A DNA stretch of 64,000 bases from positions 253,190-317,189 of the forward strand of contig JACPGV010000002.1 in assembly GCA_016182385.1 (NCBI GenBank). Direction: 5' to 3'. Below the pieces are notes generated by a model. That model had not been told where the DNA came from. It worked only from the letters and a program-made list of their open reading frames with translations, and did not search any database. This DNA comes from Candidatus Moraniibacteriota bacterium. Lineage in GTDB: Bacteria > Patescibacteriota > Minisyncoccia > Moranbacterales > UBA1568. How positions within the stretch are numbered: position 1 is the first letter of the stretch; every line of letters starts with the position of its first letter. Positions 1-64,000 of this stretch are shown piece after piece. Made by a program: the position numbers and the translations under genes.

Positions 1-983
1 TGCGAGGAGCTTTGGCTGTTATTATGGTTCTACTTATTCCCGAAAATCTCTCGTTTCCGATGTGGGAATTTGATTTTACTCCAAAGGAATTTATTACTGC
101 TCTTACCATTGGTTGTATTTATTTCACGCTCTTTGTGAAGGCTATGACCATCGGGCCTCTCATCAAGCGTTTTAAACTTGATGCGCTCACTCCGATAGAG
201 GAGGCTGGTTATCATCAATCACGTTCACTCATTTTTTCTTTTGGTCGTGAGAAGCTTCAAGATTTTTTTGAGAAGCGATATATGAACCAGGCGACACATG
301 AAAAACTAAATACGGTTTTGAATGGTACGTGTGTCGCGGAACGATTGGAATGTGAGAAAATTATTGCCCAAGATTCACACGTTTTTGAAGAGGCTCTTCG
401 GGTGTACGCGATTGGTATCGAAAAACATTTTCTTCATTTGTTGTTTCAGTATAATGAAGTGAGTGAGACAGTGTATAAAAAAATTCTTACAAAATTGGAT
501 GTGCAACTTGATCGCGTGGAGAACAACGCGGTGCAGATTCAGTCTATTGATGAGGTTTTTGAGTTTGACTGGTTTGAGAAAATTGCTCAGAGGGGTAAAC
601 GGTTTTTTTCCGTGACAAAGAAAAAAGAGGAATTGGTAAAGGAACAATACATGTACTATCGTGCCCAAGAGATCATTGCGCGTAAAGTCATCAAAGAGTT
701 CTTAAGATTACAACAGCAACCGTTTTCCGAAACCGCGGCATACCATGCTCTTTTAGAGAAGGTTGTTGCCGCGTATCGCGTATTTTATGAAGATGCTTTG
801 ACACGGAAAGAGTCTTTGGTTTCAGAATACGGGGAGATGCTTGCCAAACTTGATGAAAAATTCGGAAGTGAGAGCTTGCGCAAGGCCTTGGCGGATGGAT
901 TGCAACAACTCACCAGAAAAAACATGTTATCTGGGAAACTCGCTATTTTGCTTCGAGAAGACCTATCATCGGAGCAGATTTAA
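1..983 (+). CDS. C-terminal portion of a putative cation:proton antiporter (NhaP/CPA1-like), 5'-truncated by the window edge
   Basis: The frame is open from the window start. The last hydrophobic helices (…LLIPENLSFPMWEFDFTPKEFITALTIGCIYFTLFVKAMTIGPLIKRFKLD) are followed by a long soluble charged tail. The track ORF begins at a TTG at position 12, so the true start is probably upstream of the window. Confidence 0.3.
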   Translation, partial: RGALAVIMVLLIPENLSFPMWEFDFTPKEFITALTIGCIYFTLFVKAMTIGPLIKRFKLDALTPIEEAGYHQSRSLIFSFGREKLQDFFEKRYMNQATHEKLNTVLNGTCVAERLECEKIIAQDSHVFEEALRVYAIGIEKHFLHLLFQYNEVSETVYKKILTKLDVQLDRVENNAVQIQSIDEVFEFDWFEKIAQRGKRFFSVTKKKEELVKEQYMYYRAQEIIARKVIKEFLRLQQQPFSETAAYHALLEKVVAAYRVFYEDALTRKESLVSEYGEMLAKLDEKFGSESLRKALADGLQQLTRKNMLSGKLAILLREDLSSEQI

Positions 984-1043
984 TCTTTTCTGTAATATAC
1001 GGTATACTGAGAGAGTGTTTTGTTTATCTTTTTCTTTTTGAAC

Positions 1044-1643
1044 ATGTCATTTTTTGGTGTTGATCTCATAACGCTTATTCAGGCGGTTGGATATACGGGG
1101 CTTTTTGCGATTGTTTTTGCTGAGACAGGGTTGTTTTTGGGATTTTTTTTGCCGGGAGATAGCTTGCTTTTTGTGGCTGGTTTTCTTGCCGGACAGAATC
1201 TTTTCTCTTTGCCTGTGCTTATTGGTGGTTTGTGTGTTTCGGCCATACTTGGAAATGTATTGGGGTATGAGTTTGGTCGTCGTATCGGCCCAAAGCTTTT
1301 CAACCGAGAAGATTCTTTTATTTTCAAGAAAGCGCATGCGTTACGGGCACAAAATTTTTATGAAAAACATGGTCCGAAAACCATTGTTTTAGCGCGTTTT
1401 ATGCCTATTGTGCGGACATTTGCACCGATTGTTGCCGGTGTTGCCAATATGCATTACCCGGCTTTTCTTTTGTATAATATTATCGGCGCGATACTTTGGA
1501 CGGTTGGATTGGTGCTTCTCGGTTATTTTCTTGGAAGTGTTATTGATGTTGATCGGTATCTTTTACCGATTATTCTTCTTATCGTTTTTCTTTCTTTTTT
1601 GCCTGGTATTATCGGTTATATCAAAGAAAAACGTTCTCGATGA
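1044..1643 (+). CDS. DedA/VTT-domain (SNARE-associated) family membrane protein
   Basis: Motif GYTGLFAIVFAETGLFLGFFLPGDSLLFVAGFLAG…RFMPIVRTFAPIVAGVANM is typical of DedA/YqjA. The ATG at 1044 (MSFFGVDL) is preferred over the TTG at 1020. Confidence 0.7.
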   Translation: MSFFGVDLITLIQAVGYTGLFAIVFAETGLFLGFFLPGDSLLFVAGFLAGQNLFSLPVLIGGLCVSAILGNVLGYEFGRRIGPKLFNREDSFIFKKAHALRAQNFYEKHGPKTIVLARFMPIVRTFAPIVAGVANMHYPAFLLYNIIGAILWTVGLVLLGYFLGSVIDVDRYLLPIILLIVFLSFLPGIIGYIKEKRSR

Positions 1644-1731
1644 GACGCGATTTCTTGACAGGAGATTTCTTTTTTATTAAGGGGTGCTACAATGGACACC
1701 AAGGGAATCTTCCCTTCTTTTGGAGGTCGTT

Positions 1732-1950
1732 ATGTCTTCCAATACGAGAGTTCTTCTTTCACCTTTTGCATTCCCCTTAGTCGCCGTAGCCCAAGCATCA
1801 TTTTTTTGTGGCTTTTGGCTTCTTTTTTTGGCGGGTGTTCACGAGGAAAAGCAAACGCCTCTTTCGGAAAATGAATCAAAGGATTCTTTTCATGAGGCGA
1901 CCCTTTCCAATCTATTTGATATGCGTGGAAGAAGGATATCACGCGTTTAG
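1732..1950 (+). CDS. small hypothetical protein (72 aa) with hydrophobic N-terminal half
   Basis: An ATG preceded by GGAGG at -7. The ORF is followed by a hairpin plus T-tract. There is no recognisable domain. Confidence 0.3.
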   Translation: MSSNTRVLLSPFAFPLVAVAQASFFCGFWLLFLAGVHEEKQTPLSENESKDSFHEATLSNLFDMRGRRISRV

Positions 1951-1957
1951 AGCCTCC

Positions 1958-1990
1958 CCCCTTATCTTTTCGTGAGATGAGGGGTGATTT
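1958..1990 (+). terminator. hairpin (CCCCTTATC…GATGAGGGG) followed by T7 run; intrinsic terminator-like
   Basis: An imperfect 9-bp stem with a TTTTTTT tract, seen directly in the sequence. Confidence 0.3.
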
Positions 1991-1992
1991 TT

Positions 1993-2793
1993 TTATGCCC
2001 AGCGAAGAAAAAGGAAAATATACACCAAAATCATTACCCAAAAGCTAATGATAAAAAATTTTCGCCCTCGTTTTTTTGTGTTTTCATCGGTACAGATTTC
2101 TTTTGTAGTAAAACCGCAATCCTTGAAAAGAAAAATTGATTCATAGAGTCGCACAATGATAACCCAAGCGAGAAAAAGACTTACGAGCATACCGAGTCCG
2201 GGGAGAAGGGGATTGGCGAGTTCAGCGCTCGGGGTACCGCCTTGCTTGAGCCATTTCATCCAGCCTTGCCATTTCATTACGACGACATGGATAACTGTGA
2301 AGACGATGACGGCTCGTAGACCGAAGCGTTGAAGAAACCACCAGCGTTTTCCGTCCATGAGGTGGATAACTCTTTCGAGTGAAAGAACAAAAAGAAAAAC
2401 AAGGATAAGTGATCCTATAAGACCGGCGAGAAAAGGAATATTTTCAATAGTGAATTTTTCTTGGGGGAATTTTAAGGGAAGAAAGTGGTATGAAAGAATA
2501 CCGTGAGAGAGCGCGAGAAATCCGCCGATAATACCGATTTCTTTGCGATAACCGAGCCATTTATCAAAACGATCAAAATAACGAACAATTGGCCCGATAA
2601 GAAATGTAAGAGCGAGGAGGACGGTGCCGACGCCAATAATCACTTTATTGAAGACAAAAAATGTATCCGCACTTGGTGGGGCATCAAAAAGATATCCGCG
2701 ACGTATCAAAAGATAAGAACTAAAAAGTGTCAGAAGTATGGCGGCTAGAAAAATGGCGATAGCGTAATCTTTGAGACTGGATGGTTTATGCAT
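1993..2793 (-). CDS. polytopic membrane protein, ferric-reductase-like TM domain (MsrQ/YedZ-like) candidate
   Basis: About six TM helices with conserved His residues inside the TM helices (…ALSHGILSYHF…, …FTVIHVVVMKW…). Family assignment rests on the motif only. Confidence 0.35.
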   Translation of the reverse strand: MHKPSSLKDYAIAIFLAAILLTLFSSYLLIRRGYLFDAPPSADTFFVFNKVIIGVGTVLLALTFLIGPIVRYFDRFDKWLGYRKEIGIIGGFLALSHGILSYHFLPLKFPQEKFTIENIPFLAGLIGSLILVFLFVLSLERVIHLMDGKRWWFLQRFGLRAVIVFTVIHVVVMKWQGWMKWLKQGGTPSAELANPLLPGLGMLVSLFLAWVIIVRLYESIFLFKDCGFTTKEICTDENTKKRGRKFFIISFWVMILVYIFLFLRWA

Positions 2794-2801
2794 AAGTGTG
2801 T

Positions 2802-3119
2802 TTAACGAAATTCAAAAAGAATATTAGAGAAATTTTTAATGCGGTTTTGTTTGTCGATGTCGATACCCTCCTTTTTGTAAAGGCGGAGGCGTTCTTTGTG
2901 GTATTTGGCGTTACTCCAGATGCGTCCATTGGCGTAGACAATACGATGAAAAGGAATATCTTTGATGCCGTTTTCCCATGCCTTTCCTAAAATGCCAGTA
3001 ATGCTTCGAGAGGCAAGGGTTCCGCCTCCGGCCGCTTTGGCAATACGTCCATAGGTAGTGACTCGTCCCTTTGGAATTGATCGAGCGATACGTATAACTC
3101 GTTCACTGAAAGTAATCAT
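2802..3119 (-). CDS. MGMT-family DNA-binding domain protein (alkyltransferase-like; active-site Cys replaced by Phe: PFHRIV)
   Basis: …TTYGRIAKAAGGG…ASRSITGILGKAWENGIKDIPFHRIVYANGRIW matches the Ogt/Ada C-terminal domain, but the PCHR motif reads PFHR. Confidence 0.7.
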   Translation of the reverse strand: MITFSERVIRIARSIPKGRVTTYGRIAKAAGGGTLASRSITGILGKAWENGIKDIPFHRIVYANGRIWSNAKYHKERLRLYKKEGIDIDKQNRIKNFSNILFEFR

Positions 3120-3204
3120 ATTTTTTCTTTAGTATAACATTTTTTCGCACAGTTTTGTATTTGTATTAAAAATAAGAGTAATATGGTAAATAAAAAACTC
3201 CTTT

Positions 3205-3236
3205 TTTAAAGGAGGGGTTTTTGTTTAGACCGCAAT
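3205..3236. terminator. A-run / CTCCTTT-TTT-AAAGGAG hairpin / T-run; bidirectional terminator-like
   Basis: Sequence aaaaaaCTCCTTTtttAAAGGAGgggttttt, located downstream of the minus-strand tRNA-Gln. Confidence 0.3.
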
Positions 3237-3498
3237 ACGTTTTTGCGAATTAGGTGTTGGTTCTTTATAAAATCAGTTTTTATTTTTTTGACTTTGTAGT
3301 ACGTAGAAATGGTTTATGATTTTTACGAAACCATGACTAATCACAAAGGTGACTGGCCATGTCTTGAATCACCCTCTAGCCCGGCAAGCCGGTCACCCCA
3401 GACGGGTAAACAGATGTTTTCCCGACATTTTTCCCTTCAATCCCGTCCATCATGGTATAACTAAAAAAGCCCCTGAAGGGACCTTTCGTTTGTATATG

Positions 3499-3570
3499 CT
3501 GGGGAGGAAGGGATCGAACCTTCGTATGGAGGCTTCAAAGGCCCCTGCCTTACCGCTTGGCTACTCCCCA
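3499..3570 (-). tRNA. tRNA-Gln (anticodon UUG)
   Basis: The reverse complement is UGGGGAGUAGCCAAGCGGUAAGGCAGGGGCCUUUGAAGCCUCCAUACGAAGGUUCGAUCCCUUCCUCCCCAG. It has a cloverleaf with a 7-bp acceptor stem, the anticodon loop CUUUGAA and the T-loop UUCGAUC. The U1-A72 pair and GCCAAGCGGUAAGGC D-arm are typical of bacterial tRNA-Gln. CCA is not encoded. Confidence 0.9.
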
Positions 3571-3595
3571 AAATTTTTAGGATCTTGATAAAACG

Positions 3596-5188
3596 TCAAC
3601 TGTTTTCCGGAATTACTCGACCTCCGAGAAGTTCCATCGCTTGATTGACGAGCGGATGAGTAAGAAAGGAATCATTCTTTTTTTCTACTTTCTCGCCATC
3701 AAGGACGATGCGAACAGTTATTTGTGACGTAAGAATGGTATCAAAGGCTTTCTTCAGTGTCAATTGATTGGCTGGTTCTTCGAGGCGTTCTTTATGGAAA
3801 GAATATTTAACGGCAAGAGTAATGGTGTTTCCCTCTACGCGTATCGGGGAGGCTGTTGAAAGAGCGAGCGTGAGTGAGGCATTGAGATTTTTGGCAGTAT
3901 CGAGAATACGTTGCCATTTTTCTAAAATATCGGCAAGGGAGAGAGGGGTAATCTCTTTACTTTCTGTTGTAGAGAGAGTTTTCGTTTCCGGTGAGGATTG
4001 TTCTTTTTGTTCGTACGATGTTTCTGGCGAGGGAGGAATATTTTTTGTTTGTGAGGGAGAGGAAATATCTTGTTTTTTACCTGATGGTGGCGTTTCATGA
4101 TGAGAGGAGAGTGTTTTGACGATGGCTATTTGTAGAGGGAGTTCCGGAATGACGGCATTTTTTGCTGTAGCGTGAGCTGTTTGAAAATATTCGAGCATGC
4201 GGACAATCTCTTCCGGGGAAAAAATGGCGGCGAGCTCAAAAAGAGATGCTTTTTGTTCATCAGTAAGATGGTCAAGCGCGTCGAAAGCTTTTTCGGAGTT
4301 AGCCGATATGAGCAAGAGATCGCGCAAAGAGTAAAGGCACATCCCCGAAAAGAGGGCGAGATCAATACCGTTTTGGGAAAGCTTTGTGACAAAGCTCAGA
4401 CTTGGATAGAGAGCGTGTTTACTTAAGAGATGGAGGAGTTCAAGAACGCTTTCTTTTCTGGTGGTGCCCAGTATCTCGGTAACGTACTCTCCGGTGATTT
4501 TTTTATTTTCTAAGGAGGCAATTTGAGTGAGAAGCGATTCGGCATCACGCATACCGCCTTCGGCTGAAAGGGCAATCATTTCCAAGGCTTCTTTTTCAAT
4601 GGTCATTTTCTCCGCTTTGGCGATTTTTTCAAGTTTCCCCACGATGCTTTTTATGGAAAAACGAGCGAGATCAAATCGCTGACAACGAGAAATAACGGTG
4701 TCGGGTACTTTGTGAAGAGCGGTAGTGGCGAGGATAAAAACAACGTGAGCTGGTGGTTCCTCGAGTGTTTTTAAGAGCGCGTTGAAGGCACCAATAGAAA
4801 GCATATGCACCTCGTCGATGATGTATATTTTATGTGAGCCCAGCGTTGGGGGAAGCGTGACGGTTTCTCTTAGTTCGCGAATATTATCAACACCGGTATG
4901 AGAAGCGGCATCAATTTCGATAATATCAAGAGAGCGGTTTTCGCTCATAAGGACGCAGTGCTCGCACTTTCCGCATGGCTCAAAACCTTTTCGTTTTGAG
5001 CAGTTGATAGCTTTAGCAAAGAGTCGTGCTAAGGTTGTTTTTCCGGTACCGCGGGGACCGGTGAAAAGATAAGCTTGTCCGATACGTCCAAAACGTAAGG
5101 CATTCGTAAGGGTTTGGACAACGTGTTTTTGTTCGACGACATCAGAAAAGGTTTGTGGTCGGTATTTTCTGTAAAGGGTGGTGGACAT
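3596..5188 (-). CDS. dnaX: DNA polymerase III subunit gamma/tau
   Basis: MSTTLYRKYRPQTFSDVVEQKHVVQTLTNALRFGRIGQAYLFTGPRGTGKTTLARLFAKAINC… with the zinc module CGKCEHC. The ATG is at 5188; the upstream in-frame GTG at 5218 is less likely. Confidence 0.9.
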   Translation of the reverse strand: MSTTLYRKYRPQTFSDVVEQKHVVQTLTNALRFGRIGQAYLFTGPRGTGKTTLARLFAKAINCSKRKGFEPCGKCEHCVLMSENRSLDIIEIDAASHTGVDNIRELRETVTLPPTLGSHKIYIIDEVHMLSIGAFNALLKTLEEPPAHVVFILATTALHKVPDTVISRCQRFDLARFSIKSIVGKLEKIAKAEKMTIEKEALEMIALSAEGGMRDAESLLTQIASLENKKITGEYVTEILGTTRKESVLELLHLLSKHALYPSLSFVTKLSQNGIDLALFSGMCLYSLRDLLLISANSEKAFDALDHLTDEQKASLFELAAIFSPEEIVRMLEYFQTAHATAKNAVIPELPLQIAIVKTLSSHHETPPSGKKQDISSPSQTKNIPPSPETSYEQKEQSSPETKTLSTTESKEITPLSLADILEKWQRILDTAKNLNASLTLALSTASPIRVEGNTITLAVKYSFHKERLEEPANQLTLKKAFDTILTSQITVRIVLDGEKVEKKNDSFLTHPLVNQAMELLGGRVIPENS

Positions 5189-5304
5189 AGGGATTTTGGA
5201 AATATCAATGCGGGACACAAGAAAAACAGGAAGGGGTGCTTTTAGTATATATCTTTTTCTTCAACAAAAAAAGTCTCCCGTCGGAGACTTTGTGGCAAAA
5301 AACT

Positions 5305-5910
5305 TTATTTCTTGAAAACAAAAAATTTGTATCCGACAAAGTTCCATGTGAGAACGAGAATGGAGGCGGTGAGTCCGCCAACATTAGCCCAGGCCTTTTC
5401 GGTAATGCCGACTGGAGCACCGATAATATTGACGACAAAAGCCGTAATACCGACATTAAGAAGAAGCCCGGTAAGACTGACAAGGAGAAATTGTGTGAAT
5501 TCTTCTCCAACATTGGCGACATCTTTCTTTTCAAATGACCAAAATTTATTCCATACGTAACTATTGATAATGGCGGTCATAACGGCAAAACTTTTGAAAA
5601 CCGCAATAAGGTACCCGCTTGAAACATCGCTCATGAAAATAAAAAGATTGTAAATACCGAGATCGATGACGGTATTGGTGACACCGACAAGACCGAATTT
5701 GGAAAGTTGAAAGAAAAACGAACGGATTCGTGAAAGGAAATAGCCAAAAGCTACGCCGAGAGCTGATAGAGTGGCGAGAAGAGGTGCAAAAAAAACAACC
5801 GGAACGGGGAGCGTGAGAGTAAGATTAGCGAAAATAAACGGAGCGAGAATACCAATAAATGCTCCATTGATTGCCGCAAATAAGAGATCACGAAGAGAGA
5901 GTTGCTGCAT
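5305..5910 (-). CDS. GtrA-family membrane protein (polysaccharide synthesis-associated)
   Basis: A small four-TM protein with the GtrA-like motif …FGLVGVTNTVIDLGIYNLF… and a C-terminal TWNFVGYKFFVFK. The start at MQQLSLRD (5910) abuts the upstream gene's stop. Confidence 0.55.
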   Translation of the reverse strand: MQQLSLRDLLFAAINGAFIGILAPFIFANLTLTLPVPVVFFAPLLATLSALGVAFGYFLSRIRSFFFQLSKFGLVGVTNTVIDLGIYNLFIFMSDVSSGYLIAVFKSFAVMTAIINSYVWNKFWSFEKKDVANVGEEFTQFLLVSLTGLLLNVGITAFVVNIIGAPVGITEKAWANVGGLTASILVLTWNFVGYKFFVFKK

Positions 5911-5912
5911 GA

Positions 5913-6686
5913 TTATGGTTGTTGTTGATGAGAGATTTCTTTTTCTATTTCTTCCATATCTCGCACCCAATCATCCAAGACGGTGTTTGTATTTTCGTGT
6001 TTATCACTCTGGTGGATGCTTAAGGATTCTTTGGAGACATCTTTGAGTTCTTGTTTCCATTGGTTGATGCTTTCATTTTCTTCGGCGGCTTTAGAAAGCG
6101 TTGTTTGCCAGTCTTGATGAGCGCCTTTTTGGATGATATTCTCAATAGCCGCCCATGTTGCCTCTATATCGTGAGGAACAACGATAGCGACCTCGTCTCC
6201 GGGCACAGCTTTAAAATAGGTAATAGAAGCAAGTAATACTCGGTAAGGCTTGCCATTGGCAATAACGTAATAATTGCCATTTTCGTCTTGCGCGACGACC
6301 GCAATGGCATGCCGTCGTTCGATAGGGCCAATTTGTTTGTAGAGAAAAGCACCATCTTCGGTGATGGTAAGTTTGAGCATATCGCCTTCGACAAGTTTGG
6401 ATTTTGAAGCGTAGTTGGCCGGTACAGGGTATTGTTTTCCATCAGTTCCAAGCATCAACTGACCGTCGAAAGTTCCTTCGACGACAGTTCCTTGGGCGGT
6501 ATCGAGATCCATTTTGCGGGGACGTCCACTCTTCTTTTTTCCTTCAAGTTGCAAGAGCATTGCTTTAGCGCCTTGAATGGTTTTTTCCGCACTCAGTACC
6601 ATTTCGCGCAAGGCCTGAATTTTCATCGTTCGCTCTTGTTCGTTTTGACTGTCCGTTTCTTCTGGAAGTGTATTTTGTGTTGTCAT
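5913..6686 (-). CDS. hypothetical protein (257 aa), acidic termini, GRPRK AT-hook-like motif
   Basis: A clean ATG ORF, apparently co-operonic with the GtrA gene. No recognisable domain. Confidence 0.4.
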   Translation of the reverse strand: MTTQNTLPEETDSQNEQERTMKIQALREMVLSAEKTIQGAKAMLLQLEGKKKSGRPRKMDLDTAQGTVVEGTFDGQLMLGTDGKQYPVPANYASKSKLVEGDMLKLTITEDGAFLYKQIGPIERRHAIAVVAQDENGNYYVIANGKPYRVLLASITYFKAVPGDEVAIVVPHDIEATWAAIENIIQKGAHQDWQTTLSKAAEENESINQWKQELKDVSKESLSIHQSDKHENTNTVLDDWVRDMEEIEKEISHQQQP

Positions 6687-6862
6687 ATTCCTTTATTTTT
6701 ATCGCCAACAAGAAAACCCCCCTGTGGCGAATATTTTTCTTTTGTTTTTCTTTACACTAAAAGTATAAATGATTTTTTTAAGAAGAGCAAACGCATGATA
6801 ACGATGGGAGCGTTGTTTTTTGTCAAGAGGCGATAAACTTGAAGCGACAGATTTGGCACCCT

Positions 6863-6892
6863 TGACAAAAAATAAGAACGTGCGGTAATATT
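6863..6892 (+). promoter_or_regulatory. sigma70-like promoter (TTGACA-18-TAATAT) for the 6939 gene
   Basis: TTGACA at 6863-6868 and TAATAT at 6887-6892. The -35 box lies inside one arm of a 12-bp inverted repeat. Confidence 0.35.
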
Positions 6893-6938
6893 ATTTGACA
6901 GATAGGGAAGGGTTTAAGTATTGATAGGATAAAAAAAT

Positions 6939-8003
6939 ATGTCAAAAGAAGAAAAGGCGTCAATGCGAAAAAACCTTCCAAATAAGGGGTTTTTTGTTTC
7001 GGCTATAGAGGATCTTTTGGGGGATATTTCTCCCCGTTCCTTGGCTATTGTAGAAGCTCGTTTTGGTATTGGGGGAGAGCGACCCAAAACACTTGAAGAA
7101 ATCGGGAAATTTTATCAGATTACGCGTGAGCGAGTACGACAGGTAGTGGTAAGCGTCATGGGGTTTCTTTCTCATCAAAGCACTCGACCGGTATTTGAAG
7201 AGGCTGCTTCACGAGTGCGTGTGTTATTGGAAAAGAACGATGGCATTGTAAAGTCGGAAATACTTCTTGAAACATTGGCGTCCGGTAGCGCCGCTGAACA
7301 CGGTGCGCTGCTTGCGTTCCTGGCAAGTTTTTCTTTTCTTGAGGAAAGCAAAGAAACAAGAGAGTGTGAAACGGTCTTTTTTTTGAAGGGATTTTCTTTT
7401 GATGATTGGAAGAAGGTAAAAAACGAAGCGAAAGAAATTTTGGAATCTGCGGGAACCACCCTTGATGAAAATGTGTTGTATCGTCTTTTTAAAGAGAAAA
7501 ATAAGATGATAGAAAAAGAAAAGTTTTTTCATTTTTTGAGCGTGTCCAAAGAGATTCGGCCGAATGTTTTTGGAAAATGGGGATTGTCAAATTGGAGCGA
7601 TATAAAGCCGCGCGGTACTCGTGAAAAGGCGCACCTTATTTTAAAGATGACCAAGAAACCTTTGCATTTTCGTGAGATTTCATTGCTCATTGATACGTAT
7701 GGTTTGCAGGGCGCGAAGAAGAAAAAGAGCCATCCTCAAACCGTTCATAACGAACTTATTAAAGATGAACGTTTCATTCTCGTCGGGCGAGGTATTTATG
7801 CGCTTGCCGAATGGGGATACACGCGTGGCACTGTCAAAGAAGTTTTGGAAGATATTTTCAAGCATTCTGAGAAACCATTGTCTCGGGAAGAGGTTTTGGT
7901 GGAGATTCTCAAAATTCGTCAAGTAAAAAAGTCGACAGTAATTATCAATCTCAATACATTTTTTCATCGCGTGGATAAAGACATGTATACATTGAAAAAA
8001 TAA
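6939..8003 (+). CDS. sigma-70 region-4-like helix-turn-helix DNA-binding protein
   Basis: The N-terminal region (…LAIVEARFGIGGERPKTLEEIGKFYQITRERVRQVVVSVMGFL) matches sigma70 region 4.2 / LuxR-type HTH. The remainder has no recognisable domain. This architecture is common in CPR genomes. Confidence 0.55.
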   Translation: MSKEEKASMRKNLPNKGFFVSAIEDLLGDISPRSLAIVEARFGIGGERPKTLEEIGKFYQITRERVRQVVVSVMGFLSHQSTRPVFEEAASRVRVLLEKNDGIVKSEILLETLASGSAAEHGALLAFLASFSFLEESKETRECETVFFLKGFSFDDWKKVKNEAKEILESAGTTLDENVLYRLFKEKNKMIEKEKFFHFLSVSKEIRPNVFGKWGLSNWSDIKPRGTREKAHLILKMTKKPLHFREISLLIDTYGLQGAKKKKSHPQTVHNELIKDERFILVGRGIYALAEWGYTRGTVKEVLEDIFKHSEKPLSREEVLVEILKIRQVKKSTVIINLNTFFHRVDKDMYTLKK

Positions 8004-8128
8004 TTTTCAATATGCGGTAGAAAAAAAATGGATTGTACGTTATAATGAAATCAAGAAAATAACCTGTTCGATTTTGAAAGAGGTTTTACCAATCATATCA
8101 AAACACGGGTCAACGCACCCCTACTCCG

Positions 8129-9430
8129 ATGGACACTCTTTTTGCCCCTTTGGGAGATTTCTTTTCAGCTATGGGATCTATGTTCTCAGTCGTTTTGAGC
8201 GTGTGGTTTATTCTTTTTCCACCGATTCTTTTTTTTGTTTTTAAGGTGTTGTGGGTGCCTTACGTGCAGGGGAGATATGCGTCAAAAATCAAATGGATAC
8301 TTCTCGAAATTATTCCGCCACGAGACATTGAGAAGAGTCCATTGCCCATGGAATCTATTTTTTCTGGTTTTGCTGGCGTCATAAAAACTCCCACCACTGC
8401 TGAAGAATGGATCGGGGGAGAGTTTCCCGTATCTTTTTCTTTGGAGATAGCCAGTCATGAAGGTGAAGTGCATTTTTATATTCGTACGCAGGCCGGTTTT
8501 CGAGATCTTGTGGAAGCGCAATTTTATGCGCATTACCCCAATGTCGAGATCGTGGAAGTGCCGGATTATATTACTCGGTTGCCCAAAACCATTCCTAATA
8601 AAGGTTGGGAGTTATGGGGGGCCGATTTGGCTTTGACGAAGGACGACCTTTATCCCATCAAAACATATAAATATTTCGAGGAGAGTGTCACCGGAAAGAT
8701 GATTGATCCATTGGCGAGTCTTGTAGAAACTATGGGCAAAGCTGGTCCCGGGCAATTCATGTGGCTTCAGATGATTACGACGCCTATAAAAGAATCTTGG
8801 GCCAAAGAACATGGTCAGCCGGTCGTTGATACTTTTTTAGGAAGAGTCAAAGAGGAAAAAATGGGTATTTTTGCCCGACTTCTTTTGGATATCAAGGATA
8901 TTCTTTTGAATTTGCATACGGCTCTTCTGGGTAAAGAGGTGGTGTACAGTACCGGTGCCAGCGATGAGAAAAAAGATGAACAGCCGGTGGAGTTTCGTTT
9001 GACTCCTGGAGAAAAGGATGTCTTGAAGGCTCTGCAGTCGCAAATGGGAAAACAACAATTCAAGATGCGCATGCGCTATGTCTATACAGCACGGCGGGAT
9101 ATTTTCAGTAAAACATTCGGTGTAGCGGCTTTCATGGGGAGTATGAAACAGTTTGCTGATCAGAATATGAATGGGTTTAAGCCCGAAGATCATTCCAAAA
9201 CGGACGCAAAATATATATTTGTCGAACCGCGTTTGCGTTTTCGCCAACGGCGTATTTTCAATCGTTATATCAATCGAGATGCTGATCCGCAGAAAACACG
9301 TTTTATTCTGAGTTCTGAAGAACTGGCGACGGTGTTTCATATTCCCGATATGGCTGTCAGTACGCCGACACTTTCGCGAGTCTCCGCTAAACGAGGTTCC
9401 GCGCCTGCTAATTTACCTATACAAGAATAG
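8129..9430 (+). CDS. hypothetical membrane-anchored protein (N-terminal 2 TM), co-operonic partner of the VirD4-like ATPase
   Basis: An N-terminal hydrophobic region (FSVVLSVWFILFPPILFFVFKVLWV) followed by a large soluble domain. Its stop is 7 nt before the next gene's ATG. Confidence 0.45.
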   Translation: MDTLFAPLGDFFSAMGSMFSVVLSVWFILFPPILFFVFKVLWVPYVQGRYASKIKWILLEIIPPRDIEKSPLPMESIFSGFAGVIKTPTTAEEWIGGEFPVSFSLEIASHEGEVHFYIRTQAGFRDLVEAQFYAHYPNVEIVEVPDYITRLPKTIPNKGWELWGADLALTKDDLYPIKTYKYFEESVTGKMIDPLASLVETMGKAGPGQFMWLQMITTPIKESWAKEHGQPVVDTFLGRVKEEKMGIFARLLLDIKDILLNLHTALLGKEVVYSTGASDEKKDEQPVEFRLTPGEKDVLKALQSQMGKQQFKMRMRYVYTARRDIFSKTFGVAAFMGSMKQFADQNMNGFKPEDHSKTDAKYIFVEPRLRFRQRRIFNRYINRDADPQKTRFILSSEELATVFHIPDMAVSTPTLSRVSAKRGSAPANLPIQE

Positions 9431-9436
9431 TGTTTT

Positions 9437-11383
9437 ATGATTCATACTGATCAAAACGACATTACTTTTTTTGCTAAAACGAACTTTCGTAATCAGGATC
9501 GGGTGTTTGGTATCAAGACGGATGATCGACGTCGGCACATGTACGTCATCGGCAAGACTGGTATGGGAAAAACCAATCTTCTCGAGAATTTGGCGATACA
9601 AGATATTCAGAAGGGTCATGGTATTGCTTTTATCGATCCGCACGGTGATACGGCGGAAAAACTTATTCGAGCTATTCCAGCGAATCGTATCAATGACGTC
9701 ATTTATTTCAATCCAGCCGATCAAGATTTCCCCATTGCTTTCAATGTAATGGAAAAAGTCAGTCCCGAGTATCGGCATCTTGTGGCGTCCGGTCTGGTCG
9801 GCGTGTTCAAGAAGATATGGGCGGATTCATGGGGACCGCGTCTTGAATATATTCTCCGCAACGCCATTTTGGCACTCCTTGAATACCCTGGTTCGACACT
9901 TCTCGGCGTGACGCGTATTTTGGTGGATAAATCCTATCGTGACCGTGTTGTGGAAAAAGTGACCGATCCGGTGGTGCGGAGTTTTTGGGTGGATGAATTT
10001 TCCAAGTGGAACGACCGCGTACTTCAAGAAGTCATTTCGCCGATTCAAAACAAGGTGGGACAATTTTTGACGAGTTCGCTTATTCGCAATATCGTTGGTC
10101 AGACGACATCGTCTTTTGATGTGCGTGATGTGATGGATGGTCGCAAGATTCTCATCATGAATCTTTCCAAGGGGCGCATAGGTGAAGACAACAGCGCACT
10201 TCTGGGCGCGATGATCATCACCAAGATCCAACTTGCCGCGATGGCACGGGTGGATATTCCCGAAGATGATCGCAATGATTTTTATTTGTATGTCGACGAA
10301 TTTCAAAATTTTGCGACGGAATCATTTGCTAATATTCTTTCGGAAGCTCGCAAATATCATTTGAATCTTGTTCTCGCTAATCAATATGTGACGCAGATCG
10401 ACGAAAAAGTGCGTGACGCTATTTTCGGTAATGCGGGAAGCATCATTTCTTTCCGTGTCGGTGCGATGGATGCGGAGTTTTTGGAAAAAGAATTTGAGCC
10501 GGTATTTATTGCGAATGATCTTGTCAATTTGGAAAAATATAATATTTATCTCAAATTGATGATTGATGGTATCGCTGGAGATGCGTTTTCCGCCACCACG
10601 TTGCCGCCGATCAAATTGGAAGATGCCGGCAACGAAGAGAAGATTATTCATAGTTCTCGGGAGCGGTATTCGTCGAGTAAGATTGAGGTAGAAGACAAGA
10701 TTCGTCGGTGGAGTGGAATGCTTACGGCGGAAGAACGTCAAGCCTTCGCAGGACAATCATCGCGTGCGAGGGATGTGCAGACGACTGTTGAAAAAAATAC
10801 GTCGCAGAGGAAACAAATTCACTCTCCGTCGCCTATGTTTTCTCGAGGAAAAGAACACAAGCCGGTGTACCCACAAAAAAGAGAGGAGCATGTCGTGGTG
10901 ACACGTGAGACACCGATGGCTGAAATACCCGCGAACGAGATTGTTCCAGCGTCTCTGGAAAAGAAAGAAGAGGGAGAACAAAAAGAAAAAAATATTTCTC
11001 AAGGAGAAGAGAGTGTGGAAAAGAAGATGTATGCCGCTTTGTGTGCGACATGTGGTGTCGATATTGCCGTTCCTTTTGAACCGGATGGAAAACGGCCGAC
11101 TTTTTGCAAGGATTGTTTGCGTGATTATCAACGGGCGACTGCCAAAGTACGAAATGAGACAGTGCCGAAAGAGAATGTGGCATCGAATAACGAGAGAGCA
11201 AAGAAAAAAGATGTTCGCACGATGCAGCCGAAAGCGTATGTTTCTTCTGATGCGCCCATGTCGCTTGGTCAGGTGCAACACGTCGGTCCGAAGAAATTCA
11301 AAACATTACAGCGACGTCCTTCTGTCAATTTGCAAGAGGTGCGATCGCTTATTGATCAGGCGAGAAAAAACACAGAAGAGTGA
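9437..11383 (+). CDS. VirD4/TraG/TraD-like (type IV coupling protein family) P-loop ATPase, TM-less, with C-terminal K/E-rich linker and C4 zinc-ribbon
   Basis: Walker A is VIGKTGMGKTNLLENLA and Walker B is DFYLYVDEFQNF. A TraG-D_C-like region follows: …ARKYHLNLVLANQYVTQIDEKVRDAIFGNAGSIISFRVG. The C-terminal motif is CATCG…VPFEPDGKRPTFCKDC. Confidence 0.7.
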   Translation: MIHTDQNDITFFAKTNFRNQDRVFGIKTDDRRRHMYVIGKTGMGKTNLLENLAIQDIQKGHGIAFIDPHGDTAEKLIRAIPANRINDVIYFNPADQDFPIAFNVMEKVSPEYRHLVASGLVGVFKKIWADSWGPRLEYILRNAILALLEYPGSTLLGVTRILVDKSYRDRVVEKVTDPVVRSFWVDEFSKWNDRVLQEVISPIQNKVGQFLTSSLIRNIVGQTTSSFDVRDVMDGRKILIMNLSKGRIGEDNSALLGAMIITKIQLAAMARVDIPEDDRNDFYLYVDEFQNFATESFANILSEARKYHLNLVLANQYVTQIDEKVRDAIFGNAGSIISFRVGAMDAEFLEKEFEPVFIANDLVNLEKYNIYLKLMIDGIAGDAFSATTLPPIKLEDAGNEEKIIHSSRERYSSSKIEVEDKIRRWSGMLTAEERQAFAGQSSRARDVQTTVEKNTSQRKQIHSPSPMFSRGKEHKPVYPQKREEHVVVTRETPMAEIPANEIVPASLEKKEEGEQKEKNISQGEESVEKKMYAALCATCGVDIAVPFEPDGKRPTFCKDCLRDYQRATAKVRNETVPKENVASNNERAKKKDVRTMQPKAYVSSDAPMSLGQVQHVGPKKFKTLQRRPSVNLQEVRSLIDQARKNTEE

Positions 11384-11593
11384 TGGATCGAGAAAAACGT
11401 TTGTTGATTGGTGGTATTTTTGTTACTATGGAAAAAAGAGTAATAATGAAAGTATGAGTTTTAGAAAATGGCACAAACGGGCATATGCCCTGTGGGTGGT
11501 GGTTTCTGTTCTTGTTGTGGTATCGATGGTGGCCTTTTTGTTTGCCCCGTTCTTTCTCTATTAGTCAATGAAACACTCCTAAAAATTTGCCCT

Positions 11594-11986
11594 ATGATGA
11601 AAAAGAAATGGGGAATCGGCGTGGTTATTATTTTGGGATGTATTGTATTCGGATGGGTAACGACAATAGCGTGGAAACATGTGGAAAGGAATCGGGTCAT
11701 TCAAAAAGAAATCGCTCTTTTACAGACCGAGGCAGATCGTATTCGTTTGGAAAATGAGACATTGAGCGAAAAAATACGGTATTTTGACTCTGAAGAGTTT
11801 CGTGAACAGGAGGCAAAAGAAAAATTGGGATTAAAAAAAGAGGAAGAGACAGTAGTAGCTATTAAACAATTTGCGGAAGAGGGTATCATTGATAAGAGAG
11901 AAACGATTCCGATACCTCATGAGGATGTCGATGAGGCAGGAATTTTTTCTCACCCACTCAAGTGGTGGAAGATGTTTTTTCAGTAA
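11594..11986 (+). CDS. ftsB: septum formation initiator family protein (FtsB/DivIC-like)
   Basis: An N-terminal TM helix, a coiled-coil (IALLQTEADRIRLENETLSEKIRYFDS) and an EEFREQEAKEKLGLKKEEETVV FtsB/DivIC-type signature. Confidence 0.5.
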   Translation: MMKKKWGIGVVIILGCIVFGWVTTIAWKHVERNRVIQKEIALLQTEADRIRLENETLSEKIRYFDSEEFREQEAKEKLGLKKEEETVVAIKQFAEEGIIDKRETIPIPHEDVDEAGIFSHPLKWWKMFFQ

Positions 11987-12009
11987 TAAGATGGTATGCG
12001 TAAAATCGT

Positions 12010-13044
12010 ATGAAAAAAATTAAAATTAGTACACTCGTTTATAGTCTAGGTATCGCGTTGGCGGTGCTTTTGAGCGTTAGTTTGTTTATGGTGTACGGTT
12101 TTTCTTCCTCACATAAGGGGGCTGATCGCTTGAAGGATATGTTTCCGTACCCTATAGCTTTTGTTGGATATGGTCAGGCAGTGACGTACGCGTCTCTTTC
12201 TGAAAATATCGCCTCGGTGAGACGTTTTTATGAAACACAGGATTTTTCAAAAGTTGGTTTACGGGTTGATTTTTCTACCAAGGAAGGTGAAAAGCGTTTC
12301 AAGATACGAGAAAAAGAAATTTTGAATAAAATGATTGAAGACGAGGTGATAGAATCACTTGCTAAAAAACGGGGTATTCGTGTAAGTAAAGAAGAGGTGC
12401 GTCAAAATATAACGCACAAACTTGAAGAGTACGGTAGTGAAAAGGAAGTGCGAGAAAATCTTGATCGTTTGTATGGTTGGACAGTGAATGATTTTGAGGA
12501 AAAAGTGGTGATGCCGGGTTTGTATCAGGAAAAATTGCAAAAAACATTTCTTGAAGAATCGGATACGTCTTCTCGCGCGCGTGAGGTGATCGCGTTGGCG
12601 GAGGAGAAGTTAGGATCAGGAATGAGCTTTTCTGATGTCGCAAAAGAATATTCTGAGGGGAAAACATCTGAACAAGGCGGTGAATTAGGGTGGTTTGTTT
12701 TGGAAGACCTTGCTCCGGAATTACGTTTGGTGGTAGCCAATCAAAAAGTCGGTATTCCAGGAGAGAGTGTCGAAAGCGTTCTGGGTTTCCATGTCGTTTT
12801 GGTGGAAGAGATCAAAAAAGAAGAGGGAAAGCAACTGTATCGTTTGCGACAGATTTTTGCTCGTAAAGCGACGTTTGCTGATTGGCTCACGGAAAAAATG
12901 AAAGAAATGACGATCGTTGTTCTTTCTCCGGAGTATCGTTGGGACAATGAAAGAGCCAGAGTGGAATTTCGTAGTCAAGAAATGCGTGAATTCGAACAAG
13001 ATCTTTTCGAAAATACCGAAGGTGATCCAATGTTTTTCTTCTAA
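12010..13044 (+). CDS. SurA/PrsA-like peptidyl-prolyl cis-trans isomerase (PpiC/parvulin type)
   Basis: An N-terminal signal anchor and a SurA-N-like region, then the parvulin core …SFSDVAKEYSEGKTSEQGGELGWFVLEDLAPEL…GFHVVLV. Confidence 0.65.
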   Translation: MKKIKISTLVYSLGIALAVLLSVSLFMVYGFSSSHKGADRLKDMFPYPIAFVGYGQAVTYASLSENIASVRRFYETQDFSKVGLRVDFSTKEGEKRFKIREKEILNKMIEDEVIESLAKKRGIRVSKEEVRQNITHKLEEYGSEKEVRENLDRLYGWTVNDFEEKVVMPGLYQEKLQKTFLEESDTSSRAREVIALAEEKLGSGMSFSDVAKEYSEGKTSEQGGELGWFVLEDLAPELRLVVANQKVGIPGESVESVLGFHVVLVEEIKKEEGKQLYRLRQIFARKATFADWLTEKMKEMTIVVLSPEYRWDNERARVEFRSQEMREFEQDLFENTEGDPMFFF

Positions 13045-13110
13045 TGGCATCGGAAATGTTTTTTGGACATTTGTTTTTGCGTCCGTTCATATGATGAATT
13101 GTGTAAATAA

Positions 13111-14391
13111 ATGAGTATGGAAACAAACGAATTTCAAGAAGTCGCTTTTTCTCAAGAAAAGAAAAAGTACCATTGTCGGCACGGGAAATATTTCTTTCTT
13201 TTATTTCTCGCGTGTTTTTTTGGTTTCGCCGGAGGACTCGCATCACCTTTTGTTCTCCACTGGTATGAAAAGAGTTTTTTGTCACCAGTAGAAAAAACCG
13301 AATACACAAGAAGCGTAGTACGAGAGCGGGTAGTCGCGGAAGATCAACTCGTTGCTGATTTGGTAGAAAAAAATTCTCCGAGTGTTGTGAGCATCGTCAT
13401 TTCAAGAGATGTACCGAAGGTGCGTGGTTTTTATAATCCCTTTGGAAGTGGATTCCCGTTTTTTTTCGATCCCTTCAATTCGGGAAATCAGGAAGAGGAT
13501 CGGAATGATACTCGTCGAGTGGAGAAGCAACGTGTCGGATCGGGTTCGGGATTTTTTGTTTCGACGGACGGTCTTGTCGTTACCAATAAGCACGTCGTTT
13601 CCAATGAACGAGATGAGTATACGGTGATTACGAGTGATAACAAGGAATATCCGGCAGCCGTATTGGCTCGCGACCCGTATAATGATATTGCTATTTTGAA
13701 AATTGATGTGAGTGATGTTGTGCCGGTGTCGCTTGGTGATTCAGAGAATGTAAAGGTTGGCCAAACGGTACTCGCGATTGGCAATCCTTTGGGTGAATTT
13801 GCTAATTCGGTTTCCCGCGGTATTGTTTCTGGTTTACAGAGAAGTGTTGAGGCGGGATCGGATTTTGGTGATACGGAAAAGCTTTCCAATATCATACAAA
13901 CGGATGCCGCTATCAATCCGGGAAATTCCGGCGGACCACTTTTCAACCTTTCCGGTGAGGTGATCGGGGTGAATGTCGCCATGGCGAGCGGCGCGGAAAA
14001 TATCGCATTCGCTTTGCCAATCAATTCGGTGAAGCGTGTGGTGGAGCAGGTGCGTACAACTGGCAAGATCTCCGTACCGTATATCGGTGTACGATATATT
14101 ATTCTTAGTGAGGGTATAGCCAAGCAAAACAATCTTGATGTTTCTTATGGTGCGCTCATTTTGCGCGGACAAAATATGACTGATTTCGCGGTTATTCCAG
14201 GATCACCGGCAGATAAAGCTGGACTTATGGAAAACGATATTATTTTGGAAATCAATGGTGTAAAAATTGATGGAGATCACCCGATCGCTCTTCTCATCAA
14301 TCAGTATAATGCGGGAGATGAAATAACGCTAAAAGTTTGGCATAAGGGAGATACAAAGGATGTCAAAGTGAGGCTGGAGGAACGGAGGTAG
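13111..14391 (+). CDS. htrA: HtrA/DegP-family serine protease with C-terminal PDZ domain
   Basis: The catalytic His is in GLVVTNKHVV, the Asp in NDIAILKI and the Ser in GNSGGPL. A PDZ segment follows: …ILEINGVKIDGDH…. Confidence 0.9.
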   Translation: MSMETNEFQEVAFSQEKKKYHCRHGKYFFLLFLACFFGFAGGLASPFVLHWYEKSFLSPVEKTEYTRSVVRERVVAEDQLVADLVEKNSPSVVSIVISRDVPKVRGFYNPFGSGFPFFFDPFNSGNQEEDRNDTRRVEKQRVGSGSGFFVSTDGLVVTNKHVVSNERDEYTVITSDNKEYPAAVLARDPYNDIAILKIDVSDVVPVSLGDSENVKVGQTVLAIGNPLGEFANSVSRGIVSGLQRSVEAGSDFGDTEKLSNIIQTDAAINPGNSGGPLFNLSGEVIGVNVAMASGAENIAFALPINSVKRVVEQVRTTGKISVPYIGVRYIILSEGIAKQNNLDVSYGALILRGQNMTDFAVIPGSPADKAGLMENDIILEINGVKIDGDHPIALLINQYNAGDEITLKVWHKGDTKDVKVRLEERR

Positions 14392-14426
14392 ATTGATATC
14401 GAATGTTATATGACAAAAAGTATACA

Positions 14427-14455
14427 AAAAGAGGCTTCAAAAAGCCTCTTTTTCA
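14427..14455 (+). terminator. intrinsic terminator after htrA (AAAGAGGCTT-CAAAA-AAGCCTCTTTTT)
   Basis: A perfect 9-bp stem followed by a T-tract. Confidence 0.5.
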
Positions 14456-14511
14456 GTAAATGAGTGGTGGTATATTTTTCTGAGATAGTGAAAAAAAGTA
14501 TACTTTTCTAA

Positions 14512-14538
14512 TTAGCACTCTCAGTTAGAGATTGCTAA
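14512..14538 (+). promoter_or_regulatory. CIRCE-like operator (TTAGCACTC-N9-GATTGCTAA) upstream of clpB
   Basis: It matches the CIRCE consensus TTAGCACTC-N9-GAGTGCTAA with one mismatch, about 100 nt upstream of the clpB ATG. Confidence 0.6.
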
Positions 14539-14642
14539 TTTTTTGTTTTTTTGATATATTGATGGTGAAGATTTGACCGATAAGAGAAAAGCATTTTCTT
14601 ATCGAGTGACGTCAAAAAAAATTATAAAGTAAAGAGAGGTTT

Positions 14643-17273
14643 ATGAATATACATCGTTTTACTACCAAATCACAAGAAGCGGTGCGAAACGCGCAGGAAA
14701 TCGCACTCTCGCGTGGTAATGAACAAATGGACGTGCCGCATCTTTTGTATGCGCTTTTATTGCAGAAGGATTCGATTGTGCCGGTAGTTTTACAGAAACT
14801 TGACGTGGAGACGGAAAGCCTTAAAGGAGCGGTCCTTGATATGCTTGATCGTTTTTCACGAACGAATATGGGTGGAACGGGACAACTTTCTCTTTCGCCG
14901 ATTCTTGTACAAGTTTTTAATATGGCGGAGAAAGAGATGGTGCGTATGAATGATGGTTTTATTTCTACTGAGCATTTGTTTTTGGCGATATTATCAGTAT
15001 CCGGTGACGCGAAAAAACTTCTAGAAAAATTTGGCGTGTATCATGATGAAGTGCTCAAAACGCTTTCTCTTGTGCGTGGAGGACAACGAGTGGAGAGCGA
15101 AACACCTGAGGCGACGTACCAAGCGCTTGAAAAATATGCTCTCAATTTGACGACTCTCGCGCGTGAGGAAAAGCTTGACCCGGTGATCGGTCGTGATGAA
15201 GAGATTCGACGAGTGATGCAAGTGCTTTCCCGCCGCACCAAGAATAATCCTGTGCTTATTGGAGAGGCAGGGACAGGGAAAACGGCCATTGCCGAGGGCT
15301 TGGCTCAGCGCATTATTTCTGGAGATGTGCCAGAAACCTTGAAAAACAAAGAAATAATTTCGCTTGATCTTGGAGCACTTCTCGCTGGGGCAAAGTTTCG
15401 GGGGGAATTTGAGGAGCGTCTGAAGGCCGTCCTCAAAGAAATCGAATCGGCGCCGGAACGTTTTGTTCTTTTTATCGATGAGCTTCATACGCTTGTGGGG
15501 GCGGGCGCCACTGAGGGAGCGCTTGACGCTTCCAATATGCTGAAACCGGCTCTTGCGCGCGGAAAACTTCGTACAGTGGGGGCGACCACGCTCAAGGAGT
15601 ATCAGAAATATATTGAAAAAGACGCGGCACTTGAACGTCGTTTTCAACCGGTGCTCGTGCAGGAACCATCTGAAGAAGATACGCTTGCCATTTTACGCGG
15701 GATCAAAGAAAAATACGCACTGCATCACGGCGTCAATATTACCGATGATGCGCTTATCGCGGCGGTCAAACTTTCTCGTCGCTATATTACGGATCGATTT
15801 TTACCGGATAAGGCGATTGATCTTATTGACGAGGCGGCATCTTTGCGACGGATGGAAATTGATTCTTTGCCGACAGAGCTTGATCAATTGGCGCGTGCTA
15901 TTCGTCGTTTGGAAATTGAAAAACGCGCGTTAGAAAAAGAAAATAAAAATCAAACGAAAAAGAAGATTGAAGTCATCAACAAGGAATTGTCCGAATTGAA
16001 CGAACGGTCTCGAGCGCTTTCTTTTCAGTGGAAATCAGAACGTGATCTTATTGTGGCGGCGCGCGCGCATAAAGCGGAAATAGAAAAATGGCGATCGCGG
16101 GCGGAAGTAGCGGAGCGCGAGGGACAACTTGATCGTGTGGCGGAAATTCGTTACGGAAAGATTCCAGAGCTTGAAAAAAGTATTCGACTTGAAGAAAAGA
16201 AATTAAGCGCGTTGCAAAAAACCGGTTGTATGCTTCGGGAAGAAATTACCGAGGAAGATATTGCGGCGGTTGTGTCGAAAATGACCGGTGTCCCGATATC
16301 CAAAATGCTTGAAAGAGAAACGGAGAAGCTTGTTCATATGGAGGAAGCACTCGGGAGACGTGTTATCGGTCAGGATGAGGCAATACGATCGGTCGCGAAC
16401 GCTATCAGGCGCTCTCGTGCCGGACTCTCAGAGGAAACTCGTCCAATCGGCTCCTTCATATTTCTTGGTATGACGGGAGTGGGGAAAACGGAGTTGGCCA
16501 AAGCGTTGGCGGAATTTCTTTTTGATGATGAGAAAGCCCTGGTGCGTATTGATATGTCTGAATATATGGAAGCGCATTCGACAGCCAAGCTTATCGGTTC
16601 GCCACCGGGGTATGTGGGCCATGAAGAAGGAGGTCAATTGACGGAAATCATTCGTCGTCGACCGTATAGTGTGCTTTTGCTTGATGAAATAGAAAAGGCG
16701 CATCCGAGTGTGTTTAATATTCTTTTGCAGGTTCTTGATGACGGACGATTGACTGACGCGAAGGGACGGACGGTGAATTTTAAGAATACGGTGATTATTA
16801 TGACATCGAATGTTGGCTCGGAAGTTTTAGTGCGTTCGAAAGATCTTGGTTTTATGGAAAAACGCGGGCAAGAAGGAGTTCTTTCGGAAAAAGAAATCAA
16901 AGAACGAATTTTGCGAAGTTTACGTGAAGCATTTAAACCGGAATTTCTTAATCGTATTGATGACATTGTCATTTTCCATCCGTTGTCGAAAAAAATGCTT
17001 GGGTATATCGTAAAATTGCAACTCGCGCGAGTAAGAGAACGTCTTAAAGAGCGTGGCATCCGAGTTCATTTTTCAGAAACGGTGGAGCAATATTTGGCCA
17101 AAAAAGGTTTTGATCCTTTTTATGGTGCTCGACCCCTCAAACGAAGTATTCAAAGTGAGGTGCTCGATCCTCTCTCTTTTGAAATTTTGGAAAAGAAAGT
17201 TCAAGATGGAGAAAGTATCGATGTAACTCTCAAAAAAGAAAAAATTATTTTTGTAAAGAAAAAGAAAAAATGA
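14643..17273 (+). CDS. clpB: ATP-dependent chaperone ClpB (two AAA+ modules plus M-domain coiled coil)
   Basis: The N-domain begins [18 protein letters not shown]…. D1 has [19 protein letters not shown]2 has [17 protein letters not shown], and there is a long coiled coil between them. Length is 876 aa. Confidence 0.95.
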
Positions 17274-17908
17274 TTTATTGTCGGTTTTTACTGTTTCTCA
17301 TCTGATAGCTTTGTGCATTAAATATTTGAGTATACAGGTGATGCAAAGGCATTGAACCATAACAGAACCCTTTACAAAAATTCTGTATTGTGGTAAAAAT
17401 ATTTCAGTTCATCCAAAAGAAAGGGGTAGCATCGTGTGCCGAAGAAAAAATCCCTATGGCTCGGGGAAAATCGCAAAGAGCCACCACTCCCTCACGTCTT
17501 TTGCCAAAGAGGGGGTGAATTTTCTTGACGGACTTGATGTCGTCAAAAAAATCACGCCGGCGACCATCCGGCAACTTCGCGGAGGAGGAAGAAGAACAAT
17601 AAGAATAATAGAAGGAAAACCTCCCTTGCAGCAAGTTGTGGAGGTTCACTTTTTGAATAACGCCAAGCAAGTGATTTTTGTCGTGGCGTTAAACCGCGAT
17701 GAGGTAGTCGCGGCACTAACAAAGTGGGCGGATGCCCGCGGATTGCCGATCTCCTTTTACGAAAATGGAAAGGGAGGAGAGATTGGATCTGTACAGTAAA
17801 AAGTGACGGGTACGTGAGAGAGATCACGGGCCCGTTTTTCTTTAAATCTCTTTTTGTACTATTATAAAAAAGAAGATTGAGATAAAAAAAAGTAATTAAA
17901 AAAAATTC

Positions 17909-18664
17909 ATGATATTCCATTTTACTATTTTTTTCTGGACGGTTATCTTCTTTTTGGGGTTGGAAGGAATTGCCATGAACCCGGTTGTCCCTTCGTGGGG
18001 ATGGTATTTTTTTTCGACGACGCCGCTTCTTATTATTTCTCTTCTGGCCAGCAAAAAGGTGACGGGACAGTATATTGGTGTTTTTTTGCCAAGTGTTTTG
18101 GCGTTGGTTATTCCTTTGCTTTTGCTTCTCATTGATCATTTTACCCAGCGTCAGATTTTTATTGTTTTGAGCGCGGGTATGTATTATTTTTCACTACTTG
18201 GCATGTATCGTTTGCATCATGCCCGAGAAGACAAAACAGCAAAGTCTTTTTTGTATGCCGCGGCTATGGCGGCTATTTTCTTTTTTTATTCCGGTACGTA
18301 TGGTTTTTATCTTAATTTTACTTTTCCGCTTTGGGGGATGATGTTTTTATATTTTATCGGAACGAGTTTTATCAGCTATGAAACCTTTGTTGGTGTGGAG
18401 CGGGTAGGGAAAGCACGCATGCTTCTTTACAGTGTCATTTTGGGATTCATTATGGGGGAAGGTGCGTGGGTAATGAGTTTCTGGCCCTTTGGATATTTGA
18501 CAGCCGGGGTCATCGCTCTTCTTTTCTTTTTTCTCTTGTGGGATATTGCGCTTGATGGACTTCGAGAAAAACTTTCTTTAAGGAAAACCGTGTGGCGTTT
18601 TTTCTTTTTCTTGGTATTGCTCACTCTTCTTCTTTTGAGTACTCCTTGGCGTATTCTTGTATAA
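17909..18664 (+). CDS. hypothetical polytopic membrane protein
   Basis: Around seven hydrophobic helices with no known motif. Confidence 0.4.
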   Translation: MIFHFTIFFWTVIFFLGLEGIAMNPVVPSWGWYFFSTTPLLIISLLASKKVTGQYIGVFLPSVLALVIPLLLLLIDHFTQRQIFIVLSAGMYYFSLLGMYRLHHAREDKTAKSFLYAAAMAAIFFFYSGTYGFYLNFTFPLWGMMFLYFIGTSFISYETFVGVERVGKARMLLYSVILGFIMGEGAWVMSFWPFGYLTAGVIALLFFFLLWDIALDGLREKLSLRKTVWRFFFFLVLLTLLLLSTPWRILV

Positions 18665-18720
18665 GGTACGTAAAACGGGTTGCCAAATATGAGAAAACGT
18701 GTTAAGAAGGGGTACATCAT

Positions 18721-19878
18721 ATGACGTATAATCGTTATAAAAAATTCTTCTTTTTCTTAAGTGTGGCGCTTGCGGGCTTTGTTTTTTTGGGCATAGTAAA
18801 CGTTTTTTTTAGTTGTTACATTTTTCCCAAGTTGGCAACTATTCCTTTTTTCTCCGATCTGGATGTTTTTCGAAAAATGACGGAACGAGTGACGGTTATC
18901 AATAAGACCGAACAAGTGGTTGTTCGTGAAGATGATTCGCCGGAGAAAATAGCCTCTCAACCGGCAACCGCCATGGTTCGTATGGTGACTCTTTTTGATG
19001 GGCAAAAGGGAACAATTCTGGAGCCGCTTGTGCAAACCGGAGTATTACTGACTAATGATGGAATGTTGGCGATATACGAAGAAAACAGTTCGATACGTGA
19101 AGGGAGTCGTTATCAAGTAATTCTTTTTGATGGCTCTCAGCAAGAGGCAGAGTTTGTGGGGCGTGATTCTTTGATTCGTGTCAATTTTTTTCGTTTACGG
19201 GAACGCATGAATACGCCGGCCATGGCGTTTGCTAATTCTGATGACGTGCGAGTAGGAAAAAAAGTGATGCTTTTGCAATCGACGGAAACGGAATATCAGA
19301 ACCATTTTACTACTGGTATGATTGGCGCGTTTGATAAAACTTTTAATCTTTCTGCTAAAACCGTTTCTTTTTCCGACAACTGGGAGGGGGTTTTTAGAGT
19401 GTATGGGAGTGAGGCGGACTCTTTTGCTGGTGGAGCGGCAATCGGTTTTAATGGGGAAATGATTGGTTTGATCGGATCTTTTGTTGTTGATAATAAAATG
19501 GAAACTTTCATCATTCCCTCGAACATCCTTCGTGACTCTTTACAGCAAGCTATTGATGGCATGCTTGCGGATCGTCCGGTCCTTGGTTTGTATTATTTGC
19601 CTATTACGAAAACGCTCAAGCTTTCTTTGGGGCTTTCTCGTGATCGCGGAGCCCTGGTGTATTCTCCGTCCGGTAAGACAGGACTTGCTTTGCTTGTTGA
19701 TTCCAAGGCGGCACGCGTCGGATTCATGGCGGGTGATATTATTATGGCAATAAATGAGAGTGAAGTTGACGTGGATCACCCTTTGCCAAAACTTCTTCAT
19801 GGGTTAAAAAGAGGAGACAACGTTGTATTTACAATATGGCGTCATGATAAAGAGGAACGAAGAGAGATGATTTGGTAG
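18721..19878 (+). CDS. HtrA-like trypsin-fold protein with PDZ domain, catalytic triad degenerate (pseudoprotease candidate)
   Basis: It aligns to the htrA gene at 13111: GVLLTNDGMLAI versus GLVVTNKHVV (His lost), and SFAGGAAIGFNGEMIGL versus GNSGGPLFNLSGEVIGV (Ser lost). A PDZ-like C-terminus is present: …GDIIMAINESEVDVDHP…. Confidence 0.55.
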   Translation: MTYNRYKKFFFFLSVALAGFVFLGIVNVFFSCYIFPKLATIPFFSDLDVFRKMTERVTVINKTEQVVVREDDSPEKIASQPATAMVRMVTLFDGQKGTILEPLVQTGVLLTNDGMLAIYEENSSIREGSRYQVILFDGSQQEAEFVGRDSLIRVNFFRLRERMNTPAMAFANSDDVRVGKKVMLLQSTETEYQNHFTTGMIGAFDKTFNLSAKTVSFSDNWEGVFRVYGSEADSFAGGAAIGFNGEMIGLIGSFVVDNKMETFIIPSNILRDSLQQAIDGMLADRPVLGLYYLPITKTLKLSLGLSRDRGALVYSPSGKTGLALLVDSKAARVGFMAGDIIMAINESEVDVDHPLPKLLHGLKRGDNVVFTIWRHDKEERREMIW

Positions 19879-19879
19879 C

Positions 19880-19905
19880 CCTCCTTTGACGGAGGGTCTT
19901 TTTTT
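19880..19905 (+). terminator. intrinsic terminator (CCCTCC-TTTGAC-GGAGGG-TCTTTTTTTG)
   Basis: A GC stem followed by a T7 tract directly after the 18721 gene. A TATAAT box for proS follows. Confidence 0.45.
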
Positions 19906-19948
19906 GCTTATAATCAAAGAAATTGTTTGAGTTCTAACTTGATTTTCT

Positions 19949-21184
19949 ATGCGCCAATCACAACTCTTTACCAAAACATCAAAGACCTCACCCAAGGATG
20001 AGGTGAGTAAGAATGCCTTGCTTTTGATTCGCGCTGGTTATACATACAAGGTCATGCCAGGAGTGTATGCTTATACACCACTTGGGTTAATGGTGTTAGA
20101 GAAGATAAAACAGATTGTGCGTGAAGAGATGAATGCGATTGGTGGCCAGGAGCTTATTATGACCAATTTGCAGCGCAAAGACACTTGGGAAAGTACTGGT
20201 CGTTGGAGTGATGAAGCGGTAGATGTCTGGTTTAAAACCAAACTTCAAGATGGTACTGAGCTTGGACTCGCATGGAGTCATGAGGAAGCTATCATGGAAA
20301 TGATACAGCGTTTTGTTGAGAGCTATAAAGATCTTCCAGTGAGCGTATATCAGTTTCAGACTAAGCTGAGGAATGAATTGCGGGCTAAAAGCGGTATTAT
20401 GCGTGGGCGTGAATTTGTCATGAAAGATATGTACTCACTGCATGCTACAGAGGCTGATATGGATCAATACTATGATCAAGTCATTGAGGCCTATAAGAAA
20501 ATTTATGCACGTCTTGGTCTGGGAAATGAGACGTATATTACTTTTGCCAGTGGCGGCGCTTTTACCAAGTTTAGTCATGAATTTCAGACATTGTGTGATG
20601 CGGGTGAGGACGTGCTGTACGTCAATGCCGATAAGACAGTAGCAGTGAATGAAGAGGTACTTGATGATGCGAGTGCTCAGTTGGGGGTTGATAAAAACAC
20701 GCTGGTTCCGATGAAAAGCGCTGAGGTAGGAAATATATTTAAGTTTGGTACCGAGAAAAGTGACAAAATGCATATTGTTTATAAGGATAGAGAAGGAAAA
20801 CAGCAGCCTATATATCTTGCTTCGTATGGTATCGGTATTACTCGTGCGATGGGAGTAATTGTTGAAAAACTGGCCGATGAAAAAGGATTGGTGTGGCCGG
20901 AAAGCGTAGCGCCGTTTCGCGTGCATTTGTTGTCGCTTGATGCGAATGAGCAAGCGGAAGCAATATATGAATCATTGACACGGGCGGGAATTGAAACGAT
21001 TTATGATGATCGGAGCGTGAATGCCGGTGAGAAATTCGCCGATAGTGATTTGTTGGGCATTCCGTATCATGTGGTTATTGGTAAACGGTCGCTCGAATCA
21101 AAAAAGGCCGAGGTTAAACATCGACAAACGAAAAAAACGGAAGAAGTGTCTTTTTCAGAACTTATTGATTATTTGCAACCATAA
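19949..21184 (+). CDS. proS: proline--tRNA ligase (short form lacking INS editing domain)
   Basis: The N-terminus MRQSQLFTKTSKTSPKDEVSKNALLLIRAGY…LGLMVLEKIKQIVREEM matches ProRS. It has class II motifs and a C-terminal anticodon-binding region. Confidence 0.75.
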   Translation: MRQSQLFTKTSKTSPKDEVSKNALLLIRAGYTYKVMPGVYAYTPLGLMVLEKIKQIVREEMNAIGGQELIMTNLQRKDTWESTGRWSDEAVDVWFKTKLQDGTELGLAWSHEEAIMEMIQRFVESYKDLPVSVYQFQTKLRNELRAKSGIMRGREFVMKDMYSLHATEADMDQYYDQVIEAYKKIYARLGLGNETYITFASGGAFTKFSHEFQTLCDAGEDVLYVNADKTVAVNEEVLDDASAQLGVDKNTLVPMKSAEVGNIFKFGTEKSDKMHIVYKDREGKQQPIYLASYGIGITRAMGVIVEKLADEKGLVWPESVAPFRVHLLSLDANEQAEAIYESLTRAGIETIYDDRSVNAGEKFADSDLLGIPYHVVIGKRSLESKKAEVKHRQTKKTEEVSFSELIDYLQP

Positions 21185-21190
21185 ATTTTC

Positions 21191-21895
21191 ATGAAAGAGA
21201 TGTCACGAAAAGAACGTATTCTCATTTCTCTCGGAGGCTCGCTTATTGTTCCTGAGGCGATTGATTGGGAATTTGTAAAGTGTTTCAAGAAATTTATTAC
21301 GCAACATATTCGATTAGGATATTCCTTTATTGTGGTAACAGGTGGTGGTAAGACAGCAAGAAAATATATCGAGGCAGCTGCTAAGGTGACCAATATTACT
21401 GATGATGACAAGGATTGGTTGGGTATTCATGCAACACGTATGAATGCTCATTTTATTCGGACGGTTTTTCGTTCGTATGCTCATCCTCGCATCAATACCA
21501 ATCCTCATAATCTTGAAGATTTTTATGATGTAAAGGAGCCTTTGCTGGTGGCTGCGGGATGGCGACCTGGATGTTCTACCGACTACGATGCTGTTTTGTT
21601 AGGAAAGTATCTTGATGTGAAGCGTATTATCAATCTTTCCAATATTGATTATGTGTATGACAAGGATCCTCGTGAATATGCTGATGCCAAAAAGATTAAA
21701 AAAATCTCTTGGAAAAAGTTTCGTCGGTTGGTTGGTGAAGAGTGGAACCCGGGTATGAATGCACCTTTTGATCCTATTGCTTCAAAATTGGCTGAGGCCG
21801 AAGGTATGGAAGTAGCGATCCTCAATGGGGGAGACATGAAGAATGTAACTCGTTATATTTCCGGAGAAGCGTTTGTGGGAACGGTTATTCGATAA
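21191..21895 (+). CDS. pyrH: UMP kinase, archaeal-type (amino-acid-kinase fold)
   Basis: ILISLGGSLIVPEAIDWEFVK…FIVVTGGGKTARKYIEAA…WLGIHATRMNAHF…DKDPREYADAKKIKKISW closely resembles archaeal UMPK. Confidence 0.8.
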   Translation: MKEMSRKERILISLGGSLIVPEAIDWEFVKCFKKFITQHIRLGYSFIVVTGGGKTARKYIEAAAKVTNITDDDKDWLGIHATRMNAHFIRTVFRSYAHPRINTNPHNLEDFYDVKEPLLVAAGWRPGCSTDYDAVLLGKYLDVKRIINLSNIDYVYDKDPREYADAKKIKKISWKKFRRLVGEEWNPGMNAPFDPIASKLAEAEGMEVAILNGGDMKNVTRYISGEAFVGTVIR

Positions 21896-21901
21896 TCGCG
21901 T

Positions 21902-22858
21902 GTGGATATGGACGTGAAAAAAGTTTTGCTTGCTTCGCCACGAGGGTTTTGTGCTGGTGTGGCACGAGCGGTCAAGGCAGTGGAAGATACGCTCGCGATT
22001 TTTGGTGCACCGGTTTATGTGAAACATGAGATTGTGCATAATAAACATGTGGTCGCTTTACTTGAAGAGAAAGGAGCGAAAACGGTTGAAAACTTACCTG
22101 AAATTCCAGATGGCGCAGTGGTTGTTTTTTCGGCACACGGATCACCACCTGAACATTATATCGAAGCCAGGCGTCGTGGCATGCGACTCATCGATGCGAC
22201 GTGTCCACTTGTTACGAAAGTACATCTTGAGGTGCAGCGTTTTTTTAAAGAAGGATATGAAATTGTATATATTGGACACAGGGGTCATATTGAAGGTATC
22301 GGCGTCCGGGCGGAGGGCGGAGAAAGACACATACCGCTCGTTGAAACAATTGAAGATGTAGCTGCATTGGATATTGGTAATCCGGAAAAAGTCGTGTATC
22401 TCACCCAGACGACGCTTTCTGTTGACGAGACAGCCGAAGTTATTGTGGCTTTGAAGAAAAAATATCCACAGATTGTTGCGCCGCCGCTTGCGGATATTTG
22501 TTTTGCGACAACCAATCGTCAAAGTGCAGTGAAGGAACTTGCTCAGGCATCCGATCTTGTATTTATTCTCGGGTCAAAAACTTCATCCAATTCGACGCGG
22601 CTTATGGAGACGGCACGAGCCATTGGTACGAAGGCTTATCTTATTGATGATGTTTCTGACATTCAAGAAGAGTGGCTACTGGACGTGGCGACGGTCGGTG
22701 TTTCTGCCGGAGCGAGTGCGCCGGAACATGTCGTAGAGGATGTTGTTGCACATTTCGTCGATCACGGTGCAATCGTTGAGGATTTTGCGGTTCTTCCGGA
22801 AAATATGCGTTTTGCTGAGCCGATCGAATTGATGCATTTGCGACAGAATAGCGTATGA
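21902..22858 (+). CDS. ispH: 4-hydroxy-3-methylbut-2-enyl diphosphate reductase (IspH/LytB)
   Basis: LASPRGFCAGVARAV…HNKHVV…SAHGSPP…DATCPLVTKVH…TQTTLS…ICFATTNRQ. The three Cys ligands are present. The start is either the GTG at 21902 or the ATG at 21908. Confidence 0.9.
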   Translation: MDMDVKKVLLASPRGFCAGVARAVKAVEDTLAIFGAPVYVKHEIVHNKHVVALLEEKGAKTVENLPEIPDGAVVVFSAHGSPPEHYIEARRRGMRLIDATCPLVTKVHLEVQRFFKEGYEIVYIGHRGHIEGIGVRAEGGERHIPLVETIEDVAALDIGNPEKVVYLTQTTLSVDETAEVIVALKKKYPQIVAPPLADICFATTNRQSAVKELAQASDLVFILGSKTSSNSTRLMETARAIGTKAYLIDDVSDIQEEWLLDVATVGVSAGASAPEHVVEDVVAHFVDHGAIVEDFAVLPENMRFAEPIELMHLRQNSV

Positions 22859-23982
22859 ATATAGCTATCCAAGCGAGCGATCTTGATGCACAGAGAATTG
22901 ATGGAACGCGCGTATATCTTAAAAATCTTTTGGACCGTTTCGGAGCGCTCGCACCTGAGACGAAATTTTTATTATTTCACAAAGATGTTTTTAATCCGGC
23001 ACTTCTACCACCCGAGCGGTCGAATTATCGTCCAGTGAGTATCCCATTTCCATTTTCGTGGATGCAAACACGATTTGCTTTTGAAATATTTCGCGTAAAG
23101 CCGAATAAGCTTTTTCTGCCAATTCAGGCGTCGCCAATCTTTATTCCGAAAGAGGTGGAAGTAACAGCGACGATTCATGATTTGGCGTTCAAGAAATATC
23201 CGGAAACGTTTCCGAAAAGTCATCGCGCGAAGCTGGATTTTCTGCTTCGGACCGTCCTTTGTCGCGCTGATAAGCTCATCGCCGTATCCGCATCGACAAG
23301 GAAGGATATTCTGGAATATTTTCCAAATATTTTACCGGAAAAAGTACGTGTTATTCATCATGGTTTTGATGCCAAGTTTTTTTCCAAAAAATTTTCTGAA
23401 GGAGAGTTGAAAGAGATGCTTTCGCGGTATCGTTTGCATCCGAAAGGATATATTTTGTATGTGGGAGCGCTCCAGCCGCGGAAAAATCTCATTCGACTGA
23501 TTGAGGCATTCACGCTTGCGAAGCAAAGCGGCTCGCAAGAAATGAAACTCGTGCTCGCCGGCGAAGCAGCATGGCTTTCGGAGGGTATTTTTGGGGCACG
23601 TGAGAAAAGCTCGTATCGTGATGACATCATTTTTACTGATCGCGTATCATTTGATGATTTGCGCGTATTGTATCAAGGAGCGAAATTGTTCGCATTTCCG
23701 TCATTGTATGAAGGGTTTGGATTGCCAATTCTTGAAGCGTTCGCCTCTGGCGTTCCGGTGCTTACCGCGGACAACTCTAGTTTGCCGGAAGTTGGGGGAA
23801 ATGCCGCATTGTATTGCCAAGCGAAAAACGTTTTGGACATCGCTGAAAAACTTAAACAATTGTGGGGCGACGAAATGCTTCGTGCAGAATTAGTAAAACG
23901 TGGTAGTGAACGTTTGCAATATTTTTCGTGGGAGAGATGCGCGCAAGAGACTCTTGGCTGCATTTTCGATTCCACGCATTGA
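22855..23982 (+). CDS. glycosyltransferase family 4 (GT-B, group 1)
   Basis: A C-terminal EX7E-type region: SLYEGFGLPILEAFASGVPVLTADNSSLPEVGGNAA. Its ATG overlaps the ispH stop (ATGA). Confidence 0.8.
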   Translation: MNIAIQASDLDAQRIDGTRVYLKNLLDRFGALAPETKFLLFHKDVFNPALLPPERSNYRPVSIPFPFSWMQTRFAFEIFRVKPNKLFLPIQASPIFIPKEVEVTATIHDLAFKKYPETFPKSHRAKLDFLLRTVLCRADKLIAVSASTRKDILEYFPNILPEKVRVIHHGFDAKFFSKKFSEGELKEMLSRYRLHPKGYILYVGALQPRKNLIRLIEAFTLAKQSGSQEMKLVLAGEAAWLSEGIFGAREKSSYRDDIIFTDRVSFDDLRVLYQGAKLFAFPSLYEGFGLPILEAFASGVPVLTADNSSLPEVGGNAALYCQAKNVLDIAEKLKQLWGDEMLRAELVKRGSERLQYFSWERCAQETLGCIFDSTH

Positions 23983-24051
23983 TACCGTGGATGTTTATAA
24001 TACAAAAATTTTTTCGCTTTTTTTATTAAACTATTTAGAGAAAAATACTCA

Positions 24052-24085
24052 CTATACTTTTCTTGCAATTGCAAGAAAAGTATAG
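24052..24085. repeat. perfect 34-bp palindrome ctatacttttcttgcaattgcaagaaaagtatag (copy 1; extends to 36 bp)
   Basis: Exact self-complementarity seen in the sequence. An identical copy lies at 24794-24827. Confidence 0.8.
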
Positions 24086-24138
24086 TTCACTTAAAGAAAC
24101 AAAAGATAAAATCTCGAGAGTTATAAAAAGGTAAACGT

Positions 24139-24771
24139 ATGAAAAGAAAAAAAATGTCAATGGAAAATATGAGGAAAAGAATAGAGGGTTTTCTTTTTTC
24201 TGATAGCCCTTCTGTGACAGTGACAAAATTTCTTTTGGTGTTTATTGCTATTGGCGGAGTAGCTGTTGTTGGAGCTACTCTTCCGGGTCTTGTAAAAACG
24301 ATTGGTCATTTTTCTCGTATGTCAAAGAAAAGAAAGGAGTATTCGAAAGAGAAAATCTCGGCCTCGTTTGAGTATTTGAAGAAAAAACAGTTTATTAAAA
24401 TAATTAAAGAGAAAAATGGAAAGGTACAGGTAAAGTTGACTAATAAGGGAAAGTCGCGGTTAACGGAGTATTCTCTTGATATGTTGGAAATTCGAAAGCC
24501 GAAACAGTGGGATGGTAAGTGGAGGATTTTTATGTTTGATATTCCAGCGCACCCGAAAATATATCATTCCGCACGTGAGGCTCTACGAAGCAAGATAAAG
24601 AAACTCGGATTTTATCAAATTCAGAAAAGTGTTTGGATTTATCCGTATGAGTGCGAGGATGAGATTCTCTTTATTGCCGAGATGTTCAAGGTACAGAAAT
24701 ATATAGAGATTTTGACTGTTGAAAAATTATTGCATGAAAATTTTGTTCGCGAAAAATTCCCATTTTTATAA
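24139..24771 (+). CDS. membrane-anchored protein with PaaX-family/Cas2-VapD-fold-like C-terminal domain
   Basis: An N-terminal TM helix (FLLVFIAIGGVAVVGATL), then …WDGKWRIFMFDIPAHPKIYHSAREALRSKIKKLGFYQIQKSVWIYPYECEDEI. The pattern WxGxW…FDIP…R..LR..L…GF..LQxSVW is the one I associate with the PaaX middle domain. That assignment is from memory, not from a search. Confidence 0.45.
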   Translation: MKRKKMSMENMRKRIEGFLFSDSPSVTVTKFLLVFIAIGGVAVVGATLPGLVKTIGHFSRMSKKRKEYSKEKISASFEYLKKKQFIKIIKEKNGKVQVKLTNKGKSRLTEYSLDMLEIRKPKQWDGKWRIFMFDIPAHPKIYHSAREALRSKIKKLGFYQIQKSVWIYPYECEDEILFIAEMFKVQKYIEILTVEKLLHENFVREKFPFL

Positions 24772-24793
24772 ATTTTCTGTAAACTATATAAAA

Positions 24794-24827
24794 CTATACT
24801 TTTCTTGCAATTGCAAGAAAAGTATAG
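24794..24827. repeat. perfect 34-bp palindrome, copy 2 (extends to 40 bp, aaactatac…gtatagttt)
   Basis: Identical to the copy at 24052-24085. It sits 23 nt after the stop of the 24139 gene. Confidence 0.8.
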
Positions 24828-25054
24828 TTTGATGATAGGGTGAGGTAGCATGGATAGGGTGCGGTTATTTTTTTGGAGTTGGATGAAACAATAGTGTAAT
24901 TTCCTGATCACATGTTTTATTTTTTGTGATTTTCCGGTTTTATACCCTCCTGCATTCAACCTGTATTGAACCTACATTCAACATTCTATTGCAATAAAGT
25001 GTTTTTTGTGTCAGAATGTATTCGCCGTGTAGCGGCTTTTTTGTTTGTAGAGAT

Positions 25055-26512
25055 ATGGCAAAAGAAAACATAGTATTGAGATTTGAGAATGTATCCTTTG
25101 AGTATGGACACAAAAAACCTATTCTTGATGAGGTGAGTTTTAGCGTGCGTAGTGGAATGAAGGTCACCTTGATGGGACAGAATGGGGCAGGAAAAAGCTC
25201 GCTGTTCAAGTTGATTACCGGTGAAACGCAACCGCAGCATGGGCACATCTCTATTGATTCCTTGGCGACGGTCGCGATTGCACGACAGGTCATTCCACGA
25301 GACGAGCTTGATTTTTCCGTGAAAGAGTTTTTTGTAAAACATTTTTCCGGAAAAGAGTGGGAGTTGGAAATGAATATTCGTGAGGTTTTGGAGATTGTTA
25401 ATATGCCCATGCCACCCCTTGAAAAGAAAATAAGGGAATTTTCTGGTGGACAGCAAGCGCGACTCCTTCTTGCTTCAGCGCTTATTCAGGATCCGGATAT
25501 TTTGCTTCTTGATGAACCGACGAACAATCTGGATTATGCAGGCATTGAACATTTGACGCAGTTTCTTGTGAATTATGAAAAAACTGTTTTAGTCATTTCT
25601 CATGACGCCGAATTTTTGAATGCTTTTACTCATGGAGTGTTGTATTTGGACGTTTTCACTCATAAAATTGAGCAGTACGCCGGTGATTATTATGATGTTG
25701 TTGAAGAAATCAAACGCCGTATTGAAAAAGAGCAAAGTGAAAATGTTCGTTTGGAACGCACTATTCGCGAAAAAAAGGATCAGTCGAATGTTTTTGCCAA
25801 CAAAGGTGGAAAGTTGCGCGCCGTAGCAAAACGAATGCGTGATCTCGCTGAAGAGCTTGAGGAAAATAAAGTGGATATTCGCCGTGAGGATAAAACGCTT
25901 TCACCGTTTACGATAGAGTGCGAAGATATTATTGGCCGAATCGTGCGCATTAAAACTGTGTCACTGGTGACGTCTCTGGGTCCGGCTATAAAGCACGTAG
26001 ATTTGGATTTGAAGCGTAATACGCACCTTCTTGTCTCTGGACCGAATGGCATTGGAAAAAGTACGTTTCTTGAAGCGCTTGCACGTGGTGATGAAGAGCG
26101 TGTCACTATTGCCCCGGGAGTCAAAGTGGGATATTATCGACAAGATTTTTCTACGCTTGATTTTCATAAAACAGTCGCCGAAACACTTCTTCCGGTAACG
26201 TCGGACGGAAGCATGGAAACGGTGTATCGTACGACAGCACGTTTTCTTTTACCAGCTGAGCTTGTGCAGAATAAAATAGAGAGCCTCTCAGAGGGACAGA
26301 AGGGGCTTTTAATGTTCGCGTATTTGTTTTTACAAAAACCGGAGTTGCTCATTCTTGATGAGCCGACCAACCATATCAATTTTCGTCATTTGCCGGTGAT
26401 CGCGGAAGCGCTCGACAAATACAAAGGCACAATGATCTTTGTTTCACATGTTCCGGGTTTCGTTGCTGATATCCGTATTGACGAAGTGCTTGATTTGGAA
26501 TCGCTTGTTTAG
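25055..26512 (+). CDS. ABC-F family ATPase (tandem ABC domains, no TMD)
   Basis: Two Walker A motifs (GQNGAGKSSL and GPNGIGKST) and two signature motifs (FSGGQQARL and LSEGQKGLL) with an inter-domain linker. A start at MAKENIVLRF (25055) is preferred over the upstream ATG at 25016. Confidence 0.85.
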   Translation: MAKENIVLRFENVSFEYGHKKPILDEVSFSVRSGMKVTLMGQNGAGKSSLFKLITGETQPQHGHISIDSLATVAIARQVIPRDELDFSVKEFFVKHFSGKEWELEMNIREVLEIVNMPMPPLEKKIREFSGGQQARLLLASALIQDPDILLLDEPTNNLDYAGIEHLTQFLVNYEKTVLVISHDAEFLNAFTHGVLYLDVFTHKIEQYAGDYYDVVEEIKRRIEKEQSENVRLERTIREKKDQSNVFANKGGKLRAVAKRMRDLAEELEENKVDIRREDKTLSPFTIECEDIIGRIVRIKTVSLVTSLGPAIKHVDLDLKRNTHLLVSGPNGIGKSTFLEALARGDEERVTIAPGVKVGYYRQDFSTLDFHKTVAETLLPVTSDGSMETVYRTTARFLLPAELVQNKIESLSEGQKGLLMFAYLFLQKPELLILDEPTNHINFRHLPVIAEALDKYKGTMIFVSHVPGFVADIRIDEVLDLESLV

Positions 26513-26928
26513 TATTTGACGGGTGTTTTCTGAAGGAGATATCCTGCCAAGAAAAATCCGCCGATAAGAAGAAAAATAATAATGGGAGGAAATTTAAAAA
26601 GAGATACACTCAGGAGTGCGATAGCAAGAAGAAGTCCGAAGGAAAAGAGCGGACTTTTTTTATTGAATGAAAAGGGGAAAGAGAGATGAAGAAAACGTCC
26701 GAGAGCGGCGAGAAAGAAAGAAAAAAAGACAAGAGCGGAGAGCATTTTTGTAAGACTGAAACGTGCGGTGACAAATGTGGGAAGCAGTGTTTCGATGGTA
26801 AAGAGTCCTATGAATCCGAGGTATCCTAAGAGGAGTGCTTCCGCAAGAAGAGCATAGCAGACGGCGAGGAGGCCATTTTCTTTAGCGCGGAGAAGTTTTT
26901 TGTGTATGGTTTGAGAGAGGTGTTTCAT
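26509..26928 (-). CDS. small hypothetical membrane protein (4 TM)
   Basis: A hydrophobic ORF overlapping its neighbours by 4 nt at both ends. Confidence 0.35.
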   Translation of the reverse strand: MKHLSQTIHKKLLRAKENGLLAVCYALLAEALLLGYLGFIGLFTIETLLPTFVTARFSLTKMLSALVFFSFFLAALGRFLHLSFPFSFNKKSPLFSFGLLLAIALLSVSLFKFPPIIIFLLIGGFFLAGYLLQKTPVKY

Positions 26929-28106
26929 AGTCGTTCGGATTGAGAAGAGGTAAGGCCAAATCGCGCGAGCAGGCGTTCTTTGATTTGTGAAAGAACAAAC
27001 AACATATTTTCTTTGTTTTTATTGGTGACAAAAGAAAGTGAAAGGGTGTTGATATCTAGAGCGGAAGAAGTATTGGTGATATGTATTTCGAAATCATTTC
27101 CGGGAGCGTCGCGTAGCGCTTCGAGCGAAGCGTGACAGGAGAAAGAGCGGCCAAAAAAAGAGCGTGTCGGAAGACACGTGGTTGCCACGGTACTCATACG
27201 CGAGGAGGCATTGATCGGGGACTGTTTGCTGAGAAGAAAATCACGGTACGTTGTGTCGATAAGAGAGCGCTTCGTGTTGTGGTCAACGAGAAAATAAGTT
27301 TTTGTTTCTTGATCAAAGAAAAGCGTTCCATCGGGATGAATGTCACCTAAAAGGAAAATTTTTCCGCGTTTGTAAATACCAATTTCTTCTTCACTTGATG
27401 GAATAACGTTTTTGAAATCATAGCCGAGCGCAAGAAAAATATCGGCGCTACCGATAGGGCGCATTTCGGTTTCACTGACAATGACGAATACCCCATCAGC
27501 GAAAGAGACGAGAGACCCAACACGAAAGCCGATCCATTCTTCGGAGCGTGGATAGGAAGCAAGGAATGAAGGCGAAACTTCTGTGGCAAAGTGTTTTGGG
27601 TATCGTGAAAGGTAGGCATTTTCACTGATGAAAGGATAGAGCGTATTGTCACGAAGGGCATAATAGGCAGTATCAGAATAGTAGAGAATTTCTTTGGGAA
27701 AAGATTGTATAGACATGCCGTGAGGAAGAAAAAAACCGCGATAGGAACGATAGAGGGAGACGTTGAATGGATTATCAGAATCAGGGATGGCAGATTTTTT
27801 TTCGAGGGAAAAACTGATAAGAGCGGTGGAAAAATTTCCAACGACACCAACATCGGCAATGAGGGTCCCATTTTTTTCCAGTTGCCCGTTTTTTCTTGTG
27901 ACGTGTTCTGGTGAGCGTGGATGGAGAAGATTGTTTTTACTGGAATCAGGCGCACGGAAATCAAAAGAGAATGTCAGTGTTGGAAACAATACTCGCAGGG
28001 AGAATGCAACAATGATTATACTGGTGACAATATAAAGGAGTATACGAGCAAAACGATAGGTTGATTGCCAGTGTGGCGCGATAACGACAGAGGAAAAAGG
28101 GTTCAT
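26925..28106 (-). CDS. hypothetical secreted/membrane-anchored protein (393 aa)
   Basis: An N-terminal signal anchor (ILLYIVTSIIIVAFSL). It is co-directional and overlapping with the GT-C-like gene. No known domain. Confidence 0.4.
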   Translation of the reverse strand: MNPFSSVVIAPHWQSTYRFARILLYIVTSIIIVAFSLRVLFPTLTFSFDFRAPDSSKNNLLHPRSPEHVTRKNGQLEKNGTLIADVGVVGNFSTALISFSLEKKSAIPDSDNPFNVSLYRSYRGFFLPHGMSIQSFPKEILYYSDTAYYALRDNTLYPFISENAYLSRYPKHFATEVSPSFLASYPRSEEWIGFRVGSLVSFADGVFVIVSETEMRPIGSADIFLALGYDFKNVIPSSEEEIGIYKRGKIFLLGDIHPDGTLFFDQETKTYFLVDHNTKRSLIDTTYRDFLLSKQSPINASSRMSTVATTCLPTRSFFGRSFSCHASLEALRDAPGNDFEIHITNTSSALDINTLSLSFVTNKNKENMLFVLSQIKERLLARFGLTSSQSERL

Positions 28107-28112
28107 AGTATT

Positions 28113-29930
28113 TTAGTGAATCTCGAAAAGAATAGTATTTGTTTCTTGGAGGATCGGTTCTGGTAGTTTGAGAGCAGAACCATCTTCGAGCGAGAGCGAC
28201 TCAAGACCTTCACGAATGAAGAGAATGGATTTTTTGAAAAGTAAACGTTCGCCAAAAATAGACATAAAGCGCTCCTGATCACTTTCGGGAACGAGAAGAT
28301 AGGTGTGTTCGTATGGCGTGAGATTGAGTTTTTCCAGATCATGGGGATTGAAAAAATAGACGGCATTCTTATTGAAGAGATATTGCATTGGACCGGTAAT
28401 CATGGAAAATCCATCGCCGGTCACGTGCCGATCGATGAGAATAAGATCGCGATCAGTGAAGACTTGGCTGAGAGCGGCTGTTTGTTCGATAAGTGACCGA
28501 TTTTCAGAAAAAGTGACGGCTCTTTTCCATGCTGGATACTGAAAGGAAATAAGTAAGAGAAAGATGATGGTGACAGAGAGAAGGCGATGGCCGGTTGGTC
28601 GAGTTATGGGAAAAATTTTTTCTTTCGCGAAGAGAAGGGCAATACCGATGATACTCGAAAAGAGAAGTGTTGGAAAAAGAGAAAAAAGATAGCGCCGAAG
28701 CATCCAAGGATGGTCAAGAGAAATATTTGGATCGAAAAGATACAGAAACGTTGGAAGTGCTATGGCCACCGGAAGGAGCGCCATGAAACGTCGTTCTTTG
28801 ATGATGATGAGTATACCGAAAAGCCCCATGGTAAAGAGTGTGAGGAGTCCATAGAGAAAGAAGACGGATCCGAGAGGAAACGATGTCTCGATCATCTCCA
28901 CACTATTGGCGATATTTCCTTGCTCCGCTTGACCGAGAAACTTCAGGAGTGCCTTGCCAATCATTTTATAATAGGGAAGATTGATGAAAAAATCCCTCAG
29001 AAAAAAGAACCCGAAAATAATACCAGGAAAAACAAGGCTTTTAAAGGGGGAACTTTTCCAAAGAGATATGGCGTGCGTACTGAAAAAAAGTAGAAGGAGA
29101 GAGAGACCGAGAAAGAGGAAGCCTTCAATGCGGGTAAAAGCAAAAAGTCCCCCGGTAAGGAGAATGCTGAAATAGTAAAGACGTTTTCCTTCCCGGAAAA
29201 ATAAAAGAAGATTAAAAACGAGAAATGTGAATAGAAAAAGTGCAAGATTTTCGCTGAGGGTCATTTTGGCAAACCAGAGAGGAAGAAAAGAGAACAGAGA
29301 AACAAGTAGGCCGGCACCGGCATAAAACGGACAAACAAAAAGACGCAAAAGATGATAGAGCGTGATGAAAAAAAGAAAAAGAAGAAGCGCGTTGCTTATG
29401 TTTGGGCCGATGAATCCAAAGACAGAAACGAAGGCGGCGAGCCACGCAGTGTAACCAAGAGGAAACTGTGTCACGAGGTATCCTCCGTCCGTGTAAGCGA
29501 AACCGGGAAAATTGAGTGCTGTACCTTCCCCGTAGATTTCAAAGAAGCTGATCGTGGTTTTATTGGTAAATGCCAGTTCATTGTTCTGAGCGAGACGGAA
29601 GGCGGCTTCGGCGATAGATCCTTGGTCGCGGCCGGAAAAGACGGTTGGTTCCGAAGAAAGGGCGATAAAAATAGCAAAACAGAGAGAGAGAAAAAAAACA
29701 ACGCGAATGTCGTTTTTCGCATGCCAAAGAAGTTTGATACCGATGAGGAGAGGTAATGCCCCGCCTATGAGGAGAGCAAAAACAAGAAGAGGAAAAAAGA
29801 AAAAGCCGCTTATGGCGAGGGAGAGCGTGAACCATCCAAACACCACAAAAAAAAGTCCGAAGAGGACGAAGGAAGTATGATTTTTTTCTGAAAAAGAGGG
29901 AAAAGTGATCATGAGTACAGTATAACGCAA
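28113..29930 (-). CDS. large polytopic membrane protein, GT-C-fold glycosyltransferase-like (ArnT/PMT-type) candidate
   Basis: Ten or more TM helices in the N-terminal 450 aa plus a soluble C-terminal domain. The topology matches GT39/GT83. Assignment is by architecture only. Confidence 0.4.
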   Translation of the reverse strand: MRYTVLMITFPSFSEKNHTSFVLFGLFFVVFGWFTLSLAISGFFFFPLLVFALLIGGALPLLIGIKLLWHAKNDIRVVFFLSLCFAIFIALSSEPTVFSGRDQGSIAEAAFRLAQNNELAFTNKTTISFFEIYGEGTALNFPGFAYTDGGYLVTQFPLGYTAWLAAFVSVFGFIGPNISNALLLFLFFITLYHLLRLFVCPFYAGAGLLVSLFSFLPLWFAKMTLSENLALFLFTFLVFNLLLFFREGKRLYYFSILLTGGLFAFTRIEGFLFLGLSLLLLFFSTHAISLWKSSPFKSLVFPGIIFGFFFLRDFFINLPYYKMIGKALLKFLGQAEQGNIANSVEMIETSFPLGSVFFLYGLLTLFTMGLFGILIIIKERRFMALLPVAIALPTFLYLFDPNISLDHPWMLRRYLFSLFPTLLFSSIIGIALLFAKEKIFPITRPTGHRLLSVTIIFLLLISFQYPAWKRAVTFSENRSLIEQTAALSQVFTDRDLILIDRHVTGDGFSMITGPMQYLFNKNAVYFFNPHDLEKLNLTPYEHTYLLVPESDQERFMSIFGERLLFKKSILFIREGLESLSLEDGSALKLPEPILQETNTILFEIH

Positions 29931-30030
29931 GAATATTATTTTTTCTAGGTTTTTTTGATGAGTGAGTGGTTTGCCAATATGAGGAAATATGTTTACAATA
30001 AAGGAAAAGAACTCGTTTAATAGATGAGGA

Positions 30031-32475
30031 ATGCGATTTCATTTTTTCTTTTGGTACTATACAGACGGTTTGCGTGGAGCGGGAGTGCTCATGTGGAATG
30101 CTTTACGTTTCACCGCTTTACATTTTTCGTTGTTGCCATTGTTACAGACACTTTTTTTTCCATGGAAGCGTGATGTTTCTTTCCGGGCGTGGAGGGGATT
30201 TCATCCCTTGAAATTTTTTGGATTAGCATTCAATAATATTTTTTCTCGATTTTGGGGGGCAATGGTGCGTTTGGTTGTTTTAATGTTTGGCGTTCTGATT
30301 TTTTGCGTTGTTTTTCTTTTCGGGGGAATGTTTTTTTTGCTTTTTTGTTTTGGGCCGCTTCTTTTGGGGAGTAGTGTTGTTTTGTATATTTTTTCTTCTT
30401 CTCTTGGTTTTTGGTTTTCTCTTTTTGGTTTTTTCGGTTGTCTTATTGCTTTTTTGGGATATGTTATGAGAGAGAAAGACATTGTGCCCGTTTTTGACAT
30501 ACGTGTTCTGCGGCGAAAAAGCTTTTTTAAACGTATTTTAGCGAGGTTGGGCCTTCACCACGTGGAGACGGCGCATTTGGAGAACGATGCTTCATTTTCA
30601 GAATTTCTTCAAAAAAATACTCTTGAAAGAACACTTTTTGAAAAGGCTGTCCTTATCGAGTGGGCCGCGGCTGTGAAGCGATCGCGAAAGAAAAAATTTT
30701 GGCTTTGGGATAATTTGAAAAAGACAAGGCCAATCGGTAAGGGATGGTGCTATGCGTATACCCCCAAACTTGATCAATATGTTGTTGATCTTTCATCGCA
30801 TGATCCGACGGAATATCGCGAGATGGAATTAGTCGGTCGCCGCGAAGAGTTTTCCGTTACAGCGCTTGTATTGAAGCGACCAGTGGAGAATAATGTCGTG
30901 ATAGTAGGTGATCCGGGAATCGGTAAAAAAACATTGGTACATTATTTTGGACGCTCCTTGAGGGAAAATGTGTTTCGGGGCGATCGTTTGGGGGATGCCC
31001 GTCTTTTGCTTTTTGATATAGGTGCTGCCATAAGTGACGCCGTGGGTCATGGGCAAGATCCGGAATATTTTTTACGAACGCTTTTTCTTGAAGCCGCGTA
31101 TGCCGGTAACGTTATTTTGGTTATTGAAAATATTGATACGCATTTTTCCGGTAATGGCATGCACTCTTACCTGCCTTCTCTTTTTACCGAGTTTCTACAA
31201 TTACCGACATTTCGCGTTATCGCCACCGCTTCTACCAATCAGTATCATGAGCTCATAAAAAAAGAAGCGCAGGCCTTTAAGTTTTTTGAGACAGTGTATA
31301 TACGTGAGCCCAACGAAGCGGAGACGTTTGATATTCTTCTTCATTTTTTTGAAGAAAGCGAAAGACAAAATGTTGTTTTTACCATTCAAGGTCTTGAGGC
31401 GATTATTGCTTTTGCTAGTCGGTACCATTGGGAAACTCCTTTTCCAGAACGAGCTATCGATCTTGCTCAGGAAATACTTCTGTATTGGCAGGGAACGGAT
31501 GATCAGTATATTACTCCTGGCGTGGCACATGCATTTTTTTCTTTGAAGACTGGAGCGTCAACGGGAGCGGCGGAAGGAGAAGAGCGAGAAAAATTATTGC
31601 ATTTGGAGGAGCTTTTGCATGAGCGAGTCATTGGACAGACGGAAGCTGTTCGTGAAGTGGCGGAGGCTATGCGTAAGGCGCGCGTCGGTTTTTCTGATCC
31701 CAAGCGACCATTGGGAAGTTTTATTTTTTTCGGACCAAGCGGTGTTGGAAAAACAGAAACAGCGAAAGCGTTCGCGGAGAGTTATTTTGGTGATGAAAAA
31801 AAGATGATTCGTTTTGATATGAGCGAGTTTCAAACACCGCAATCGATTGATAGGATGATCGGTTCTCGAATTACTAATGTTCAGGGAGAACTTGTGAATG
31901 CGGCAAAAGAAAAACCGTTTTCTATTCTTTTGCTTGATGAGATAGAAAAGGCATATCCGAGGGTTTTGGATTTATTTTTGCAAATTCTTGATGAGGGATA
32001 TGTGACGGATGGTTTTGGCGAAAAGGTGAGTTTTCGTAATATGATTATTATCGCGACCTCCAACGCTGGAGCGCCACTCATTAAGTCACTTGTTGCAGAG
32101 CAGGCTTCAATGGTGGAAATTCGTAAACAAGTGCTTGATCATATTATCGAAAAAAACATTTTTCGTTTGGAATTTTTGAGTCGTTTTAATGGATTGATTT
32201 TTTTTGAACCGCTCAAACAAACAGAACTTGAAGCAGTGGCAATGCTCAAGCTACAACATTTTGCTGATCGCTTGAAAAAAGAAAAAAACATTACGGTCGT
32301 TTTTGATTCGGATGTCGCTTCTTTGGTGGTAGAACGGGGATTTGAAGCGGAATTTGGTACTCGTTCACTGAATCGTTTCATAGAGAATGCCATTGAGGAT
32401 GTCATGGTAAAAAAAATTATCGCCGGCGAAGTTACCGAAGGAAGTGTTTTTCGGGTATCTGGTAATGAACTGTGA
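30031..32475 (+). CDS. membrane-anchored ClpB/ClpC-like AAA+ protein (N-terminal ~150-aa TM region; degenerate D1; intact D2; no N- or M-domain)
   Basis: D1 has Walker A GDPGIGKKT (Lys at the S/T position) and Walker-B-like ILVIENID. D2 reads LHERVIGQTEAVREVAEAMRKARVGFSDPKRPLGSFIFFGPSGVGKTETAKAFA, with Walker [11 protein letters not shown], sensor 2 and a ClpB_D2-small region. The N-terminus is highly hydrophobic. Confidence 0.75.
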   Translation: MRFHFFFWYYTDGLRGAGVLMWNALRFTALHFSLLPLLQTLFFPWKRDVSFRAWRGFHPLKFFGLAFNNIFSRFWGAMVRLVVLMFGVLIFCVVFLFGGMFFLLFCFGPLLLGSSVVLYIFSSSLGFWFSLFGFFGCLIAFLGYVMREKDIVPVFDIRVLRRKSFFKRILARLGLHHVETAHLENDASFSEFLQKNTLERTLFEKAVLIEWAAAVKRSRKKKFWLWDNLKKTRPIGKGWCYAYTPKLDQYVVDLSSHDPTEYREMELVGRREEFSVTALVLKRPVENNVVIVGDPGIGKKTLVHYFGRSLRENVFRGDRLGDARLLLFDIGAAISDAVGHGQDPEYFLRTLFLEAAYAGNVILVIENIDTHFSGNGMHSYLPSLFTEFLQLPTFRVIATASTNQYHELIKKEAQAFKFFETVYIREPNEAETFDILLHFFEESERQNVVFTIQGLEAIIAFASRYHWETPFPERAIDLAQEILLYWQGTDDQYITPGVAHAFFSLKTGASTGAAEGEEREKLLHLEELLHERVIGQTEAVREVAEAMRKARVGFSDPKRPLGSFIFFGPSGVGKTETAKAFAESYFGDEKKMIRFDMSEFQTPQSIDRMIGSRITNVQGELVNAAKEKPFSILLLDEIEKAYPRVLDLFLQILDEGYVTDGFGEKVSFRNMIIIATSNAGAPLIKSLVAEQASMVEIRKQVLDHIIEKNIFRLEFLSRFNGLIFFEPLKQTELEAVAMLKLQHFADRLKKEKNITVVFDSDVASLVVERGFEAEFGTRSLNRFIENAIEDVMVKKIIAGEVTEGSVFRVSGNEL

Positions 32476-33656
32476 TTATGAATATATTAGTTGTCGCACC
32501 CACGCCGTTTTTTTCTGATCGAGGGACACATATTCGTATTTTGGAAGAAGCGCTCGCGCTTGAAAAGCGTGGACATGAGGTAACAATCGCGACGTATCAC
32601 ATCGGTGCGGATATTCCGAAACACTTGCATTCACGTATTGATGTGCGTCGCATACGGAGACTGCTTTTTTGGTACAAGAAATTGGAGGCCGGTCCGGATT
32701 GGCAGAAAATCATCCTTGATCTTTTACTTATCAAGAAAACGTTTTTTCTCGCTCGTACAAAAAAACCGGATATTATTCACGCGCATTTGCATGAAGGCGC
32801 GCTTATTGGTTGGATTGTCCAGAAGGTGCTTTTTTGGCATCGAATACGTTTAGTGGTGGATTTTCATGGAAGTTTGACGAAAGAAATGGTATCACATCAT
32901 TATCTTCGAATGAGCGGATTATTTTTTCTTTTTCGATGGTTGGAGAAGTGTATTGACAACATGGGTGATGCGGCTGTTACCAGTTCGTGGGAAAATACTG
33001 ACGATATCAACACTTTGCGTCGGAAAAAAGACGCGGAAACGCTTCTTGATGGCACACGTCTTTCAATGTTTGACGGCGTATTGGAGAAATCAGTGCTTCG
33101 GGAACGATATGGCATTTCGCGTGACGCGATCGTTATAACCTATACCGGAGCACTTATTCCGAACAAGGGCGTAGGACTCTTTCTTGAGATGATTCCACTC
33201 GTTTCTGCTCAATACCCAAAAGTGCATTTTATTATCGCCGGATTTCCTCTTAATGAGATAGCGGGTTTTTTACGGCAGGACGTTTTTCGTACACGAGTGA
33301 AGGTTATCAGCCCATTGTCGTATTTTGATCTCCCGAGTGTTTTGAAGATGAGCGATATTGGTGTTGACCCGAAAGAAGCGACAACGCGACAAGCAAGCGG
33401 AAAAATGCTTCAATATATGGGGGCAGGGTTGCCGGTGGCGTGTTTTGATACCGCGAACAATCGTGAATATTTGGGTGAGGGCGGAGTCTATGCTTCTGAA
33501 ACGACCGCTAAGAGTCTTTCTCACGCACTCGGCATACTTATAGAAAATGAAGTGCTTCGACGAGAAAAAGGGGAGATTAATTTCGTTCGTTCAAAACAAT
33601 TTAGTTGGGAAAAATCAGCGGAAATATTGGAAAAAATATACAAAAAATTGTTATGA
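32472..33656 (+). CDS. glycosyltransferase family 4
   Basis: A GT-B protein with C-terminal …GALIPNKGVGLFLEMIPLV…KVHFIIAGFP…. Its ATG overlaps the previous gene's stop. Confidence 0.8.
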   Translation: MIMNILVVAPTPFFSDRGTHIRILEEALALEKRGHEVTIATYHIGADIPKHLHSRIDVRRIRRLLFWYKKLEAGPDWQKIILDLLLIKKTFFLARTKKPDIIHAHLHEGALIGWIVQKVLFWHRIRLVVDFHGSLTKEMVSHHYLRMSGLFFLFRWLEKCIDNMGDAAVTSSWENTDDINTLRRKKDAETLLDGTRLSMFDGVLEKSVLRERYGISRDAIVITYTGALIPNKGVGLFLEMIPLVSAQYPKVHFIIAGFPLNEIAGFLRQDVFRTRVKVISPLSYFDLPSVLKMSDIGVDPKEATTRQASGKMLQYMGAGLPVACFDTANNREYLGEGGVYASETTAKSLSHALGILIENEVLRREKGEINFVRSKQFSWEKSAEILEKIYKKLL

Positions 33657-34831
33657 AACTCTTTCTTATAAAAATCGGAAAAGCGTGGGATGTGCTATGT
33701 CGTGATGGGATAGTAAGGGGTAGCAAGCGAGTAATGTTTGCCTTTTTAAAACTTTTTCGAAGAGTTTTTCCTGGGGATGTTTTGTTTATATCAAATGGTG
33801 TCGGTGACAGTGCCAGATATCGGACAGTGCATATGGCTGAGATGCTAAAGAAGCAGGGTGTTCGCGCGTCGGTTACGGTGCAAGATAATCCCTTTCTTCC
33901 TTCGTATGCCAAGCAATTTTCCGTATTCGTTTTTCACCGAACGTTATTTTCTCGAAACGTGGAGAAACTTCTGGCGCGCGCAAAAACACTGGGAAAAGAA
34001 ATTATTTTTGAAACGGATGACTTGGTATATGATCCCATGTTTTTGCAACACATGGATTATTTCAATCAGATGAATGTTTTTGAGCGTAAATTGTATGAAA
34101 ATGGTGTGGGTGGCGAGATTCTTTCTGATCCGTACGTGAAGGTATGCACGACCTCGACGACTTACCTTGCAGAAAAGTTACGTGAAAAGAAAAAACAGGT
34201 GTTTGTTGTACGTAATTGTTTGTCGCAAGAAGATATTACGAATGCTGAAACGATAATGATGAGAAAAACAAAGCGTGATATGTTTGTGCGATTGGCATAT
34301 TTTTCCGGCACTCCAAGTCACAATAAAGATTTTGCGACCATTACGGACGCGCTCCTTGCCGTGATGGAACGGTACCCGCAAACGAAATTGGTATTGGCAG
34401 GACCGCTTGATGCTGACGATCGGCTGAACATGGTGAAGGATCGTATCGAGCGAGTGTTGTTTTCCCCACGACGGGATCATTTTGGTAACATCGCCACAGT
34501 AGATATAAATCTCGCGCCACTCGAAATAGGTAATCCGTTTTGTGAAGCGAAATCGGAATTGAAGTGGTTTGAGGCGGGACTCCTAGCCATACCCACGGTC
34601 GCCTCGGGAACGCAAACATTTCATGAGGCGATAACGGATGGCGTAGATGGTTTTGTGGCTAGCACAACGGCGGAGTGGATAGAAAAAATATCGTGTTTAG
34701 TGGAAGATACAACCTTTCGACAAATGATGGGAAAGAATGCGCATGAAACGGTGTTGAAAAAATACACGACAGAGCACGGTGATGAAGAATATATTCGGTA
34801 TATAAAGAGTAAATTAGCAAGAAAAATATGA
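33653..34831 (+). CDS. glycosyltransferase, GT-B fold (group 1-like)
   Basis: …KLVLAGPLD…ELKWFEAGLLAIPTVASGTQTFHEAITDGVDGFV… is a GT4-like C-terminal half. Its ATG overlaps the upstream stop (ATGA). Confidence 0.65.
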   Translation: MKLFLIKIGKAWDVLCRDGIVRGSKRVMFAFLKLFRRVFPGDVLFISNGVGDSARYRTVHMAEMLKKQGVRASVTVQDNPFLPSYAKQFSVFVFHRTLFSRNVEKLLARAKTLGKEIIFETDDLVYDPMFLQHMDYFNQMNVFERKLYENGVGGEILSDPYVKVCTTSTTYLAEKLREKKKQVFVVRNCLSQEDITNAETIMMRKTKRDMFVRLAYFSGTPSHNKDFATITDALLAVMERYPQTKLVLAGPLDADDRLNMVKDRIERVLFSPRRDHFGNIATVDINLAPLEIGNPFCEAKSELKWFEAGLLAIPTVASGTQTFHEAITDGVDGFVASTTAEWIEKISCLVEDTTFRQMMGKNAHETVLKKYTTEHGDEEYIRYIKSKLARKI

Positions 34832-35781
34832 AAATACTTATTACGGGTGGCGCGGGATTTATAGGTTCCGCAACGGCAAAGCAGTTGGTAGGTCGTGGTG
34901 ATACGCCGATTCTTATTGATAATTTCAATGATTACTATGATCCGAAATTAAAAAGAGATCGCGTTGCCAAGTTTCTCAAGGAATGTAAAGGAAAATTCAG
35001 GCTCTATAAAGGAGATATTCGTGATCGGAAATTTCTTGAGCGTGTTTTCAAAAAAGAACACCCGGTAAAGGTCATTCATTTGGCGGCGATGGCCGGTGTG
35101 CGGAGTTCACTCGATAATCCGGGACTCTATGTTGATGTCAATATTTTGGGAACAGTCAATCTTCTTGATATGGCGGTCAAATACAAAGTGAAGAATTTTG
35201 TTTACGCCTCTTCCTCATCGGTGTACGGCAATAATACAAAGGTGCCGTTTTCTGAAACTGATTCTGTCGATACTCCGGTATCTCCGTATGCCGCTACCAA
35301 AAAAGCGACGGAGCTTTTGGCACATGTATACAGTCATATCCATGGGCTGAAAACGACTGGACTTCGTTATTTCACGGTCTATGGTCCATGGGGTCGTCCG
35401 GATATGGGAGTGTTCAAATTTATTGAAAATATCATTTGCGGCAAAATGATCGATGTCTACAATTTTGGTAAGATGCGTCGAAATTTTACCTATATTGATG
35501 ATATTGTTTCGGGGACAATCACGACTCTTGACGCTGATTTGCCGTGTGCTGTGATGAATATTGGCGGTGATCGTGACGAGGCGCTTCTTGACTATATCGC
35601 CTTAGTGGAAAAGCATTCTGGCAAGAAAGCAAAAAAACGAATGTTGCCGATGCAACCGGGAGATGTGCCGTCGACGGTCGCTGACATTAAAAAACTTCGT
35701 AAACTTGGCTGGAAACCGACGACTCGTATTGATGTTGGGGTAAAAAACTTTGTAACATGGTATAAAGAATATTATCGATGA
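34828..35781 (+). CDS. NAD-dependent epimerase/dehydratase (UDP-sugar 4-epimerase-like, extended SDR)
   Basis: MKILITGGAGFIGSATAKQL…YASSSSVYG…YAATKKATE. It has a Rossmann GxxGxxG motif and YxxxK. Confidence 0.85.
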   Translation: MKILITGGAGFIGSATAKQLVGRGDTPILIDNFNDYYDPKLKRDRVAKFLKECKGKFRLYKGDIRDRKFLERVFKKEHPVKVIHLAAMAGVRSSLDNPGLYVDVNILGTVNLLDMAVKYKVKNFVYASSSSVYGNNTKVPFSETDSVDTPVSPYAATKKATELLAHVYSHIHGLKTTGLRYFTVYGPWGRPDMGVFKFIENIICGKMIDVYNFGKMRRNFTYIDDIVSGTITTLDADLPCAVMNIGGDRDEALLDYIALVEKHSGKKAKKRMLPMQPGDVPSTVADIKKLRKLGWKPTTRIDVGVKNFVTWYKEYYR

Positions 35782-35793
35782 TAATTTTTCCTT

Positions 35794-36858
35794 ATGGCAT
35801 ACACGCGGCGTGATCATACGGGGATAAGTCTGGTGATACTTGAAGCTTTTGGAGCATTTGCTTTTTGGTATTTCTTTTTTGAGAGTGTTCGGATGTCGAG
35901 TATTGGTGGTATTTGGCAAGTCATCTTTTCGTTTTTTATTTTGGCCGTTTTCTTTTTTATAGGAGCAGTCGTGTGGAAGGGGGCGATAGTGAGAAGCGCG
36001 GGCGTCGCTATGCTTCTTTTTCCCAGTTTTCTTTTTTTACAATCGTGGGAGTTTGTCTTGGCGAATGTCTTGGCTTTTCTTTTCCTTTATAGAAGTGCTT
36101 CTCATATCAGTGGTGAAACGATAGAGAGACTGCGTTTTCATTTTTTGAAAAGTGCGCGGGCCGGAAAATTTCTTTTTGGTTTTTCGTTTGCTCTCCTTTT
36201 GAGTTTTGGTTATTACGTGACCATAAAAGATGTTTCTTTGGAAAATCTCATACCGCGTTTTGTTTTGGGTGACAATACGATGAAGATGGCCTTGAGGGGC
36301 GCTGGTATGCTCCATGAGGATTTTTCCAAAATCCTTGAAGAGGATGGTACGGTTGATGAATTTCTTTTGGGTGTGGCCCAGAAGGAAAAATACTCTTCTG
36401 ATGTTCAGTCACAAGAAGGAATGTTTTCTTTGGAAACGGACGACTTATGGAATGTGTTTTCTGGAATAAGCGCTGATGCCATAACGACTGATTCTGCTTT
36501 TGAACAAAGTGGGCAGGCTTTTGAAAAAGAGATTTTTCTTCATGCAGGCCGTGAGCAGATAGCCCAATTTGTTGGACAGCCGATTACCGGCACGGAGAAG
36601 GTGTCTGATGTTTTGGCGTCTATCTTACGTAATAAGCTTACCGGTTTCGCTCAAAACTCAACAGAGGAACATATTTTTTCTTCTTCCGCGCTTTCTTTTT
36701 TTCTTGCCATGCTTCTTTTTCTCACTCTTCTTTCATTGGTACCGATTATCAATGCGCTGGCTATTTTTGTAGCTTTTCTTCTTTTTCAATTACTTCTGGC
36801 GACAAAATGTCTTTCGTGGGAAGAGGCGACAATACAGTGTGAACGTCTGGCACTCTAA
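35794..36858 (+). CDS. hypothetical membrane protein (354 aa)
   Basis: Multiple TM helices at both ends with an acidic central region. No known motif. Confidence 0.35.
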   Translation: MAYTRRDHTGISLVILEAFGAFAFWYFFFESVRMSSIGGIWQVIFSFFILAVFFFIGAVVWKGAIVRSAGVAMLLFPSFLFLQSWEFVLANVLAFLFLYRSASHISGETIERLRFHFLKSARAGKFLFGFSFALLLSFGYYVTIKDVSLENLIPRFVLGDNTMKMALRGAGMLHEDFSKILEEDGTVDEFLLGVAQKEKYSSDVQSQEGMFSLETDDLWNVFSGISADAITTDSAFEQSGQAFEKEIFLHAGREQIAQFVGQPITGTEKVSDVLASILRNKLTGFAQNSTEEHIFSSSALSFFLAMLLFLTLLSLVPIINALAIFVAFLLFQLLLATKCLSWEEATIQCERLAL

Positions 36859-36869
36859 AGATATTTCTA

Positions 36870-36896
36870 TTAGCACTCATTATTGATGATTGCTAA
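36870..36896 (+). promoter_or_regulatory. CIRCE-like operator (TTAGCACTC-N9-GATTGCTAA) upstream of dnaJ
   Basis: It has the same half-site variant as the clpB copy, about 40 nt upstream of the dnaJ ATG. Confidence 0.6.
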
Positions 36897-36936
36897 TTTT
36901 TGTTTTTTGGTGTATGATCGGAGTGATAAACAGGAA

Positions 36937-38028
36937 ATGTACGCTATGGCCAATTATTACGATATCCTCGGTGTTTCAAAGAGCGCTTCAGAAGACGAAA
37001 TTAAGAAAGCATTTCGCAAGCTTGCTCATAAATATCATCCGGATAAGGGTACGGGTGACGAGAAAAAATTTAAAGAAATCAATGAGGCGTACCAGGTTCT
37101 TTCCCATAAGGAAAAACGACAACAGTACGACCAGTTTGGTCAAACGTTTCATGGGCAGGGTGGGTATGGTAACGGATCGCAACAAGGATTTAGTGGTTTT
37201 GGTTTTAATAATGCGAATGGTTTTGATTTTTCCGGAACAGGTTTTGAAGATATTTTTTCGGATATTTTTGGGGGTGGCGGCGGAGTTCGACGAAAAACAA
37301 GAGCGGGGGAGGATATTCATGTTGATGTGGAAATAGATTTTGAAGAAATGGTGAACGGTGCGAAAAGAGAAATACCTTTGCGGAAATTTGTTTCTTGTGA
37401 TAGTTGTCGTGGTACCGGAGGAAAGCCGGGGTCGCGAGAAGAAAATTGTTCAGAGTGTAGCGGAAGCGGTCAAGTGCGTCGTGTTACACAAACCGTTTTT
37501 GGTGCTTTCGCTCAGGCATCCCTTTGCGATCGTTGTCATGGTAAAGGAAAAATGTTTACGGAACGATGCGTGATGTGTCGTGGAGCCGGACGGCATCAAA
37601 AAGAAGAAACTGTTTCTGTTGAGATACCGGCCGGTATACATGATGGGCAAACAGTTTCTCTTTCTGGTGGTGGCGCGGTCGGGGAAAACGGTGTGATGTC
37701 GGGAGATTTGTTTATCAATGTTCATGTGCGGCCACATACATTTTTGAAGCGACGCGGTGATGATATTGTGTCTGAGTTTCAAATTACTTTTTCGCAAGCT
37801 ACCCTTGGTGATAAAGTTCTTCTTAAAACCATTGATGGTGATGTGACTATGAAGATTCCTTCCGGTACAAAGTCTGGAGAAGTGTTTCGCATTCGAGGAA
37901 AGGGCGTTCCTCACTTGGGAGAACGAGGCCGGGGCGATCATTTGGTGACGGTAACGGTTATTATTCCTCAAAAGGTATCTCGTGATGCTCGTGTGCTTAT
38001 AGAAAAGTTGCGAGAATATGGGCTATAG
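36937..38028 (+). CDS. dnaJ: molecular chaperone DnaJ (J-domain, G/F region, 4xCxxCxGxG zinc finger, C-terminal domains)
   Basis: [32 protein letters not shown], plus CDSCRGTG…CSECSGSG…CDRCHGKG…CVMCRGAG. Confidence 0.9.
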
Positions 38029-38090
38029 TACGCGTTGCTTTGGGTGGTATTTTCTTATACAATGCAGATGACCACTTTTAAAATATTTTT

Positions 38091-38648
38091 ATGGAAAAAA
38101 CTACAAAAGTTCTTATTGTGGACGATGATGTCGATACGCGTTCTTTATATGCTGAGGCTTTGCGGGCGGTAAACTTTGATGTGCGAGAGGGTGGTGATGG
38201 CTTAGAGGGTCTTGAGCTTGCGACGAACGATACCCCACATGTTATCGTGACGGGTATTATTATGCCGCGGATGGATGGTTTTCAATTTTTTGAGGCGTTA
38301 AAGAAAAATGTACCGACCGCATCGGTACCAGTCATTTTTCTTTCCCATCTTGGTCGTGAAGAAGATGAACGACGAGCGAAAGAAATCGGCGCAGCCGCAT
38401 TTTTAATGCGAGATATGACATCGCCGAACGATATGATTCAGTGTCTTAATACGATACTAACGACCAAAGAATACGTTGTTGGTATTGATCCATTTAATTT
38501 TGATGCAGCTCTTCTGGCAGAAGACCTTGATATCAACCCGGATTTTGTTTGCGTTTCCGAGGGAAAGGTAAATGGGCGGGTGGTGCTTAAGTTGCGCTCT
38601 CGTGACGGGAGTGATAAGCACTTTGACGCAGAAATTTCTTGCGTTTGA
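38091..38648 (+). CDS. stand-alone response-regulator receiver (REC) domain protein
   Basis: KVLIVDDDVDTRSLYAEAL…HVIVTGIIMPRMDGFQFFEALKK has CheY-like Asp pocket residues. No output domain is recognised. Confidence 0.7.
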   Translation: MEKTTKVLIVDDDVDTRSLYAEALRAVNFDVREGGDGLEGLELATNDTPHVIVTGIIMPRMDGFQFFEALKKNVPTASVPVIFLSHLGREEDERRAKEIGAAAFLMRDMTSPNDMIQCLNTILTTKEYVVGIDPFNFDAALLAEDLDINPDFVCVSEGKVNGRVVLKLRSRDGSDKHFDAEISCV

Positions 38649-38659
38649 CGTGTGTGGTT

Positions 38660-40363
38660 ATGATGAATTGGAATTATAGGATAGCGAACGTCGACGCATG
38701 CGAAAAAAAAAGTTCATACCATCCCGTTCTTTCCGCCTTGCTTGCCGATCGCGGTTGTGTGACTGATGAAGAGAGTGAACGTTTTCTGTTTCCTCAATTT
38801 GATCGTGATATACACGATCCTTTCTTGTTTCATTTTATGGAACGAGTAGTGAAGCGTCTCGGAGAGGCGAGGAAACACGGTGAAACAATAGGTATTTTCG
38901 GTGACTATGATGCCGATGGCGTGACAGCTTCCGTCATAATGCGTGAAGCTTTGACCGCGCTTGGTATAGCGGTGGTGGTGTACATTCCGGAAAAGCTCTC
39001 CGAAGGGCACGGCTTAAATATGAAGGCGGTTAATTTTTTTGTTGAGCAAAATATTGGTCTCATAGTAACGCTTGACTGTGGAATGACCAATCATGATGAA
39101 ATTGATAGTGCCAAAAAACAAGGGGTGGATGTGATTATTATCGATCATCATCACACGCCGGAGATTCTACCGAACGCGTATGCCATTATCAATCCTAAAC
39201 TACCCGGTGAGACTTATCCTTTTTCTGATTTGTGTGGAGCGGGAACGGCTTTCAAAGTGGCGCAAGCTTTGTATCGACGTTTTTTACCGGAAAAAATAGA
39301 TCAATTAAAGTGGATACTTGATGTGGTGGCCATCGGTACGGTGGCTGATGTTATGCCACTGATCGGTGAAAATCGCGTGTTGGTGAAGTATGGTCTCATC
39401 GTTCTTTCTAAAACAAGACGTACTGGACTACAACAGTTGTTTGCCGTGGCCGGTATACGCATTGACGAGAATAACAAACCGGACGCGCGGATGATAGGTT
39501 TTCAAATTGCTCCTCGTATTAATGCCGCTTCGCGGATGGCTCATGCTATGCTCGCGCATGAGTTGCTTATGGAGGAAGATCCGGCGCATGCCAGAGTGCT
39601 TGCTTTAGAGCTTGACGCTCATAATGTCGCTCGACAAAAAACGAGCACCTTGATTACCGAACAGGTGCGTGCCATTGTTAAGGAGCGGTACGAGAACAAA
39701 AAGTTTATTTTTGCTGTTGAAAAACATTTCCCCTTTGGGATAGTCGGACTTATTGCCGGTCGTATCGCTCATGAGTTTCATAAACCGACGTGTGTTTTGA
39801 CGAAAGGAAAAGAGACAAGTCAGGGATCATTTCGCAGCATACCGGAACTTGATATTATATCCCTTATAAATCAGTGTGGCGATCTTTTAGAAAAATTCGG
39901 TGGACACGCGCAGGCGGCTGGTATGACCATTCGCAATGATCGATTGGATACTTTTTATGAACGTTTTAATGCTTTGGTTGAAGAAAAACTAAAAAATATT
40001 ATAACTGAACCGAAATTTATCATTGACGTTCGAATACAGCCCGAACATATAACGCCGGAGCTTGTTCGTGGCATGGAACTTTTGGCGCCTTTTGGTGAGG
40101 GTAATCCAGAACCGGTTTTTTCTCTTGCGCGTATGCGGGTAAAAGAAGCCCGTCTTGTCGGAAATGGTCAAAAACATTTGAAAATGTGTTTGACAAACCA
40201 GGAGGGAACGAGACAGTATGACGCGATTGGTTTTTCTCTTGGAGAGAGGGCTTCGTCTTTGACCGTTGATACCTTGCTTGACGCGGCGTTTCAGTTGAGT
40301 GAAAATACCTGGAACGGCAATACAACCGTTCAGTTAAAACTTCTTGACATGAGAGTTCTTTGA
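38660..40363 (+). CDS. recJ: single-stranded-DNA-specific exonuclease RecJ (DHH/DHHA1)
   Basis: IGIFGDYDADGVTASVIM…LIVTLDCGMTNHDEI…VIIIDHHH…GGHAQAAGMT. ATG at 38660. Confidence 0.85.
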   Translation: MMNWNYRIANVDACEKKSSYHPVLSALLADRGCVTDEESERFLFPQFDRDIHDPFLFHFMERVVKRLGEARKHGETIGIFGDYDADGVTASVIMREALTALGIAVVVYIPEKLSEGHGLNMKAVNFFVEQNIGLIVTLDCGMTNHDEIDSAKKQGVDVIIIDHHHTPEILPNAYAIINPKLPGETYPFSDLCGAGTAFKVAQALYRRFLPEKIDQLKWILDVVAIGTVADVMPLIGENRVLVKYGLIVLSKTRRTGLQQLFAVAGIRIDENNKPDARMIGFQIAPRINAASRMAHAMLAHELLMEEDPAHARVLALELDAHNVARQKTSTLITEQVRAIVKERYENKKFIFAVEKHFPFGIVGLIAGRIAHEFHKPTCVLTKGKETSQGSFRSIPELDIISLINQCGDLLEKFGGHAQAAGMTIRNDRLDTFYERFNALVEEKLKNIITEPKFIIDVRIQPEHITPELVRGMELLAPFGEGNPEPVFSLARMRVKEARLVGNGQKHLKMCLTNQEGTRQYDAIGFSLGERASSLTVDTLLDAAFQLSENTWNGNTTVQLKLLDMRVL

Positions 40364-40375
40364 AAGGAGAACAAA

Positions 40376-40732
40376 ATGGAGTATAAGGAAGGGCAGCTTG
40401 TTTGTGCGCTTGTACCTCGCGCATGGCATGGATCTCCCGAGAAATGGTATTTCGCCAAGGTTTTCAAAATATGTTCTGATCCAAAAAAGATAGGCTTGGT
40501 AGAAGTATATTTGTACCGTTTTGTCGAACAGGCGTCTCACGACCCGACGAATCGTTTCGAGGGACTTTATCCCGGTGTAGAATTTGGTCGGGAGACGGTT
40601 ATGCTCGCTCGTTTAGCGGCCGGTATGTTTCCGAAAGAAGAGGACTGCCAGGGTCAGCGTATTACGGTACGATTGACAGATATTTGTCCGGCGACGCAGG
40701 AGCATTTTTTGAAGCGGATTTTGTTACGCTGA
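40376..40732 (+). CDS. hypothetical small protein with Tudor/Agenet-like N-terminal motif
   Basis: A strong RBS (AAAGGAG). EGQLVCALVPRAWHGSPEKWYFAKVFKI resembles the Tudor-knot pattern G.lC.A…WYRA.I. No other similarity is evident. Confidence 0.4.
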   Translation: MEYKEGQLVCALVPRAWHGSPEKWYFAKVFKICSDPKKIGLVEVYLYRFVEQASHDPTNRFEGLYPGVEFGRETVMLARLAAGMFPKEEDCQGQRITVRLTDICPATQEHFLKRILLR

Positions 40733-40827
40733 GGAGCTTAAAAAACAATTTAGGCTCTTTTTTATTGGATAAAAAGAAAAAAACATGATATTCTCGAGAG
40801 AGATGTTGGTGATATTAATGAGATGAT

Positions 40828-41256
40828 ATGGAAACGATCGTCATGTATAGTGACGGTGGCTCACGGGGAAATCCCGGACCGGCGGCACTGGGAGTGTATA
40901 TTGAGACACTTGAAAAACGTTACGGAGAATTTCTCGGAACGAAAACGAACAATGAGGCTGAATACGCCGCGATTGTTTTTGGTCTCAAAAAAATAAAATC
41001 TTTGATTGGTAAAGAACGGGCAAAACAAACAATGGTGGAGTGTCGAATGGATAGCGAGCTTGCTTGTCGGCAACTGAATCATGAATATAAGATAGAAAAT
41101 GAGAAGCTCCAACCACTTTTTTTGACAGCATGGAACTTGATGCTTGATTTTTATGAAGTGCGCTTTATTCATGTGCCGCGCGAACAAAATACTGTCGCCG
41201 ATGTGGAGGCCAATAAGGCTATGGATGAAGAGTATAAGAAAAGAGGAATGTTGTGA
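40828..41256 (+). CDS. rnhA: ribonuclease HI
   Basis: YSDGGSRGNPGPAALGVYI…NNEAEYAAIVFGLKK…VPREQNTVADVEANKA, with the DEDD catalytic residues. Confidence 0.85.
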   Translation: METIVMYSDGGSRGNPGPAALGVYIETLEKRYGEFLGTKTNNEAEYAAIVFGLKKIKSLIGKERAKQTMVECRMDSELACRQLNHEYKIENEKLQPLFLTAWNLMLDFYEVRFIHVPREQNTVADVEANKAMDEEYKKRGML

Positions 41257-41265
41257 TTATTTAAA

Positions 41266-42261
41266 ATGTTTACGAAAAAAACCGTTATTATTGTTATTTT
41301 ATTGCTCGTCATGATTGTCGGGTGGTTTGTGTTTCGTTCGGGAAAAGAGGAAGAAACAGTACAAACAGAAACGGTGAAACGCGATACGGTAGTGGAAACG
41401 GTAAGTATCAGCGGGGAATTTGTTCCTCAAAAATATGCCGACATAGCATTTGCTGGTATAGGAACGTTAGAAAATATTTTTGTGCAAGAAGGGGAAGTTG
41501 TAGAAAAGGGAGATATTTTAGCGACACTTGATCGATCGGTGATTCGTTCACAGCTAGCGGATGCTCGTATAGCTTTGGCTATTGTTGTAGAAAATGAAAA
41601 ATTAGCGCGGCGTGACTGGAATGATTTAAAACCAGAAGAACGCGCCGCTAAGAAGCTTGCGAGTGAACAGGCACGAGAAAAAGTACGTACAATTGAAGCG
41701 CAATTGAGAGAAAGCGTTTTGCATGCGCCATTTTCCGGACAGGTATCAAAAATTGATATGCGAGCGAATGAAATTGCTGGCGCGGGGAAGCGAGTACTCC
41801 GTCTTGTAGAAGGAAATGATTTTGTTATTGAAGCGCGCGTTCCGGAATCGGATATTGTTAAAGTAGTGACGGGTATGGGCGCGAAGGTGACCTTTGATGC
41901 TCTTTCTTCAGACGATATATTTCAAGCAGAGGTCATTGAAATTGATCCTTCGGCAACGGTGGTACAAGACGTTGTTTCTTATGTGGTGACATTTCGTCTT
42001 ATTCAGAATGATGAGCGTCTCAAAGAAGGAATGACGGCTGACATAGATATCGAGACCGTCAAAAAAGAAAATGTTCTCTCTGTGCCATTTCGGGCGCTTG
42101 CCAAAGAAAAAGGTGTGTATTATGTGGAGGTGAAGCAGGGTGAGGAATTCGTGCGTGTACCGGTAACAATCGGTCTTGAGGGCGATGAAGGTCTTGTGGA
42201 GATAACGAGCGGGCTACAAGAAGGTGATATGGTCACTATCGGTGCCAAGCAAAAGAAGTAG
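41266..42261 (+). CDS. efflux transporter periplasmic adaptor subunit (HlyD/MacA family)
   Basis: A signal anchor, a coiled coil (ADARIALAIVVENEKLARRDWNDL…AREKVRTIEAQLRE) and beta-barrel segments. It precedes an ABC ATPase. Confidence 0.7.
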   Translation: MFTKKTVIIVILLLVMIVGWFVFRSGKEEETVQTETVKRDTVVETVSISGEFVPQKYADIAFAGIGTLENIFVQEGEVVEKGDILATLDRSVIRSQLADARIALAIVVENEKLARRDWNDLKPEERAAKKLASEQAREKVRTIEAQLRESVLHAPFSGQVSKIDMRANEIAGAGKRVLRLVEGNDFVIEARVPESDIVKVVTGMGAKVTFDALSSDDIFQAEVIEIDPSATVVQDVVSYVVTFRLIQNDERLKEGMTADIDIETVKKENVLSVPFRALAKEKGVYYVEVKQGEEFVRVPVTIGLEGDEGLVEITSGLQEGDMVTIGAKQKK

Positions 42262-42263
42262 GT

Positions 42264-42986
42264 ATGTCTCTTATTGTCGCAGAACATCTTTCCAAAGTGT
42301 ATGACAACGATGGTGTAAAAACACGCGCCCTTGACGACGCTACTTTTAGAATTGAAAAAGGAGAATTTGTTTCTATTATGGGACCGTCCGGGTCTGGCAA
42401 ATCAACGCTTATGCAAGTGCTGGGATTGCTTGATCGGGCGACTGATGGGGTATATACCCTTGAAGGAAAAGACATCAGTCAGTTTTCTGATGATGAATTG
42501 GCGATATTACGTAACAAGAAGATCGGTTTTGTCTTTCAAGCGTTCAATCTTCTCCCAAAGACAACGGTGTACGAAAATGTTGAGTTGCCGCTTTTGTATG
42601 ATGATCTTGTAATGGAAGATAATGATAGTCGGGTGAAAGCGGCACTTGAGGCTGTCAGTATGTCACATCGTATCAAATATTTTTCTAATCAGCTTTCTGG
42701 TGGTGAAAAACAACGTGTGGCCATCGCGCGCGCCTTGGTAAATGATCCGGAAATTATTTTTGCTGATGAGCCGACCGGCAATCTTGACTCCAAATCTGGA
42801 TTGCAGGTGATGCGTATTCTTCAAAATCTCAATGAGGCCGGCCGAACTATTATTTTGGTGACACATGAAACGTATACGGCCGAGCACGCCAAAAGAATTT
42901 TACGCATGAAAGACGGGCGTATTGTGGGCGATGAAAGAGTCGCTGCTCGCCGCTTTGCCTCCGCCGAACACCATCTCTTAAAATAA
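42264..42986 (+). CDS. ABC transporter ATP-binding protein (MacB/LolD/FtsE-like)
   Basis: Walker [12 protein letters not shown]-loop, signature [15 protein letters not shown], and Walker [13 protein letters not shown]. Confidence 0.9.
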
Positions 42987-42989
42987 CCA

Positions 42990-43010
42990 CTTAGAGGCTA
43001 AACCTCCAAG
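42990..43010. repeat. REP-like imperfect palindrome CTTAGAGGCTAAACCTCCAAG (copy A; reverse complement of copies B and C)
   Basis: An 8-bp stem, CTTRGAGG/CCTCYAAG, separated by three A or T. It lies 41 nt upstream of the Y1 transposase ATG. Confidence 0.7.
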
Positions 43011-43050
43011 TGCGCACATTACGGATCTATGGTAAAAATGAAAAAAACAT

Positions 43051-43719
43051 ATGAGAAAAACATCATTTGTCAATAACGGGATTTACCATATTTATAATCG
43101 TGGTATAGACAAGAGAGCGATAATCATGGATCGTGATGATGCAAAGAGATTTTTTCAGAGTATGGTTGAATTTAATACGATTAATCCAATAGGAAGTATT
43201 TTTCAGAATTCTTTCCGTAAGCAGAAGAAAAAACTTGGAGGTTTAGCCTCTAAGGAGGACTTTGAAGAGGGTAAAAAACTTGTTGATATTATTTGTTATT
43301 GTGTTAACGTAAATCATTTTCATTTTATATTAAGACAGGTAGAAACGAGGGGGATTGAAAAGTTTATGCAGCGTCTTGGCACGGGATATACGATGTATTT
43401 TAATGAGCGATACGAGAGAAGTGGCTCCTTGTTTCAAGGAACATTTAAATCAATTTTTGTTGGAACTAACGAATATCTTCTGCGTTTAAGTGCTTATGTA
43501 AATTTGAATTTCCGTGTTCATGGATACGATAAGGATGCAATGCTACTCATTCATTCCAGTTGGGATGAGTATATTGGTAAGAGTAAAGAAAAGTATTGCG
43601 AAAAAGATGATGTGCTCGGGCAATTTCGTAAAAAAGAAGATTATGTAGACTTTGCAAAGGATGCATTGGTTGGGATTCTTGAAAGGAAACAGTTAGCGAA
43701 AGATTTGTTGATGGAATAA
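43051..43719 (+). CDS. Y1 (HUH) transposase-like protein, IS200/IS605 TnpA / RAYT-like
   Basis: N-terminal GIYHIYNRGIDKRAIIMD, the HuH motif NHFHFIL and a downstream Tyr-containing helix (…GTGYTMYFNERYERSG…). About 220 aa, typical of this family. Confidence 0.6.
   Translation: MRKTSFVNNGIYHIYNRGIDKRAIIMDRDDAKRFFQSMVEFNTINPIGSIFQNSFRKQKKKLGGLASKEDFEEGKKLVDIICYCVNVNHFHFILRQVETRGIEKFMQRLGTGYTMYFNERYERSGSLFQGTFKSIFVGTNEYLLRLSAYVNLNFRVHGYDKDAMLLIHSSWDEYIGKSKEKYCEKDDVLGQFRKKEDYVDFAKDALVGILERKQLAKDLLME
43234..43254. repeat. REP-like palindrome CTTGGAGGTTTAGCCTCTAAG (copy B, inside the transposase CDS)
   Basis: Identical to copy C. In frame it encodes …LGGLASKED…. Confidence 0.7.
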
Positions 43720-43723
43720 AATC

Positions 43724-43744
43724 CTTGGAGGTTTAGCCTCTAAG
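43724..43744. repeat. REP-like palindrome CTTGGAGGTTTAGCCTCTAAG (copy C, 5 nt after transposase stop)
   Basis: The exact inverted partner of copy A. Confidence 0.7.
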
Positions 43745-43760
43745 TAATGGAGTTGAAAGT

Positions 43761-45002
43761 ATGAAAATATCTGATCCGATAAAAATTTCTTATCGTTCCC
43801 TCACGGCTTCTAAAATGCGGTTTTTTCTCACGGTGCTGGGTATCGTGATCGGTGTCGCGGCGGTTATTATGGTGATGGCTATTGGTGCAAGCGCTCAACA
43901 ATTGGTATTGGCGCAAGTTGAAAAAGTTGGATCACATCTTATTGGTATTTTACCGGGCGCTTCAGAGGAGGACGGTCCGCCGGCCGCTGCTTTTGGTGTT
44001 GTTACGACAACTTTCATTAACGATGATCTGAAAGCGCTTCGCGAACGACGCAATATTCCTCATTTGGTAGCGATTTCTGGTTATGTTTCTGGATCAGCGA
44101 CTATTGAATCGGGTGCGGAATCTTTGGAAGTGAGCTATCAAGGCGTTTCTCCGGATATGATTGAGGTGGAATCGATTGAGGTAGCAGAGGGACGATTCTT
44201 TTTTCCTGAAGAAGAATCAAATTTGGCACGAGTAATTGTTCTTGGCGCGATTCGTGCTAAAGAATTTTTTCCTGATCGTAATCCGATCGGAGAAACGGTC
44301 AAAGTGAAAGATATTCCTTTTCGAGTCGTTGGTGTTTTGAAGGAGCGTGGTTCAACGGCGTTTTCCAACCCTGATACGCTTGTCTTTGTGCCGCTTGAGA
44401 CAGCGCAAAAGCTTTTGCTTGGTATTGATTATCTTAATTTTGCCCGCGGAAAAGTTGATACATCGGAAAACGTTGATCGCACAGTAGAAGACATCAATAT
44501 TCTTTTGCGCGATCGACACGATATTGAGGAAGGAGAAGAAGCAGATTTTTCTGTTCGTAACACAGCGTCGGCACTGGAAGTACTGACGCGTATCACTAAT
44601 ATTTTGAAATATTTTTTGACGGCTATCGCGTCTATTTCGCTTGTGGTGGGCGGCGTGGGAATTATGAACTCCATGCTTATTGCTGTTTCTCAGCGGATAC
44701 GAGAGATCGGTTTGCGCAAAGCTGTCGGTGCGCGACCACAACACATCCTGACACAGTTTCTTATTGAATCTTCCTTTGTGACACTCTTGGGAGGGTTCTT
44801 GGGCATAGTACTCGGTATCACGCTTTCTTTTTTGGCGGCAGTCATTATTCCGCGATTGGGATATGAATGGGAATTTATTGTGCCGATCTCGTCTCTTGGC
44901 ATCGGTTTTGGTGTTTCATTTGCTATTGGCATCGTGTTTGGTTTGTATCCCGCCTTTACCGCGGCTAAAGTGAGTCCTATGGAAGCTCTTCGTTATGAAT
45001 AA
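43761..45002 (+). CDS. ABC transporter permease, MacB-like (MacB periplasmic core domain + FtsX 4-TM)
   Basis: N-terminal TM, a large periplasmic domain, then the FtsX-family C-terminus (…SISLVVGGVGIMNSMLIAVSQRIREIGLRKAVGAR…). GGAG RBS. Confidence 0.8.
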   Translation: MKISDPIKISYRSLTASKMRFFLTVLGIVIGVAAVIMVMAIGASAQQLVLAQVEKVGSHLIGILPGASEEDGPPAAAFGVVTTTFINDDLKALRERRNIPHLVAISGYVSGSATIESGAESLEVSYQGVSPDMIEVESIEVAEGRFFFPEEESNLARVIVLGAIRAKEFFPDRNPIGETVKVKDIPFRVVGVLKERGSTAFSNPDTLVFVPLETAQKLLLGIDYLNFARGKVDTSENVDRTVEDINILLRDRHDIEEGEEADFSVRNTASALEVLTRITNILKYFLTAIASISLVVGGVGIMNSMLIAVSQRIREIGLRKAVGARPQHILTQFLIESSFVTLLGGFLGIVLGITLSFLAAVIIPRLGYEWEFIVPISSLGIGFGVSFAIGIVFGLYPAFTAAKVSPMEALRYE

Positions 45003-46260
45003 TATCATCAAGAAAAAATACACGGCGTTTCTTTTTGCCGTACGCACCATCCGTACTCATAAGGTTCGAACGACTTTGGCGTTGCTTGGTGTGGTCATTG
45101 GCGTGTTTGCTGTCGTTGTGGTGACGGCGCTTGGAGATGGTGTCAAAGGTTATATTTTGGGCCAAGTGGAGAGTTTTGGTTCCAGTCTTATTCAGGTAGA
45201 AGTGAAGGTACCTAATACCGGTACGATGTCGAGCGAAAATGCCTCGGGACGTACGCAAGGAACACAAATTACAACCCTCGTTCTTGATGATCGTGAGGCG
45301 ATAGGAAAATTACCCAACGTAGAGGCGACCTACGCCGGAACTATTGGTCAAGAAAAAGCTTCTTTTGGCTCTGTCAACAAACGAATATTGCTTTTTGGTG
45401 TCAGTGCCGATGCGCCGCGCGTTGATGAGAGACTGACATTACAGGCGGGCAGATTTTTTACTGATGATGAGGATGATAACATGGATCGCGTGGCGGTTTT
45501 GGGTGCGGAAATTAAAGAAAAATTTTTTGGTCTAGGGAATGCTTTGGGAGAGACTATAACGATCAAGGGAGAAAAATATCGTGTGATTGGTGTTGTAGAA
45601 CCACGTGGAACAGTGGCCTTTTTCAATCTTGATTCTATGGTATACGTGCCCGTACAGACATTATTGACCAATATTCTCGGTATCGACTATGTGCAGATGA
45701 TATCCGTCAAAATGAGTGACGGCACAAAGGATAAGGAGACTGTTGCCGACATGGTTGCTTTGCTGCGAATGCGACATGATATCGATGACCCTCAAAAAGA
45801 TGATTTTGCTGTGACATCGACGAAAGAAGCGCAAGAAACTCTTGCTGATGTATTGGGGGCGGTGAGCATTCTTTTGCTTGCTCTTACTTCTATTTCGCTG
45901 GTGGTGGGTGGCGTGGGAATTATGAACGTGATGTATGTTTCGGTTGCCGAGCGAACCAGTGAAATTGGTTTACGCAAAGCTCTCGGCGCCAGATCGGGGA
46001 ATATTTTGGCCCAATTTTTGACTGAAGCGATGATCATTACCGGTATAGGAGGGATAGTAGGAATTCTTCTTGGGGTTGTCGTCGTCATTTTATTGACGAA
46101 TATTTTTATTTCTTTTGGATTTGACGTGCGACTTTCTTTTAGCGCCCGGTCTCTTTTTCTTGGCGCCGGTTTTTCCATGGCGGTGGGATTGTTGTTTGGT
46201 ATTGCTCCGGCGCTCAAGGCCGCGCGACTTTCACCTATGGAGGCATTACGACGTGATTAA
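44995..46260 (+). CDS. ABC transporter permease, MacB/FtsX family (paralog)
   Basis: The same architecture as the gene at 43761, with …SISLVVGGVGIMNVMYVSVAERTSEIGLRKALGAR…. Confidence 0.8.
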   Translation: MNNIIKKKYTAFLFAVRTIRTHKVRTTLALLGVVIGVFAVVVVTALGDGVKGYILGQVESFGSSLIQVEVKVPNTGTMSSENASGRTQGTQITTLVLDDREAIGKLPNVEATYAGTIGQEKASFGSVNKRILLFGVSADAPRVDERLTLQAGRFFTDDEDDNMDRVAVLGAEIKEKFFGLGNALGETITIKGEKYRVIGVVEPRGTVAFFNLDSMVYVPVQTLLTNILGIDYVQMISVKMSDGTKDKETVADMVALLRMRHDIDDPQKDDFAVTSTKEAQETLADVLGAVSILLLALTSISLVVGGVGIMNVMYVSVAERTSEIGLRKALGARSGNILAQFLTEAMIITGIGGIVGILLGVVVVILLTNIFISFGFDVRLSFSARSLFLGAGFSMAVGLLFGIAPALKAARLSPMEALRRD

Positions 46261-48398
46261 TTTTTCGCCTCGTTTGGCTCAACATAGAGTGGTCGAATTT
46301 TTTCAAAAAGAATAAGGGGATGTTGTTCGTCTTCATCATCGTCCGATGAAGGATCGAAACCGCCCGTGGAAAACTCATCAATAGAATATTTTTCTACACG
46401 ATCCTTTTTTAGTTTTTTTGCCTCCTTCTTAGAAATCTCTTTTCCTGTTTTTTTATCAAAATAAATAGTTTTTCCGTTTCCGAGTTTGATTTGAAGTTGT
46501 AAAGAGGGATCGAGGGGCTGATAAGGTGTGAATCCGGTTTCCGGAAAATGGACAAGAGCGGTATTCATAAATGCTCGCCAAATGGGAGCGGCGACATAAA
46601 TACCATCAGACCCTGTTTTCATGGGTTGGTTATCATTATTACCGACCCATACGGCAACCGCTATTGATGGTGTATAGCCGACAGTCCAAGCATCACGAAA
46701 ATTTTGTGTTGTTCCGGTTTTGGCGGCAACGGTGACGCCTCCTTTGAAAGCAAGAGGGCTATTCGATCCAAAGGTAGGTATACGGGCAACGTTATCGGAG
46801 AGTATGGAATTTATTTTGCGCGCAATTTCCGGATCAAGCACGCGGACAGTATCGGTATCCTCAAAGACGGTTTCATTGTTCTGGCGATCGGTAATTTTTA
46901 TTATAGGTTTGATTGGGTGACGCATACCTTCTTGCGAAAAAACGGAAAAAGCGCTGGCCATATCGATTGGCTTGACTTCCGCTCCGCCCAAGACCAAGGC
47001 GAGTCCATAACGGTGGGGATCGGTAAGTGTGGTGATACCCATACGCGTAGCGAGCGCAATCGTGTCAGTGACGCCAGCAAGGGCAACTGTTTGTACGGCG
47101 GGAATATTGAGCGACATGGAAAGGGATTGACGCATCGTGAGTAGACCATGGAAACGGCCGTCGTAGTTATTGGGAATATAATGTTCCCCACTCCCGTCGG
47201 CACCAAAATCCATAGGAATGTCGTACAGCGGTGTTTCTGGTTGGAATCCTTTTTCGAAAGCGGCCGCATACGCGAAAGGTTTGAAGGATGATCCGGGTTG
47301 GCGGGTACGAACGGTAACATTGACATTGCCATCGATTGTTTTGTCAAAGTAGTCCTTGGAACCAACCATGGCGAGCACCTCACCGTTTTTGGCGTCGAGC
47401 GCGACCAGTGCCGCGTTGTTGGCTCCGCGGGTGATATTTTTTGCGGCGCCATCACGAACAGCTTTTTCAGCGGCGAGTTGGAGTTCATAATCAAGCGTGG
47501 AAGAGATTTTCAATCCTTCCGTTTGCAATCTTTTTTTGCCGTAGATTTTTGCCAATTCATCGAGAACATAAAAAACAAAGTGGGGGGCGAGAATACGGCG
47601 CTCGAGAGGTTGTACTTTGGCGAGCGTATCACCGTTTATGACGGCGATTGATTCTTCCTCAGAAATGAAATCAAGTTCGGCCATTTTTTGAGCGATGTTG
47701 TGTTGACGATTGATAAGCGCTTCGGTGTTTCCGCCATAGGGTGAAAATCCGCTTGGTGAGTTGGGAAGGGCGGCAAGGAGAATACTTTCATCAAGTGTCA
47801 GTTCATGAGCGCTTTTATGGAAAAAAGTTTGGGCAGCCGCTTCGATACCATAAGCATTGGAACCATACGGTATGGCATTGAGATAGAGATCAAGAATTTG
47901 ATCTTTATCAAAATTGGCGTCTATTTTCACGGCAAGGAAGGCTTCACGAATTTTTCGTTCCCATGAGCGTTGACGATTCAGAAAAAGGCTTCGGGCCAAT
48001 TGTTGGGTGATGGTTGAGGCTCCCTGTTCGATATCCCCACTCACGAGGTTGATTTTGAGAGCTCTTAAAATAGCGAGAGGATCGACGCCGTTGTGAGAAT
48101 AAAAGTGAATATCCTCAGCGGCAATCGTCGCTTGACGGACAGTATTCGGAATGGCATCGTGGGGAATCACAATGCGATTTTCTTCATCATAAAAACGATA
48201 GAGTTCATACGTGCCGGTACGATCATAGAGAATGGAGGTTTCGTTGAGAGAGGCCGTGGATATTTCCTCGACCTCCGGCGTAAGAAAAAAATACGCCCAA
48301 AAAAGCGCTCCCATGAAACAGGCAGCGATGACACTTCCGGAAAAAAGAAACCAGTGTCGGAGAAAAAAATTATTTGTTTTTTGTCGTCTTCGCATCAT
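46257..48398 (-). CDS. class A penicillin-binding protein (transglycosylase GT51 + transpeptidase)
   Basis: The GT51 region reads …EDIHFYSHNGVDPLAILRA…GASTITQQLARSLFL. The transpeptidase has SxxK (GSSFKPF), SxN and KTG(T) (KTGTT). Confidence 0.9.
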   Translation of the reverse strand: MMRRRQKTNNFFLRHWFLFSGSVIAACFMGALFWAYFFLTPEVEEISTASLNETSILYDRTGTYELYRFYDEENRIVIPHDAIPNTVRQATIAAEDIHFYSHNGVDPLAILRALKINLVSGDIEQGASTITQQLARSLFLNRQRSWERKIREAFLAVKIDANFDKDQILDLYLNAIPYGSNAYGIEAAAQTFFHKSAHELTLDESILLAALPNSPSGFSPYGGNTEALINRQHNIAQKMAELDFISEEESIAVINGDTLAKVQPLERRILAPHFVFYVLDELAKIYGKKRLQTEGLKISSTLDYELQLAAEKAVRDGAAKNITRGANNAALVALDAKNGEVLAMVGSKDYFDKTIDGNVNVTVRTRQPGSSFKPFAYAAAFEKGFQPETPLYDIPMDFGADGSGEHYIPNNYDGRFHGLLTMRQSLSMSLNIPAVQTVALAGVTDTIALATRMGITTLTDPHRYGLALVLGGAEVKPIDMASAFSVFSQEGMRHPIKPIIKITDRQNNETVFEDTDTVRVLDPEIARKINSILSDNVARIPTFGSNSPLAFKGGVTVAAKTGTTQNFRDAWTVGYTPSIAVAVWVGNNDNQPMKTGSDGIYVAAPIWRAFMNTALVHFPETGFTPYQPLDPSLQLQIKLGNGKTIYFDKKTGKEISKKEAKKLKKDRVEKYSIDEFSTGGFDPSSDDDEDEQHPLILFEKIRPLYVEPNEAKN

Positions 48399-48495
48399 AA
48401 ATCAATAATAGAACGTTATTGGCAAGTCGTCACTTCTATTTGGTTTTAAGTCTTTTTTGGTGTAATCTGGAAATATCCTTTGTAGCACATATTGT

Positions 48496-49002
48496 ATGAT
48501 ATTGCCAGTCTCACGACCTGTATTCGTTTTTTTGAAGATGATCGGATGTCCGGTGGTTTGGGAGGTTTCGGTCGGTGCCGTTGTTTTTCGTATGGAAGAT
48601 AAAAGACGATTATATCTTCTTCTGCGCTATCCAAGCGGTCATTTTGATTTTGTCAAAGGACATATGGAAGAGGGAGAGACCGAGGAAATAACCCTTCGTC
48701 GGGAAACCATGGAAGAGACGGGTATAGAAGATTTGATTATTTATAAAAAAAGGACGAGTATTCGTTATTTTTATAGAGCGAAAGGAACCGAACGCGAGAA
48801 ACGTTTACGGCAAGGTCGCGGTACGTGGATATTCAAACAAGTGCATTTTTATCCGGCAGAAACAAAAGTGGAAAACGTGCGTATCTCCGAGGAGCATACC
48901 GGTGCGTTATGGTTGCCATATGAAGAAGCATTGGCGCAGGTGACCTTTGAGAATGCTCGGCGCGTTCTTTCCGAAACGGAAAACCATCTTGTTAAAAAGT
49001 GA
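48496..49002 (+). CDS. Nudix hydrolase
   Basis: The Nudix box is GHMEEGETEEITLRRETMEETGIE. The start is uncertain; an internal ATG at 48538 is also possible. Confidence 0.75.
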   Translation: MILPVSRPVFVFLKMIGCPVVWEVSVGAVVFRMEDKRRLYLLLRYPSGHFDFVKGHMEEGETEEITLRRETMEETGIEDLIIYKKRTSIRYFYRAKGTEREKRLRQGRGTWIFKQVHFYPAETKVENVRISEEHTGALWLPYEEALAQVTFENARRVLSETENHLVKK

Positions 49003-49107
49003 ATATTTTCTCAGGTGCTTTACAAAAACTAATTTTTGTAGTATAATTATACACTGGTTGGGCGTGTTTTTTTTGTTTAAAAAATCGATTTTTGGAAAAG
49101 CGTTTTT

Positions 49108-50760
49108 ATGTTGACACTGAAAAATATTCGAAAAATATATGGTACGAGACGAGTTCTCGAGAGAATTTCTTTTTCTCTTGGTGAAGGACAGAAGGTGGCC
49201 TTGGTCGGTCAAAATGGCGCCGGCAAATCAACTTTGCTTCGTATTATCGCTGGCAATGAATCACCTGATCGGGGAGAGGTGCAAAAACCAAACCGGGTTC
49301 TTATCGGATATCTTCCGCAAGAAATGATGGGTGAGTCTCGGGAAACACTATTGGATTATTTGCGTCGCGCGGCCGGTCTTATCGATTTGGAAGAAAAAAT
49401 GACGACCTTGGAATCGCGGCTTGAGAAGAGCGATGCTTTGACGATATATGAGGCGTATCAGGAAGAGTATCGACGTTTGGGAGGATATGACTTTGTACGT
49501 AAAGCGAAACGCGTTCTTACGGGACTGCGATTATCTTCTCTTGGACTCGATCGCCACGTAGACACTCTTTCTGGAGGAGAGAAGCGGAAAGCGGCGCTTG
49601 CCGGAGTATTGTTGCGTGGTGTTGATGTTTTGCTTCTTGACGAGCCGACCAACAATCTTGATTTGCCGGCGCTTTTGTGGCTGGAACGATATTTGAAGCG
49701 TTCCAAGGCAACCGTGATCATTGCATCGCACGATCGACGTTTTCTTGATCGTGTCGTAGAGAAAATTATTGAGATTGATTGGTACAAGCGTGAGGCGATA
49801 ATGTATGCTGGCAACTGGAGCGCTTATGCGGAAACGAAAGCACGCCTTTTCCGTAAGCTGAAAGAAGAGTATCGTTTGCAAGAAGAGGAACGATCTCGAC
49901 TGTTTGTTTCTATGGAGCAAAAAATGGATTGGGTGGAGCGTACAAAAAATAGCCGAGCGCCCGATAGAGACAAGCTTACTTCCAATTTCAAAAAAGAACG
50001 AGCGACGAAAAAATTCACCGCTTCCGCCAAAGCACTTGAAAGCAGAGAAAAACGTTTGCGCGCTGTCGACCGTCCGTTGGAGCGGCCGCCACTTATCATG
50101 CCGTTAACATTGAAAAACAAAGAGGGCGGTCGTATTGTTTTGCAAAAAGCGCGTTGTGGCTATCCGGGAGGATTTGTTTCTCAATTGATTGATCTCAAAA
50201 TTCCTTTTGGCACTCGAATAGCCTTTTTGGGCGATAATGGAGCGGGAAAATCCACGCTTCTTCAGACTGTTGCCGGTACGCTCCCTCTTGTACAAGGAAA
50301 AAGAACGTGTGGCAAAGAAGTTGTTTTCGGTTATTTGATGCAAGAACATGAGAACGTTCCATTGAAGGCCACGGTTTTTTCGTTTTTTCGTGAACGTACC
50401 GGAATGTTTGATCGGGATGTTTTTGTTGATTATTTGACACGTTACCAGTTTGCGCCGGACGTTTTGGATGATAAGGTGTGTACTTTCAGCCCCGGAGAGC
50501 GCGTGCGTTTGGTACTTTGTCTTTTGGCAATACTTGGCATGAATACGCTTCTTCTTGATGAACCGACCAATCATCTTGATCTTGAAGCGATTGAGGCGCT
50601 TGAGGAAGCACTGGAATATTTTCCTGGAACGGTTTTGCTTGTGACGCACGATCGACTTTTTCTTGAGCGTTTACGTATCGATACCTATTATTGTTTGGAA
50701 AATGGAGCGCTTTCCGTGATCGCTGATTATGCGACGTATGAAAAATCTTTTAAAATATAA
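49108..50760 (+). CDS. ABC-F family ATPase (second paralog)
   Basis: GQNGAGKSTLLRI…LSGGEKRKAALAGVL…LLLDEPTNNLD and GDNGAGKSTLLQT…FSPGERVRL…LLLDEPTNHLD, with a linker between. Confidence 0.85.
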   Translation: MLTLKNIRKIYGTRRVLERISFSLGEGQKVALVGQNGAGKSTLLRIIAGNESPDRGEVQKPNRVLIGYLPQEMMGESRETLLDYLRRAAGLIDLEEKMTTLESRLEKSDALTIYEAYQEEYRRLGGYDFVRKAKRVLTGLRLSSLGLDRHVDTLSGGEKRKAALAGVLLRGVDVLLLDEPTNNLDLPALLWLERYLKRSKATVIIASHDRRFLDRVVEKIIEIDWYKREAIMYAGNWSAYAETKARLFRKLKEEYRLQEEERSRLFVSMEQKMDWVERTKNSRAPDRDKLTSNFKKERATKKFTASAKALESREKRLRAVDRPLERPPLIMPLTLKNKEGGRIVLQKARCGYPGGFVSQLIDLKIPFGTRIAFLGDNGAGKSTLLQTVAGTLPLVQGKRTCGKEVVFGYLMQEHENVPLKATVFSFFRERTGMFDRDVFVDYLTRYQFAPDVLDDKVCTFSPGERVRLVLCLLAILGMNTLLLDEPTNHLDLEAIEALEEALEYFPGTVLLVTHDRLFLERLRIDTYYCLENGALSVIADYATYEKSFKI

Positions 50761-50886
50761 AAACATTCAAGGCAGAGTCAGCGTGTTGAAAATATTTTTT
50801 CATAATCGGGAAGTAAAAAGGTGAGATTGACAGGAGAGGTATTTTTTTGTACGCTTTATTGCACCAGATCAACGAGGAGAAGTGAG

Positions 50887-51372
50887 ATGAGGGCAAAGAC
50901 GGGTGTCGGGTTTATTCTTTCGTCCGTTGTTGACAAAGAAACGAAGTTTTTGGTTATCGAAGAACTTCGTGATAATGAAGAAATCTTTAAAAAAAGTGGA
51001 ATGATTTCATTTCCGCTTGAGACGATGGAGGAAGGAGAGTCGCCAAAGGAAACAATCTTTCGGCTTTTGGAAGAGGAGTTGGGGATTGCTTCACACGAAG
51101 TGGAAATTTCCGAAATACCAGGACAAAAATTTCGATTTTTTCCCGGAAAAAATATTGTTACGCGGTACGGATATGGTTTTTTGTTGGGCGACCCGTATCG
51201 GGCATTCACCCCCAAAGATACGGATATTCGTATTCGGGGATGGATGTCTATCGAAGAATTGAGGGGGTATGGCAATGTGCGAGTGGAAACACTCCCCATA
51301 CTCAATCATTTTGTAGCGTCTTATCGGGCGCGCTATATCGAAGGAAGACTTAGAGAGGTCTTTTTCGTATAG
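50887..51372 (+). CDS. Nudix hydrolase (second paralog)
   Basis: Nudix-box-like ETMEEGESPKETIFRLLEEELGI. GAGGAGA RBS 6 nt upstream of the ATG at 50887. Confidence 0.65.
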   Translation: MRAKTGVGFILSSVVDKETKFLVIEELRDNEEIFKKSGMISFPLETMEEGESPKETIFRLLEEELGIASHEVEISEIPGQKFRFFPGKNIVTRYGYGFLLGDPYRAFTPKDTDIRIRGWMSIEELRGYGNVRVETLPILNHFVASYRARYIEGRLREVFFV

Positions 51373-51384
51373 TAACGTCAAGAG

Positions 51385-52227
51385 CTATACAGCGTGCTTT
51401 GAAGCGCGCTGTTTTTTCTTTAAAGAAAGAGTTGTGTGGGGAAAGTATTTTTCTAAGAAAATGTTTGAATAATTTTTTGGTGCAAATCCATTAAAGATTT
51501 CAATATTTTTGAGAGTATTTTGACGAAGAGAAAGACAGGACTGTATTTTTCCGAGGAGACCTCCGGTGACATCGACATTATGTGATGAGGAAAGTTCGCT
51601 TTGATTTTTTACATCGAAAATATTGATGTGTTCGATGAGAGCGGCGTTTTTGTGGCGGTGAGGGTCACGCGTAAAGAGACCATCGATATCGGAAGCAAAA
51701 AATATTTTTTGTGCCTTGTATTTTTGAGAAAGAAAAGCGGCGATGGTATCACCCGAACAAACGGACATACCGAGAGTCGTATCAAAAACCATTTCACCGT
51801 AGAGGAGGGGAATGCAATTCTTTTCAAGGGCAGCGGTGATGGTGTTTGTTTGAAAATTTTTTATGTTTCCGTTTTTTTGTACAATGACGGAGGCGGTGTG
51901 GCATGGTGTTAGAGGGAGTCCGCTTTTTATAAAGATACGAGCGATAATATGGTTGAGTTTTTGATTGGCTTGTTGCGACAAAAAGGCCGCGTGCCATTTT
52001 TCTTTGTCGTTTCGCGTTCCTGCGTGGAGAGCGTATCGTTTGGCAAGATGATGTCCTGCAGCGCCTGATCCGTGAAGGAGAATGAGATGAAAAGGCTTTT
52101 TGGTGCGAGCAAAAGCGAGCGAACGCGCTATTTTTTCAAGAAGCGTCTGCCGTACGGTGAGTAATTCACGGTTTTTATAGGTGACCACGCTACCGCCAAT
52201 TTTGAGTATATAGAGTGGGAGTTTCAT
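51385..52227 (-). CDS. isopentenyl phosphate kinase / FomA-like amino-acid-kinase-family protein
   Basis: YILKIGGSVVTYK…HLILLHGSGAAGHHLAKRY… matches the IPK signature (G-G-S at the N-terminus, a His-rich glycine loop) and …IFFASDIDGLFTRDP…. IPK and FomA cannot be separated by eye. The start could also be the ATG at 52284. Confidence 0.6.
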   Translation of the reverse strand: MKLPLYILKIGGSVVTYKNRELLTVRQTLLEKIARSLAFARTKKPFHLILLHGSGAAGHHLAKRYALHAGTRNDKEKWHAAFLSQQANQKLNHIIARIFIKSGLPLTPCHTASVIVQKNGNIKNFQTNTITAALEKNCIPLLYGEMVFDTTLGMSVCSGDTIAAFLSQKYKAQKIFFASDIDGLFTRDPHRHKNAALIEHINIFDVKNQSELSSSHNVDVTGGLLGKIQSCLSLRQNTLKNIEIFNGFAPKNYSNIFLEKYFPHTTLSLKKKQRASKHAV

Positions 52228-52313
52228 GATATTACCATACCTCTTTTTCTTATTATGTCCAAAAAAGGCTTTGGCTTGCCTCATTTATTGCTTTCCGATA
52301 TACTATCTCGTAT

Positions 52314-53993
52314 ATGAAACAGCATATCAAAATTCGTTGGCATTTTGCCCTAGTTCTTTTGTTGGGACTTGTTTCTGGATTGATCGCTTATCCGCAGGTG
52401 GTATCGTTCTTTCCTTCTTTTTATGACGCGCTCAATGTTTTTCAGGTGCACAAAGGGCTTGATTTACAAGGCGGTATTCATCTTGAGTATAAGGCGGATA
52501 CATCGAATATTGCTGATGAAAAAGTTGAAGACGCTCTTTCCGCGGCGGAAGCGGTTATTGAACGACGCGTGAACGCGTTCGGTGTTGGTGAACCGCTCGT
52601 GCAGTTATCACGTTCCGGGTCAGAGCGACGAATCATTGTTGAATTGCCGGGAATAAAAGATATTGAACAGGCGAAAAAAATGATTAAAGAGACTCCTTTT
52701 TTAGATTTTCGCGAATCGGGCAACGAAGAACAGGGGCAGCAGTTTGATGATCTTAACAAGCAAACCAAAGAAAACGCTGAAAAAATATTGCTCGCGGCGC
52801 AATTGGCGGGAAGTGATTTTTCTGCGCTTGCTAAGGAACAAAGTCAGGATCCCGGATCAAAGGAAAATGGCGGTGATCTCGGTTTTGCCAAAAGGGGAGC
52901 ATACGTTCAGGCCTTTGACGATGTTGTTTTTGGTGATGCTTTGAAGGTTGGTGAAGTGTCTCCCAATCTTGTGGAAAGTCAGTTTGGCTGGCATATCATC
53001 AAGAAACTTGAAGAGCGGGGCGAGGGTGATGATCGAGAAGTGCGGGCGGCGCATATTCTCTTTGCCAAATATTCTTTGGATCAGTTTCCGGAATTGAAAT
53101 TTTCCCCGACGGGATTATCGGGCAAACATTTGAAAGACGCCTATGTCGACTATCAAAGTCAGGGTATTGGCTCTCCGCAGATCGCTCTCCGTTTTGATGA
53201 TGAAGGAACAAGACTGTTCGCTGAAATTACCAAGCGGAATATTGGCAAACCGGTAGCTATTTTTTTGGATAAGGAAATTATCAGTCAGCCGACGGTACAA
53301 AATGAAATTGTTGCCGGTCAAGCAGTGATTACCGGGAATTTTACGATGGCGGAAGCGAATGATCTTGTGAAGCGTCTTAATGAGGGCGCGCTTCCTGTGC
53401 CGATCACACTCGTCGGTCAACAATCGGTTGATGCGTCACTTGGTGAAGTCGCGTTACAAAAAAGTCTTCTGGCCGGTCTGGTCGGACTTGGGGCGGTGGC
53501 GGTTTTTATGATGCTCTACTATCGTTTACTAGGTATCGTAGCGGTGTTTGCCCTTCTTTTGTATACGGCGATGCTTCTTGCTTTGTTCAAACTTTCCATT
53601 TTTACGCCGTTTGCTATCACCGTAACACTCTCTGGTATAGCCGGATTCATTCTTTCTATTGGTATTGCGGTAGATGCCAACGTACTTATTTTTGAGCGTA
53701 CGCGTGAAGAGCTTTCTTATGGCAAAGGGGTGATCAAATCTATTCGCGAAGGCTTTCGTCGCGCGTGGCCGAGTATTCGTGATGGACACGTCTCGACACT
53801 TATCACGACGGTTATTCTTATGGGATTTGGCACCGGCTTTGTGAAAGGTTTTGCTGTCATTCTTTCGCTTGGTGTGTTGTTGTCGCTTTTTACAGCTGTT
53901 GTTCTTGTGCGTATCACGACCACGTTTCTCGCAGGAGAGTGGATGGAACGTCACGCCGCCTTGCTTGTTTCTCCTAAAAAACCCCTTGAATAA
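52314..53993 (+). CDS. secD: protein translocase subunit SecD, with inserted parvulin-type PPIase-like segment in the periplasmic domain
   Basis: N-terminal …VHKGLDLQGGIHLEYKAD…IERRVNAFGVGEPLVQLSRSGSERRIIVELPG and the C-terminal 6-TM SecD region (…FILSIGIAVDANVLIFERTREEL…). The internal segment …SDFSALAKEQSQDPGSKENGGDLGFAKRGAYVQAFDDVVFGDALKVGEVSPNLVESQFGWHIIKKL…VRAAHILF matches the PpiC rotamase consensus. Confidence 0.85.
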   Translation: MKQHIKIRWHFALVLLLGLVSGLIAYPQVVSFFPSFYDALNVFQVHKGLDLQGGIHLEYKADTSNIADEKVEDALSAAEAVIERRVNAFGVGEPLVQLSRSGSERRIIVELPGIKDIEQAKKMIKETPFLDFRESGNEEQGQQFDDLNKQTKENAEKILLAAQLAGSDFSALAKEQSQDPGSKENGGDLGFAKRGAYVQAFDDVVFGDALKVGEVSPNLVESQFGWHIIKKLEERGEGDDREVRAAHILFAKYSLDQFPELKFSPTGLSGKHLKDAYVDYQSQGIGSPQIALRFDDEGTRLFAEITKRNIGKPVAIFLDKEIISQPTVQNEIVAGQAVITGNFTMAEANDLVKRLNEGALPVPITLVGQQSVDASLGEVALQKSLLAGLVGLGAVAVFMMLYYRLLGIVAVFALLLYTAMLLALFKLSIFTPFAITVTLSGIAGFILSIGIAVDANVLIFERTREELSYGKGVIKSIREGFRRAWPSIRDGHVSTLITTVILMGFGTGFVKGFAVILSLGVLLSLFTAVVLVRITTTFLAGEWMERHAALLVSPKKPLE

Positions 53994-53999
53994 AAATTT

Positions 54000-54896
54000 A
54001 TGCTTCAGATTATTCAAAAAAGGATATACGCATACTGGTTTTCCGGCATCCTTACCGGTGCTAGTGTAGTTGCTCTTCTTTTTTTTGGATTGAATTTTGG
54101 TATTGACTTTAAAGGGGGAACACTCATGGAAGTGCAATTTACTCTTGAAACTATACCTTCGGTAGCAGAAGTAGAACAGCGTCTTACCGATCTTTCTTTG
54201 CAGAGTCTCACTATTCAACCGACCGATGACAATGGAATGTTACTTCGGTATCTTGCTTCCGATGAAGCCGCGAATGATAACGTACTTTCCAAGTTACGAG
54301 AGCTTGACGCTGGTATCATACAGCTTCGAACGGATTTTATTGGGGGATCAGTTTCCGATCAAATCAAGAAAAACGCTCTTTCTGGAATTATCCTCTCTAT
54401 TGTCGGTATCGCTTTGTATATCGCGTGGGCGTTTCGTCGCGTATCGGGCATAGTGACTTCGTGGGAGTACGGGATGGGTGCGATTATTGCCCTCGCACAC
54501 GACATCATTATCGTCATCGGCATTTTTGTTCTTTTGGGAAAGTATTCTGGCGTTGAGATTGGTGTACCGTTTATTGCGGCGCTTCTTACTATTCTTGGTT
54601 ATTCCGTCAACGATACCATCGTCGTTTATGATCGTGTACGCGAAAACCTCCTTCGCTCGGCGAGGAAAGAAGATTTTGAAGTCATCGTTAATCGTTCTCT
54701 CAATGAGACGCTTGGGCGTTCCATCAACACATCGCTTACTGTTATTATTACTCTTGTCGCCATTGTTCTTTTTGGTGGAGAAAGTATCAAGTGGTTTGGT
54801 GTCGCTTTGCTCGCCGGAGTGACCTTTGGTACCTATTCATCTATTTATATCGCGTCCGCTCTTTTGGTGACGCGCTACAAGATGAAGACGAAATAA
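54000..54896 (+). CDS. secF: protein translocase subunit SecF
   Basis: …LNFGIDFKGGTLMEVQF… with the C-terminal 6-TM region …LSIVGIALYIAWAFRR…, directly after secD. Confidence 0.85.
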   Translation: MLQIIQKRIYAYWFSGILTGASVVALLFFGLNFGIDFKGGTLMEVQFTLETIPSVAEVEQRLTDLSLQSLTIQPTDDNGMLLRYLASDEAANDNVLSKLRELDAGIIQLRTDFIGGSVSDQIKKNALSGIILSIVGIALYIAWAFRRVSGIVTSWEYGMGAIIALAHDIIIVIGIFVLLGKYSGVEIGVPFIAALLTILGYSVNDTIVVYDRVRENLLRSARKEDFEVIVNRSLNETLGRSINTSLTVIITLVAIVLFGGESIKWFGVALLAGVTFGTYSSIYIASALLVTRYKMKTK

Positions 54897-54915
54897 CGTA
54901 TAATAGAATAAAAGT

Positions 54916-55203
54916 ATGAAATGGAATCCATTTAAGAAAAAAGAAGAAGAGGTTGAATCAGTGCCCAATGTTCCCGGTATGCCCGATCCGAGCAAGATGG
55001 GAATGTTTGAGCGGATGGCGTATAAACGTTTTCTCAAGATGAGTCCCACGGAACGTGAAAAAGTGATGAAAAAAGCGCTAACGCCCAAAAATGTCGAGAA
55101 ACACAAAGGGGAGATACTGGCTTCTCTTGAGGCGATGCGCAAGAACAAACAAATTTCTGATGATCAGTATCGCTTGGCGAAAGCGAAATTCGGATTGAAA
55201 TAA
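54916..55203 (+). CDS. small hypothetical basic protein (95 aa)
   Basis: An ORF between secF and tyrS. Weak RBS, no domain. Confidence 0.3.
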   Translation: MKWNPFKKKEEEVESVPNVPGMPDPSKMGMFERMAYKRFLKMSPTEREKVMKKALTPKNVEKHKGEILASLEAMRKNKQISDDQYRLAKAKFGLK

Positions 55204-55208
55204 ATCAT

Positions 55209-56405
55209 ATGACACAGAGAGAACAACAAATAGAAGAACTTCTCACGCGTGGTGTTGTCGAAGTGATTGATCGTGAACATTTGCGAGCACGTCTTTTGAA
55301 GGGGGATACACTTCGTGTGAAGCTTGGCATTGATCCTACAAGCCCTAATATCCATTTGGGTCGTTCCATCCCGCTTCTGAAGTTACGCGATTTTCAGGAA
55401 CTTGGATGCCAAATCGTTTTGATCGTTGGTGATTTTACCGGAGTTATCGGTGATACGAGCGATAAAGAAAGTGAACGACCAATGCTTTCTCCTGATGTGA
55501 TCGAGAAGAATATGCAGACGTATACTGAACAGGTAGGAAAATTGATCAATCTTGAAAAGGCTGAGGTGCATTATAATTCCACGTGGTTGGAGAAGCTTCG
55601 TTATGAGGATATTGGTACGCAGGCGGACGCTTTTTCGCTCGCGGAGTTTATTGCGCGCGATAATATTCGTCGACGTCTTGACGACGGCAAACGCGTATCG
55701 CTTCGTGAAGTACTGTATCCTTTGATGCAGGGATTTGACAGTATCGCGGTAAACGCTGATGTGGAGATTGGCGGAACGGATCAACGCTTCAATTTACTCG
55801 CTGGACGAACGCTCCAGGCTCAACACGGACAAGCGCCACAAGATATTCTCATGACGAACTTAATTTTGGGTACGGATGGACGAAAAATGAGCTCAAGTTG
55901 GGGAAATACCATCAATCTTTTTGACACCCCTCAAGAGATGTTTGGTAAAGTGATGAGTATTCCCGACGAACTTATTATGGAATATCTTGTTCAGTGTACG
56001 CGCGTCTCGATGGCCGATATAGCCACGATGGCCGAAGAGATTGTTACCGGTGGTAATCCGCGTGATACCAAGGTGCGTCTTGCCAAAGAAATCGTTACAC
56101 TCTATCACGGCCAAGAAGCGGCCATGACAGCAGAAACGTATTTTGTCGAGACCTTTTCTCGAGGAGTGCTTCCGGAAAATGTTCGCGAGGTAGAAATTGA
56201 AGAAGGAATGAAAATTGTTGACGCGCTTGCGAGTGTCATGCTTGCCGCAAGCAAGTCTGATGCTCGTCGAAAAATAGAACAGGGCGGCGTCACGATTGCT
56301 GATGAAAAAATAACGGATGTGAATCAAGTGATGGAAAAACGTTTTGAGGGTAATGTGATGCGTGTCGGGAAAAAAGATTTTGTAAAAATTGTGATGAAAA
56401 AGTAA
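55209..56405 (+). CDS. tyrS: tyrosine--tRNA ligase (with C-terminal S4-like domain)
   Basis: GIDPTSPNIHLGRSIPLL (HIGH-type) … GRKMSSSWGN (KMSKS-type), and C-terminal …KSDARRKIEQGGVTIADEKI. Confidence 0.85.
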   Translation: MTQREQQIEELLTRGVVEVIDREHLRARLLKGDTLRVKLGIDPTSPNIHLGRSIPLLKLRDFQELGCQIVLIVGDFTGVIGDTSDKESERPMLSPDVIEKNMQTYTEQVGKLINLEKAEVHYNSTWLEKLRYEDIGTQADAFSLAEFIARDNIRRRLDDGKRVSLREVLYPLMQGFDSIAVNADVEIGGTDQRFNLLAGRTLQAQHGQAPQDILMTNLILGTDGRKMSSSWGNTINLFDTPQEMFGKVMSIPDELIMEYLVQCTRVSMADIATMAEEIVTGGNPRDTKVRLAKEIVTLYHGQEAAMTAETYFVETFSRGVLPENVREVEIEEGMKIVDALASVMLAASKSDARRKIEQGGVTIADEKITDVNQVMEKRFEGNVMRVGKKDFVKIVMKK

Positions 56406-56423
56406 AACTGTTACAATGGTATC

Positions 56424-57485
56424 ATGTTGCAAAAACGCATTATCGATATAGAGACGGAGGCCAAACAGGCACTTACCATTATCAAAACACTCCCACAGCT
56501 TGAAGAGTGGGAAGTGACGTATCTTGGTCGTAAAAGCGCCTTAAATGAGATTCTCAAAAATCTCAAAAATCTTACCACCGAAGAAAAACGTATCGTCGGA
56601 CCGCTTGGGAATGCCGTGAAACAAAGACTCTTCCAATCTCTTGCCACCGCCCGGGAAGCTTTTATGGAGCAGAGTATCGATTGGGATGCGCAGGCGATTG
56701 ACGTGACGGCTCCCGGTGTTTTTTGTCGTGATGGTCATCTGCATCCGATCACTCGTCTCACGTATGAGATCGAAGATATTTTTTCTTCACTCGGTTTTTC
56801 TCTTGCGGATGGTCCGGAAGTGGAGAGTGAGTGGTATAATTTTGACGCGCTCAATGTTCCAGCCGATCATCCGGCGCGCGACATGCAAGACACTTTTTGG
56901 CTTGCCTCATCCGAGAGTAAACAAAAAACAAGAAACAAAAAACAAGAACGGTATCTTTTGCGCACACAGACGTCGGCAGTACAGGTGCGTTATATGGAGA
57001 CACACAAGCCACCATTCCGTATTATTATTCCGGGACGTATTTTCAGAAATGAAGCGACGGACGTTTCGCATGAGCATACGTTTCATCAGTTTGAGTGTTT
57101 GATGGTGGATGAACCAGGTAAGGTATCCGTGGCAACTTTCAAGTATATCGCTGAAACATTTTTCAGTTCATTTTTCGGAAAAAAGGTGAATGTCCGCTTA
57201 CGTCCGAGTTTTTTTCCTTTTACGGAGCCGTCGTTTGAGTTTGATATCAGCTGTGTTTTGTGTGGGGCTTCGGGGTGTCCTGTTTGCAAACAATCCGGAT
57301 GGTTGGAAATAGGTGGCGCAGGTATGGTACATCAGAAAGTTTTTGAGGCGGCAGGATACAAGCGTGGTCAGTATCAGGGATTTGCTTGGGGATTCGGATT
57401 GACGCGCTTAGCGATGATGAAGTACAAGATTACCGATATTCGTCTTTTGATGAGTGGCGATTTGCGGTTTATCAGACAGTTTTAA
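56424..57485 (+). CDS. pheS: phenylalanine--tRNA ligase alpha subunit
   Basis: …HPARDMQDTFW…RTQTSAVQVR…FRPSFFPFTEPSFEFDI…GWLEIGGAGMVH…. Confidence 0.9.
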   Translation: MLQKRIIDIETEAKQALTIIKTLPQLEEWEVTYLGRKSALNEILKNLKNLTTEEKRIVGPLGNAVKQRLFQSLATAREAFMEQSIDWDAQAIDVTAPGVFCRDGHLHPITRLTYEIEDIFSSLGFSLADGPEVESEWYNFDALNVPADHPARDMQDTFWLASSESKQKTRNKKQERYLLRTQTSAVQVRYMETHKPPFRIIIPGRIFRNEATDVSHEHTFHQFECLMVDEPGKVSVATFKYIAETFFSSFFGKKVNVRLRPSFFPFTEPSFEFDISCVLCGASGCPVCKQSGWLEIGGAGMVHQKVFEAAGYKRGQYQGFAWGFGLTRLAMMKYKITDIRLLMSGDLRFIRQF

Positions 57486-57524
57486 TACTTTTCATGAATA
57501 GACGTTGAAAGTAAGTGATTTTCT

Positions 57525-59927
57525 ATGAAATATTCCTACCATTGGCTCAAAGAACTTTCCGGTACCAAGAAATCTGCTGACGCATTGGCGAAGCTTTTGA
57601 TGACGCATGCTTTTGAGGTGGAGGGAATCGAAAAGTGTTCTCTTGTGCCGGCGAGTGTTATTGTAGGCAAAGTTGTGAAATTGGAGCGACACAAAAATGC
57701 CGATACGTTGCGTGTGGCGCGTGTCGAGTGTGGAAAGAAAGATACGCGAACGATTGTGTGTGGCGCGCCAAATATTGCTTTAGAACAAAAAGTTGCCGTA
57801 GCGATGCCGGGGACGGTATTGCCTGGCGGCGTTGAAATCAAAGAAGCGACTATTCGTGGAGTGGTGTCGAAAGGAATGATTTGTTCTGCCAAAGAACTTG
57901 GTTTGGGTGATGATCATAGCGGTATTCTCGTGCTCCCGGAACATACTCCGGTCGGCGCCTTGTTTGGGAAGTATTTCGGTTTGGATGACAGTCTTATTGA
58001 GGTAAAAATTTTACCCGATCGTGGCTCGGATGCTCTTTCTTATCAGGGCTTGGCTCGTGAGATAGCCGCCCTGGATGGTCATGCGCCACATTTTGTAAAA
58101 GTGATTCCAAAAATCGCGAAGGTGCCGTCTTACAACCGTTGTCCAAAAATAAAGGTAACGTACAAAAACGGATGTCGACGATACATGGGTATGTTGTTTT
58201 CCGATATTTCCGTGGGGGAGTCGCCACTGTGGCTCAAGATAAAACTTTTGCTTTCCGGTTTACGCCCTATCAATAGCGTGGTGGATGTCACCAATTATTT
58301 GATGTTGCTTACCGGACAGCCGATGCATGCCTTTGACGCGGATACGCTTCATGGAGGAGTGACGGTGCGTCCCGCCAAGAAAAAAGAAAAATTGATGTTA
58401 CTGAATGGCGTGACATACATCTTATCTCCAGATGATATGGTGATTGCCGATGAGAAACGAGCGCTTGCTTTAGCGGGTATTATGGGGGGATCGACTTCAT
58501 CCGTTACGGAAAAAACAAAGAATGTTTTTTTGGAAATTGCTCATTTTCACGGACCGACGATTCGTCGCACGAGGACGCGACATGCTTTGCTGACAGACGC
58601 CAGTTATCGTTTTGAGCGAAATCTTGACCCTCATAGAGTAAAAGAAGTCGCCAGAGAGGCCGCGCTTCTCATGACGACGATAAATGCCGGAAAAATGATG
58701 GGGATGCGCGATGTCTATCCAAAAGAACAAAAAGAATGGAAGATAACACTTTCCCTGCAACGTATCGAAGATGTTCTCGGGGAGAAAGTGCCTCTTTTTG
58801 AGGCAGTGCAATATTTGGCACTTCTGGGTCTGGGCGTGAAGAAGGTTTCTGGAAAAAATGCTTTGGATGTTACCGTACCAACACGTCGTCCCGATCTTAT
58901 GGATGAGTGGGATCTGATTGAAGAGATTGGGCGTATGCGCGGATATGAAAAAATAAAAGCCTGTCCGCCCTTTTTGCCGCTTGTTGCCGGAGAAGAGAAT
59001 CAGTCAAAGCGTTTTGAGCGTTTTCTCAAAGAAACTTTGGTTGCGTCCGGCTTTGATGAGGTGATGACGTATTCTTTTTATGGAGAAAAAGAATATTCTT
59101 TGGCGCGTTTACCCAAAGAGCGTCATTGTGAGTTGGAAAATCCGATGAGCCCGGAACAACGTTTCCTTCGACTCTCACTTTTGCCGGGGCTTTTACGTAA
59201 AACGCGCGACAATCTTCGATATTTTGATGCGCTTGATTGTTTTGAATACGAGAGTGTTTTTTCGCGTGGTGCGAAGAAAGGGAGTATTGAAGAGAAGAAA
59301 AAATTGTCACTCGTGACCGTTTTACCGAAAAAGAACAAAGAACAAAGCCCGTTTTTCGTCCTTAAAGGAAAGATACAATCTTTGCGTGCGCTTCTTGATA
59401 TCTCGGATATTTCTTTTGTTCTTCCGGAAGAACAGAGTGAGAAGAGCGCGATACAGGATATGCTTCATCCGACGAGAAGGGCTCTGCTTGTGATTGAGGG
59501 TGATGTGGTGGGAATGATAGGGGAGTTGCACCCGTTTGTTGCTCAAGGGTTTGGTTTGGATAGTCGCGTGGCGGTGGCGGAACTTGATTATGAAAAACTT
59601 TTTGCCCACCGCTTGAAAGAGGCTTTTTATGTACCACTCCAAAAATTCCCTTATGCTTTACGGGATTTATCGTTGACTTTTCCTGCTTCCTTTCGAAAAA
59701 GGGTCACTGTGGCGATAGTGGAAAAATTTCTTTTGGATGTTGGAGCGCCTCTTCTTCGTCGTGTCGAATTATTCGATATTTATGAACATGACGACGAAAA
59801 AAGCATGGCCTTTCATCTTTCTTTTGGCGCCGCTGATCGGACCATCATGAGTGAAGAAATGGACAGAGCTTTTGATGCAATTGTCATGGAAGCAAAGGAA
59901 CGATTTGAGGCTCGTTTGAGGCTTTAA
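57525..59927 (+). CDS. pheT: phenylalanine--tRNA ligase beta subunit
   Basis: The N-terminus MKYSYHWLKEL is the hallmark PheT start. It has a tRNA-binding domain, B3/4, B5 and a C-terminal FDX-ACB region. 800 aa. Confidence 0.9.
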   Translation: MKYSYHWLKELSGTKKSADALAKLLMTHAFEVEGIEKCSLVPASVIVGKVVKLERHKNADTLRVARVECGKKDTRTIVCGAPNIALEQKVAVAMPGTVLPGGVEIKEATIRGVVSKGMICSAKELGLGDDHSGILVLPEHTPVGALFGKYFGLDDSLIEVKILPDRGSDALSYQGLAREIAALDGHAPHFVKVIPKIAKVPSYNRCPKIKVTYKNGCRRYMGMLFSDISVGESPLWLKIKLLLSGLRPINSVVDVTNYLMLLTGQPMHAFDADTLHGGVTVRPAKKKEKLMLLNGVTYILSPDDMVIADEKRALALAGIMGGSTSSVTEKTKNVFLEIAHFHGPTIRRTRTRHALLTDASYRFERNLDPHRVKEVAREAALLMTTINAGKMMGMRDVYPKEQKEWKITLSLQRIEDVLGEKVPLFEAVQYLALLGLGVKKVSGKNALDVTVPTRRPDLMDEWDLIEEIGRMRGYEKIKACPPFLPLVAGEENQSKRFERFLKETLVASGFDEVMTYSFYGEKEYSLARLPKERHCELENPMSPEQRFLRLSLLPGLLRKTRDNLRYFDALDCFEYESVFSRGAKKGSIEEKKKLSLVTVLPKKNKEQSPFFVLKGKIQSLRALLDISDISFVLPEEQSEKSAIQDMLHPTRRALLVIEGDVVGMIGELHPFVAQGFGLDSRVAVAELDYEKLFAHRLKEAFYVPLQKFPYALRDLSLTFPASFRKRVTVAIVEKFLLDVGAPLLRRVELFDIYEHDDEKSMAFHLSFGAADRTIMSEEMDRAFDAIVMEAKERFEARLRL

Positions 59928-59940
59928 TCTGACTTTAGGC

Positions 59941-59969
59941 TTGTCAAAAACGTATTTTTGTGCTATAAT
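59941..59969 (+). promoter_or_regulatory. consensus-like sigma70 promoter TTGTCA-17-TATAAT driving rnpB
   Basis: TTGTCA at 59941-46 and TATAAT at 59964-69, with an exact 17-bp spacer. The predicted TSS is about 59976, just 5' of the P1 stem. Confidence 0.6.
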
Positions 59970-59983
59970 AGAAAGGTTTCTTG

Positions 59984-60487
59984 TTTTTTTCCAAAACAGA
60001 TCGGATCATTACGCGACCGAGCACTTCATTTGCGTATGCGTTTGTGACGCAGAAGACAAGTGTTTTATTGAGACAAGGCTTTAAAATAACTTGTTGCGAA
60101 ACGGCCACAAGCCTGTTGTGGCACAAATGAAGTGCTGGGAGTGAGGAAAGTCCGGACACTCGCCGATTTTGTCTGCTGAGAATGGAAATATTCTTTTTTG
60201 AGCAGACAAAATTGGCAGCAAGTAGCGGGTAATTCCCGCACGCCGCGAGGCGCGAGGTGCGAACAGAGATGCCATGTGACGAAAGAAACATGGGCGCTTC
60301 TGAGAAATTGGAAGCGTAGTCCAGCAGACGCTGGGGTGAAACAGCCAAATCCTTACTTGAGTGCAAGATCGTGCTCCGCGAGGAGAGAATCGCCAGGATC
60401 TTTGCGGTAACGCAAGGGCAAGAGAAATGATGATCATTTGCCGCAAGGTAAATACAGAATCCGGCTTACAGATCTGTTTTGGAAAAA
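59984..60487 (+). ncRNA. rnpB: RNase P RNA, bacterial type A
   Basis: The P4 halves are GAGGAAAGUCCGGAC (about 60144) and ACAGAAUCCGGCUUA (about 60454). A 17-bp P1 pairs UUUUUCCAAAACAGAUC at 59986-60002 with GAUCUGUUUUGGAAAAA at 60471-60487. An additional helix pairs GAGCACUUCAUUUG with CAAAUGAAGUGCU near the 5' end. Confidence 0.85.
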
Positions 60488-60521
60488 TATTGGAAATCTT
60501 GATATGAGTCGCAAAGTGTAA

Positions 60522-61964
60522 ATGGAGAGTTCTTCTTTTATGAAACGTTCAGAAATATTTTTTAGCGCCATTCAAGTTCCCGTCGATTTTATTATGATTG
60601 TGCTTGCCGCTACGTCGGCGTATTTTTTGCGTGGATTGCCGATGTTTGAGGGGTATGTATCACACGTTTTTAGTATTGAATTTGCGGATTATTTGGATTT
60701 CGTTCTGATTATTACGCCATTTTTCATCGTTATTTTAGCTATTGAGGGTTTGTATAGAATACGAGCGACACGGCGCTTTGTACAAGAAGCGTATGGTGTG
60801 ACCAAGGCGATTACCTTTGGTCTCATTATACTTATCATCGCGGTTTTTCTTAATCGGGAATGGTTTTCGTCGCGTTTTGTCATTTTGGTCGGATGGATGT
60901 TTGCGATCGCGTTTGTTGTCATAGCACGATACGGTATTCAGCGTATTCAGAATTTTGTTCTTGTGCATCGTGGCATGGGCGTGCATCGAGTGCTCCTTAT
61001 CGGGTACAACGAAAAAATGAAGAAATTGCGCAATCAGTTTGTAAAAAACAAGTCGCTGGGATACCGGGTGGTGGATCAGATTGATACCGCGAGTATCAAA
61101 TATATCAAAACAATTCGTGAGACAAAAGGTGTCGATGAAATTATTGTCGGCGATCCCTCGCTTACGGATGATGAACAGGAAAAATTGTTTGATTATTGTC
61201 AGATTCATAATATTACGTATCGATATTTTCCTACGACGCTTCAGACGCAGCGTTTCAGCATGCATATATGGGGCGGGGAACCGATCATTGAATTTCAACA
61301 CACACCGCTTGATGGATGGGGAAAGCTGCTCAAGCGCCTGTATGATATTGTGGCTGGTACAGTATTGTTTATTCTTTTTTTTCCGATCATGCTTTGTATC
61401 GCCGCGTGTATCAAGCTGGAAGATCCCAAGGGTCCCGTTATTTATAAAAATGAACGAATCGGAGAAAATGGACGAAAATTCTTTGTTTATAAGTTTCGTT
61501 ATATGCAATGGAAATACTGCATAACCAAAGAAAATCCCGCCATGAAGGAAGCGATAGCGTTTGAGAAAAAATTAATCGAAGAGCGTAATGTGCGTCAGGG
61601 CGGTGTATTGTATAAAATTAAAGATGATCCGCGACGCATGCGAGTTGGTACGTTTATTGAGCGATATTCGCTTGATGAATTCCCGCAATTTTGGAATGTT
61701 CTCAAAGGTGATATGAGTTTGGTTGGCCCGCGACCACATCAGGAACGTGAAGTGGAACGTTATTCCGAATATCACCGTCGCTTACTCACTATTCGGCCGG
61801 GGGTTACGGGAATGGCGCAAGTATCCGGTCGATCGGATCTTTCATTTGAAGACGAATACCGTTTGGATGTATTTTATATTGAAAATTGGTCGCTCTGGCT
61901 TGATGTTCTTATTTGCCTCAAAACAGCCGGCGCTCTCATCAAACACCGAAAAAACGGAAAATAG
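60522..61964 (+). CDS. polyprenyl-phosphate sugar phosphotransferase (bacterial sugar transferase, WbaP/PssA-like)
   Basis: Four or five N-terminal TM helices and the C-terminal catalytic domain …GPVIYKNERIGENGRKFFVYKFRYM…MSLVGPRPHQEREV…IRPGVTGMAQVSGRSDL…WSLWLDVLICLKT. The start may be the ATG at 60540. Confidence 0.85.
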   Translation: MESSSFMKRSEIFFSAIQVPVDFIMIVLAATSAYFLRGLPMFEGYVSHVFSIEFADYLDFVLIITPFFIVILAIEGLYRIRATRRFVQEAYGVTKAITFGLIILIIAVFLNREWFSSRFVILVGWMFAIAFVVIARYGIQRIQNFVLVHRGMGVHRVLLIGYNEKMKKLRNQFVKNKSLGYRVVDQIDTASIKYIKTIRETKGVDEIIVGDPSLTDDEQEKLFDYCQIHNITYRYFPTTLQTQRFSMHIWGGEPIIEFQHTPLDGWGKLLKRLYDIVAGTVLFILFFPIMLCIAACIKLEDPKGPVIYKNERIGENGRKFFVYKFRYMQWKYCITKENPAMKEAIAFEKKLIEERNVRQGGVLYKIKDDPRRMRVGTFIERYSLDEFPQFWNVLKGDMSLVGPRPHQEREVERYSEYHRRLLTIRPGVTGMAQVSGRSDLSFEDEYRLDVFYIENWSLWLDVLICLKTAGALIKHRKNGK

Positions 61965-62042
61965 TTGACAAGAAGGGAGTTGCATCCCTTTTTGTTTTTG
62001 TTACACTGAAAACAAGATTAACAAAAGTTCGGTATGTCACTC

Positions 62043-64000
62043 CGCAAGGATATTTTTCGAGTAGTTTTCTTCTCATGTTTTTTGTTTTTTGCTTGTTTTG
62101 ATCACGCGTTGGCCGATACGGAGATTTCCCACGTGACTCTCTATGAAGATACGACGTGGACACCCGCAGGCAATCCTTACATCGTGAATAATGTCACGAT
62201 TCCCGCTGGTATCACTCTCACCCTTACTCCAGGTGTCATCGTCAAAGTACCACAATACGGCGCCCCTCTCATTGTTTCCGGAGGGACGCTTTTTTTGAAT
62301 GGGACAGAGGAGAATCCGGTCGTTATCACTTCCATCCATGATGATATTGGTGGTGATACGAATGGGAGTCCGATGCTTCCCAATACAGGCAACTGGTGTG
62401 CCATAGAAGCGCAAGGTGGTACGGTGACCATGACGAATACCAAGATTCGCTATGGCGGTTGTGACGCCGAACGAGGCATGCTCTACAATATCGGCGCCAC
62501 GCTTTCCCTCTCTTCATCAGAAATCTCGTATGCTCGCTCCGGCGTCGTTCTCAAAGGAGGGGAGAGTGAAATCACGGAAAGTTCTTTTCATCACCACGCT
62601 TCTCATGGTATCTACAAAAAACAAGGAGGGACGCTTCGTTTCGGTCACAATACCTTTTCCGATAATGCTTCGGCTGTTACCCTCTCCGACAACGCCTTCC
62701 AAAACGATGGCGGCAATACCGGAGAGAGGGAACGGATCAGCATAAGTAGTTTCTCGGTAAGTGGGGAAATGACGCTTTCTAAAGATGGCCTTCCCTATGT
62801 GTTGTTTGCTCTCACTCTTCCAAGCGGTGCGACTCTTCGCGTACTTCCCGGTGTCGTTGTCAAAACAAACTATCATACGTTTCCTCTTGTTTCTTCCGGT
62901 AGGGTCATTTTGGGTGGACAGAGTAATGAACCGGTCATTTTTACTTCTCTCCGAGACGATTCGATACTGGGTGATACCAATCGGGATGGGAATGCGACCA
63001 TTCCCCAAAAAGGCGACTGGATAGGACTGAGTTTTTCTCAAGGGACCGTTACTATTGCCAACACCGAAATTCGCTATGGTGGGTACAATAACAACGCTCA
63101 GATAGGGAATCATGGCGCTACGATCACCGCAAACAATCTTCTTTTGAAAGAAAGTTCGTGGCAACACCTCTTTCAAGACAGTGGCTCCTTCATTGCTACA
63201 GAGAGCGACTTTTCTCTCGCTTATGATGGTCTGGTTGTTCAGGGTGGCATGGCAGAAGTGCATCAGAGTCGTTTCTCCGATATCAGTCGTTTTGGCATTC
63301 TCAATTTGGCAAACGGGCTCACTCTTGATGCCACGAACAATTGGTGGGGTGATATGTCCGGTCCGAAACATCCCATCAACAATCCAAACGGTCTTGGTGT
63401 GCTTGTTTCCGATCATGTTCTCTTTGATCCGTGGAGCACCTGCTATGGCGACACCTGTCATTCAAGCGTGCTTTTTTTGCCGGGACTTGAAGCGAGTCGG
63501 TTGTATGAAGGTAATGAAGAGCGATGGGAACCATATGGAAATGCTGATGTGGAGAGATTACATCTGAATGAAGACGGCGAGAGTGAACACAATATCCGTG
63601 TCGGAGACGTCATCGACAATGCCTACATTCCGATCAAGGGGAATATATATGAGTCCTTTCTTGAGGATATGGACGAGATGAAGACAGAGCGTCTTATCAA
63701 GGATTTCAAGACGGTTCCGTATGATTGGCGCCTCTCATTTGATATGCTCTTGGTTGATGGTTCGATAGAGGACACGCTCAAATCTTTGGCAGGAAATTCG
63801 AATACCGGAAAAGTGACCATCATCGCCCATTCGAACGGTGGATTACTAGCCAAGGCCCTCATAAAGAAACTCGGTGACAGCGAAGCATCGAGACTCATCG
63901 ATAATCTCGTCTTAGTCGCGGCACCGCAGGTGGGGACACCCCAGGCGATCGGTGCGCTTCTCCACGGATATGATCAGGGATTGCCGGTGAACTGGATGCC
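62043..64000 (+). CDS. large secreted protein: signal peptide + parallel beta-helix repeats + C-terminal LCAT-like alpha/beta-hydrolase domain; 3'-truncated by window
   Basis: The frame was checked codon by codon and is open from the ATG at 62043 to the window end; a stop lies in the same frame at 62028. The signal peptide is MSLRKDIFRVVFFSCFLFFACFDHALA|DT. Repeats of type …GGTVTMTNTKIRYGG… and …QGTVTIANTEIRYGG… are present. The C-terminus reads …VLFLPGLEASRLY…VPYDWRLSF…GKVTIIAHSNGGLLAKAL…. The YDWR and GxSxG motifs are as in LCAT/PGAP1-like lipases. The long antisense ORF at 62517..63461 is rejected. Confidence 0.6.

Follow-up and report, generated by a model that had tools for sequence, protein, structure and literature searches.

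The explanation that we favour, with moderate confidence as a whole, is that the Y1/HUH gene inside an ABC efflux operon of the window (the whole 64 kb stretch of DNA analysed here) belongs to a large, Patescibacteria-specific clade of RAYT-like proteins resembling TnpAY1 class 2 as defined by Quentin et al. 2018 (PMC6006769); that it encodes a RAYT-like nuclease with cognate hairpins found almost exclusively at its own gene; and that the unit in the window is an old, vertically inherited and selected resident rather than a fresh insertion. Each gene of the clade would carry private palindromes at up to four places: in the 5' leader, in two in-frame surface loops and after the stop codon. The layout is typical of a large CPR gene family that is itself undescribed. 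The Patescibacteria clade with its private hairpins is new here, whereas in-frame REPs are already known from TnpAY1 subclass 2.4.

We found three exact matches to the 21-nt element CTTGGAGGTTTAGCCTCTAAG in the 64 kb window, against none in 100 dinucleotide shuffles, confirming an earlier note on this DNA that had described three copies bracketing and entering the Y1 gene; its placement of the Y1 unit between the ABC ATPase and permease genes agrees with the coordinates (stop at 42986, start at 43761). That note had also called the genome CPR-like, which is supported by the database entry for the identical ABC ATPase protein, assigned to 'Candidatus Moranbacteria bacterium'. The features of the locus are:

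42264-42986, plus strand: MacB-type ABC ATPase gene (Pfam ABC_tran), the left host operon gene, outside the unit
42988-43012, minus strand: upstream hairpin copy, family position 'up'; 25 nt, CACTTAGAGG...CCAAGTG, with the 21-mer at 42990-43010
43051-43719, plus strand: Y1/HUH single-tyrosine nuclease gene, 222 aa (Pfam Y1_Tnp), class-2-like TnpAY1 (RAYT-like)
43234-43254, plus strand: in-frame hairpin copy, family site 1, encoding L62-G-G-L-A-S-K68
43312-43323, plus strand: HUH motif N88-H89-F90-H91, in invariant family columns
43495-43509, plus strand: catalytic tyrosine motif Y149-V-N-L-N153, of the form Y---N with no proline after it
43519-43548, plus strand: family site 2, beyond the tyrosine helix, aa 157-166 GYDKDAMLLI, hairpin lost
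43724-43744, plus strand: downstream hairpin copy
43761-45002, plus strand: first MacB/FtsX permease gene (Pfam MacB_PCD, FtsX), the right host operon gene

The upstream copy begins 3 nt past the stop of the ABC ATPase gene and leaves 40 nt to the Y1 ATG, its hairpin extending on the minus strand to CACTTGGAGGTTTAGCCTCTAAGTG; the downstream copy starts 4 nt past the Y1 stop and ends 16 nt before MacB. These flanking copies form 22-nt perfect inverted arms (42989-43010 and 43724-43745), and hairpins occupy three of the four family places, site 2 being the one missing. As single-stranded DNA, the 23-mer folds with -5.4 kcal/mol on the strand with a G.T pair and -3.9 kcal/mol on the complementary strand, which has an A.C pair. 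The Y1 unit is probably co-transcribed with the HlyD-ABC-MacB operon.

The 222-aa Y1 protein scores above the gathering cut-off of Pfam Y1_Tnp (PF01797; 28.6 bits against 23, aa 76-151) and far below the cut-off of the NCBIfam equivalog NF047646 REP_Tyr_transpos (15.6 bits against 80). H89 and H91 are invariant in the family alignment (A1), as are Y149, N151, L152 and N153; both NH[YFI]H and Y[VI]N[LKM]N occur in 83/83 loci. The residue that follows the Y motif is N, D, F, Y, H or E and never proline (83/83 loci), meaning that the tyrosine and asparagine of the class-2 signature Y---NP are present throughout and its proline is absent. An AF2 model of the protein (pLDDT 81.9, pTM 0.80) has 4ER8_A, TnpAREP with a REP hairpin, as its best Foldseek match in the PDB (E=1e-5, TM(target) 0.63), followed by the IS608 and ISDra2 TnpA structures; the link to solved Y1 transposases is by fold comparison only, since a sequence-profile search of the PDB with the family alignment returned nothing at E<=1 or E<=10. 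The segment that contains the in-frame hairpin lies within aa 51-73 of the model, where pLDDT is <50, and the site 1 peptide is predicted to form a disordered loop linking helix A to the HUH strand. Pfam detected no HTH domain in the window Y1 protein. The description of a Y1/HUH protein in a REPtron-like unit in the earlier note stands as to the aligned HUH and tyrosine residues and the TnpAREP fold, but the RAYT equivalog score falls below its cut-off and the proline is missing.

Homologues number >1600, with Moranbacteria, Kaiserbacteria and Patescibacteria among their source names, and form 982 clusters at 50% identity (E<=1e-30). Close homologue pairs have dN/dS of 0.07-0.11; ratios of this order (dN/dS ~0.1) indicate strong purifying selection on the Y1 gene, which we read as encoding a RAYT-like nuclease. 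No report of a RAYT, REPtron, TnpAREP or Y1 transposase in Patescibacteria, Parcubacteria or CPR emerged from literature searches. A side match of these searches was one paper with a K07491 hit, in an archaeon.

Our comparison set held ~90 related loci, and hairpin counts were taken over 83 loci with a strict finder. Repeated hairpins are present in at least 73/83, with the upstream place occupied in 69 loci, site 1 in 41, site 2 in 41 and the downstream place in 55. A REP copy within the ORF, which had been thought unusual, is therefore the family norm, with two in-frame sites at 41/83 each, and has a precedent in TnpAY1 subclass 2.4 (PMC6006769). The hairpins share the form ACTTGG-N4-loop-N4-CCAAGT (consensus cACTTGG...CCAAGTg) and lie, at the median, 20 nt ahead of the start and 4 nt beyond the stop; the in-frame sites fall at aa 56-66, before the HUH motif (aa 88-91), and at aa 145-160, after Y149. 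Their reading frame is constant (site 1 in 40/43, site 2 in 41/41), and the site 2 hairpin has been lost in the window and its entire subclade (P0002-P0007). Perfect palindromes make up 86% of the hairpins, loop orientation is random, and the flanking copies are inverted relative to each other in 26 cases and direct in 23. No 5' GT[AG]G foot is present, the window copies being preceded by CCA, AAA and ATC; GTG(G) occurs at the hairpin on the 3' side only, within the stem. Away from the gene, we counted 0 hairpins over the remaining 63 kb of the window, while the flanks of related loci, 693 kb in all, contained 15, or about 1 per 46 kb. Such rare copies occur inside unrelated ORFs and on either strand. 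Several of the ten apparent hairpin negatives still encode duplicated LGGxASK-type peptides.

Compensatory changes occur at all 11 stem pairs. Paired cells make up 94.8% of the alignment, versus 73% in shuffles and 29-42% with the partner slid, a percentage that is inflated by ascertainment because the aligned sequences were selected by the hairpin finder; doubly changed cells in the variable inner stem number 185, versus 50 in shuffles. Judged from this alignment, selection acts on structure rather than on peptide. Hairpins of the same locus are also kept alike: the inner 11 nt are 98% identical between copies of one locus and 42% identical across loci. All three window copies have one G.T imperfection in common, intermediate between the G-C state of two related loci (L005, L091) and the A-T state of another (L093), and in three loci with 90-95% protein identity (L046, L056, L062) the loop changes differ by genome and are present in both copies. 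The shared G.T and the concerted loop changes argue that something is still copying the hairpins; to this extent the 'ongoing activity' proposed in the earlier note survives, whereas the insertion of the gene itself is not recent.

The history of the junction bears directly on that insertion. Two related loci, L003 and L005, share the gene, its hairpin type and the ABC/MacB junction with the window, their neighbour proteins being only about 68-70% identical to those of the window, which argues against a recent insertion. The earlier note had suggested recent activity and had named the same gene in the same place in orthologous operons as evidence to the contrary, and this is what the relatives have; its other contrary sign, a 21-mer that does not recur, agrees as far as the 64 kb window reaches, no other copy with <=3 mismatches occurring there. 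The sole match of the 21-mer in the GTDB representatives, among which the source genome is not included, is a chance one in a Rhodobacteraceae MAG (L001). That the unit interrupts an efflux operon is nevertheless correct, for the operon is uninterrupted in L086, L087 and L088, where the ABC stop cleanly abuts or overlaps the MacB ATG. Relatives as close as the Y1-bearing ones have such empty junctions, the ABC ATPase being 78-82% identical in relatives with or without the Y1 unit. In the host tree, Y1 presence is not monophyletic: L003 clusters with L087, and L005 with L088 and L090, the partner loci being empty and both groupings having 100% bootstrap. The nearest Y1 homologues (the sisters P0006 and P0007) lie in unrelated contexts with the same flanking hairpin type.

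A mechanism that would join these observations starts from the protein binding a hairpin extruded in single-stranded DNA; since the element is a palindrome, either strand would serve. Tyr149 and an HUH-bound metal would then cut at or near the outer stem (C)ACTTGG/CCAAGT(G), with rejoining to follow. Strand transfer among the copies would keep those of one locus identical and may occasionally seed a hairpin copy elsewhere, and over long times the whole hairpin-bounded gene may be moved or cleanly excised; the active form of the hairpin would be DNA, not RNA. E. coli TnpAREP binds single-stranded REP in vitro, cuts both strands and transfers strands (PMC3333891). Homogenisation and loop flipping could also come about without the enzyme, via template switching at palindromes.

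Would an autonomous IS200/IS605-type insertion sequence, with the flanking hairpins as its ends and active now or recently by 'peel and paste', explain the unit as well? The hairpin-bounded unit with its 22-nt perfect inverted arms, the scarless empty junctions in close relatives, the joint occurrence of gene and hairpins in unrelated contexts and a protein above the Pfam Y1_Tnp cut-off are all as such an element would have it. We nonetheless consider it quite unlikely, given that the junction is also occupied in relatives with ~68-70% identical neighbours, that there is one copy of the Y1 gene in the 64 kb window, and that same-contig paralogues share only 26-50% identity with the window protein and have different hairpins, whereas identity among IS200 copies is about 99% (PMC6006769). 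In place of the Y---Q of IS200, the Y motif reads Y---N, tnpB is absent, dN/dS of ~0.1 has been maintained across a long divergence, and hairpins within the ORF have no reasonable role as transposon ends.

Two further readings explain the conservation of the repeats without a DNA-level nuclease reaction. According to one, which we hold to be fairly unlikely and which is compatible with our main explanation rather than exclusive of it, they are mainly RNA stem-loops conserved for the stability, processing or translation of the Y1 mRNA, the post-stop stem throttling the upstream ORF and the leader and internal stems serving as autoregulatory binding sites. The tight conservation of hairpin spacing to the translation signals (medians of 20 nt and 4 nt) is in keeping with this, as is the plus strand, which has no terminator-like T-run, so that operon transcription would run through the hairpins. 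REPs near stop codons in E. coli reportedly lower expression of the gene ahead of them, an observation attributed to Liang, Rudd and Deutscher in 2015. The hairpins, however, have no sense-strand bias, with 17 G.T versus 13 A.C on the coding strand (small numbers); 86% are perfect palindromes, and loop orientation is random; they are paralogue-specific and travel with the gene; rare copies lie in unrelated ORFs on either strand; and their homogenisation would be left unexplained. An Rfam scan of 42800-43900 at E<=1 found no RNA family. We rejected a terminator role, the sole terminator-like match at a hairpin being on the minus strand and using the ABC gene's own stop region, and a promoter role, promoter-like matches being only at chance level. 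The other reading, in which no hairpin forms and the repeats are either a by-product of selection for an LGGxASK-type peptide or a double-stranded palindromic operator, is highly improbable. It would fit the presence of L-G-G-x-A-S-K at two positions in many homologues and the family-wide retention of the outer half-sites ACTTGG/CCAAGT, but copies of the element also flank the ORF, the inner stem covaries (the excess of doubly changed cells given above), the peptide shifts as base pairing predicts (L/K, L/Q and R/P pairs) and the encoded segment is predicted to be disordered. LGGxASK was rejected as a peptide motif because of the copies outside the ORF and the covarying stem.

Returning to the RAYT-like nuclease with hairpins almost confined to its own gene, the classical RAYT job, genome-wide upkeep of a REP/REPIN population, does not obviously apply, since off-gene copies of the hairpin are rare in the sequences compared. 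We put forward, tentatively, that the clade may be a self-contained REPtron, in which the main substrates of the nuclease would be the hairpins in and around its own gene, rewritten continually by strand transfer from copy to copy and in either orientation, the translated ones included. If true, the gene would edit its own coding sequence and take its recognition sites along when it moves; as a minimal form, it would stand midway from IS200-type transposons to domesticated RAYTs and would be tractable for studying the role of a RAYT with almost no REP population.

Studies of RAYTs have concentrated on Proteobacteria, where dispersed REPs number in the hundreds, and the clade bears on the question of what RAYTs and palindromes do for the cell. 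Here are ~1000 clusters (50% identity) in very small CPR genomes, under strong purifying selection, whose hairpins are nearly limited to the nuclease gene, occupy fixed positions, of which two are translated, and are identical within a genome. Because the hairpins are nearly confined to the gene, the relationship between nuclease and hairpin becomes separable from REP proliferation. The hairpins are short, defined biochemical substrates, and close relatives, compared for concerted changes and flipped loops, offer a natural read-out of activity. For annotation, LGGxASK-type peptides in Y1 proteins are translated palindromes, not protein motifs.

Among known systems, the TnpA proteins of IS200/IS605 elements (IS608, ISDra2) are alike in their Y1 HUH fold and Pfam Y1_Tnp match, in having hairpins at both ends and in leaving clean empty sites. 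They differ in the Y motif, which is Y[IV]ENQ in subclass 1.1 (PMC6006769) and Y---N here; in the window we found no near-identical multicopy elements and no tnpB, the hairpins of the family are mostly perfect palindromes on both strands and also within the ORF, and the Y1 unit stays put over long evolution. Subclass 2.1, or TIRYT (Bertels group 1), compared by description only, has the closest published motif set (NH[YF]H, FQ, Y[IV]HLN), and its protein is likewise about 220-240 aa long and extended at the C-terminus. It is reported to have no REP-like structures, HTH-type C-terminal domains and TIRs of GGGG[AT][CG]A[CG]; the present family, in contrast, has near-universal hairpins, no Pfam HTH and no proline in the Y motif.

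The likeness to RAYTs and REPtrons such as that of E. coli K-12, whose TnpAREP was described by Ton-Hoang et al. 2012 (PMC3333891), lies in the single-tyrosine HUH fold, with 4ER8 as the best PDB fold match, in single or low copy number with mostly vertical inheritance and loss in some relatives, and in cognate palindromes that bracket their own gene and are of a paralogue-specific type. The dispersed intergenic population of palindromes is, however, not seen, either in the 64 kb window or in the 693 kb flanking related loci, and in place of a GT[AG]G foot the Patescibacteria hairpin conserves its outer stem, (C)ACTTGG/CCAAGT(G). The tyrosine motif is YVNLN without proline, the 'W[EQ]' motif is FQ, the window protein is extended by a helical tail of about 60 aa, and the flanking copies are not consistently inverted. 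The term 'REPtron-like' used in the earlier note is therefore apt for the TnpAREP fold, the HUH and tyrosine residues and the bracketing palindromes, and fails for dispersed REPs, the GT[AG]G foot, the proline and the equivalog score.

The nearest precedent for the translated copies is TnpAY1 subclass 2.4 (Bertels group 4; Cyanobacteria/Bacteroidetes), in which in-frame REPs lie inside tnpAREP (PMC6006769). There too cognate palindromes occupy peripheral loops of the nuclease ORF with the frame intact, and flanking copies are present in addition. Subclass 2.4 belongs to other phyla, its REPs are long or 'double foot' with GT[AG]G, and its motifs are NH[IFV]H / WQ / YIxNNP, against NH[YF]H / FQ / Y[VI]NLN in the Patescibacteria clade. 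In the Patescibacteria clade, by contrast, the in-ORF copies are held to two fixed sites, before the HUH strand and after the tyrosine helix, in one frame, and are homogenised with the flanking copies.

The Y1 unit lies within a HlyD-ABC-MacB operon, as the earlier note had described; its coordinates and description of the unit proved correct, with the three hairpin copies, the Y1 ORF and the operon neighbours all confirmed:

41266-42261: HlyD gene, left of the Y1 unit
42264-42986: MacB-type ABC ATPase gene, left of the Y1 unit
42988-43012: upstream hairpin in its extended form (25 nt), minus-strand copy
43051-43719: Y1 ORF of 222 aa; Pfam Y1_Tnp, 28.6 bits (cut-off 23)
43234-43254: in-frame copy, plus strand, translated as L62-GGLAS-K68
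43761-45002 and 44995-46260: two MacB/FtsX permease genes, right of the Y1 unit

Three exact copies of the 21-mer CTTGGAGGTTTAGCCTCTAAG, which forms an 8-bp stem, including one G.T pair, around a 5-nt loop, occupy 42990-43010 (minus strand), 43234-43254 (plus) and 43724-43744 (plus); no further copy was found in the 64-kb window with up to three mismatches allowed, and none in 100 dinucleotide-preserving shuffles of it. DNA folding gave -5.4 kcal/mol for the 23-mer and -3.9 for the complementary strand with its A.C mismatch. No Rfam family matched the hairpins, and we found no plus-strand terminator that would account for them. In the representative genomes (185,579; 596 Gb, both strands) the sole exact match was at 4333-4353 of L001, a Rhodobacteraceae MAG (JADGFD010000001.1); we took this for coincidence, about 0.3 matches being expected by chance.

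Homologues of the Y1 protein number more than 1600, at about 210-230 aa and 55-72% identity; named sources are Moranbacteria, Kaiserbacteria or 'Patescibacteria group', and JGI annotates one homologue as 'REP element-mobilizing transposase RayT'. An exhaustive profile search yielded 982 clusters (50% identity) at E<=1e-30 and 9,945 at E<=1e-10. The HUH and Tyr residues H89, H91 and Y149, together with N151 and N153, are invariant in the family alignment, and NH[YFI]H and Y[VI]N[LKM]N are kept in 83 of 83 loci analysed. Sequence profiles alone found no solved relative, and the NCBIfam RAYT equivalog scored 15.6 bits, below its cut-off of 80. An AlphaFold model built from the family alignment (pLDDT 81.9, pTM 0.80) had as its top PDB match 4ER8, E. 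coli TnpAREP with a REP hairpin (E=1e-5); the IS608 and ISDra2 TnpA structures came next. Close homologue pairs have dN/dS of 0.07-0.11, indicating strong purifying selection on the protein.

The earlier note had called a REP copy embedded in the ORF unusual, a view that the homologues do not bear out, because a hairpin inside the Y1 ORF is a family trait. Searching the DNA of 80 metagenomic loci and several others for repeated hairpins, we found repeated copies of ACTTGG-N4-loop-N4-CCAAGT in 73 of 83 loci with a strict finder; several of the ten apparently negative loci still encode duplicated LGGxASK-type peptides. Across the 83 loci, 69 have a hairpin upstream, 41 at in-frame site 1, 41 at in-frame site 2 and 55 after the stop codon, with median distances of 20 nt from the upstream hairpin to the start codon and 4 nt from the stop codon to the downstream hairpin. 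In-frame copies use a single reading frame (40/43 at site 1, 41/41 at site 2). In the protein alignment most homologues have two LGGxASK-like peptides, one around aa 62-68 and one, after 'RVHQ', around aa 158, and the two covary within a protein (LRGSASK with LRGSASQ, FGNLVSK with FGNLVSK, LRSETPK with LKSETSQ). The site-1 peptide of the window protein sits in a loop modelled at pLDDT <50 (aa 51-73); the site-2 hairpin has been lost in the window and its protein subclade (P0002-P0007).

In more divergent members the insertions at sites 1 and 2 are longer and internally repeated. Four distant proteins (P0349, P0361, P0317 and P0269; Y motif YINGN or YVNGN) carry 20-45-aa insertions at one or other site with the internal repeats KSDF..KSDF, GKYPELSS-GYPELSS, FRSE..FRSE and GVPTAK..GVPTAK, which probably reflect arrays of translated hairpins. 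Profile matches to several members of the representative library start or end near site 1 (~63-76) or site 2 (~156-164), for example P0381 63-221, P0357 64-218, P0281 1-164 and P0308 78-212; these edges could be either contig breaks at repeats or real truncations at hairpins.

What is conserved is the hairpin structure, not the peptide. An alignment of one hairpin per locus (72 sequences) contained compensatory changes at all 11 stem pairs, and 185 of its cells were doubly changed where shuffles had 50. Paired cells made up 94.8%, against 73% in column shuffles and 29-42% with the partner slid, a percentage that is inflated because the sequences were chosen by a hairpin finder, although neither the covariation seen at homologous positions nor the existence of copies outside the ORF depends on that finder. 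The outer stem is conserved family-wide; the inner stem and loop vary.

Copies evolve together. Over the inner 11 nt, copies within a locus are 98% identical (84% of pairs fully so) against 42% between loci (1%). The window hairpin, CTTGGAGG/CCTCTAAG, is intermediate between a G-C state (L005, L091) and an A-T state (L093), and its three copies share the same stem imperfection, a pattern that suggests they were copied from one another and not independently selected for pairing. Three loci with proteins 90-95% identical (L046, L056 and L062) have two-copy loops GCC/GCC, GGC/GGC and GGA/TCC; loop changes are therefore common to both copies of each genome. Loop orientation is random between sites (upstream versus downstream, for example, 26 inverted and 23 direct). 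Paralogues of one contig have different hairpins. Such second, divergent Y1 paralogues (26-50% identical to the window protein) and their own hairpins were seen at L057 3975-4676, L061 4605-5266 and L058 7330-7355; the hairpins, such as TTGACCTAAAC...GTTTAGGTCAA and ATGTCAAAG...CTTTGACAT, flank the gene or lie at site 1.

The recent insertion suggested by the earlier note is not upheld. Two related loci, L003 (GCA_964537075.1) and L005, carry a Y1 orthologue (64% and 69% identical) at the ABC|MacB junction occupied in the window, accompanied by hairpins of the same type. They share the upstream RecJ, RNase H and HlyD genes with the window, and their neighbouring proteins are only ~68-70% identical overall to the window's, so the insertion is old. 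The empty site that relatives might reveal exists in some of them: in L086, L087 and L088 (ABC ATPase 80-82% identical) the ABC stop codon of the same operon adjoins or overlaps the start of MacB, with no trace of a hairpin at these junctions. In a neighbour-joining tree built from six host proteins joined end to end, the occupied operons do not form a single clade: L003 groups with empty L087, and L005 with empty L088 and also with L090 (100% bootstrap each). Such a tree requires three gains at the one site or else three to four clean losses. The window protein forms a clade with P0002-P0007 (98.5% support), of which P0006 and P0007, though found in unrelated neighbourhoods, have ACTT[GA]GAGG...CCTC[CT]AAGT hairpins on their flanks, so the hairpin-gene-hairpin unit has moved in one piece. 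Each of the other 80 loci (44-58% identity) has a different context.

In relatives the same junction also houses other small genes and so resembles a gene-gain hotspot: an EamA-like membrane protein of 114 aa is encoded 5' of the Y1 gene in L003 (9597-9941), and in L089 and L090 (4749-5252) the place of the Y1 gene is taken by one for a hydrophobic protein of 167 aa that has no Pfam match. Both Y1 flanks of L003 (9951-9984 and 10655-10694) are two inverted hairpins fused into a 34-40-nt REPIN-like doublet, and its in-frame site 1 has decayed to SFGKVVIK.

Dispersal away from the gene is rare, with 15 real copies in 693 kb of flanks of related loci, some REPIN-like doublets and some within other ORFs, and none in the other 63 kb of the window. 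Doublets among the off-gene copies include L082 6881-6924, L007 12899-12936 and L051 4422-4457; the L082 copy falls within an open reading frame of 1855 aa, so other genes can also receive the element. The window holds a second gene that lies between copies of a palindrome, here one with no relation to the Y1 hairpin: perfect 36-40-nt copies of (AA)ACTATACTTTTCTTGCAATTGCAAGAAAAGTATAGT(TT) at 24051-24086 and 24791-24830, ~740 nt apart, enclose a 210-aa ORF (24139-24771) that matches the PaaX central Cas2-like domain (72.8 bits) and, weakly, a winged helix.

The best reading is that the Y1 gene encodes a RAYT-like Y1/HUH nuclease under selection, with cognate palindromes that hardly occur away from the nuclease gene itself. 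In vitro, E. coli TnpAREP binds single-stranded REP, cuts on both strands and transfers strands (PMC3333891); by analogy, the Y1 enzyme would act on extruded hairpins, strand transfer between copies would homogenise them, and the same chemistry might move or excise the hairpin-bounded gene over long time scales. Template switching at palindromes could also produce loop flips and stem correction. An RNA-level role of the leader and post-stop stems is compatible with the nuclease reading. Imperfect pairs show no sense-strand bias (17 G.T versus 13 A.C), which argues against selection on mRNA only. An active IS200-type element is unlikely because the Y motif is Y---N, the 64-kb window has a single copy of the gene, its paralogues are divergent, its residence at the site is long and tnpB is absent.

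Full-text literature searches found no papers tying RAYTs or REPtrons to CPR bacteria. Among the motif sets tabulated by Quentin et al. 2018 (PMC6006769), that of TnpAY1 subclass 2.1 is nearest to the clade's NH[YF]H / FQ / Y[IV]xLN combination, although the class-2 signature is 'Y---NP' and the window clade lacks the Pro. REPtrons are already known, and in-frame REPs inside tnpAREP genes have been described for subclass 2.4 (PMC6006769). The CPR clade differs in belonging to a different phylum, with different motifs, and in having no GT[AG]G foot; both of its in-frame sites occupy fixed positions outside the HuH-Y core, its hairpin copies are all homogenised, and its dispersed population is almost nil in the window and the relatives' flanks.

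What the first reader, a model, noticed from the sequence alone, without database searches (positions are those of the whole stretch)
52314..53993. SecD carrying an inserted parvulin (PpiC) peptidyl-prolyl isomerase-like domain
The 559-aa SecD has a periplasmic (P1) region containing a stretch whose motifs match a PpiC rotamase: SDFSALAKEQSQDPGSKENGGDLGF…FDDVVFG…VGEVS…QFGWHIIKK. The HIL-type strand (VRAAHILF) lies after rather than before it, suggesting a permuted or partial insertion. A separate SurA/PrsA-like PPIase exists at 12010. A foldase module fused to the Sec translocon head would couple translocation to prolyl isomerisation. I do not know of a described SecD-parvulin fusion.
Basis: partly seen in the sequence, partly recalled or inferred. 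Interest (0 to 1): 0.6.

Follow-up and report, generated by a model that had tools for sequence, protein, structure and literature searches.

The report
SecD with built-in permuted parvulin foldase
In this Candidatus Moranbacteria genome the membrane protein SecD, which helps pull secreted proteins out of the Sec channel, has a probably active prolyl-isomerase (parvulin) folding domain, with its strands in rearranged order, built into its outward-facing part; many related ultra-small bacteria share this design and the papers I could search do not describe it.

Summary
ORF 52314..53993 (+) is a genuine SecD (TIGR01129 366.5 bits, cutoff 244.4), and secF follows 6 nt downstream. Between the P1-base segment (SecD_1st, residues 77-134) and the P1 head (267-362) lies a parvulin domain (Rotamase_3, E=6e-22, residues 148-234).

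The parvulin is circularly permuted. No β1 strand comes before helix α1. Instead "EVRAAHILF" (residues 242-251) follows β4 as a hairpin. Moving it to the front restores full-length alignment to solved parvulins. AlphaFold folds the insert alone as one compact domain (pLDDT 91.5).

The catalytic tetrad (D179, S/T222, H227, H247) is conserved in 76-77 of 77 close homologs and 22-25 of 25 divergent ones.

The architecture occurs, with one or two modules, in SecDs labelled Moranbacteria, Falkowbacteria, Buchananbacteria, Komeilibacteria, Kerfeldbacteria and Parcubacteria. All are annotated only as "SecD". Searches of the held papers found no description of it.

The most likely function is a foldase tethered to SecD itself at the translocon exit. 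It would be the covalent counterpart of PrsA, PpiD, SurA or Mycoplasma Mpn444 docking onto Sec or SecDF. PPIase activity is inferred, not shown.

Novelty: new variant of a known kind. Interest 0.62.

The parts
52314..53993 (+). secD, 559 aa plus stop codon; the full gene that carries the insert
   Evidence: ORF. TIGR01129 scores 366.5 bits against a cutoff of 244.4. T. thermophilus SecDF 3aqp matches at 1.2e-68. Foldseek places the full model on SecDF structures.
52338..52388 (+). TM1 of SecD (residues ~9-25), with a basic N-terminus (MKQHIKIR) on the cytoplasmic side, so the P1 region that follows is extracytoplasmic
   Evidence: Helix 3-25 in the model; sequence; topology inferred from homology to SecDF structures.
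52542..52715 (+). N-terminal P1-base segment (SecD_1st, residues 77-134), ending in the strand 'LDFRE' that leads out of the base
   Evidence: Pfam PF21760 at 1.9e-17. Aligns to T. thermophilus SecDF residues 32-~118. Strand 130-135 in the model.
52719..53099 (+). The whole inserted module (residues 136-262). It replaces about 36 residues of T. thermophilus SecDF (119-154) with 127 residues.
   Evidence: Gap between the two aligned blocks (query 44-155 = Tt 32-138; query 263-554 = Tt 155-440). The insert-only AlphaFold model has pLDDT 91.5 and pTM 0.83.
52725..53018 (+). Collinear parvulin core alpha1-alpha2-alpha3-beta2-alpha4-beta3-beta4 (residues 138-235). Contains D179 (52848-52850), L189, Y197, F201, S222 (52977-52979) and H227 (52992-52994).
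   Evidence: Rotamase_3 at 6e-22 and Rotamase at 5.9e-18. SurA P2 1m5y at 3.5e-14. Secondary structure. Conservation.
53019..53036 (+). Short connector from beta4 to beta1' (ERGEGDD region, residues 236-241). This is where the ancestral N and C termini of the parvulin would have met. In relatives its length ranges from 6 to more than 60 residues.
   Evidence: Alignment of 25 family members.
53037..53066 (+). Displaced parvulin beta1 strand (beta1', 'EVRAAHILFA', residues 242-251) carrying the catalytic-tetrad His247 (53052-53054)
   Evidence: Strand 242-251 with block pLDDT 92 and ~95 in the insert-only model. Aligns to SurA P2 beta1 'EVHARHILL' once re-permuted. The Rotamase_3 match extends from profile position 33 to 15. 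His is present in 76/77 and 22/25.
53112..53399 (+). P1 head subdomain (residues 267-362)
   Evidence: Pfam PF22599 at 1.7e-30, profile 20-114 of 114. Aligns to T. thermophilus SecDF from residue 155 onward.
53433..53933 (+). TM2-TM6 of SecD (residues ~374-540), including the invariant Asp454 (53673-53675) in 'AVDANVLIFER', which aligns with the 'AVDGNVLSFER' segment of T. thermophilus SecDF
   Evidence: Helices; alignment; D454 is invariant in 77 sequences.
54000..54896 (+). secF (298 aa), 6 nt downstream of secD; the partner half of the 12-TM SecDF unit
   Evidence: TIGR00966 at 6.6e-81, 271.9 bits against a cutoff of 160. The gap is shown.
12010..13044 (+). Separate membrane-anchored SurA_N plus parvulin protein (PpiD/PrsA-like, 344 aa). 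Its parvulin also lacks an N-terminal beta1 and has lost two of the four tetrad residues (Asp to Gly; beta1 His to Gln).
   Evidence: Pfam; alignments; its homolog P0232 has the same out-of-phase register with intact residues.

Best explanation
This is a working SecD, paired with SecF, whose extracytoplasmic P1 domain has acquired a complete but circularly permuted parvulin-type peptidyl-prolyl isomerase at the junction between the P1 base and the P1 head. The module runs alpha1-alpha2-alpha3-beta2-alpha4-beta3-beta4 and then, after a short hairpin, beta1. The strand that normally opens a parvulin now closes it. As a result both ends of the module emerge at the former beta1/alpha1 loop, where they are spliced into SecD. 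All four catalytic-tetrad residues and the proline-pocket residues are kept, so the domain is most likely an active, non-phospho-specific PPIase and chaperone. Because it is tethered beside the substrate-binding P1 head on the outer face of the membrane, next to the SecYEG exit, it would meet unfolded chains as SecDF captures them. It would hold them, isomerise their prolyl bonds and so promote folding and release. In cis, this is the job that PrsA, PpiD/YfgM, SurA or the Mycoplasma Mpn444 dome do in trans. What is shown: the domain content, the insertion site, the permuted order, residue conservation and a wide distribution in Patescibacteria. What is inferred: catalytic activity, action on translocating substrates, and any coupling to the proton-driven swing of the head.
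For: Domain content and order: Pfam and NCBIfam and PDB sequence matches to SecDF and to SurA, PrsA and Par10. Insertion site: the two aligned blocks against T. thermophilus SecDF flank residues 136-262. Permutation: (i) the Rotamase profile match begins at position 33 of 116 and no strand precedes alpha1. (ii) Moving residues 241-253 to the front extends the Rotamase_3 match to positions 15-115 and raises the score from 83.8 to 88.1 bits. (iii) It also extends matches to solved single-domain parvulins to their N-terminal beta1 (6xd8 27-90 becomes 4-90; 1zk6 14-93 becomes 4-93; 4g2p 26-108 becomes 8-107). (iv) The AlphaFold full model gives pLDDT 81-92 over the insert with a beta4(225-235)/beta1'(242-251) hairpin. 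(v) The insert alone folds at pLDDT 91.5 and pTM 0.83 with that strand at ~95. (vi) The best structural match is the B. fragilis parvulin PPIase 8hm3 (118 columns, rmsd 3.9, E 4e-8). Likely activity: D179 77/77, S/T222 77/77, H227 77/77 and H247 76/77; in 25 divergent members 25, 25, 25 and 22 of 25, with F201 25/25. Functional SecDF: TM4 Asp454 is invariant and secF is adjacent. Selection and breadth: 120 of 120 best hits share the architecture; about 21 SecD fusions occur among the 150 best 50%-identity representatives; 17 GTDB species genomes carry it in a truncated scan; it includes Falkowbacteria. Functional precedent in trans: SurA parvulin domains are predicted to dock on the SecDF P1 head (PMC9987972); PpiD/YfgM sit at SecYEG (PMC9643414, PMC8669966); the Mycoplasma PrsA-like PPIase Mpn444 cross-links to SecD and forms a dome on the translocon (10.1101/2024.09.05.611430 and 10.1101/2025.04.25.650208).
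Against: No activity or substrate data exist. Some parvulin domains with good sequence matches are inactive (PpiD). I could not inspect coordinates, so the spatial position of beta1' in the sheet, and of the parvulin relative to the head cleft and the SecY exit, rests on secondary structure and confidence values only. The bit-score gain on re-permutation is modest (about 3-7 bits). Foldseek found few parvulin hits for the insert. A separate anchored parvulin protein exists in the same genome, so the fusion is not the only candidate foldase, although that protein has lost two tetrad residues. Three of 25 divergent members lack the beta1' histidine.
Confidence: 0.64

Rival explanations
1. The parvulin module is a catalytically silent chaperone or substrate-binding extension of the P1 head, like the parvulin domain of E. 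coli PpiD. It enlarges the surface that holds emerging chains but does not isomerise prolyl bonds.
For: Parvulin domains of Sec-associated chaperones can be inactive (PpiD; my own knowledge and PMC9643414). The window's own anchored parvulin protein has lost tetrad residues. The position next to the substrate-binding head fits a holding role.
Against: The full tetrad and the Leu/Phe proline pocket are conserved over deep divergence, down to 31-57% insert identity. That is hard to explain without selection on the active site. The closest sequence match, SurA P2, is by my own knowledge the catalytically active SurA domain.
Confidence: 0.2
2. The module is not a circular permutant. It is a truncated parvulin lacking beta1, and the 'EVRAAHILF' strand is either a remnant of a lost second parvulin or the first strand of the SecD P1 head.
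For: In tandem parvulins such as SurA, beta4 of one domain is followed directly by beta1 of the next, and the insert is collinear with such junctions. Two-module SecDs exist. Pfam P1_head profile positions 1-19 are not matched. I could not examine coordinates.
Against: The insert-only model, with no P1 head present, still builds the strand with pLDDT ~95 as the hairpin partner of beta4 in a pTM 0.83 domain. A parvulin without its central beta1 would lack a catalytic histidine and a core strand, yet that histidine is conserved in 76 of 77. The strand stays conserved even when the connector grows to more than 60 residues. The number of beta1-type strands equals the number of modules in every family member examined.
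Confidence: 0.08
3. The insert serves SecDF itself and not its substrates. It might be a structural brace or regulator of the F-form/I-form swing of the P1 head, or a docking site for a cell-envelope partner.
For: It sits at the base-to-head junction, where head movement hinges (SecDF mechanics from PMC8669966 and PMC6028853). Other SecDs also differ in length in the segment before the head: E. coli SecD aligns to query 259-541 at residues 319-613.
Against: Conservation of an intact PPIase active site is not needed for a brace. The same permuted unit occurs in anchored SurA_N chaperones and in a lipoprotein, which points to a general folding role for the module.
Confidence: 0.07
4. The fusion is an artefact, such as an assembly chimera or a mis-called gene joining SecD fragments to a parvulin gene.
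For: The source is a metagenome-assembled genome.
Against: The reading frame is continuous, with SecD sequence on both sides. The same architecture appears in at least 120 independent 90%-identity clusters from NCBI, JGI, ENA and Logan and in 17 species-level genomes.
Confidence: 0.01

Closest known systems
SecDF of Thermus thermophilus (PDB 3AQP, 5YHF) and Deinococcus radiodurans (5XAN, 5XAP)
   Same: TM1, P1 base, P1 head and TM2-6, with the conserved TM4 Asp and a partner SecF. Sequence E-values are 1e-68 and 9e-66, and the Foldseek top hits are these structures. Presumably the same proton-driven substrate-pulling motor.
   Different: Those proteins have about 36 residues between the last base strand and the head where this protein has a 127-residue parvulin module. 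They are single-chain SecDF fusions; here secD and secF are separate genes.
E. coli SurA, especially its P2 parvulin domain (PDB 1M5Y), and the proposed SurA-SecDF P1-head contact
   Same: It is the closest solved sequence relative of the insert (E 1.6e-16). 'EVRAAHILF' matches the P2 beta1 'EVHARHILL'. SurA's parvulin domains are predicted to dock on the SecDF P1 head (PMC9987972), and here the same pairing is made covalent.
   Different: SurA is a soluble periplasmic protein with an N/C chaperone core and canonical-order parvulins. The SecD insert has no SurA_N core and is permuted.
PrsA lipoprotein foldases of Firmicutes (PDB 4WO7, 6XD8, 1ZK6)
   Same: A membrane-tethered, non-phospho-specific parvulin acting on proteins as they leave the Sec channel in a cell without an outer membrane; similar sequence (E 1e-12 to 7e-13).
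   Different: PrsA is a separate lipid-anchored dimer with an NC chaperone domain and a canonical parvulin. Here the tether is SecD itself.
E. coli PpiD/YfgM at SecYEG
   Same: An anchored parvulin-containing chaperone stationed at the translocon exit (PMC9643414, PMC8669966). The window's 12010 ORF resembles this type.
   Different: PpiD's parvulin is inactive and binds at the SecY lateral gate. The SecD insert keeps the catalytic tetrad and sits on SecD.
Mycoplasma pneumoniae Mpn444/Mpn436/Mpn489 (Mdp) dome on the Sec translocon
   Same: PrsA-like parvulin PPIases physically associated with SecD/SecDF on the outer face of a bacterium that lacks a periplasm.
   Different: They are large separate lipoproteins forming a trimeric dome, not a domain inserted into SecD, and their parvulin order is canonical as described.
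Bacteroides fragilis periplasmic PPIase (PDB 8HM3, 8HM4)
   Same: Best structural match of the insert-only model (118 columns, rmsd 3.9 A, TM 0.61 on the query). The sequence alignment runs on through the beta1' region (query 12-116).
   Different: It is a 427-residue soluble multi-domain PPIase. Continuity through beta1' there most likely reflects the next domain's beta1; I did not verify this.

Membership tests
SecD (protein translocase subunit, RND superfamily) | Scores above the curated cutoff of the SecD equivalog model | tested here: met
   TIGR01129 scores 366.5 bits against a cutoff of 244.4, covering residues 48-534.
SecD (protein translocase subunit, RND superfamily) | P1 base and P1 head subdomains between TM1 and TM2 | tested here: met
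   SecD_1st at 77-134 and SecDF_P1_head at 267-362; model helices and strands; Foldseek matches to 3aqp and 5xan.
SecD (protein translocase subunit, RND superfamily) | Conserved TM4 aspartate of the proton path | tested here: met
   D454 in 'AVDANVLIFER' aligns with 'AVDGNVLSFER' of T. thermophilus SecDF and is invariant in 77 sequences. That this is the proton-relay Asp is from my knowledge of Tsukazaki 2011.
SecD (protein translocase subunit, RND superfamily) | A partner SecF completing the 12-TM unit | tested here: met
   secF at 54000..54896; TIGR00966 scores 271.9 bits against a cutoff of 160.
SecD (protein translocase subunit, RND superfamily) | PMF-dependent stimulation of protein export | not testable with these tools
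   Needs biochemistry or genetics.
Parvulin / PpiC-type PPIase domain (Pfam PF00639, PF13616) | Scores above the Pfam gathering thresholds | tested here: met
   Rotamase_3 scores 78.8 bits (cutoff 22.5) and Rotamase 66.1 bits (cutoff 21.7).
Parvulin / PpiC-type PPIase domain (Pfam PF00639, PF13616) | Catalytic tetrad His-Asp/Cys-Ser/Thr-His and the Leu/Phe proline pocket | tested here: met
   H247, D179, S222, H227, L189 and F201 are present and conserved. The mapping to Pin1 H59/C113/T152/H157 is from my own knowledge.
Parvulin / PpiC-type PPIase domain (Pfam PF00639, PF13616) | Canonical chain order beta1-alpha1-alpha2-alpha3-beta2-alpha4-beta3-beta4 | tested here: not met
   beta1 follows beta4. 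The profile match starts at position 33 of 116, the element order is shown, and full-length alignment is recovered on re-permutation. It is therefore a circularly permuted variant of the fold and not a canonical member.
Parvulin / PpiC-type PPIase domain (Pfam PF00639, PF13616) | Measurable cis/trans prolyl isomerase activity | not testable with these tools
   Needs an enzyme assay.
SurA / PrsA / PpiD chaperone family | A SurA_N / NC-type chaperone core flanking the parvulin | tested here: not met
   No SurA_N, Trigger_C or PrsA NC match in the SecD. The separate 12010 ORF does have SurA_N_3. The SecD insert may work like these proteins but is not a member.
Mycoplasma Mdp (Mpn444-type) translocon dome | Large separate lipoproteins with a propeller, a chaperone-like domain and a PPIase domain, forming a trimer on SecDF | tested here: not met
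   The PPIase here is an internal 127-residue domain of SecD.

The most novel reading that the evidence does not exclude
The fusion makes SecDF a proton-driven 'moving foldase'. The parvulin rides on the hinge of the P1 head, so each PMF-powered swing presents the captured chain to the PPIase pocket and then releases it. That would mechanically couple translocation, prolyl isomerisation and folding in a single polypeptide. It would also be natural 'Rosetta-stone' evidence that the contact between the SecD P1 head and parvulin domains, proposed for SurA in E. coli, is a real and ancient functional interface. In addition, the module would be the first recognised circularly permuted parvulin, arising from out-of-phase capture of a tandem parvulin array.
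Probability: 0.25. Interest if true: 0.8.

Novelty: new variant of a known kind. Interest (0 to 1): 0.62.

Why it matters
How proteins are received and folded as they leave the bacterial Sec channel is still largely inferred from transient complexes seen at low resolution, such as PpiD/YfgM, SurA with the holo-translocon, and the Mycoplasma dome. A natural, widely conserved covalent fusion of a foldase to SecD is independent evolutionary evidence that a parvulin belongs right next to the SecD P1 head.

It also gives a compact, genetically simple system for testing the coupling of translocation to folding: one polypeptide and defined active-site residues.

The finding adds a new topological variant to the parvulin fold, a circular permutant whose new termini suit domain insertion. 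It also shows how genome-reduced Patescibacteria consolidate envelope functions.

Finally, it exposes an annotation gap, because these proteins are labelled simply "SecD".

Tried and rejected
- **Foldseek with the full model.** It returned only SecDF and RND hits, so a second, insert-only model was needed.
- **SecDF structure papers.** Tsukazaki 2011 (PMC3697915) and Ficici 2017 (PMC5479055) are not held. Head and base boundaries therefore rest on Pfam models and the PDB sequence alignment.
- **GTDB genome scan.** The 17 fusion loci are a lower bound, and I could not determine which Patescibacteria SecDs lack the insert.
- **Non-CPR taxon labels.** Labels on some fusion loci (Lysobacteraceae, Gammaproteobacteria, Binatia, Bdellovibrionales) were considered as evidence of a wider distribution and rejected. 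L005 has 30% GC, and the head plus TM regions of all these SecDs are 58-77% identical to their nearest family neighbours, most of which carry CPR labels.
- **12010 protein.** The re-permutation test gave only 46.0 to 48.2 bits, which is inconclusive on its own. The link came from its homolog P0232 instead. A phmmer search with the insert against the six-frame window did not detect the 12010 ORF.
- **Transcription signals.** Promoter and terminator scans around secDF were not above the shuffled expectation.
- **Literature.** The giant-genes preprint that mentions both SecD and Rotamase does not describe a fusion.
Full report
**1. What is at the coordinates**

ORF 52314..53993 on the + strand encodes 559 residues. 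It is a bona fide SecD. NCBIfam TIGR01129 scores 366.5 bits against a cutoff of 244.4 over residues 48-534. The best solved relatives are the SecDF proteins of Thermus thermophilus (3aqp, E 1.2e-68) and Deinococcus radiodurans (5xan, 8.9e-66). A Foldseek search with the AlphaFold model returns the same structures first.

secF follows 6 nt downstream at 54000..54896 (TIGR00966, 271.9 bits against a cutoff of 160). The TM4 aspartate in 'AVDANVLIFER' (D454) aligns with the 'AVDGNVLSFER' segment of T. thermophilus SecDF and is invariant in 77 homologs. The gene therefore looks like a working motor subunit and not a decaying copy.

The identical protein is deposited as 'MAG: protein translocase subunit SecD [Candidatus Moranbacteria bacterium]'. 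The window comes from a member of the Candidate Phyla Radiation (Patescibacteria) and has 43% GC.

**2.

Pfam places four elements in order:

| Element | Residues | E-value |
|---|---|---|
| SecD_1st (N-terminal P1 base) | 77-134 | 1.9e-17 |
| Rotamase_3 / Rotamase | 148-234 | 6e-22 / 5.9e-18 |
| SecDF_P1_head | 267-362 | 1.7e-30 |
| SecD_SecF_C | 369-529 | 2.8e-8 |

Against T. thermophilus SecDF the protein aligns in two blocks, query 44-155 with Tt 32-138 and query 263-554 with Tt 155-440. About 36 residues of the Thermus protein are thus replaced by about 127 residues here. The insertion point is the exit from the last base strand ('LDFRE', strand 130-135 in the model), just before the conserved head fold. 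TM1 (residues ~9-25) has a basic N-terminus, so the whole P1 region, including the insert, lies outside the cytoplasmic membrane. This is inferred from homology and the sequence.

**3. The parvulin is complete but circularly permuted**

The Rotamase_3 match starts at profile position 33 of 116. The segment before helix alpha1 (residues 135-147) is variable and predicted helical, with no strand. The beta1 strand that opens every canonical parvulin is therefore missing from its normal place.

Immediately after the 'GWHIIKK' strand (beta4, 225-235) and a six-residue connector comes 'EVRAAHILFA' (242-251). Five lines of evidence show that this is the displaced beta1.

- **Pfam on a re-permuted construct.** Placing this segment in front of alpha1 extends the Rotamase_3 match to positions 15-115 and raises the score from 83.8 to 88.1 bits.
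- **Solved parvulins.** Against PDB sequences the same construct aligns from the first strand of single-domain parvulins, where the native order could not:

| Chain | Native order | Re-permuted | Bits (native to re-permuted) |
|---|---|---|---|
| PrsA1 6xd8 | 27-90 | 4-90 | 52.2 to 55.2 |
| PrsA 1zk6 | 14-93 | 4-93 | 43.7 to 50.8 |
| SurA-P2 4g2p | 26-108 | 8-107 | 48.6 to 52.8 |
| 2m08 | 22-91 | 7-91 | 48.4 to 50.5 |

  'EVRAAHILF' pairs residue for residue with the SurA P2 beta1 'EVHARHILL'.
- **Full-length model.** AlphaFold gives the element order H138-163, H169-176, H180-184, E188-193, H199-205, E225-235, E242-251. The insert is the most confident part of the protein, with block pLDDT 81-92.
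- **Insert-only model.** Residues 135-266 fold with no SecD context at mean pLDDT 91.5 and pTM 0.83. The last strand scores about 95. This argues against the strand belonging to the P1 head sheet.
- **Conservation.** The histidine on this strand (H247) is kept in 76 of 77 close homologs.

In a canonical parvulin, beta1 and beta4 are adjacent antiparallel central strands that each carry one active-site histidine (my own knowledge of Pin1 and Par10). A short beta4-beta1 hairpin is therefore exactly what a permutation at the natural termini would produce. The new termini fall in the former beta1/alpha1 loop, close together, which suits insertion into a host protein.

I could not examine coordinates, and two fold libraries were unavailable. 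The spatial claim therefore remains a well-supported prediction and is not demonstrated.

**4. The active site is intact**

I mapped residues to Pin1 H59/C113/T152/H157 and the L122/F134 pocket from my own knowledge. The corresponding residues here are H247, D179, S222, H227, L189 and F201.

| Residue | 77 Moranbacteria SecDs | 25 divergent members |
|---|---|---|
| D179 | 77 | 25 |
| S/T222 | 77 | 25 |
| H227 | 77 | 25 |
| H247 | 76 | 22 |
| F201 | 77 | 25 |

The divergent members have insert identity down to 31%. The insert evolves faster than the TM region (45-67% against about 70-80% identity within Moranbacteria) yet keeps these positions. This points to selection on catalysis or on the catalytic pocket.

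**5. Distribution**

- All 120 best hits in the 5.8-billion-protein collection (70-100% identity) carry the SecD plus Rotamase Pfam domains.
- A search of 1.84 billion 50%-identity representatives with the insert alone found 23,484 parvulin relatives. About 21 of the best 150 are SecDs with the module at the same place.
Their labels are Moranbacteria, Buchananbacteria, Komeilibacteria, Kerfeldbacteria, Parcubacteria and 'Patescibacteria group'. A Falkowbacteria member came from a cluster look-up.
- A few loci carry non-CPR labels: Lysobacteraceae, Gammaproteobacteria, Binatia and Bdellovibrionales. The 'Lysobacteraceae' locus has 30% GC. All these SecDs are 58-77% identical over head plus TM to their nearest family neighbours, most of which carry CPR labels, against about 28% for Thermus. 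I take those labels as MAG misassignments and regard the family as one Patescibacteria clade. This is an inference.
- Five genome loci, plus P0238 and P0274, have two parvulin modules in the same position.
- All named entries are annotated simply as SecD. No curated NCBIfam model is specific for the fusion.

**6. Where the module came from (inference)**

The best non-SecD hits are canonical-phase tandem parvulin proteins. An example is an Eremiobacterota 'PrsA' with three or four modules, each beginning with beta1 and the last ending at beta4. In such arrays, as in SurA P1-P2, beta4 of one unit is followed directly by beta1 of the next. The SecD unit (alpha1...beta4-beta1) therefore corresponds to an out-of-phase window on a tandem array, which is the classic duplication-and-truncation route to circular permutation.

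The same out-of-phase unit also occurs outside SecD.

- **P0232** has a TM anchor, a SurA_N-like region and a parvulin, and its tetrad is intact ('GFHIIKSLEVKDDQIRVAHILIKY'). It is a full-length homolog (E 2e-18) of the window's own 12010..13044 protein.
- **P0158** is a lipoprotein carrying the same unit.

The permuted register is thus a lineage trait of extracytoplasmic parvulins in these bacteria and is not restricted to SecD.

**7. How it most likely works**

Established SecDF mechanics are as follows. The P1 head binds the unfolded chain emerging from SecYEG and swings between conformations, driven by proton flow through the TM domain. This pulls the chain out and releases it (Tsukazaki 2011 and Furukawa 2017, as reviewed in PMC8669966 and PMC6028853).

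Several systems station a parvulin foldase at this exit in trans.

- PpiD/YfgM on SecYEG (PMC9643414).
- SurA, whose two parvulin domains are predicted by AlphaFold to contact the SecDF P1 head in its extended form (PMC9987972).
- PrsA in Firmicutes.
- In wall-less Mycoplasma, PrsA-like PPIase lipoproteins that cross-link to SecD and form a dome over the translocon.

The protein here hard-wires that arrangement. An apparently active, non-phospho-specific parvulin is spliced into the base-head junction, so it sits beside, and probably moves with, the substrate-binding head.

I therefore propose a foldase tethered to SecD itself. It would bind the emerging chain, catalyse prolyl isomerisation, and help folding and release. 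The fusion would guarantee one-to-one stoichiometry and co-localisation in a small-genome organism that, by my own knowledge of CPR cell envelopes, lacks an outer membrane to contain a periplasm.

The separate anchored parvulin protein at 12010 has lost the Asp (now Gly) and the beta1 His (now Gln). It looks like a PpiD-type holdase. This leaves the SecD module as the only parvulin with an intact catalytic set in the 64 kb I can see.

- **Shown:** architecture, permuted order, residue conservation and breadth.
- **Inferred:** activity, substrates and coupling to the head swing.

**8. Rivals**

- **A silent chaperone module, confidence 0.2.** This is the main alternative. It is disfavoured by the deep conservation of the tetrad.
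- **A truncated, non-permuted parvulin, confidence 0.08.** It is disfavoured by the insert-only model, the conserved histidine, and conservation of the strand across connectors of 6 to more than 60 residues.
- **A purely structural or regulatory role for SecDF itself, confidence 0.07.** This does not explain the intact pocket.
- **An assembly artefact, confidence 0.01.** It is excluded by the many independent occurrences.

**9. Comparison with what is known, and novelty**

The protein is a member of SecD, with all testable defining features met. It contains a parvulin-family domain that meets the HMM and active-site criteria but fails the canonical chain-order criterion, so it is a permuted variant. 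It may work like PrsA, SurA or PpiD but is not a member of that family, because it has no SurA_N or NC core.

Searches of the held open-access papers and preprints found no paper combining SecD with a parvulin or PPIase fusion, and none combining parvulin with 'circular permutation' or 'circularly permuted'. The sequences are public and their Pfam hits are precomputed, so anyone browsing domain architectures can already see the fusion. What is new is recognising it, its permuted topology, its breadth, and its value as 'Rosetta-stone' support for a functional interface between the SecD P1 head and parvulin domains.

I rate it a new variant of a known kind, with interest 0.62. A secretion specialist would find it notable and useful, though not shocking, given the precedents in trans.

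Noticed in passing
window 12010..13044 (+): A 344-aa membrane-anchored protein with a SurA_N-like region and a parvulin. The parvulin also lacks an N-terminal beta1 (Rotamase profile starts at position 12, Rotamase_3 at 32) and has a beta1-like 'LYRLRQIF' after 'GFHVV'. Two tetrad residues are lost (Asp to Gly, His to Gln), so it is probably a PPIase-dead, PpiD-like holdase. Its homolog P0232 (E 2e-18) has the same register with intact residues. The direct re-permutation test was marginal (46.0 to 48.2 bits).
   Followed up: partly
window 13111..14391 (+): An HtrA/DegP-like serine protease (Trypsin_2 at 1e-37 plus a PDZ domain) lies directly downstream of the anchored parvulin protein. Together they look like a small extracytoplasmic protein-quality-control cluster.
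   Followed up: no
L013, L016, L017, L023, L027; P0238, P0274 (e.g. L017 residues 146-414): SecDs with two parvulin modules laid out as alpha1..beta4 - beta1 - [conserved C-x6-C loop] - alpha1..beta4 - beta1' - head. In P0274 the second module matches the full Rotamase profile (1-95). It is unresolved whether these are two tandem permuted units or a canonical parvulin nested in the beta4/beta1' loop of the first. The Cys pair may form a disulfide.
   Followed up: partly
P0236, P0130, L007, L003, L012 (aligned to window residues 236-241): The connector between beta4 and the displaced beta1 grows from 6 residues to more than 60 low-complexity, acidic or Asn/Glu-rich residues in some SecDs, while the strand and its histidine stay conserved.
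   Followed up: partly
P0158 (512 aa, residues ~60-170): A predicted lipoprotein ('LSGCGS') carries the same out-of-phase parvulin unit, 50% identical to the SecD insert but with Gln in place of the beta1' His. It is followed by an unrelated C-terminal region with a weak WG-repeat hit. The module has moved between host proteins.
   Followed up: no
L001, L005, L013, L016, L018, L027: MAGs labelled Bdellovibrionales, Lysobacteraceae (locus GC 30%), Binatia and Gammaproteobacteria encode SecD-parvulin fusions. Where the head and TM regions were compared (all but L018, which is cut at the contig end), they are 58-77% identical to their nearest family neighbours, most of them CPR-labelled. The taxonomic labels are probably wrong.
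   Followed up: partly
PDB 8hm3/8hm4 against window residues 146-250: The sequence alignment of the B. fragilis essential periplasmic PPIase (the target of the BfUbb toxin) runs on through the displaced-beta1 region, and this protein is the best structural match of the insert. I did not determine whether that reflects a tandem junction or a similar strand arrangement in that protein.
   Followed up: no
window 9437..11383 (+): A 648-aa ORF with a P-loop ('GKTGMGKT') and a C-terminal Cys4 zinc-ribbon-like motif ('CATCGVDIAVPFEPDGKRPTFCKDCL'). It may be a TraD/VirD4-like or DUF87-type ATPase.
   Followed up: no
window 54916..55203 (+): A small 95-aa lysine-rich ORF sits between secF and a 398-aa ORF at 55209..56405 that looks like tyrosyl-tRNA synthetase. 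The secD-secF-small ORF-tyrS-pheS genes are tightly packed on one strand. The aaRS identities were judged from sequence only and were not scanned.
   Followed up: no
window 50821..52284: Upstream of secD lie a NUDIX hydrolase ORF (50821..51372, +) and a divergently oriented amino-acid-kinase-family ORF (51385..52284, -; AA_kinase 1.6e-35). The latter may be an isopentenyl phosphate kinase.
   Followed up: no

Follow-up and report, generated by a model that had tools for sequence, protein, structure and literature searches.

Does the open reading frame that runs off the 3′ end of this stretch encode an active secreted lipase? The window (the whole stretch of DNA analysed, 64,000 nt) ends inside a frame that the first-pass annotation had taken for a surface-displayed phospholipase or acyltransferase on an adhesin-like stalk, serving to acquire host lipids or to attack host membranes. 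CPR/Patescibacteria have no fatty-acid or phospholipid synthesis. We followed the frame into the deposited protein, compared it with its relatives and analyzed the neighbouring genes.

A secreted beta-helix protein with an LCAT-like hydrolase domain

The frame opens after a stop codon at about 62019-62021, has its first ATG at 62034 and meets no stop through 64000 (655 codons). It had been described as a real ORF leaving the window, with a start at 62043; the ORF and its run off the window end stand, while the first ATG lies 9 nt further upstream. Its absence from the program-made ORF track is also explained, because the frame passes the window end without a stop. The window translation is identical (100% identity over 100% of its length) to residues 1-655 of MBI2439302.1 (HYV45_01720), an 873-aa protein from a Candidatus Moranbacteria MAG, for which no NCBIfam family was found. 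The product of the upstream neighbour gene matches Pfam Bac_transf and is a WbaP-type sugar transferase; the hairpin and T-run that follow this gene suggest that the lipase-like gene forms its own transcription unit (Table 1).

Table 1 Features of the lipase-like gene and its upstream border, in window coordinates
Feature	Position	Strand	Basis and remarks
Terminator-like hairpin	61967..61996	+	12-pair stem, then TTTGTT; 3′ of the WbaP-type sugar-transferase gene
Lipase-like ORF, first 655 of 873 codons	62034..64000	+	GenBank MBI2439302.1, HYV45_01720; open at window end
Sec-type signal peptide, aa 1-27	62034..62114	+	Inspection, hydropathy; predicted cleavage between ALA and D
Right-handed beta-helix module 1, aa ~28-250	62115..62783	+	Pfam, self-alignment, AF2, Foldseek
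Right-handed beta-helix module 2, aa ~251-470	62784..63443	+	Tandem duplicate of module 1
NNWWGD..SGP, conserved motif closing module 2	63336-63353	+	
LCAT/LPLA2-like alpha/beta-hydrolase domain, N-terminal part, from aa 474	63453..64000	+	Family HMM, Pfam LCAT, Foldseek
LFLPGLEASRLY, conserved family motif opening the hydrolase domain	63471..63506	+	P483, G484, S488, R489, L490 and Y491 invariant in alignment A1
VPYDWRLSF (PYDWR hallmark)	63714..63740	+	Y563, D564, W565 and R566 invariant in alignment A1
IIAHSNGG nucleophile elbow	63819..63842	+	Invariant in family; Ser600 codon TCG at 63831-63833
Lesion	would be 64464-64469	+	Deposited protein vs family; ~466 nt beyond window end

The protein begins with a charged segment (MSLRKDIFR), a hydrophobic segment (VVFFSCFLFFACF) and DHALA, after which cleavage before D is predicted. 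These n, h and c regions with their AxA site were judged purely by inspection and hydropathy, and they bear out the earlier reading of a signal peptide; the core of the hydrophobic segment reaches a 12-residue Kyte-Doolittle maximum of 2.68. The AF2 model shows a helix at aa 4-21 with low pLDDT, and the N-termini of relatives are equivalent to this region in alignment A1.

The following ~450 aa had been read as parallel beta-helix repeats, and this domain reading is probably correct. Two modules sharing 34% identity (E=1e-28) make up the region, which AF2 models as all-beta with pLDDT >90. The match to Pfam Beta_helix (PF13229) is borderline: against a cut-off of 25.9, the window part reaches 26.0 bits and the full protein 25.3; relatives score 42-46 bits and show a NosD match in their N-terminal region. 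Foldseek matches of the region to a PL6 lyase, AlgE4 and the P22 tailspike are weak (E ~1e-2). The same module also stands N-terminal on unrelated secreted enzymes (Pfam PF01551, PF00082 and PF00413, which we take to be M23, S8 and M10 peptidases). Right-handed beta-helix modules typically occur in proteins that bind or process glycans, and those described here probably serve surface or glycan binding.

The rest of the window frame had been assigned to an alpha/beta-hydrolase region with LCAT hallmarks, and both the domain and its motif positions are confirmed. The family hydrolase HMM gives 243 bits with the window ORF; Pfam LCAT (PF02450) gives 39.8 bits with the window part and 49.0 bits with the full protein, above the cut-off of 21. 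The AF2 models are confident (pLDDT 87.9 for MBI2439302.1 and 90.5 for the intact relative P0003), and Foldseek against the PDB matched the former to LPLA2 (4x92, E=2e-7) and the latter best to LPLA2 4x90/4x92 (E=8e-11 to ~1e-10, target TM-score 0.67), with matches spanning the whole hydrolase domain over ~470 alignment columns. LPLA2 and LCAT head the list, followed by the T6SS phospholipase Tle4; PlaB was also matched. Sequence searches of the PDB with P0003 or the A1 profile returned nothing significant, and the A2 profile found marginal matches only (Tle4, E 0.0019; LPLA2, E 0.003). The opening motif LFLPGLEASRLY presumably resembles the "VPG.LGNQLEA" segment near the oxyanion hole of LCAT/LPLA2. 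The architecture of MBI2439302.1 is thus a Sec signal, a beta-helix region and an LCAT-like alpha/beta hydrolase with its Ser in AHSNGG.

A probable interruption of the frame before the catalytic Asp

In intact members, a signal peptide and a variable N-terminal region, with right-handed beta-helix modules in many of them, precede a hydrolase domain carrying the Ser (AHSNGG), Asp (GDGTVV.PSA) and His (KHADILE) motifs, and 200-470 aa of beta-sandwich domains follow the His. The DNA that was read ends at 64000, and the sequence beyond it was followed in the deposited 873-aa protein, from which the lesion was deduced. Family homology of MBI2439302.1 ends at ...KLEYT (aa 812), a few residues short of where the Asp motif would stand. 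Its closest intact relative is P0305 (1338 aa); the two align colinearly over aa 7-812 of MBI2439302.1, and the alignment stops exactly at KLEYT. The Asp motif GDGTVV, which lies after the seventh core strand, is absent from the deposited product. Of the 392 positions of the Pfam LCAT profile, only 56-233 are matched in MBI2439302.1, versus 56-389 in the intact relative P0013 (E=1.4e-17).

What follows KLEYT in the deposited protein is a 61-aa tail that lacks the residues D, E, G, W, Y and C altogether and is predicted to be disordered (pLDDT <50 at residues 830-873). In frame 0 the tail junction reads YTQISSKSTLF..., while the +2 frame falls on the region of the family's catalytic-His motif (HADILEV...) and can encode HADILEVDSLRDFIKD...LHSPLALS, identical to P0305 residues 870-931 at 58 of 62 positions. 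Across the whole tail, the +2-frame score against P0305 is 288, as against 121.7 ± 6.8 for shuffles (z=24.6), and five further relatives place the tail best at the same position on the His motif (z=11-17). The catalytic His motif (KHADILE) is therefore recoverable in MBI2439302.1 only from the +2 frame of the tail. Relative to P0305, about 139 nt (46 codons plus 1 nt; about 45 codons with the Asp motif) are missing just after ...VPKLEYT.

Judged from these sequences, the Asp-encoding segment appears to have been deleted, everything from the His motif to the C-terminus thrown out of frame, and a 61-residue nonsense tail created. With the Asp segment deleted and the frame shifted, no Ser-Asp-His triad is possible in MBI2439302.1. 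Two findings had been named beforehand as speaking against an active enzyme, a triad not completed downstream and a frame interrupted in the genome, and both were encountered here; the active-enzyme reading fails for this copy, with homology ending at aa 812, the Asp segment absent and the tail being the +2-frame His region.

The best explanation, which we consider probable, is that this is a deleted and frameshifted copy of the secreted beta-helix plus LCAT-type gene of a CPR family, defective as assembled and most likely a pseudogene. The inactivation would most likely be recent, and at best the product would be secreted as a beta-helix protein without catalytic activity. No other defect is present in the 812 codons upstream of the lesion, which fits a very recent event but also fits an assembly artefact or a retained truncated protein.

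A second truncated copy and the nature of the lesion

The same MAG contains a second copy of the gene (P0002) on a separate contig; its product, not flagged as partial, ends right after KLE, at the same point. In a conservative motif search neither P0002 nor MBI2439302.1 (P0001 in that comparison) yielded the Asp and His motifs, and their matches to the 421-position hydrolase HMM end at positions 351 and 355, respectively. By contrast, all 80 species-representative loci reach at least position 383 of this HMM, and 78 of the 80 reach at least 415; every one of the 80 relatives examined is intact, and the truncated form was seen in no other family member. The two copies form a mosaic: their N-terminal parts are 72-92% identical, identity drops to 50-60% over aa 500-600 and then rises to 96% over aa 600-812, with the lesion at the end of this near-identical block. 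Two copies 96% identical over aa 600-812 within one MAG are a setting where assemblies can go wrong.

An alternative is that the organism itself carries an intact gene. The gap of 139 nt and the frameshift would then be an artefact of assembly or consensus, or a minority allele, arising where near-identical paralogues or strains meet, and the true product would be active and about 1300 aa long. The source is a MAG, the break lies at the end of the 96%-identical block of a mosaic pair, the upstream codons are flawless and all the relatives are intact, as such an artefact would have it. However, the family sequence breaks off at one and the same codon in two separately assembled contigs. A de Bruijn assembler would need a repeat of k-mer length at both ends to skip 139 nt, whereas at the junction only about 10 nt of possible dual homology can be inferred. 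In addition, no separately annotated C-terminal fragment with the HYV45 tag was found in a search with 507 aa of P0003; the C-terminal-only matches start at scattered positions, which indicates no common split site. We regard an intact gene as unlikely.

Selection for the truncated form is another possibility: the protein may have been retained in a functional form, secreted or on the surface but without catalysis, for example as an adhesin or for binding lipids or glycans. Both copies keep frames of more than 810 codons and their signal peptides despite about 10-28% N-terminal divergence, the AF2 fold is confident to about aa 816, and the occurrence of the same beta-helix module on unrelated secreted enzymes would suit such a role. 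The mosaic identity, on the other hand, fits a recent spread of the lesion by gene conversion, in which case selection is not required to explain the open frames. The retained hydrolase core would also be without its last strands and helices, and the form is absent from all other members among the 80 loci. We consider retention quite improbable, and keep to the recently inactivated pseudogene as the preferred reading of MBI2439302.1.

The family and its four-transmembrane partner

At E<=1e-30 the family comprises 756 clusters (50% identity). Labels are CPR-type or uninformative for its named members and for 79 of the 80 loci, and the family appears to be restricted to CPR bacteria. Among 55 proteins with the AHSxGG elbow, the conservative motif search found a GDGTVV-type Asp motif in 37 and both the Asp and His motifs in 32. 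A C-terminal cell-wall anchor, which the first-pass annotation had put forward for checking, did not materialize: MBI2439302.1 has no C-terminal LPxTG and no canonical anchor was seen in the family, in which LPxT[GASN] occurs within the last 60 residues of 2/80 proteins and a C-terminal TM-like segment in 3/80.

A co-directional gene for a membrane protein lies directly downstream of the lipase-like gene in 56 of the 70 loci with room for it. The encoded partner is small (~135 aa, range 130-150), with four predicted TM segments joined by short loops only. The gap between the two genes is -33 to +48 nt in most loci, with a few as wide as ~220 nt, and at some loci the partner is present in additional tandem copies. 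Independent gene calls in GCA_001784965.1 confirmed the arrangement. Each other neighbour cluster occurs at 10 or fewer of the 80 loci, so that only the four-TM gene is conserved. No Pfam family was found for the partner, PADLOC matched neither it nor the enzyme, and in the literature searched neither LCAT-like proteins of CPR bacteria nor the partner were described. For the gene analysed here the corresponding position lies beyond 64000, and among the matches listed none was an HYV45-tagged four-TM partner. We also considered that the tail of MBI2439302.1 might be the N-terminus of the downstream membrane partner, joined to it by a deletion, and rejected this: the score was 2.0 bits, as against up to 9 for shuffles, and the +1 and +2 frames gave z<=0.5.

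Comparison with known lipases and their partners

The closest known enzymes are LCAT and LPLA2 (PLA2G15; PF02450). The Pfam score is above the cut-off, the top PDB folds are 4x90/4x92, 5bv7 and 5txf, and PYDWR and the nucleophile elbow are shared; intact relatives have the Asp (GDGTV, cf. LCAT GDDTV) and His in the same order. The CPR family differs in being bacterial rather than eukaryotic, with only ~15% sequence identity and marginal PDB sequence matches (E ~3e-3), in its elbow (AHSNG versus GHSLG), in its fusion to N-terminal beta-helix and C-terminal beta-sandwich domains and in its pairing with the four-TM gene, and the window copy further lacks the Asp and His.

Next comes the T6SS pair Tle4/Tli4 (PDB 4r1d), the next-best structure after LPLA2/LCAT and the best PDB sequence-profile match (E 0.0019). 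There too the gene downstream of the lipase is a small cognate one, with further tandem copies at some loci. However, the CPR family would be exported by a Sec signal peptide, with no T6SS genes beside the loci examined, and its partner, for which immunity is a putative role, is an integral four-TM protein, whereas Tli proteins are soluble or lipoprotein periplasmic binders. Family I lipases with their foldases (LipA/Lif; PDB 2es4, 9g8u) likewise combine a secreted alpha/beta hydrolase with a membrane-associated helper encoded directly downstream, and gave weak fold matches. Lif foldases are ~340 aa long; they have a single TM anchor, and their large helical domain embraces the lipase. Because the CPR partner has only 130-150 residues, four TM segments and short loops, a foldase role is unlikely.

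The structural comparison also bears on the substrate. Whether or not the window copy is intact, the family might act on something other than membrane lipids, such as polyesters or the ester groups of polysaccharides in the cell wall or capsule, the beta-helix modules then serving to bind glycan. The N-terminal Pfam matches are to right-handed beta-helix families (PF13229; NosD in relatives), the AHSxG elbow also resembles that of small bacterial lipases and esterases, and envelope-glycan genes are often neighbours (the WbaP-type transferase here; glycosyltransferases and a UDP-glucose dehydrogenase at locus L081). But the best whole-domain structural matches are enzymes of phospholipids, namely LPLA2 and LCAT and then the phospholipases Tle4 and PlaB; the Pfam LCAT match runs through nearly the entire profile in P0013; and the association with glycan genes is weak, given the low count for each neighbour cluster. 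A substrate of this kind seems improbable to us.

Discussion

For the intact family we infer a role in lipid supply. Intact members would be secreted and then dock on a cell surface, where they may act on membrane phospholipids by cleaving off or transferring their acyl chains; the resulting lysolipids and fatty acids could supply an organism unable to make its own. The four-TM partner may confer immunity, provide an anchor or act as an acceptor. That the intact members harvest host lipids, or attack the host, is plausible, and they are candidates for such a function. In its full form, this idea makes the family and its partner a lipid-harvesting machinery of Patescibacteria, in which a secreted, surface-docking phospholipase A or acyltransferase would turn host phospholipids into lysolipids and fatty acids for CPR membranes, with the partner providing self-immunity or accepting acyl groups or lysolipids; we put this forward tentatively, as a somewhat unlikely reading. 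If it is true, the two truncated copies would be recent casualties or retained non-catalytic adhesins.

A comparable role has been proposed for Vamp_34_196 of Vampirococcus, a secreted phospholipase thought to degrade the host membrane and feed lipids to a CPR cell that has no lipid synthesis of its own (PMC8080830; review PMC11665869). Vamp_34_196 is a different protein from those described here. Lysolipids are enriched in CPR, and lipidomics points to neighbouring bacteria as their source (PMC7242380).

The appropriate annotation for the gene in the window is a frameshifted pseudogene with an internal deletion, not an active lipase, and the case illustrates that domain matches near the edge of a contig or window are not evidence of an intact enzyme. 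The family to which it belongs, being widespread, exported, LPLA2/LCAT-like and accompanied by a conserved membrane-protein partner, offers a concrete candidate for lipid acquisition in these bacteria.

The LCAT-like gene and its product

The open reading frame at the end of the window had been described as encoding a secreted beta-helix protein with an LCAT-like (alpha/beta-hydrolase) domain, and this description was confirmed: the frame stays open to position 64000 and the domains were found in it. The start had been placed in the correct frame at 62043 but 9 nt too far downstream of the first ATG, and the frame was missing from the ORF track, as proposed, because it runs off the window end. 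Upstream of the ATG we found neither a sigma-70-like promoter nor an obvious Shine-Dalgarno sequence. The upstream genes are housekeeping ones, encoding an ABC-F ATPase, an amino-acid kinase, SecD, SecF, TyrRS, PheS, PheT and a WbaP-type sugar transferase. The SecD homologue carries a PpiC-type peptidyl-prolyl isomerase (Rotamase) domain (aa 148-234) between its SecD_1st and P1-head subdomains, an arrangement suggestive of an unusual insertion, and the 140-aa ORF listed in the table has no Pfam match and may not be a gene. The GC content of the window is 43%, and besides its single tRNA gene no Rfam family reached the gathering threshold in the 64 kb.

Coordinates of features in the window and at family loci
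Feature	Coordinates	Strand	Remarks
LCAT-like ORF	62034-64000	+	ATG to window end, no stop; frame opens after stop at ~62019-62021
Terminator-like hairpin with T-run	61967-61996	+	between sugar-transferase gene and lipase-like gene
SecD homologue	52314-53993	+	
140-aa ORF	59944-60366	-	between pheT and sugar-transferase gene
tRNA-Gln	3498-3570	-	
Partner gene, L002	13368-13784	same as LCAT-like gene	
Partner gene, L017	12481-12891	same as LCAT-like gene	
Partner gene, L081/L082	6001-6417	same as LCAT-like gene	GCA_001784965.1
Multiple partner copies, L023	9457-15088		
Four-helix-bundle gene, L081/L082	901-1269		GCA_001784965.1; bAvd-like / 23S_rRNA_IVP

Over its whole length the 655-aa window translation matches the 873-aa protein MBI2439302.1 (HYV45_01720, Candidatus Moranbacteria bacterium, 318-kb contig) with 100% identity, so that the complete product, hereafter P0001, is known beyond the window end. 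By inspection, its N-terminus has the features of the claimed signal peptide, a charged stretch and a 13-residue hydrophobic core followed by ALA/D. The claimed beta-helix repeats correspond to two tandem duplicates (aa ~28-250 and 251-470; 34% identity, E=1e-28), both modelled by AF2 as all-beta (pLDDT above 90); the Pfam Beta_helix match is borderline in P0001 and clear in relatives, and Foldseek beta-helix matches to the module region were weak. Proteins sharing the N-terminal region without an LCAT domain come from Chloroflexus, Bacteroidetes, Latescibacteria and other phyla outside CPR, have in common the pattern TTWT..PY..G.TLTI.PG..VKF...FTS..DD..GGDTN...NNWWG and carry, by precomputed Pfam annotation, PF01551, PF00082, PF00413 (M23, S8 and M10 peptidases) and PF18962 (T9SS sorting domain). 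Because it occurs with these other Pfam families, the N-terminal region looks like a portable targeting module of secreted enzymes.

The LCAT-like domain is supported by a Pfam LCAT match from aa 474 (39.8 bits for the window part and 49 bits for the full protein; cut-off 21) and by the motifs LFLPGLEASRLY, VPYDWRLSF and IIAHSNGG. Sequence-only PDB searches were marginal at best; the best PDB matches of the AF2 models of both P0001 (pLDDT 87.9) and its intact relative P0003 (pLDDT 90.5) were LPLA2 and LCAT, followed by Tle4, PlaB and family I lipases.

Interruption of the hydrolase domain

The first-pass annotation had also proposed a phospholipase or acyltransferase that is plausibly a host-lipid acquisition or host-membrane-attack factor, a reading that would fail if no Ser-Asp-His triad were completed downstream or if a sequencing error interrupted the frame. 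On a 421-position hydrolase HMM, 80 of 80 family loci reach at least position 383 and 78 of 80 at least position 415; P0001 ends at 355, and P0002, the second copy of the gene in the same MAG (MBI2438989.1, HYV45_00055; 833 aa, 76% identical, not flagged partial), at 351. The Asp and His motifs are absent from both. The closest intact relative, P0305 (1338 aa), has the same two-module architecture, is 51% identical to P0001 and is colinear with its aa 7-812, the alignment ending exactly at KLEYT. The 61-aa tail of P0001 is devoid of D, E, G, W, Y and C, and residues 830-873 have pLDDT below 50 in the AF2 model.

When we used a codon-degenerate dynamic programme to ask what the tail could encode in other frames, the +2 frame could read HADILEVDSLRDFIKDAVILG.STVYSDYISDSEPDLGSE.RLRY.LHSPLALSIKDA.GH, a reading that shares 58 of 62 positions with P0305 residues 870-931. 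The whole-tail score against P0305 was 288, versus 121.7 +/- 6.8 for shuffles (z=24.6); with five further relatives the best position was again the catalytic-His motif (z=11-17), and the +1 frame gave z≤2.7. Downstream of KLEYT the DNA hence specifies the region around the His motif, in a shifted frame. About 45 codons between KLEYT and this region, including (V/I)DGDGTVV, are missing; the gap relative to P0305 is ~139 nt (3n+1), which accounts for the frameshift, and the lesion would lie at ~64464-64469 in window numbering, ~466 nt past the window end.

The triad is thus not completed downstream in P0001, where the Asp segment is missing and the His motif is found only in the +2 frame. The criterion set beforehand (frame interrupted, triad incomplete) refutes the reading of this copy as an active enzyme, while the domains and the family had been assigned correctly. 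The CPR family agrees with the LCAT family in Pfam match and fold, but P0001, lacking the Asp and His motifs, is a defective member of it.

P0002 ends directly after KLE, as it would with the same lesion and an additional TAY-to-stop change, so that two contigs agree on the site. The two proteins are 72-92% identical over P0001 residues 1-450 (N-terminal part), 50-60% over residues 500-600 and 96% over residues 600-812. This mosaic points to recent gene conversion in the 3' part, by which the lesion may have passed between the copies. Assemblers also have difficulty with such mosaic near-identity, and the lesion might be an artefact or a minority allele. To skip 139 nt by mistake, however, an assembler would have to meet a repeat of k-mer length on either side of the gap, and the dual homology we see amounts to only ~10 nt; this together with the agreement between contigs makes such an origin unlikely. 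We regard the P0001 gene as probably a real, recent pseudogene, and we give very little weight to its product being retained as a non-catalytic protein.

The family and its partner gene

Scanning one genome per species gave at least 497 loci, of which 80 were kept; 79 of these carry CPR-type or uninformative labels, some of the record titles being dubious. Searching exhaustively with HMMER, with the 182-aa hydrolase segment of the window as query and clustering at 50% identity, we obtained 756 clusters at E≤1e-30; relaxing the threshold to E≤1e-3 gave 2537. Intact members conserve the Ser (AHSNGG), Asp (GDGTVV.PSA) and His (KHADILE), preceded by a variable N-terminal region (137-894 aa before the Ser) and followed by 207-467 aa, which are modelled as beta-sandwich domains in P0003; few members have an LPxTG motif or a C-terminal TM segment. 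Our literature search found no paper on the LCAT-like CPR family.

Of the 70 loci with enough sequence downstream, 56 have a partner gene directly after the LCAT-like gene on the same strand, usually at a distance of -33 to +48 nt and often with an ATGA overlap. It encodes a protein of 130-150 aa with four hydrophobic segments (predicted TM), a Cys pair in the first loop, a Gly-rich second loop and the motif FSLITYKMREEVF.AWWRFARW; by the positive-inside rule both termini would be inside and the Cys loop outside. Independent gene calls in the Moranbacteria genome GCA_001784965.1 give the same arrangement (1107-aa PF02450 gene, 18 nt spacer, 138-aa gene). At this locus the LCAT-like gene has a four-helix-bundle gene (PF22296, PF05635) 1.4 kb upstream of it, and the 12 kb inspected showed no reverse transcriptase.

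The partner matched no family in Pfam or PADLOC, and its 166 database relatives have no Pfam annotation; the few named ones are CPR 'hypothetical' or 'uncharacterized' proteins, and none of the 120 relatives listed is tagged HYV45, the locus-tag prefix of the present MAG. Several loci (L014, L016, L019 and L023) have 2-4 partner copies around or after the lipase-like gene, resembling immunity-gene arrays. The partner may serve in immunity, as an anchor, or as an acceptor of acyl groups or lysolipids.

Discussion

Intact members would be exported by Sec, dock through their beta-helix and beta-sandwich modules, and then deacylate or transacylate membrane phospholipids by Ser-Asp-His catalysis. 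It is improbable, in our judgement, that the family hydrolase acts on a substrate other than lipid. The presumed action on phospholipids is in line with proposals for CPR biology (PMC11665869, PMC7242380, PMC8080830), according to which the cells do not synthesize lipids, have membranes rich in lysolipids and attack hosts with secreted phospholipases. P0001 itself is a defective member of a known, LCAT-like kind, and the interest lies in the family and its partner gene.
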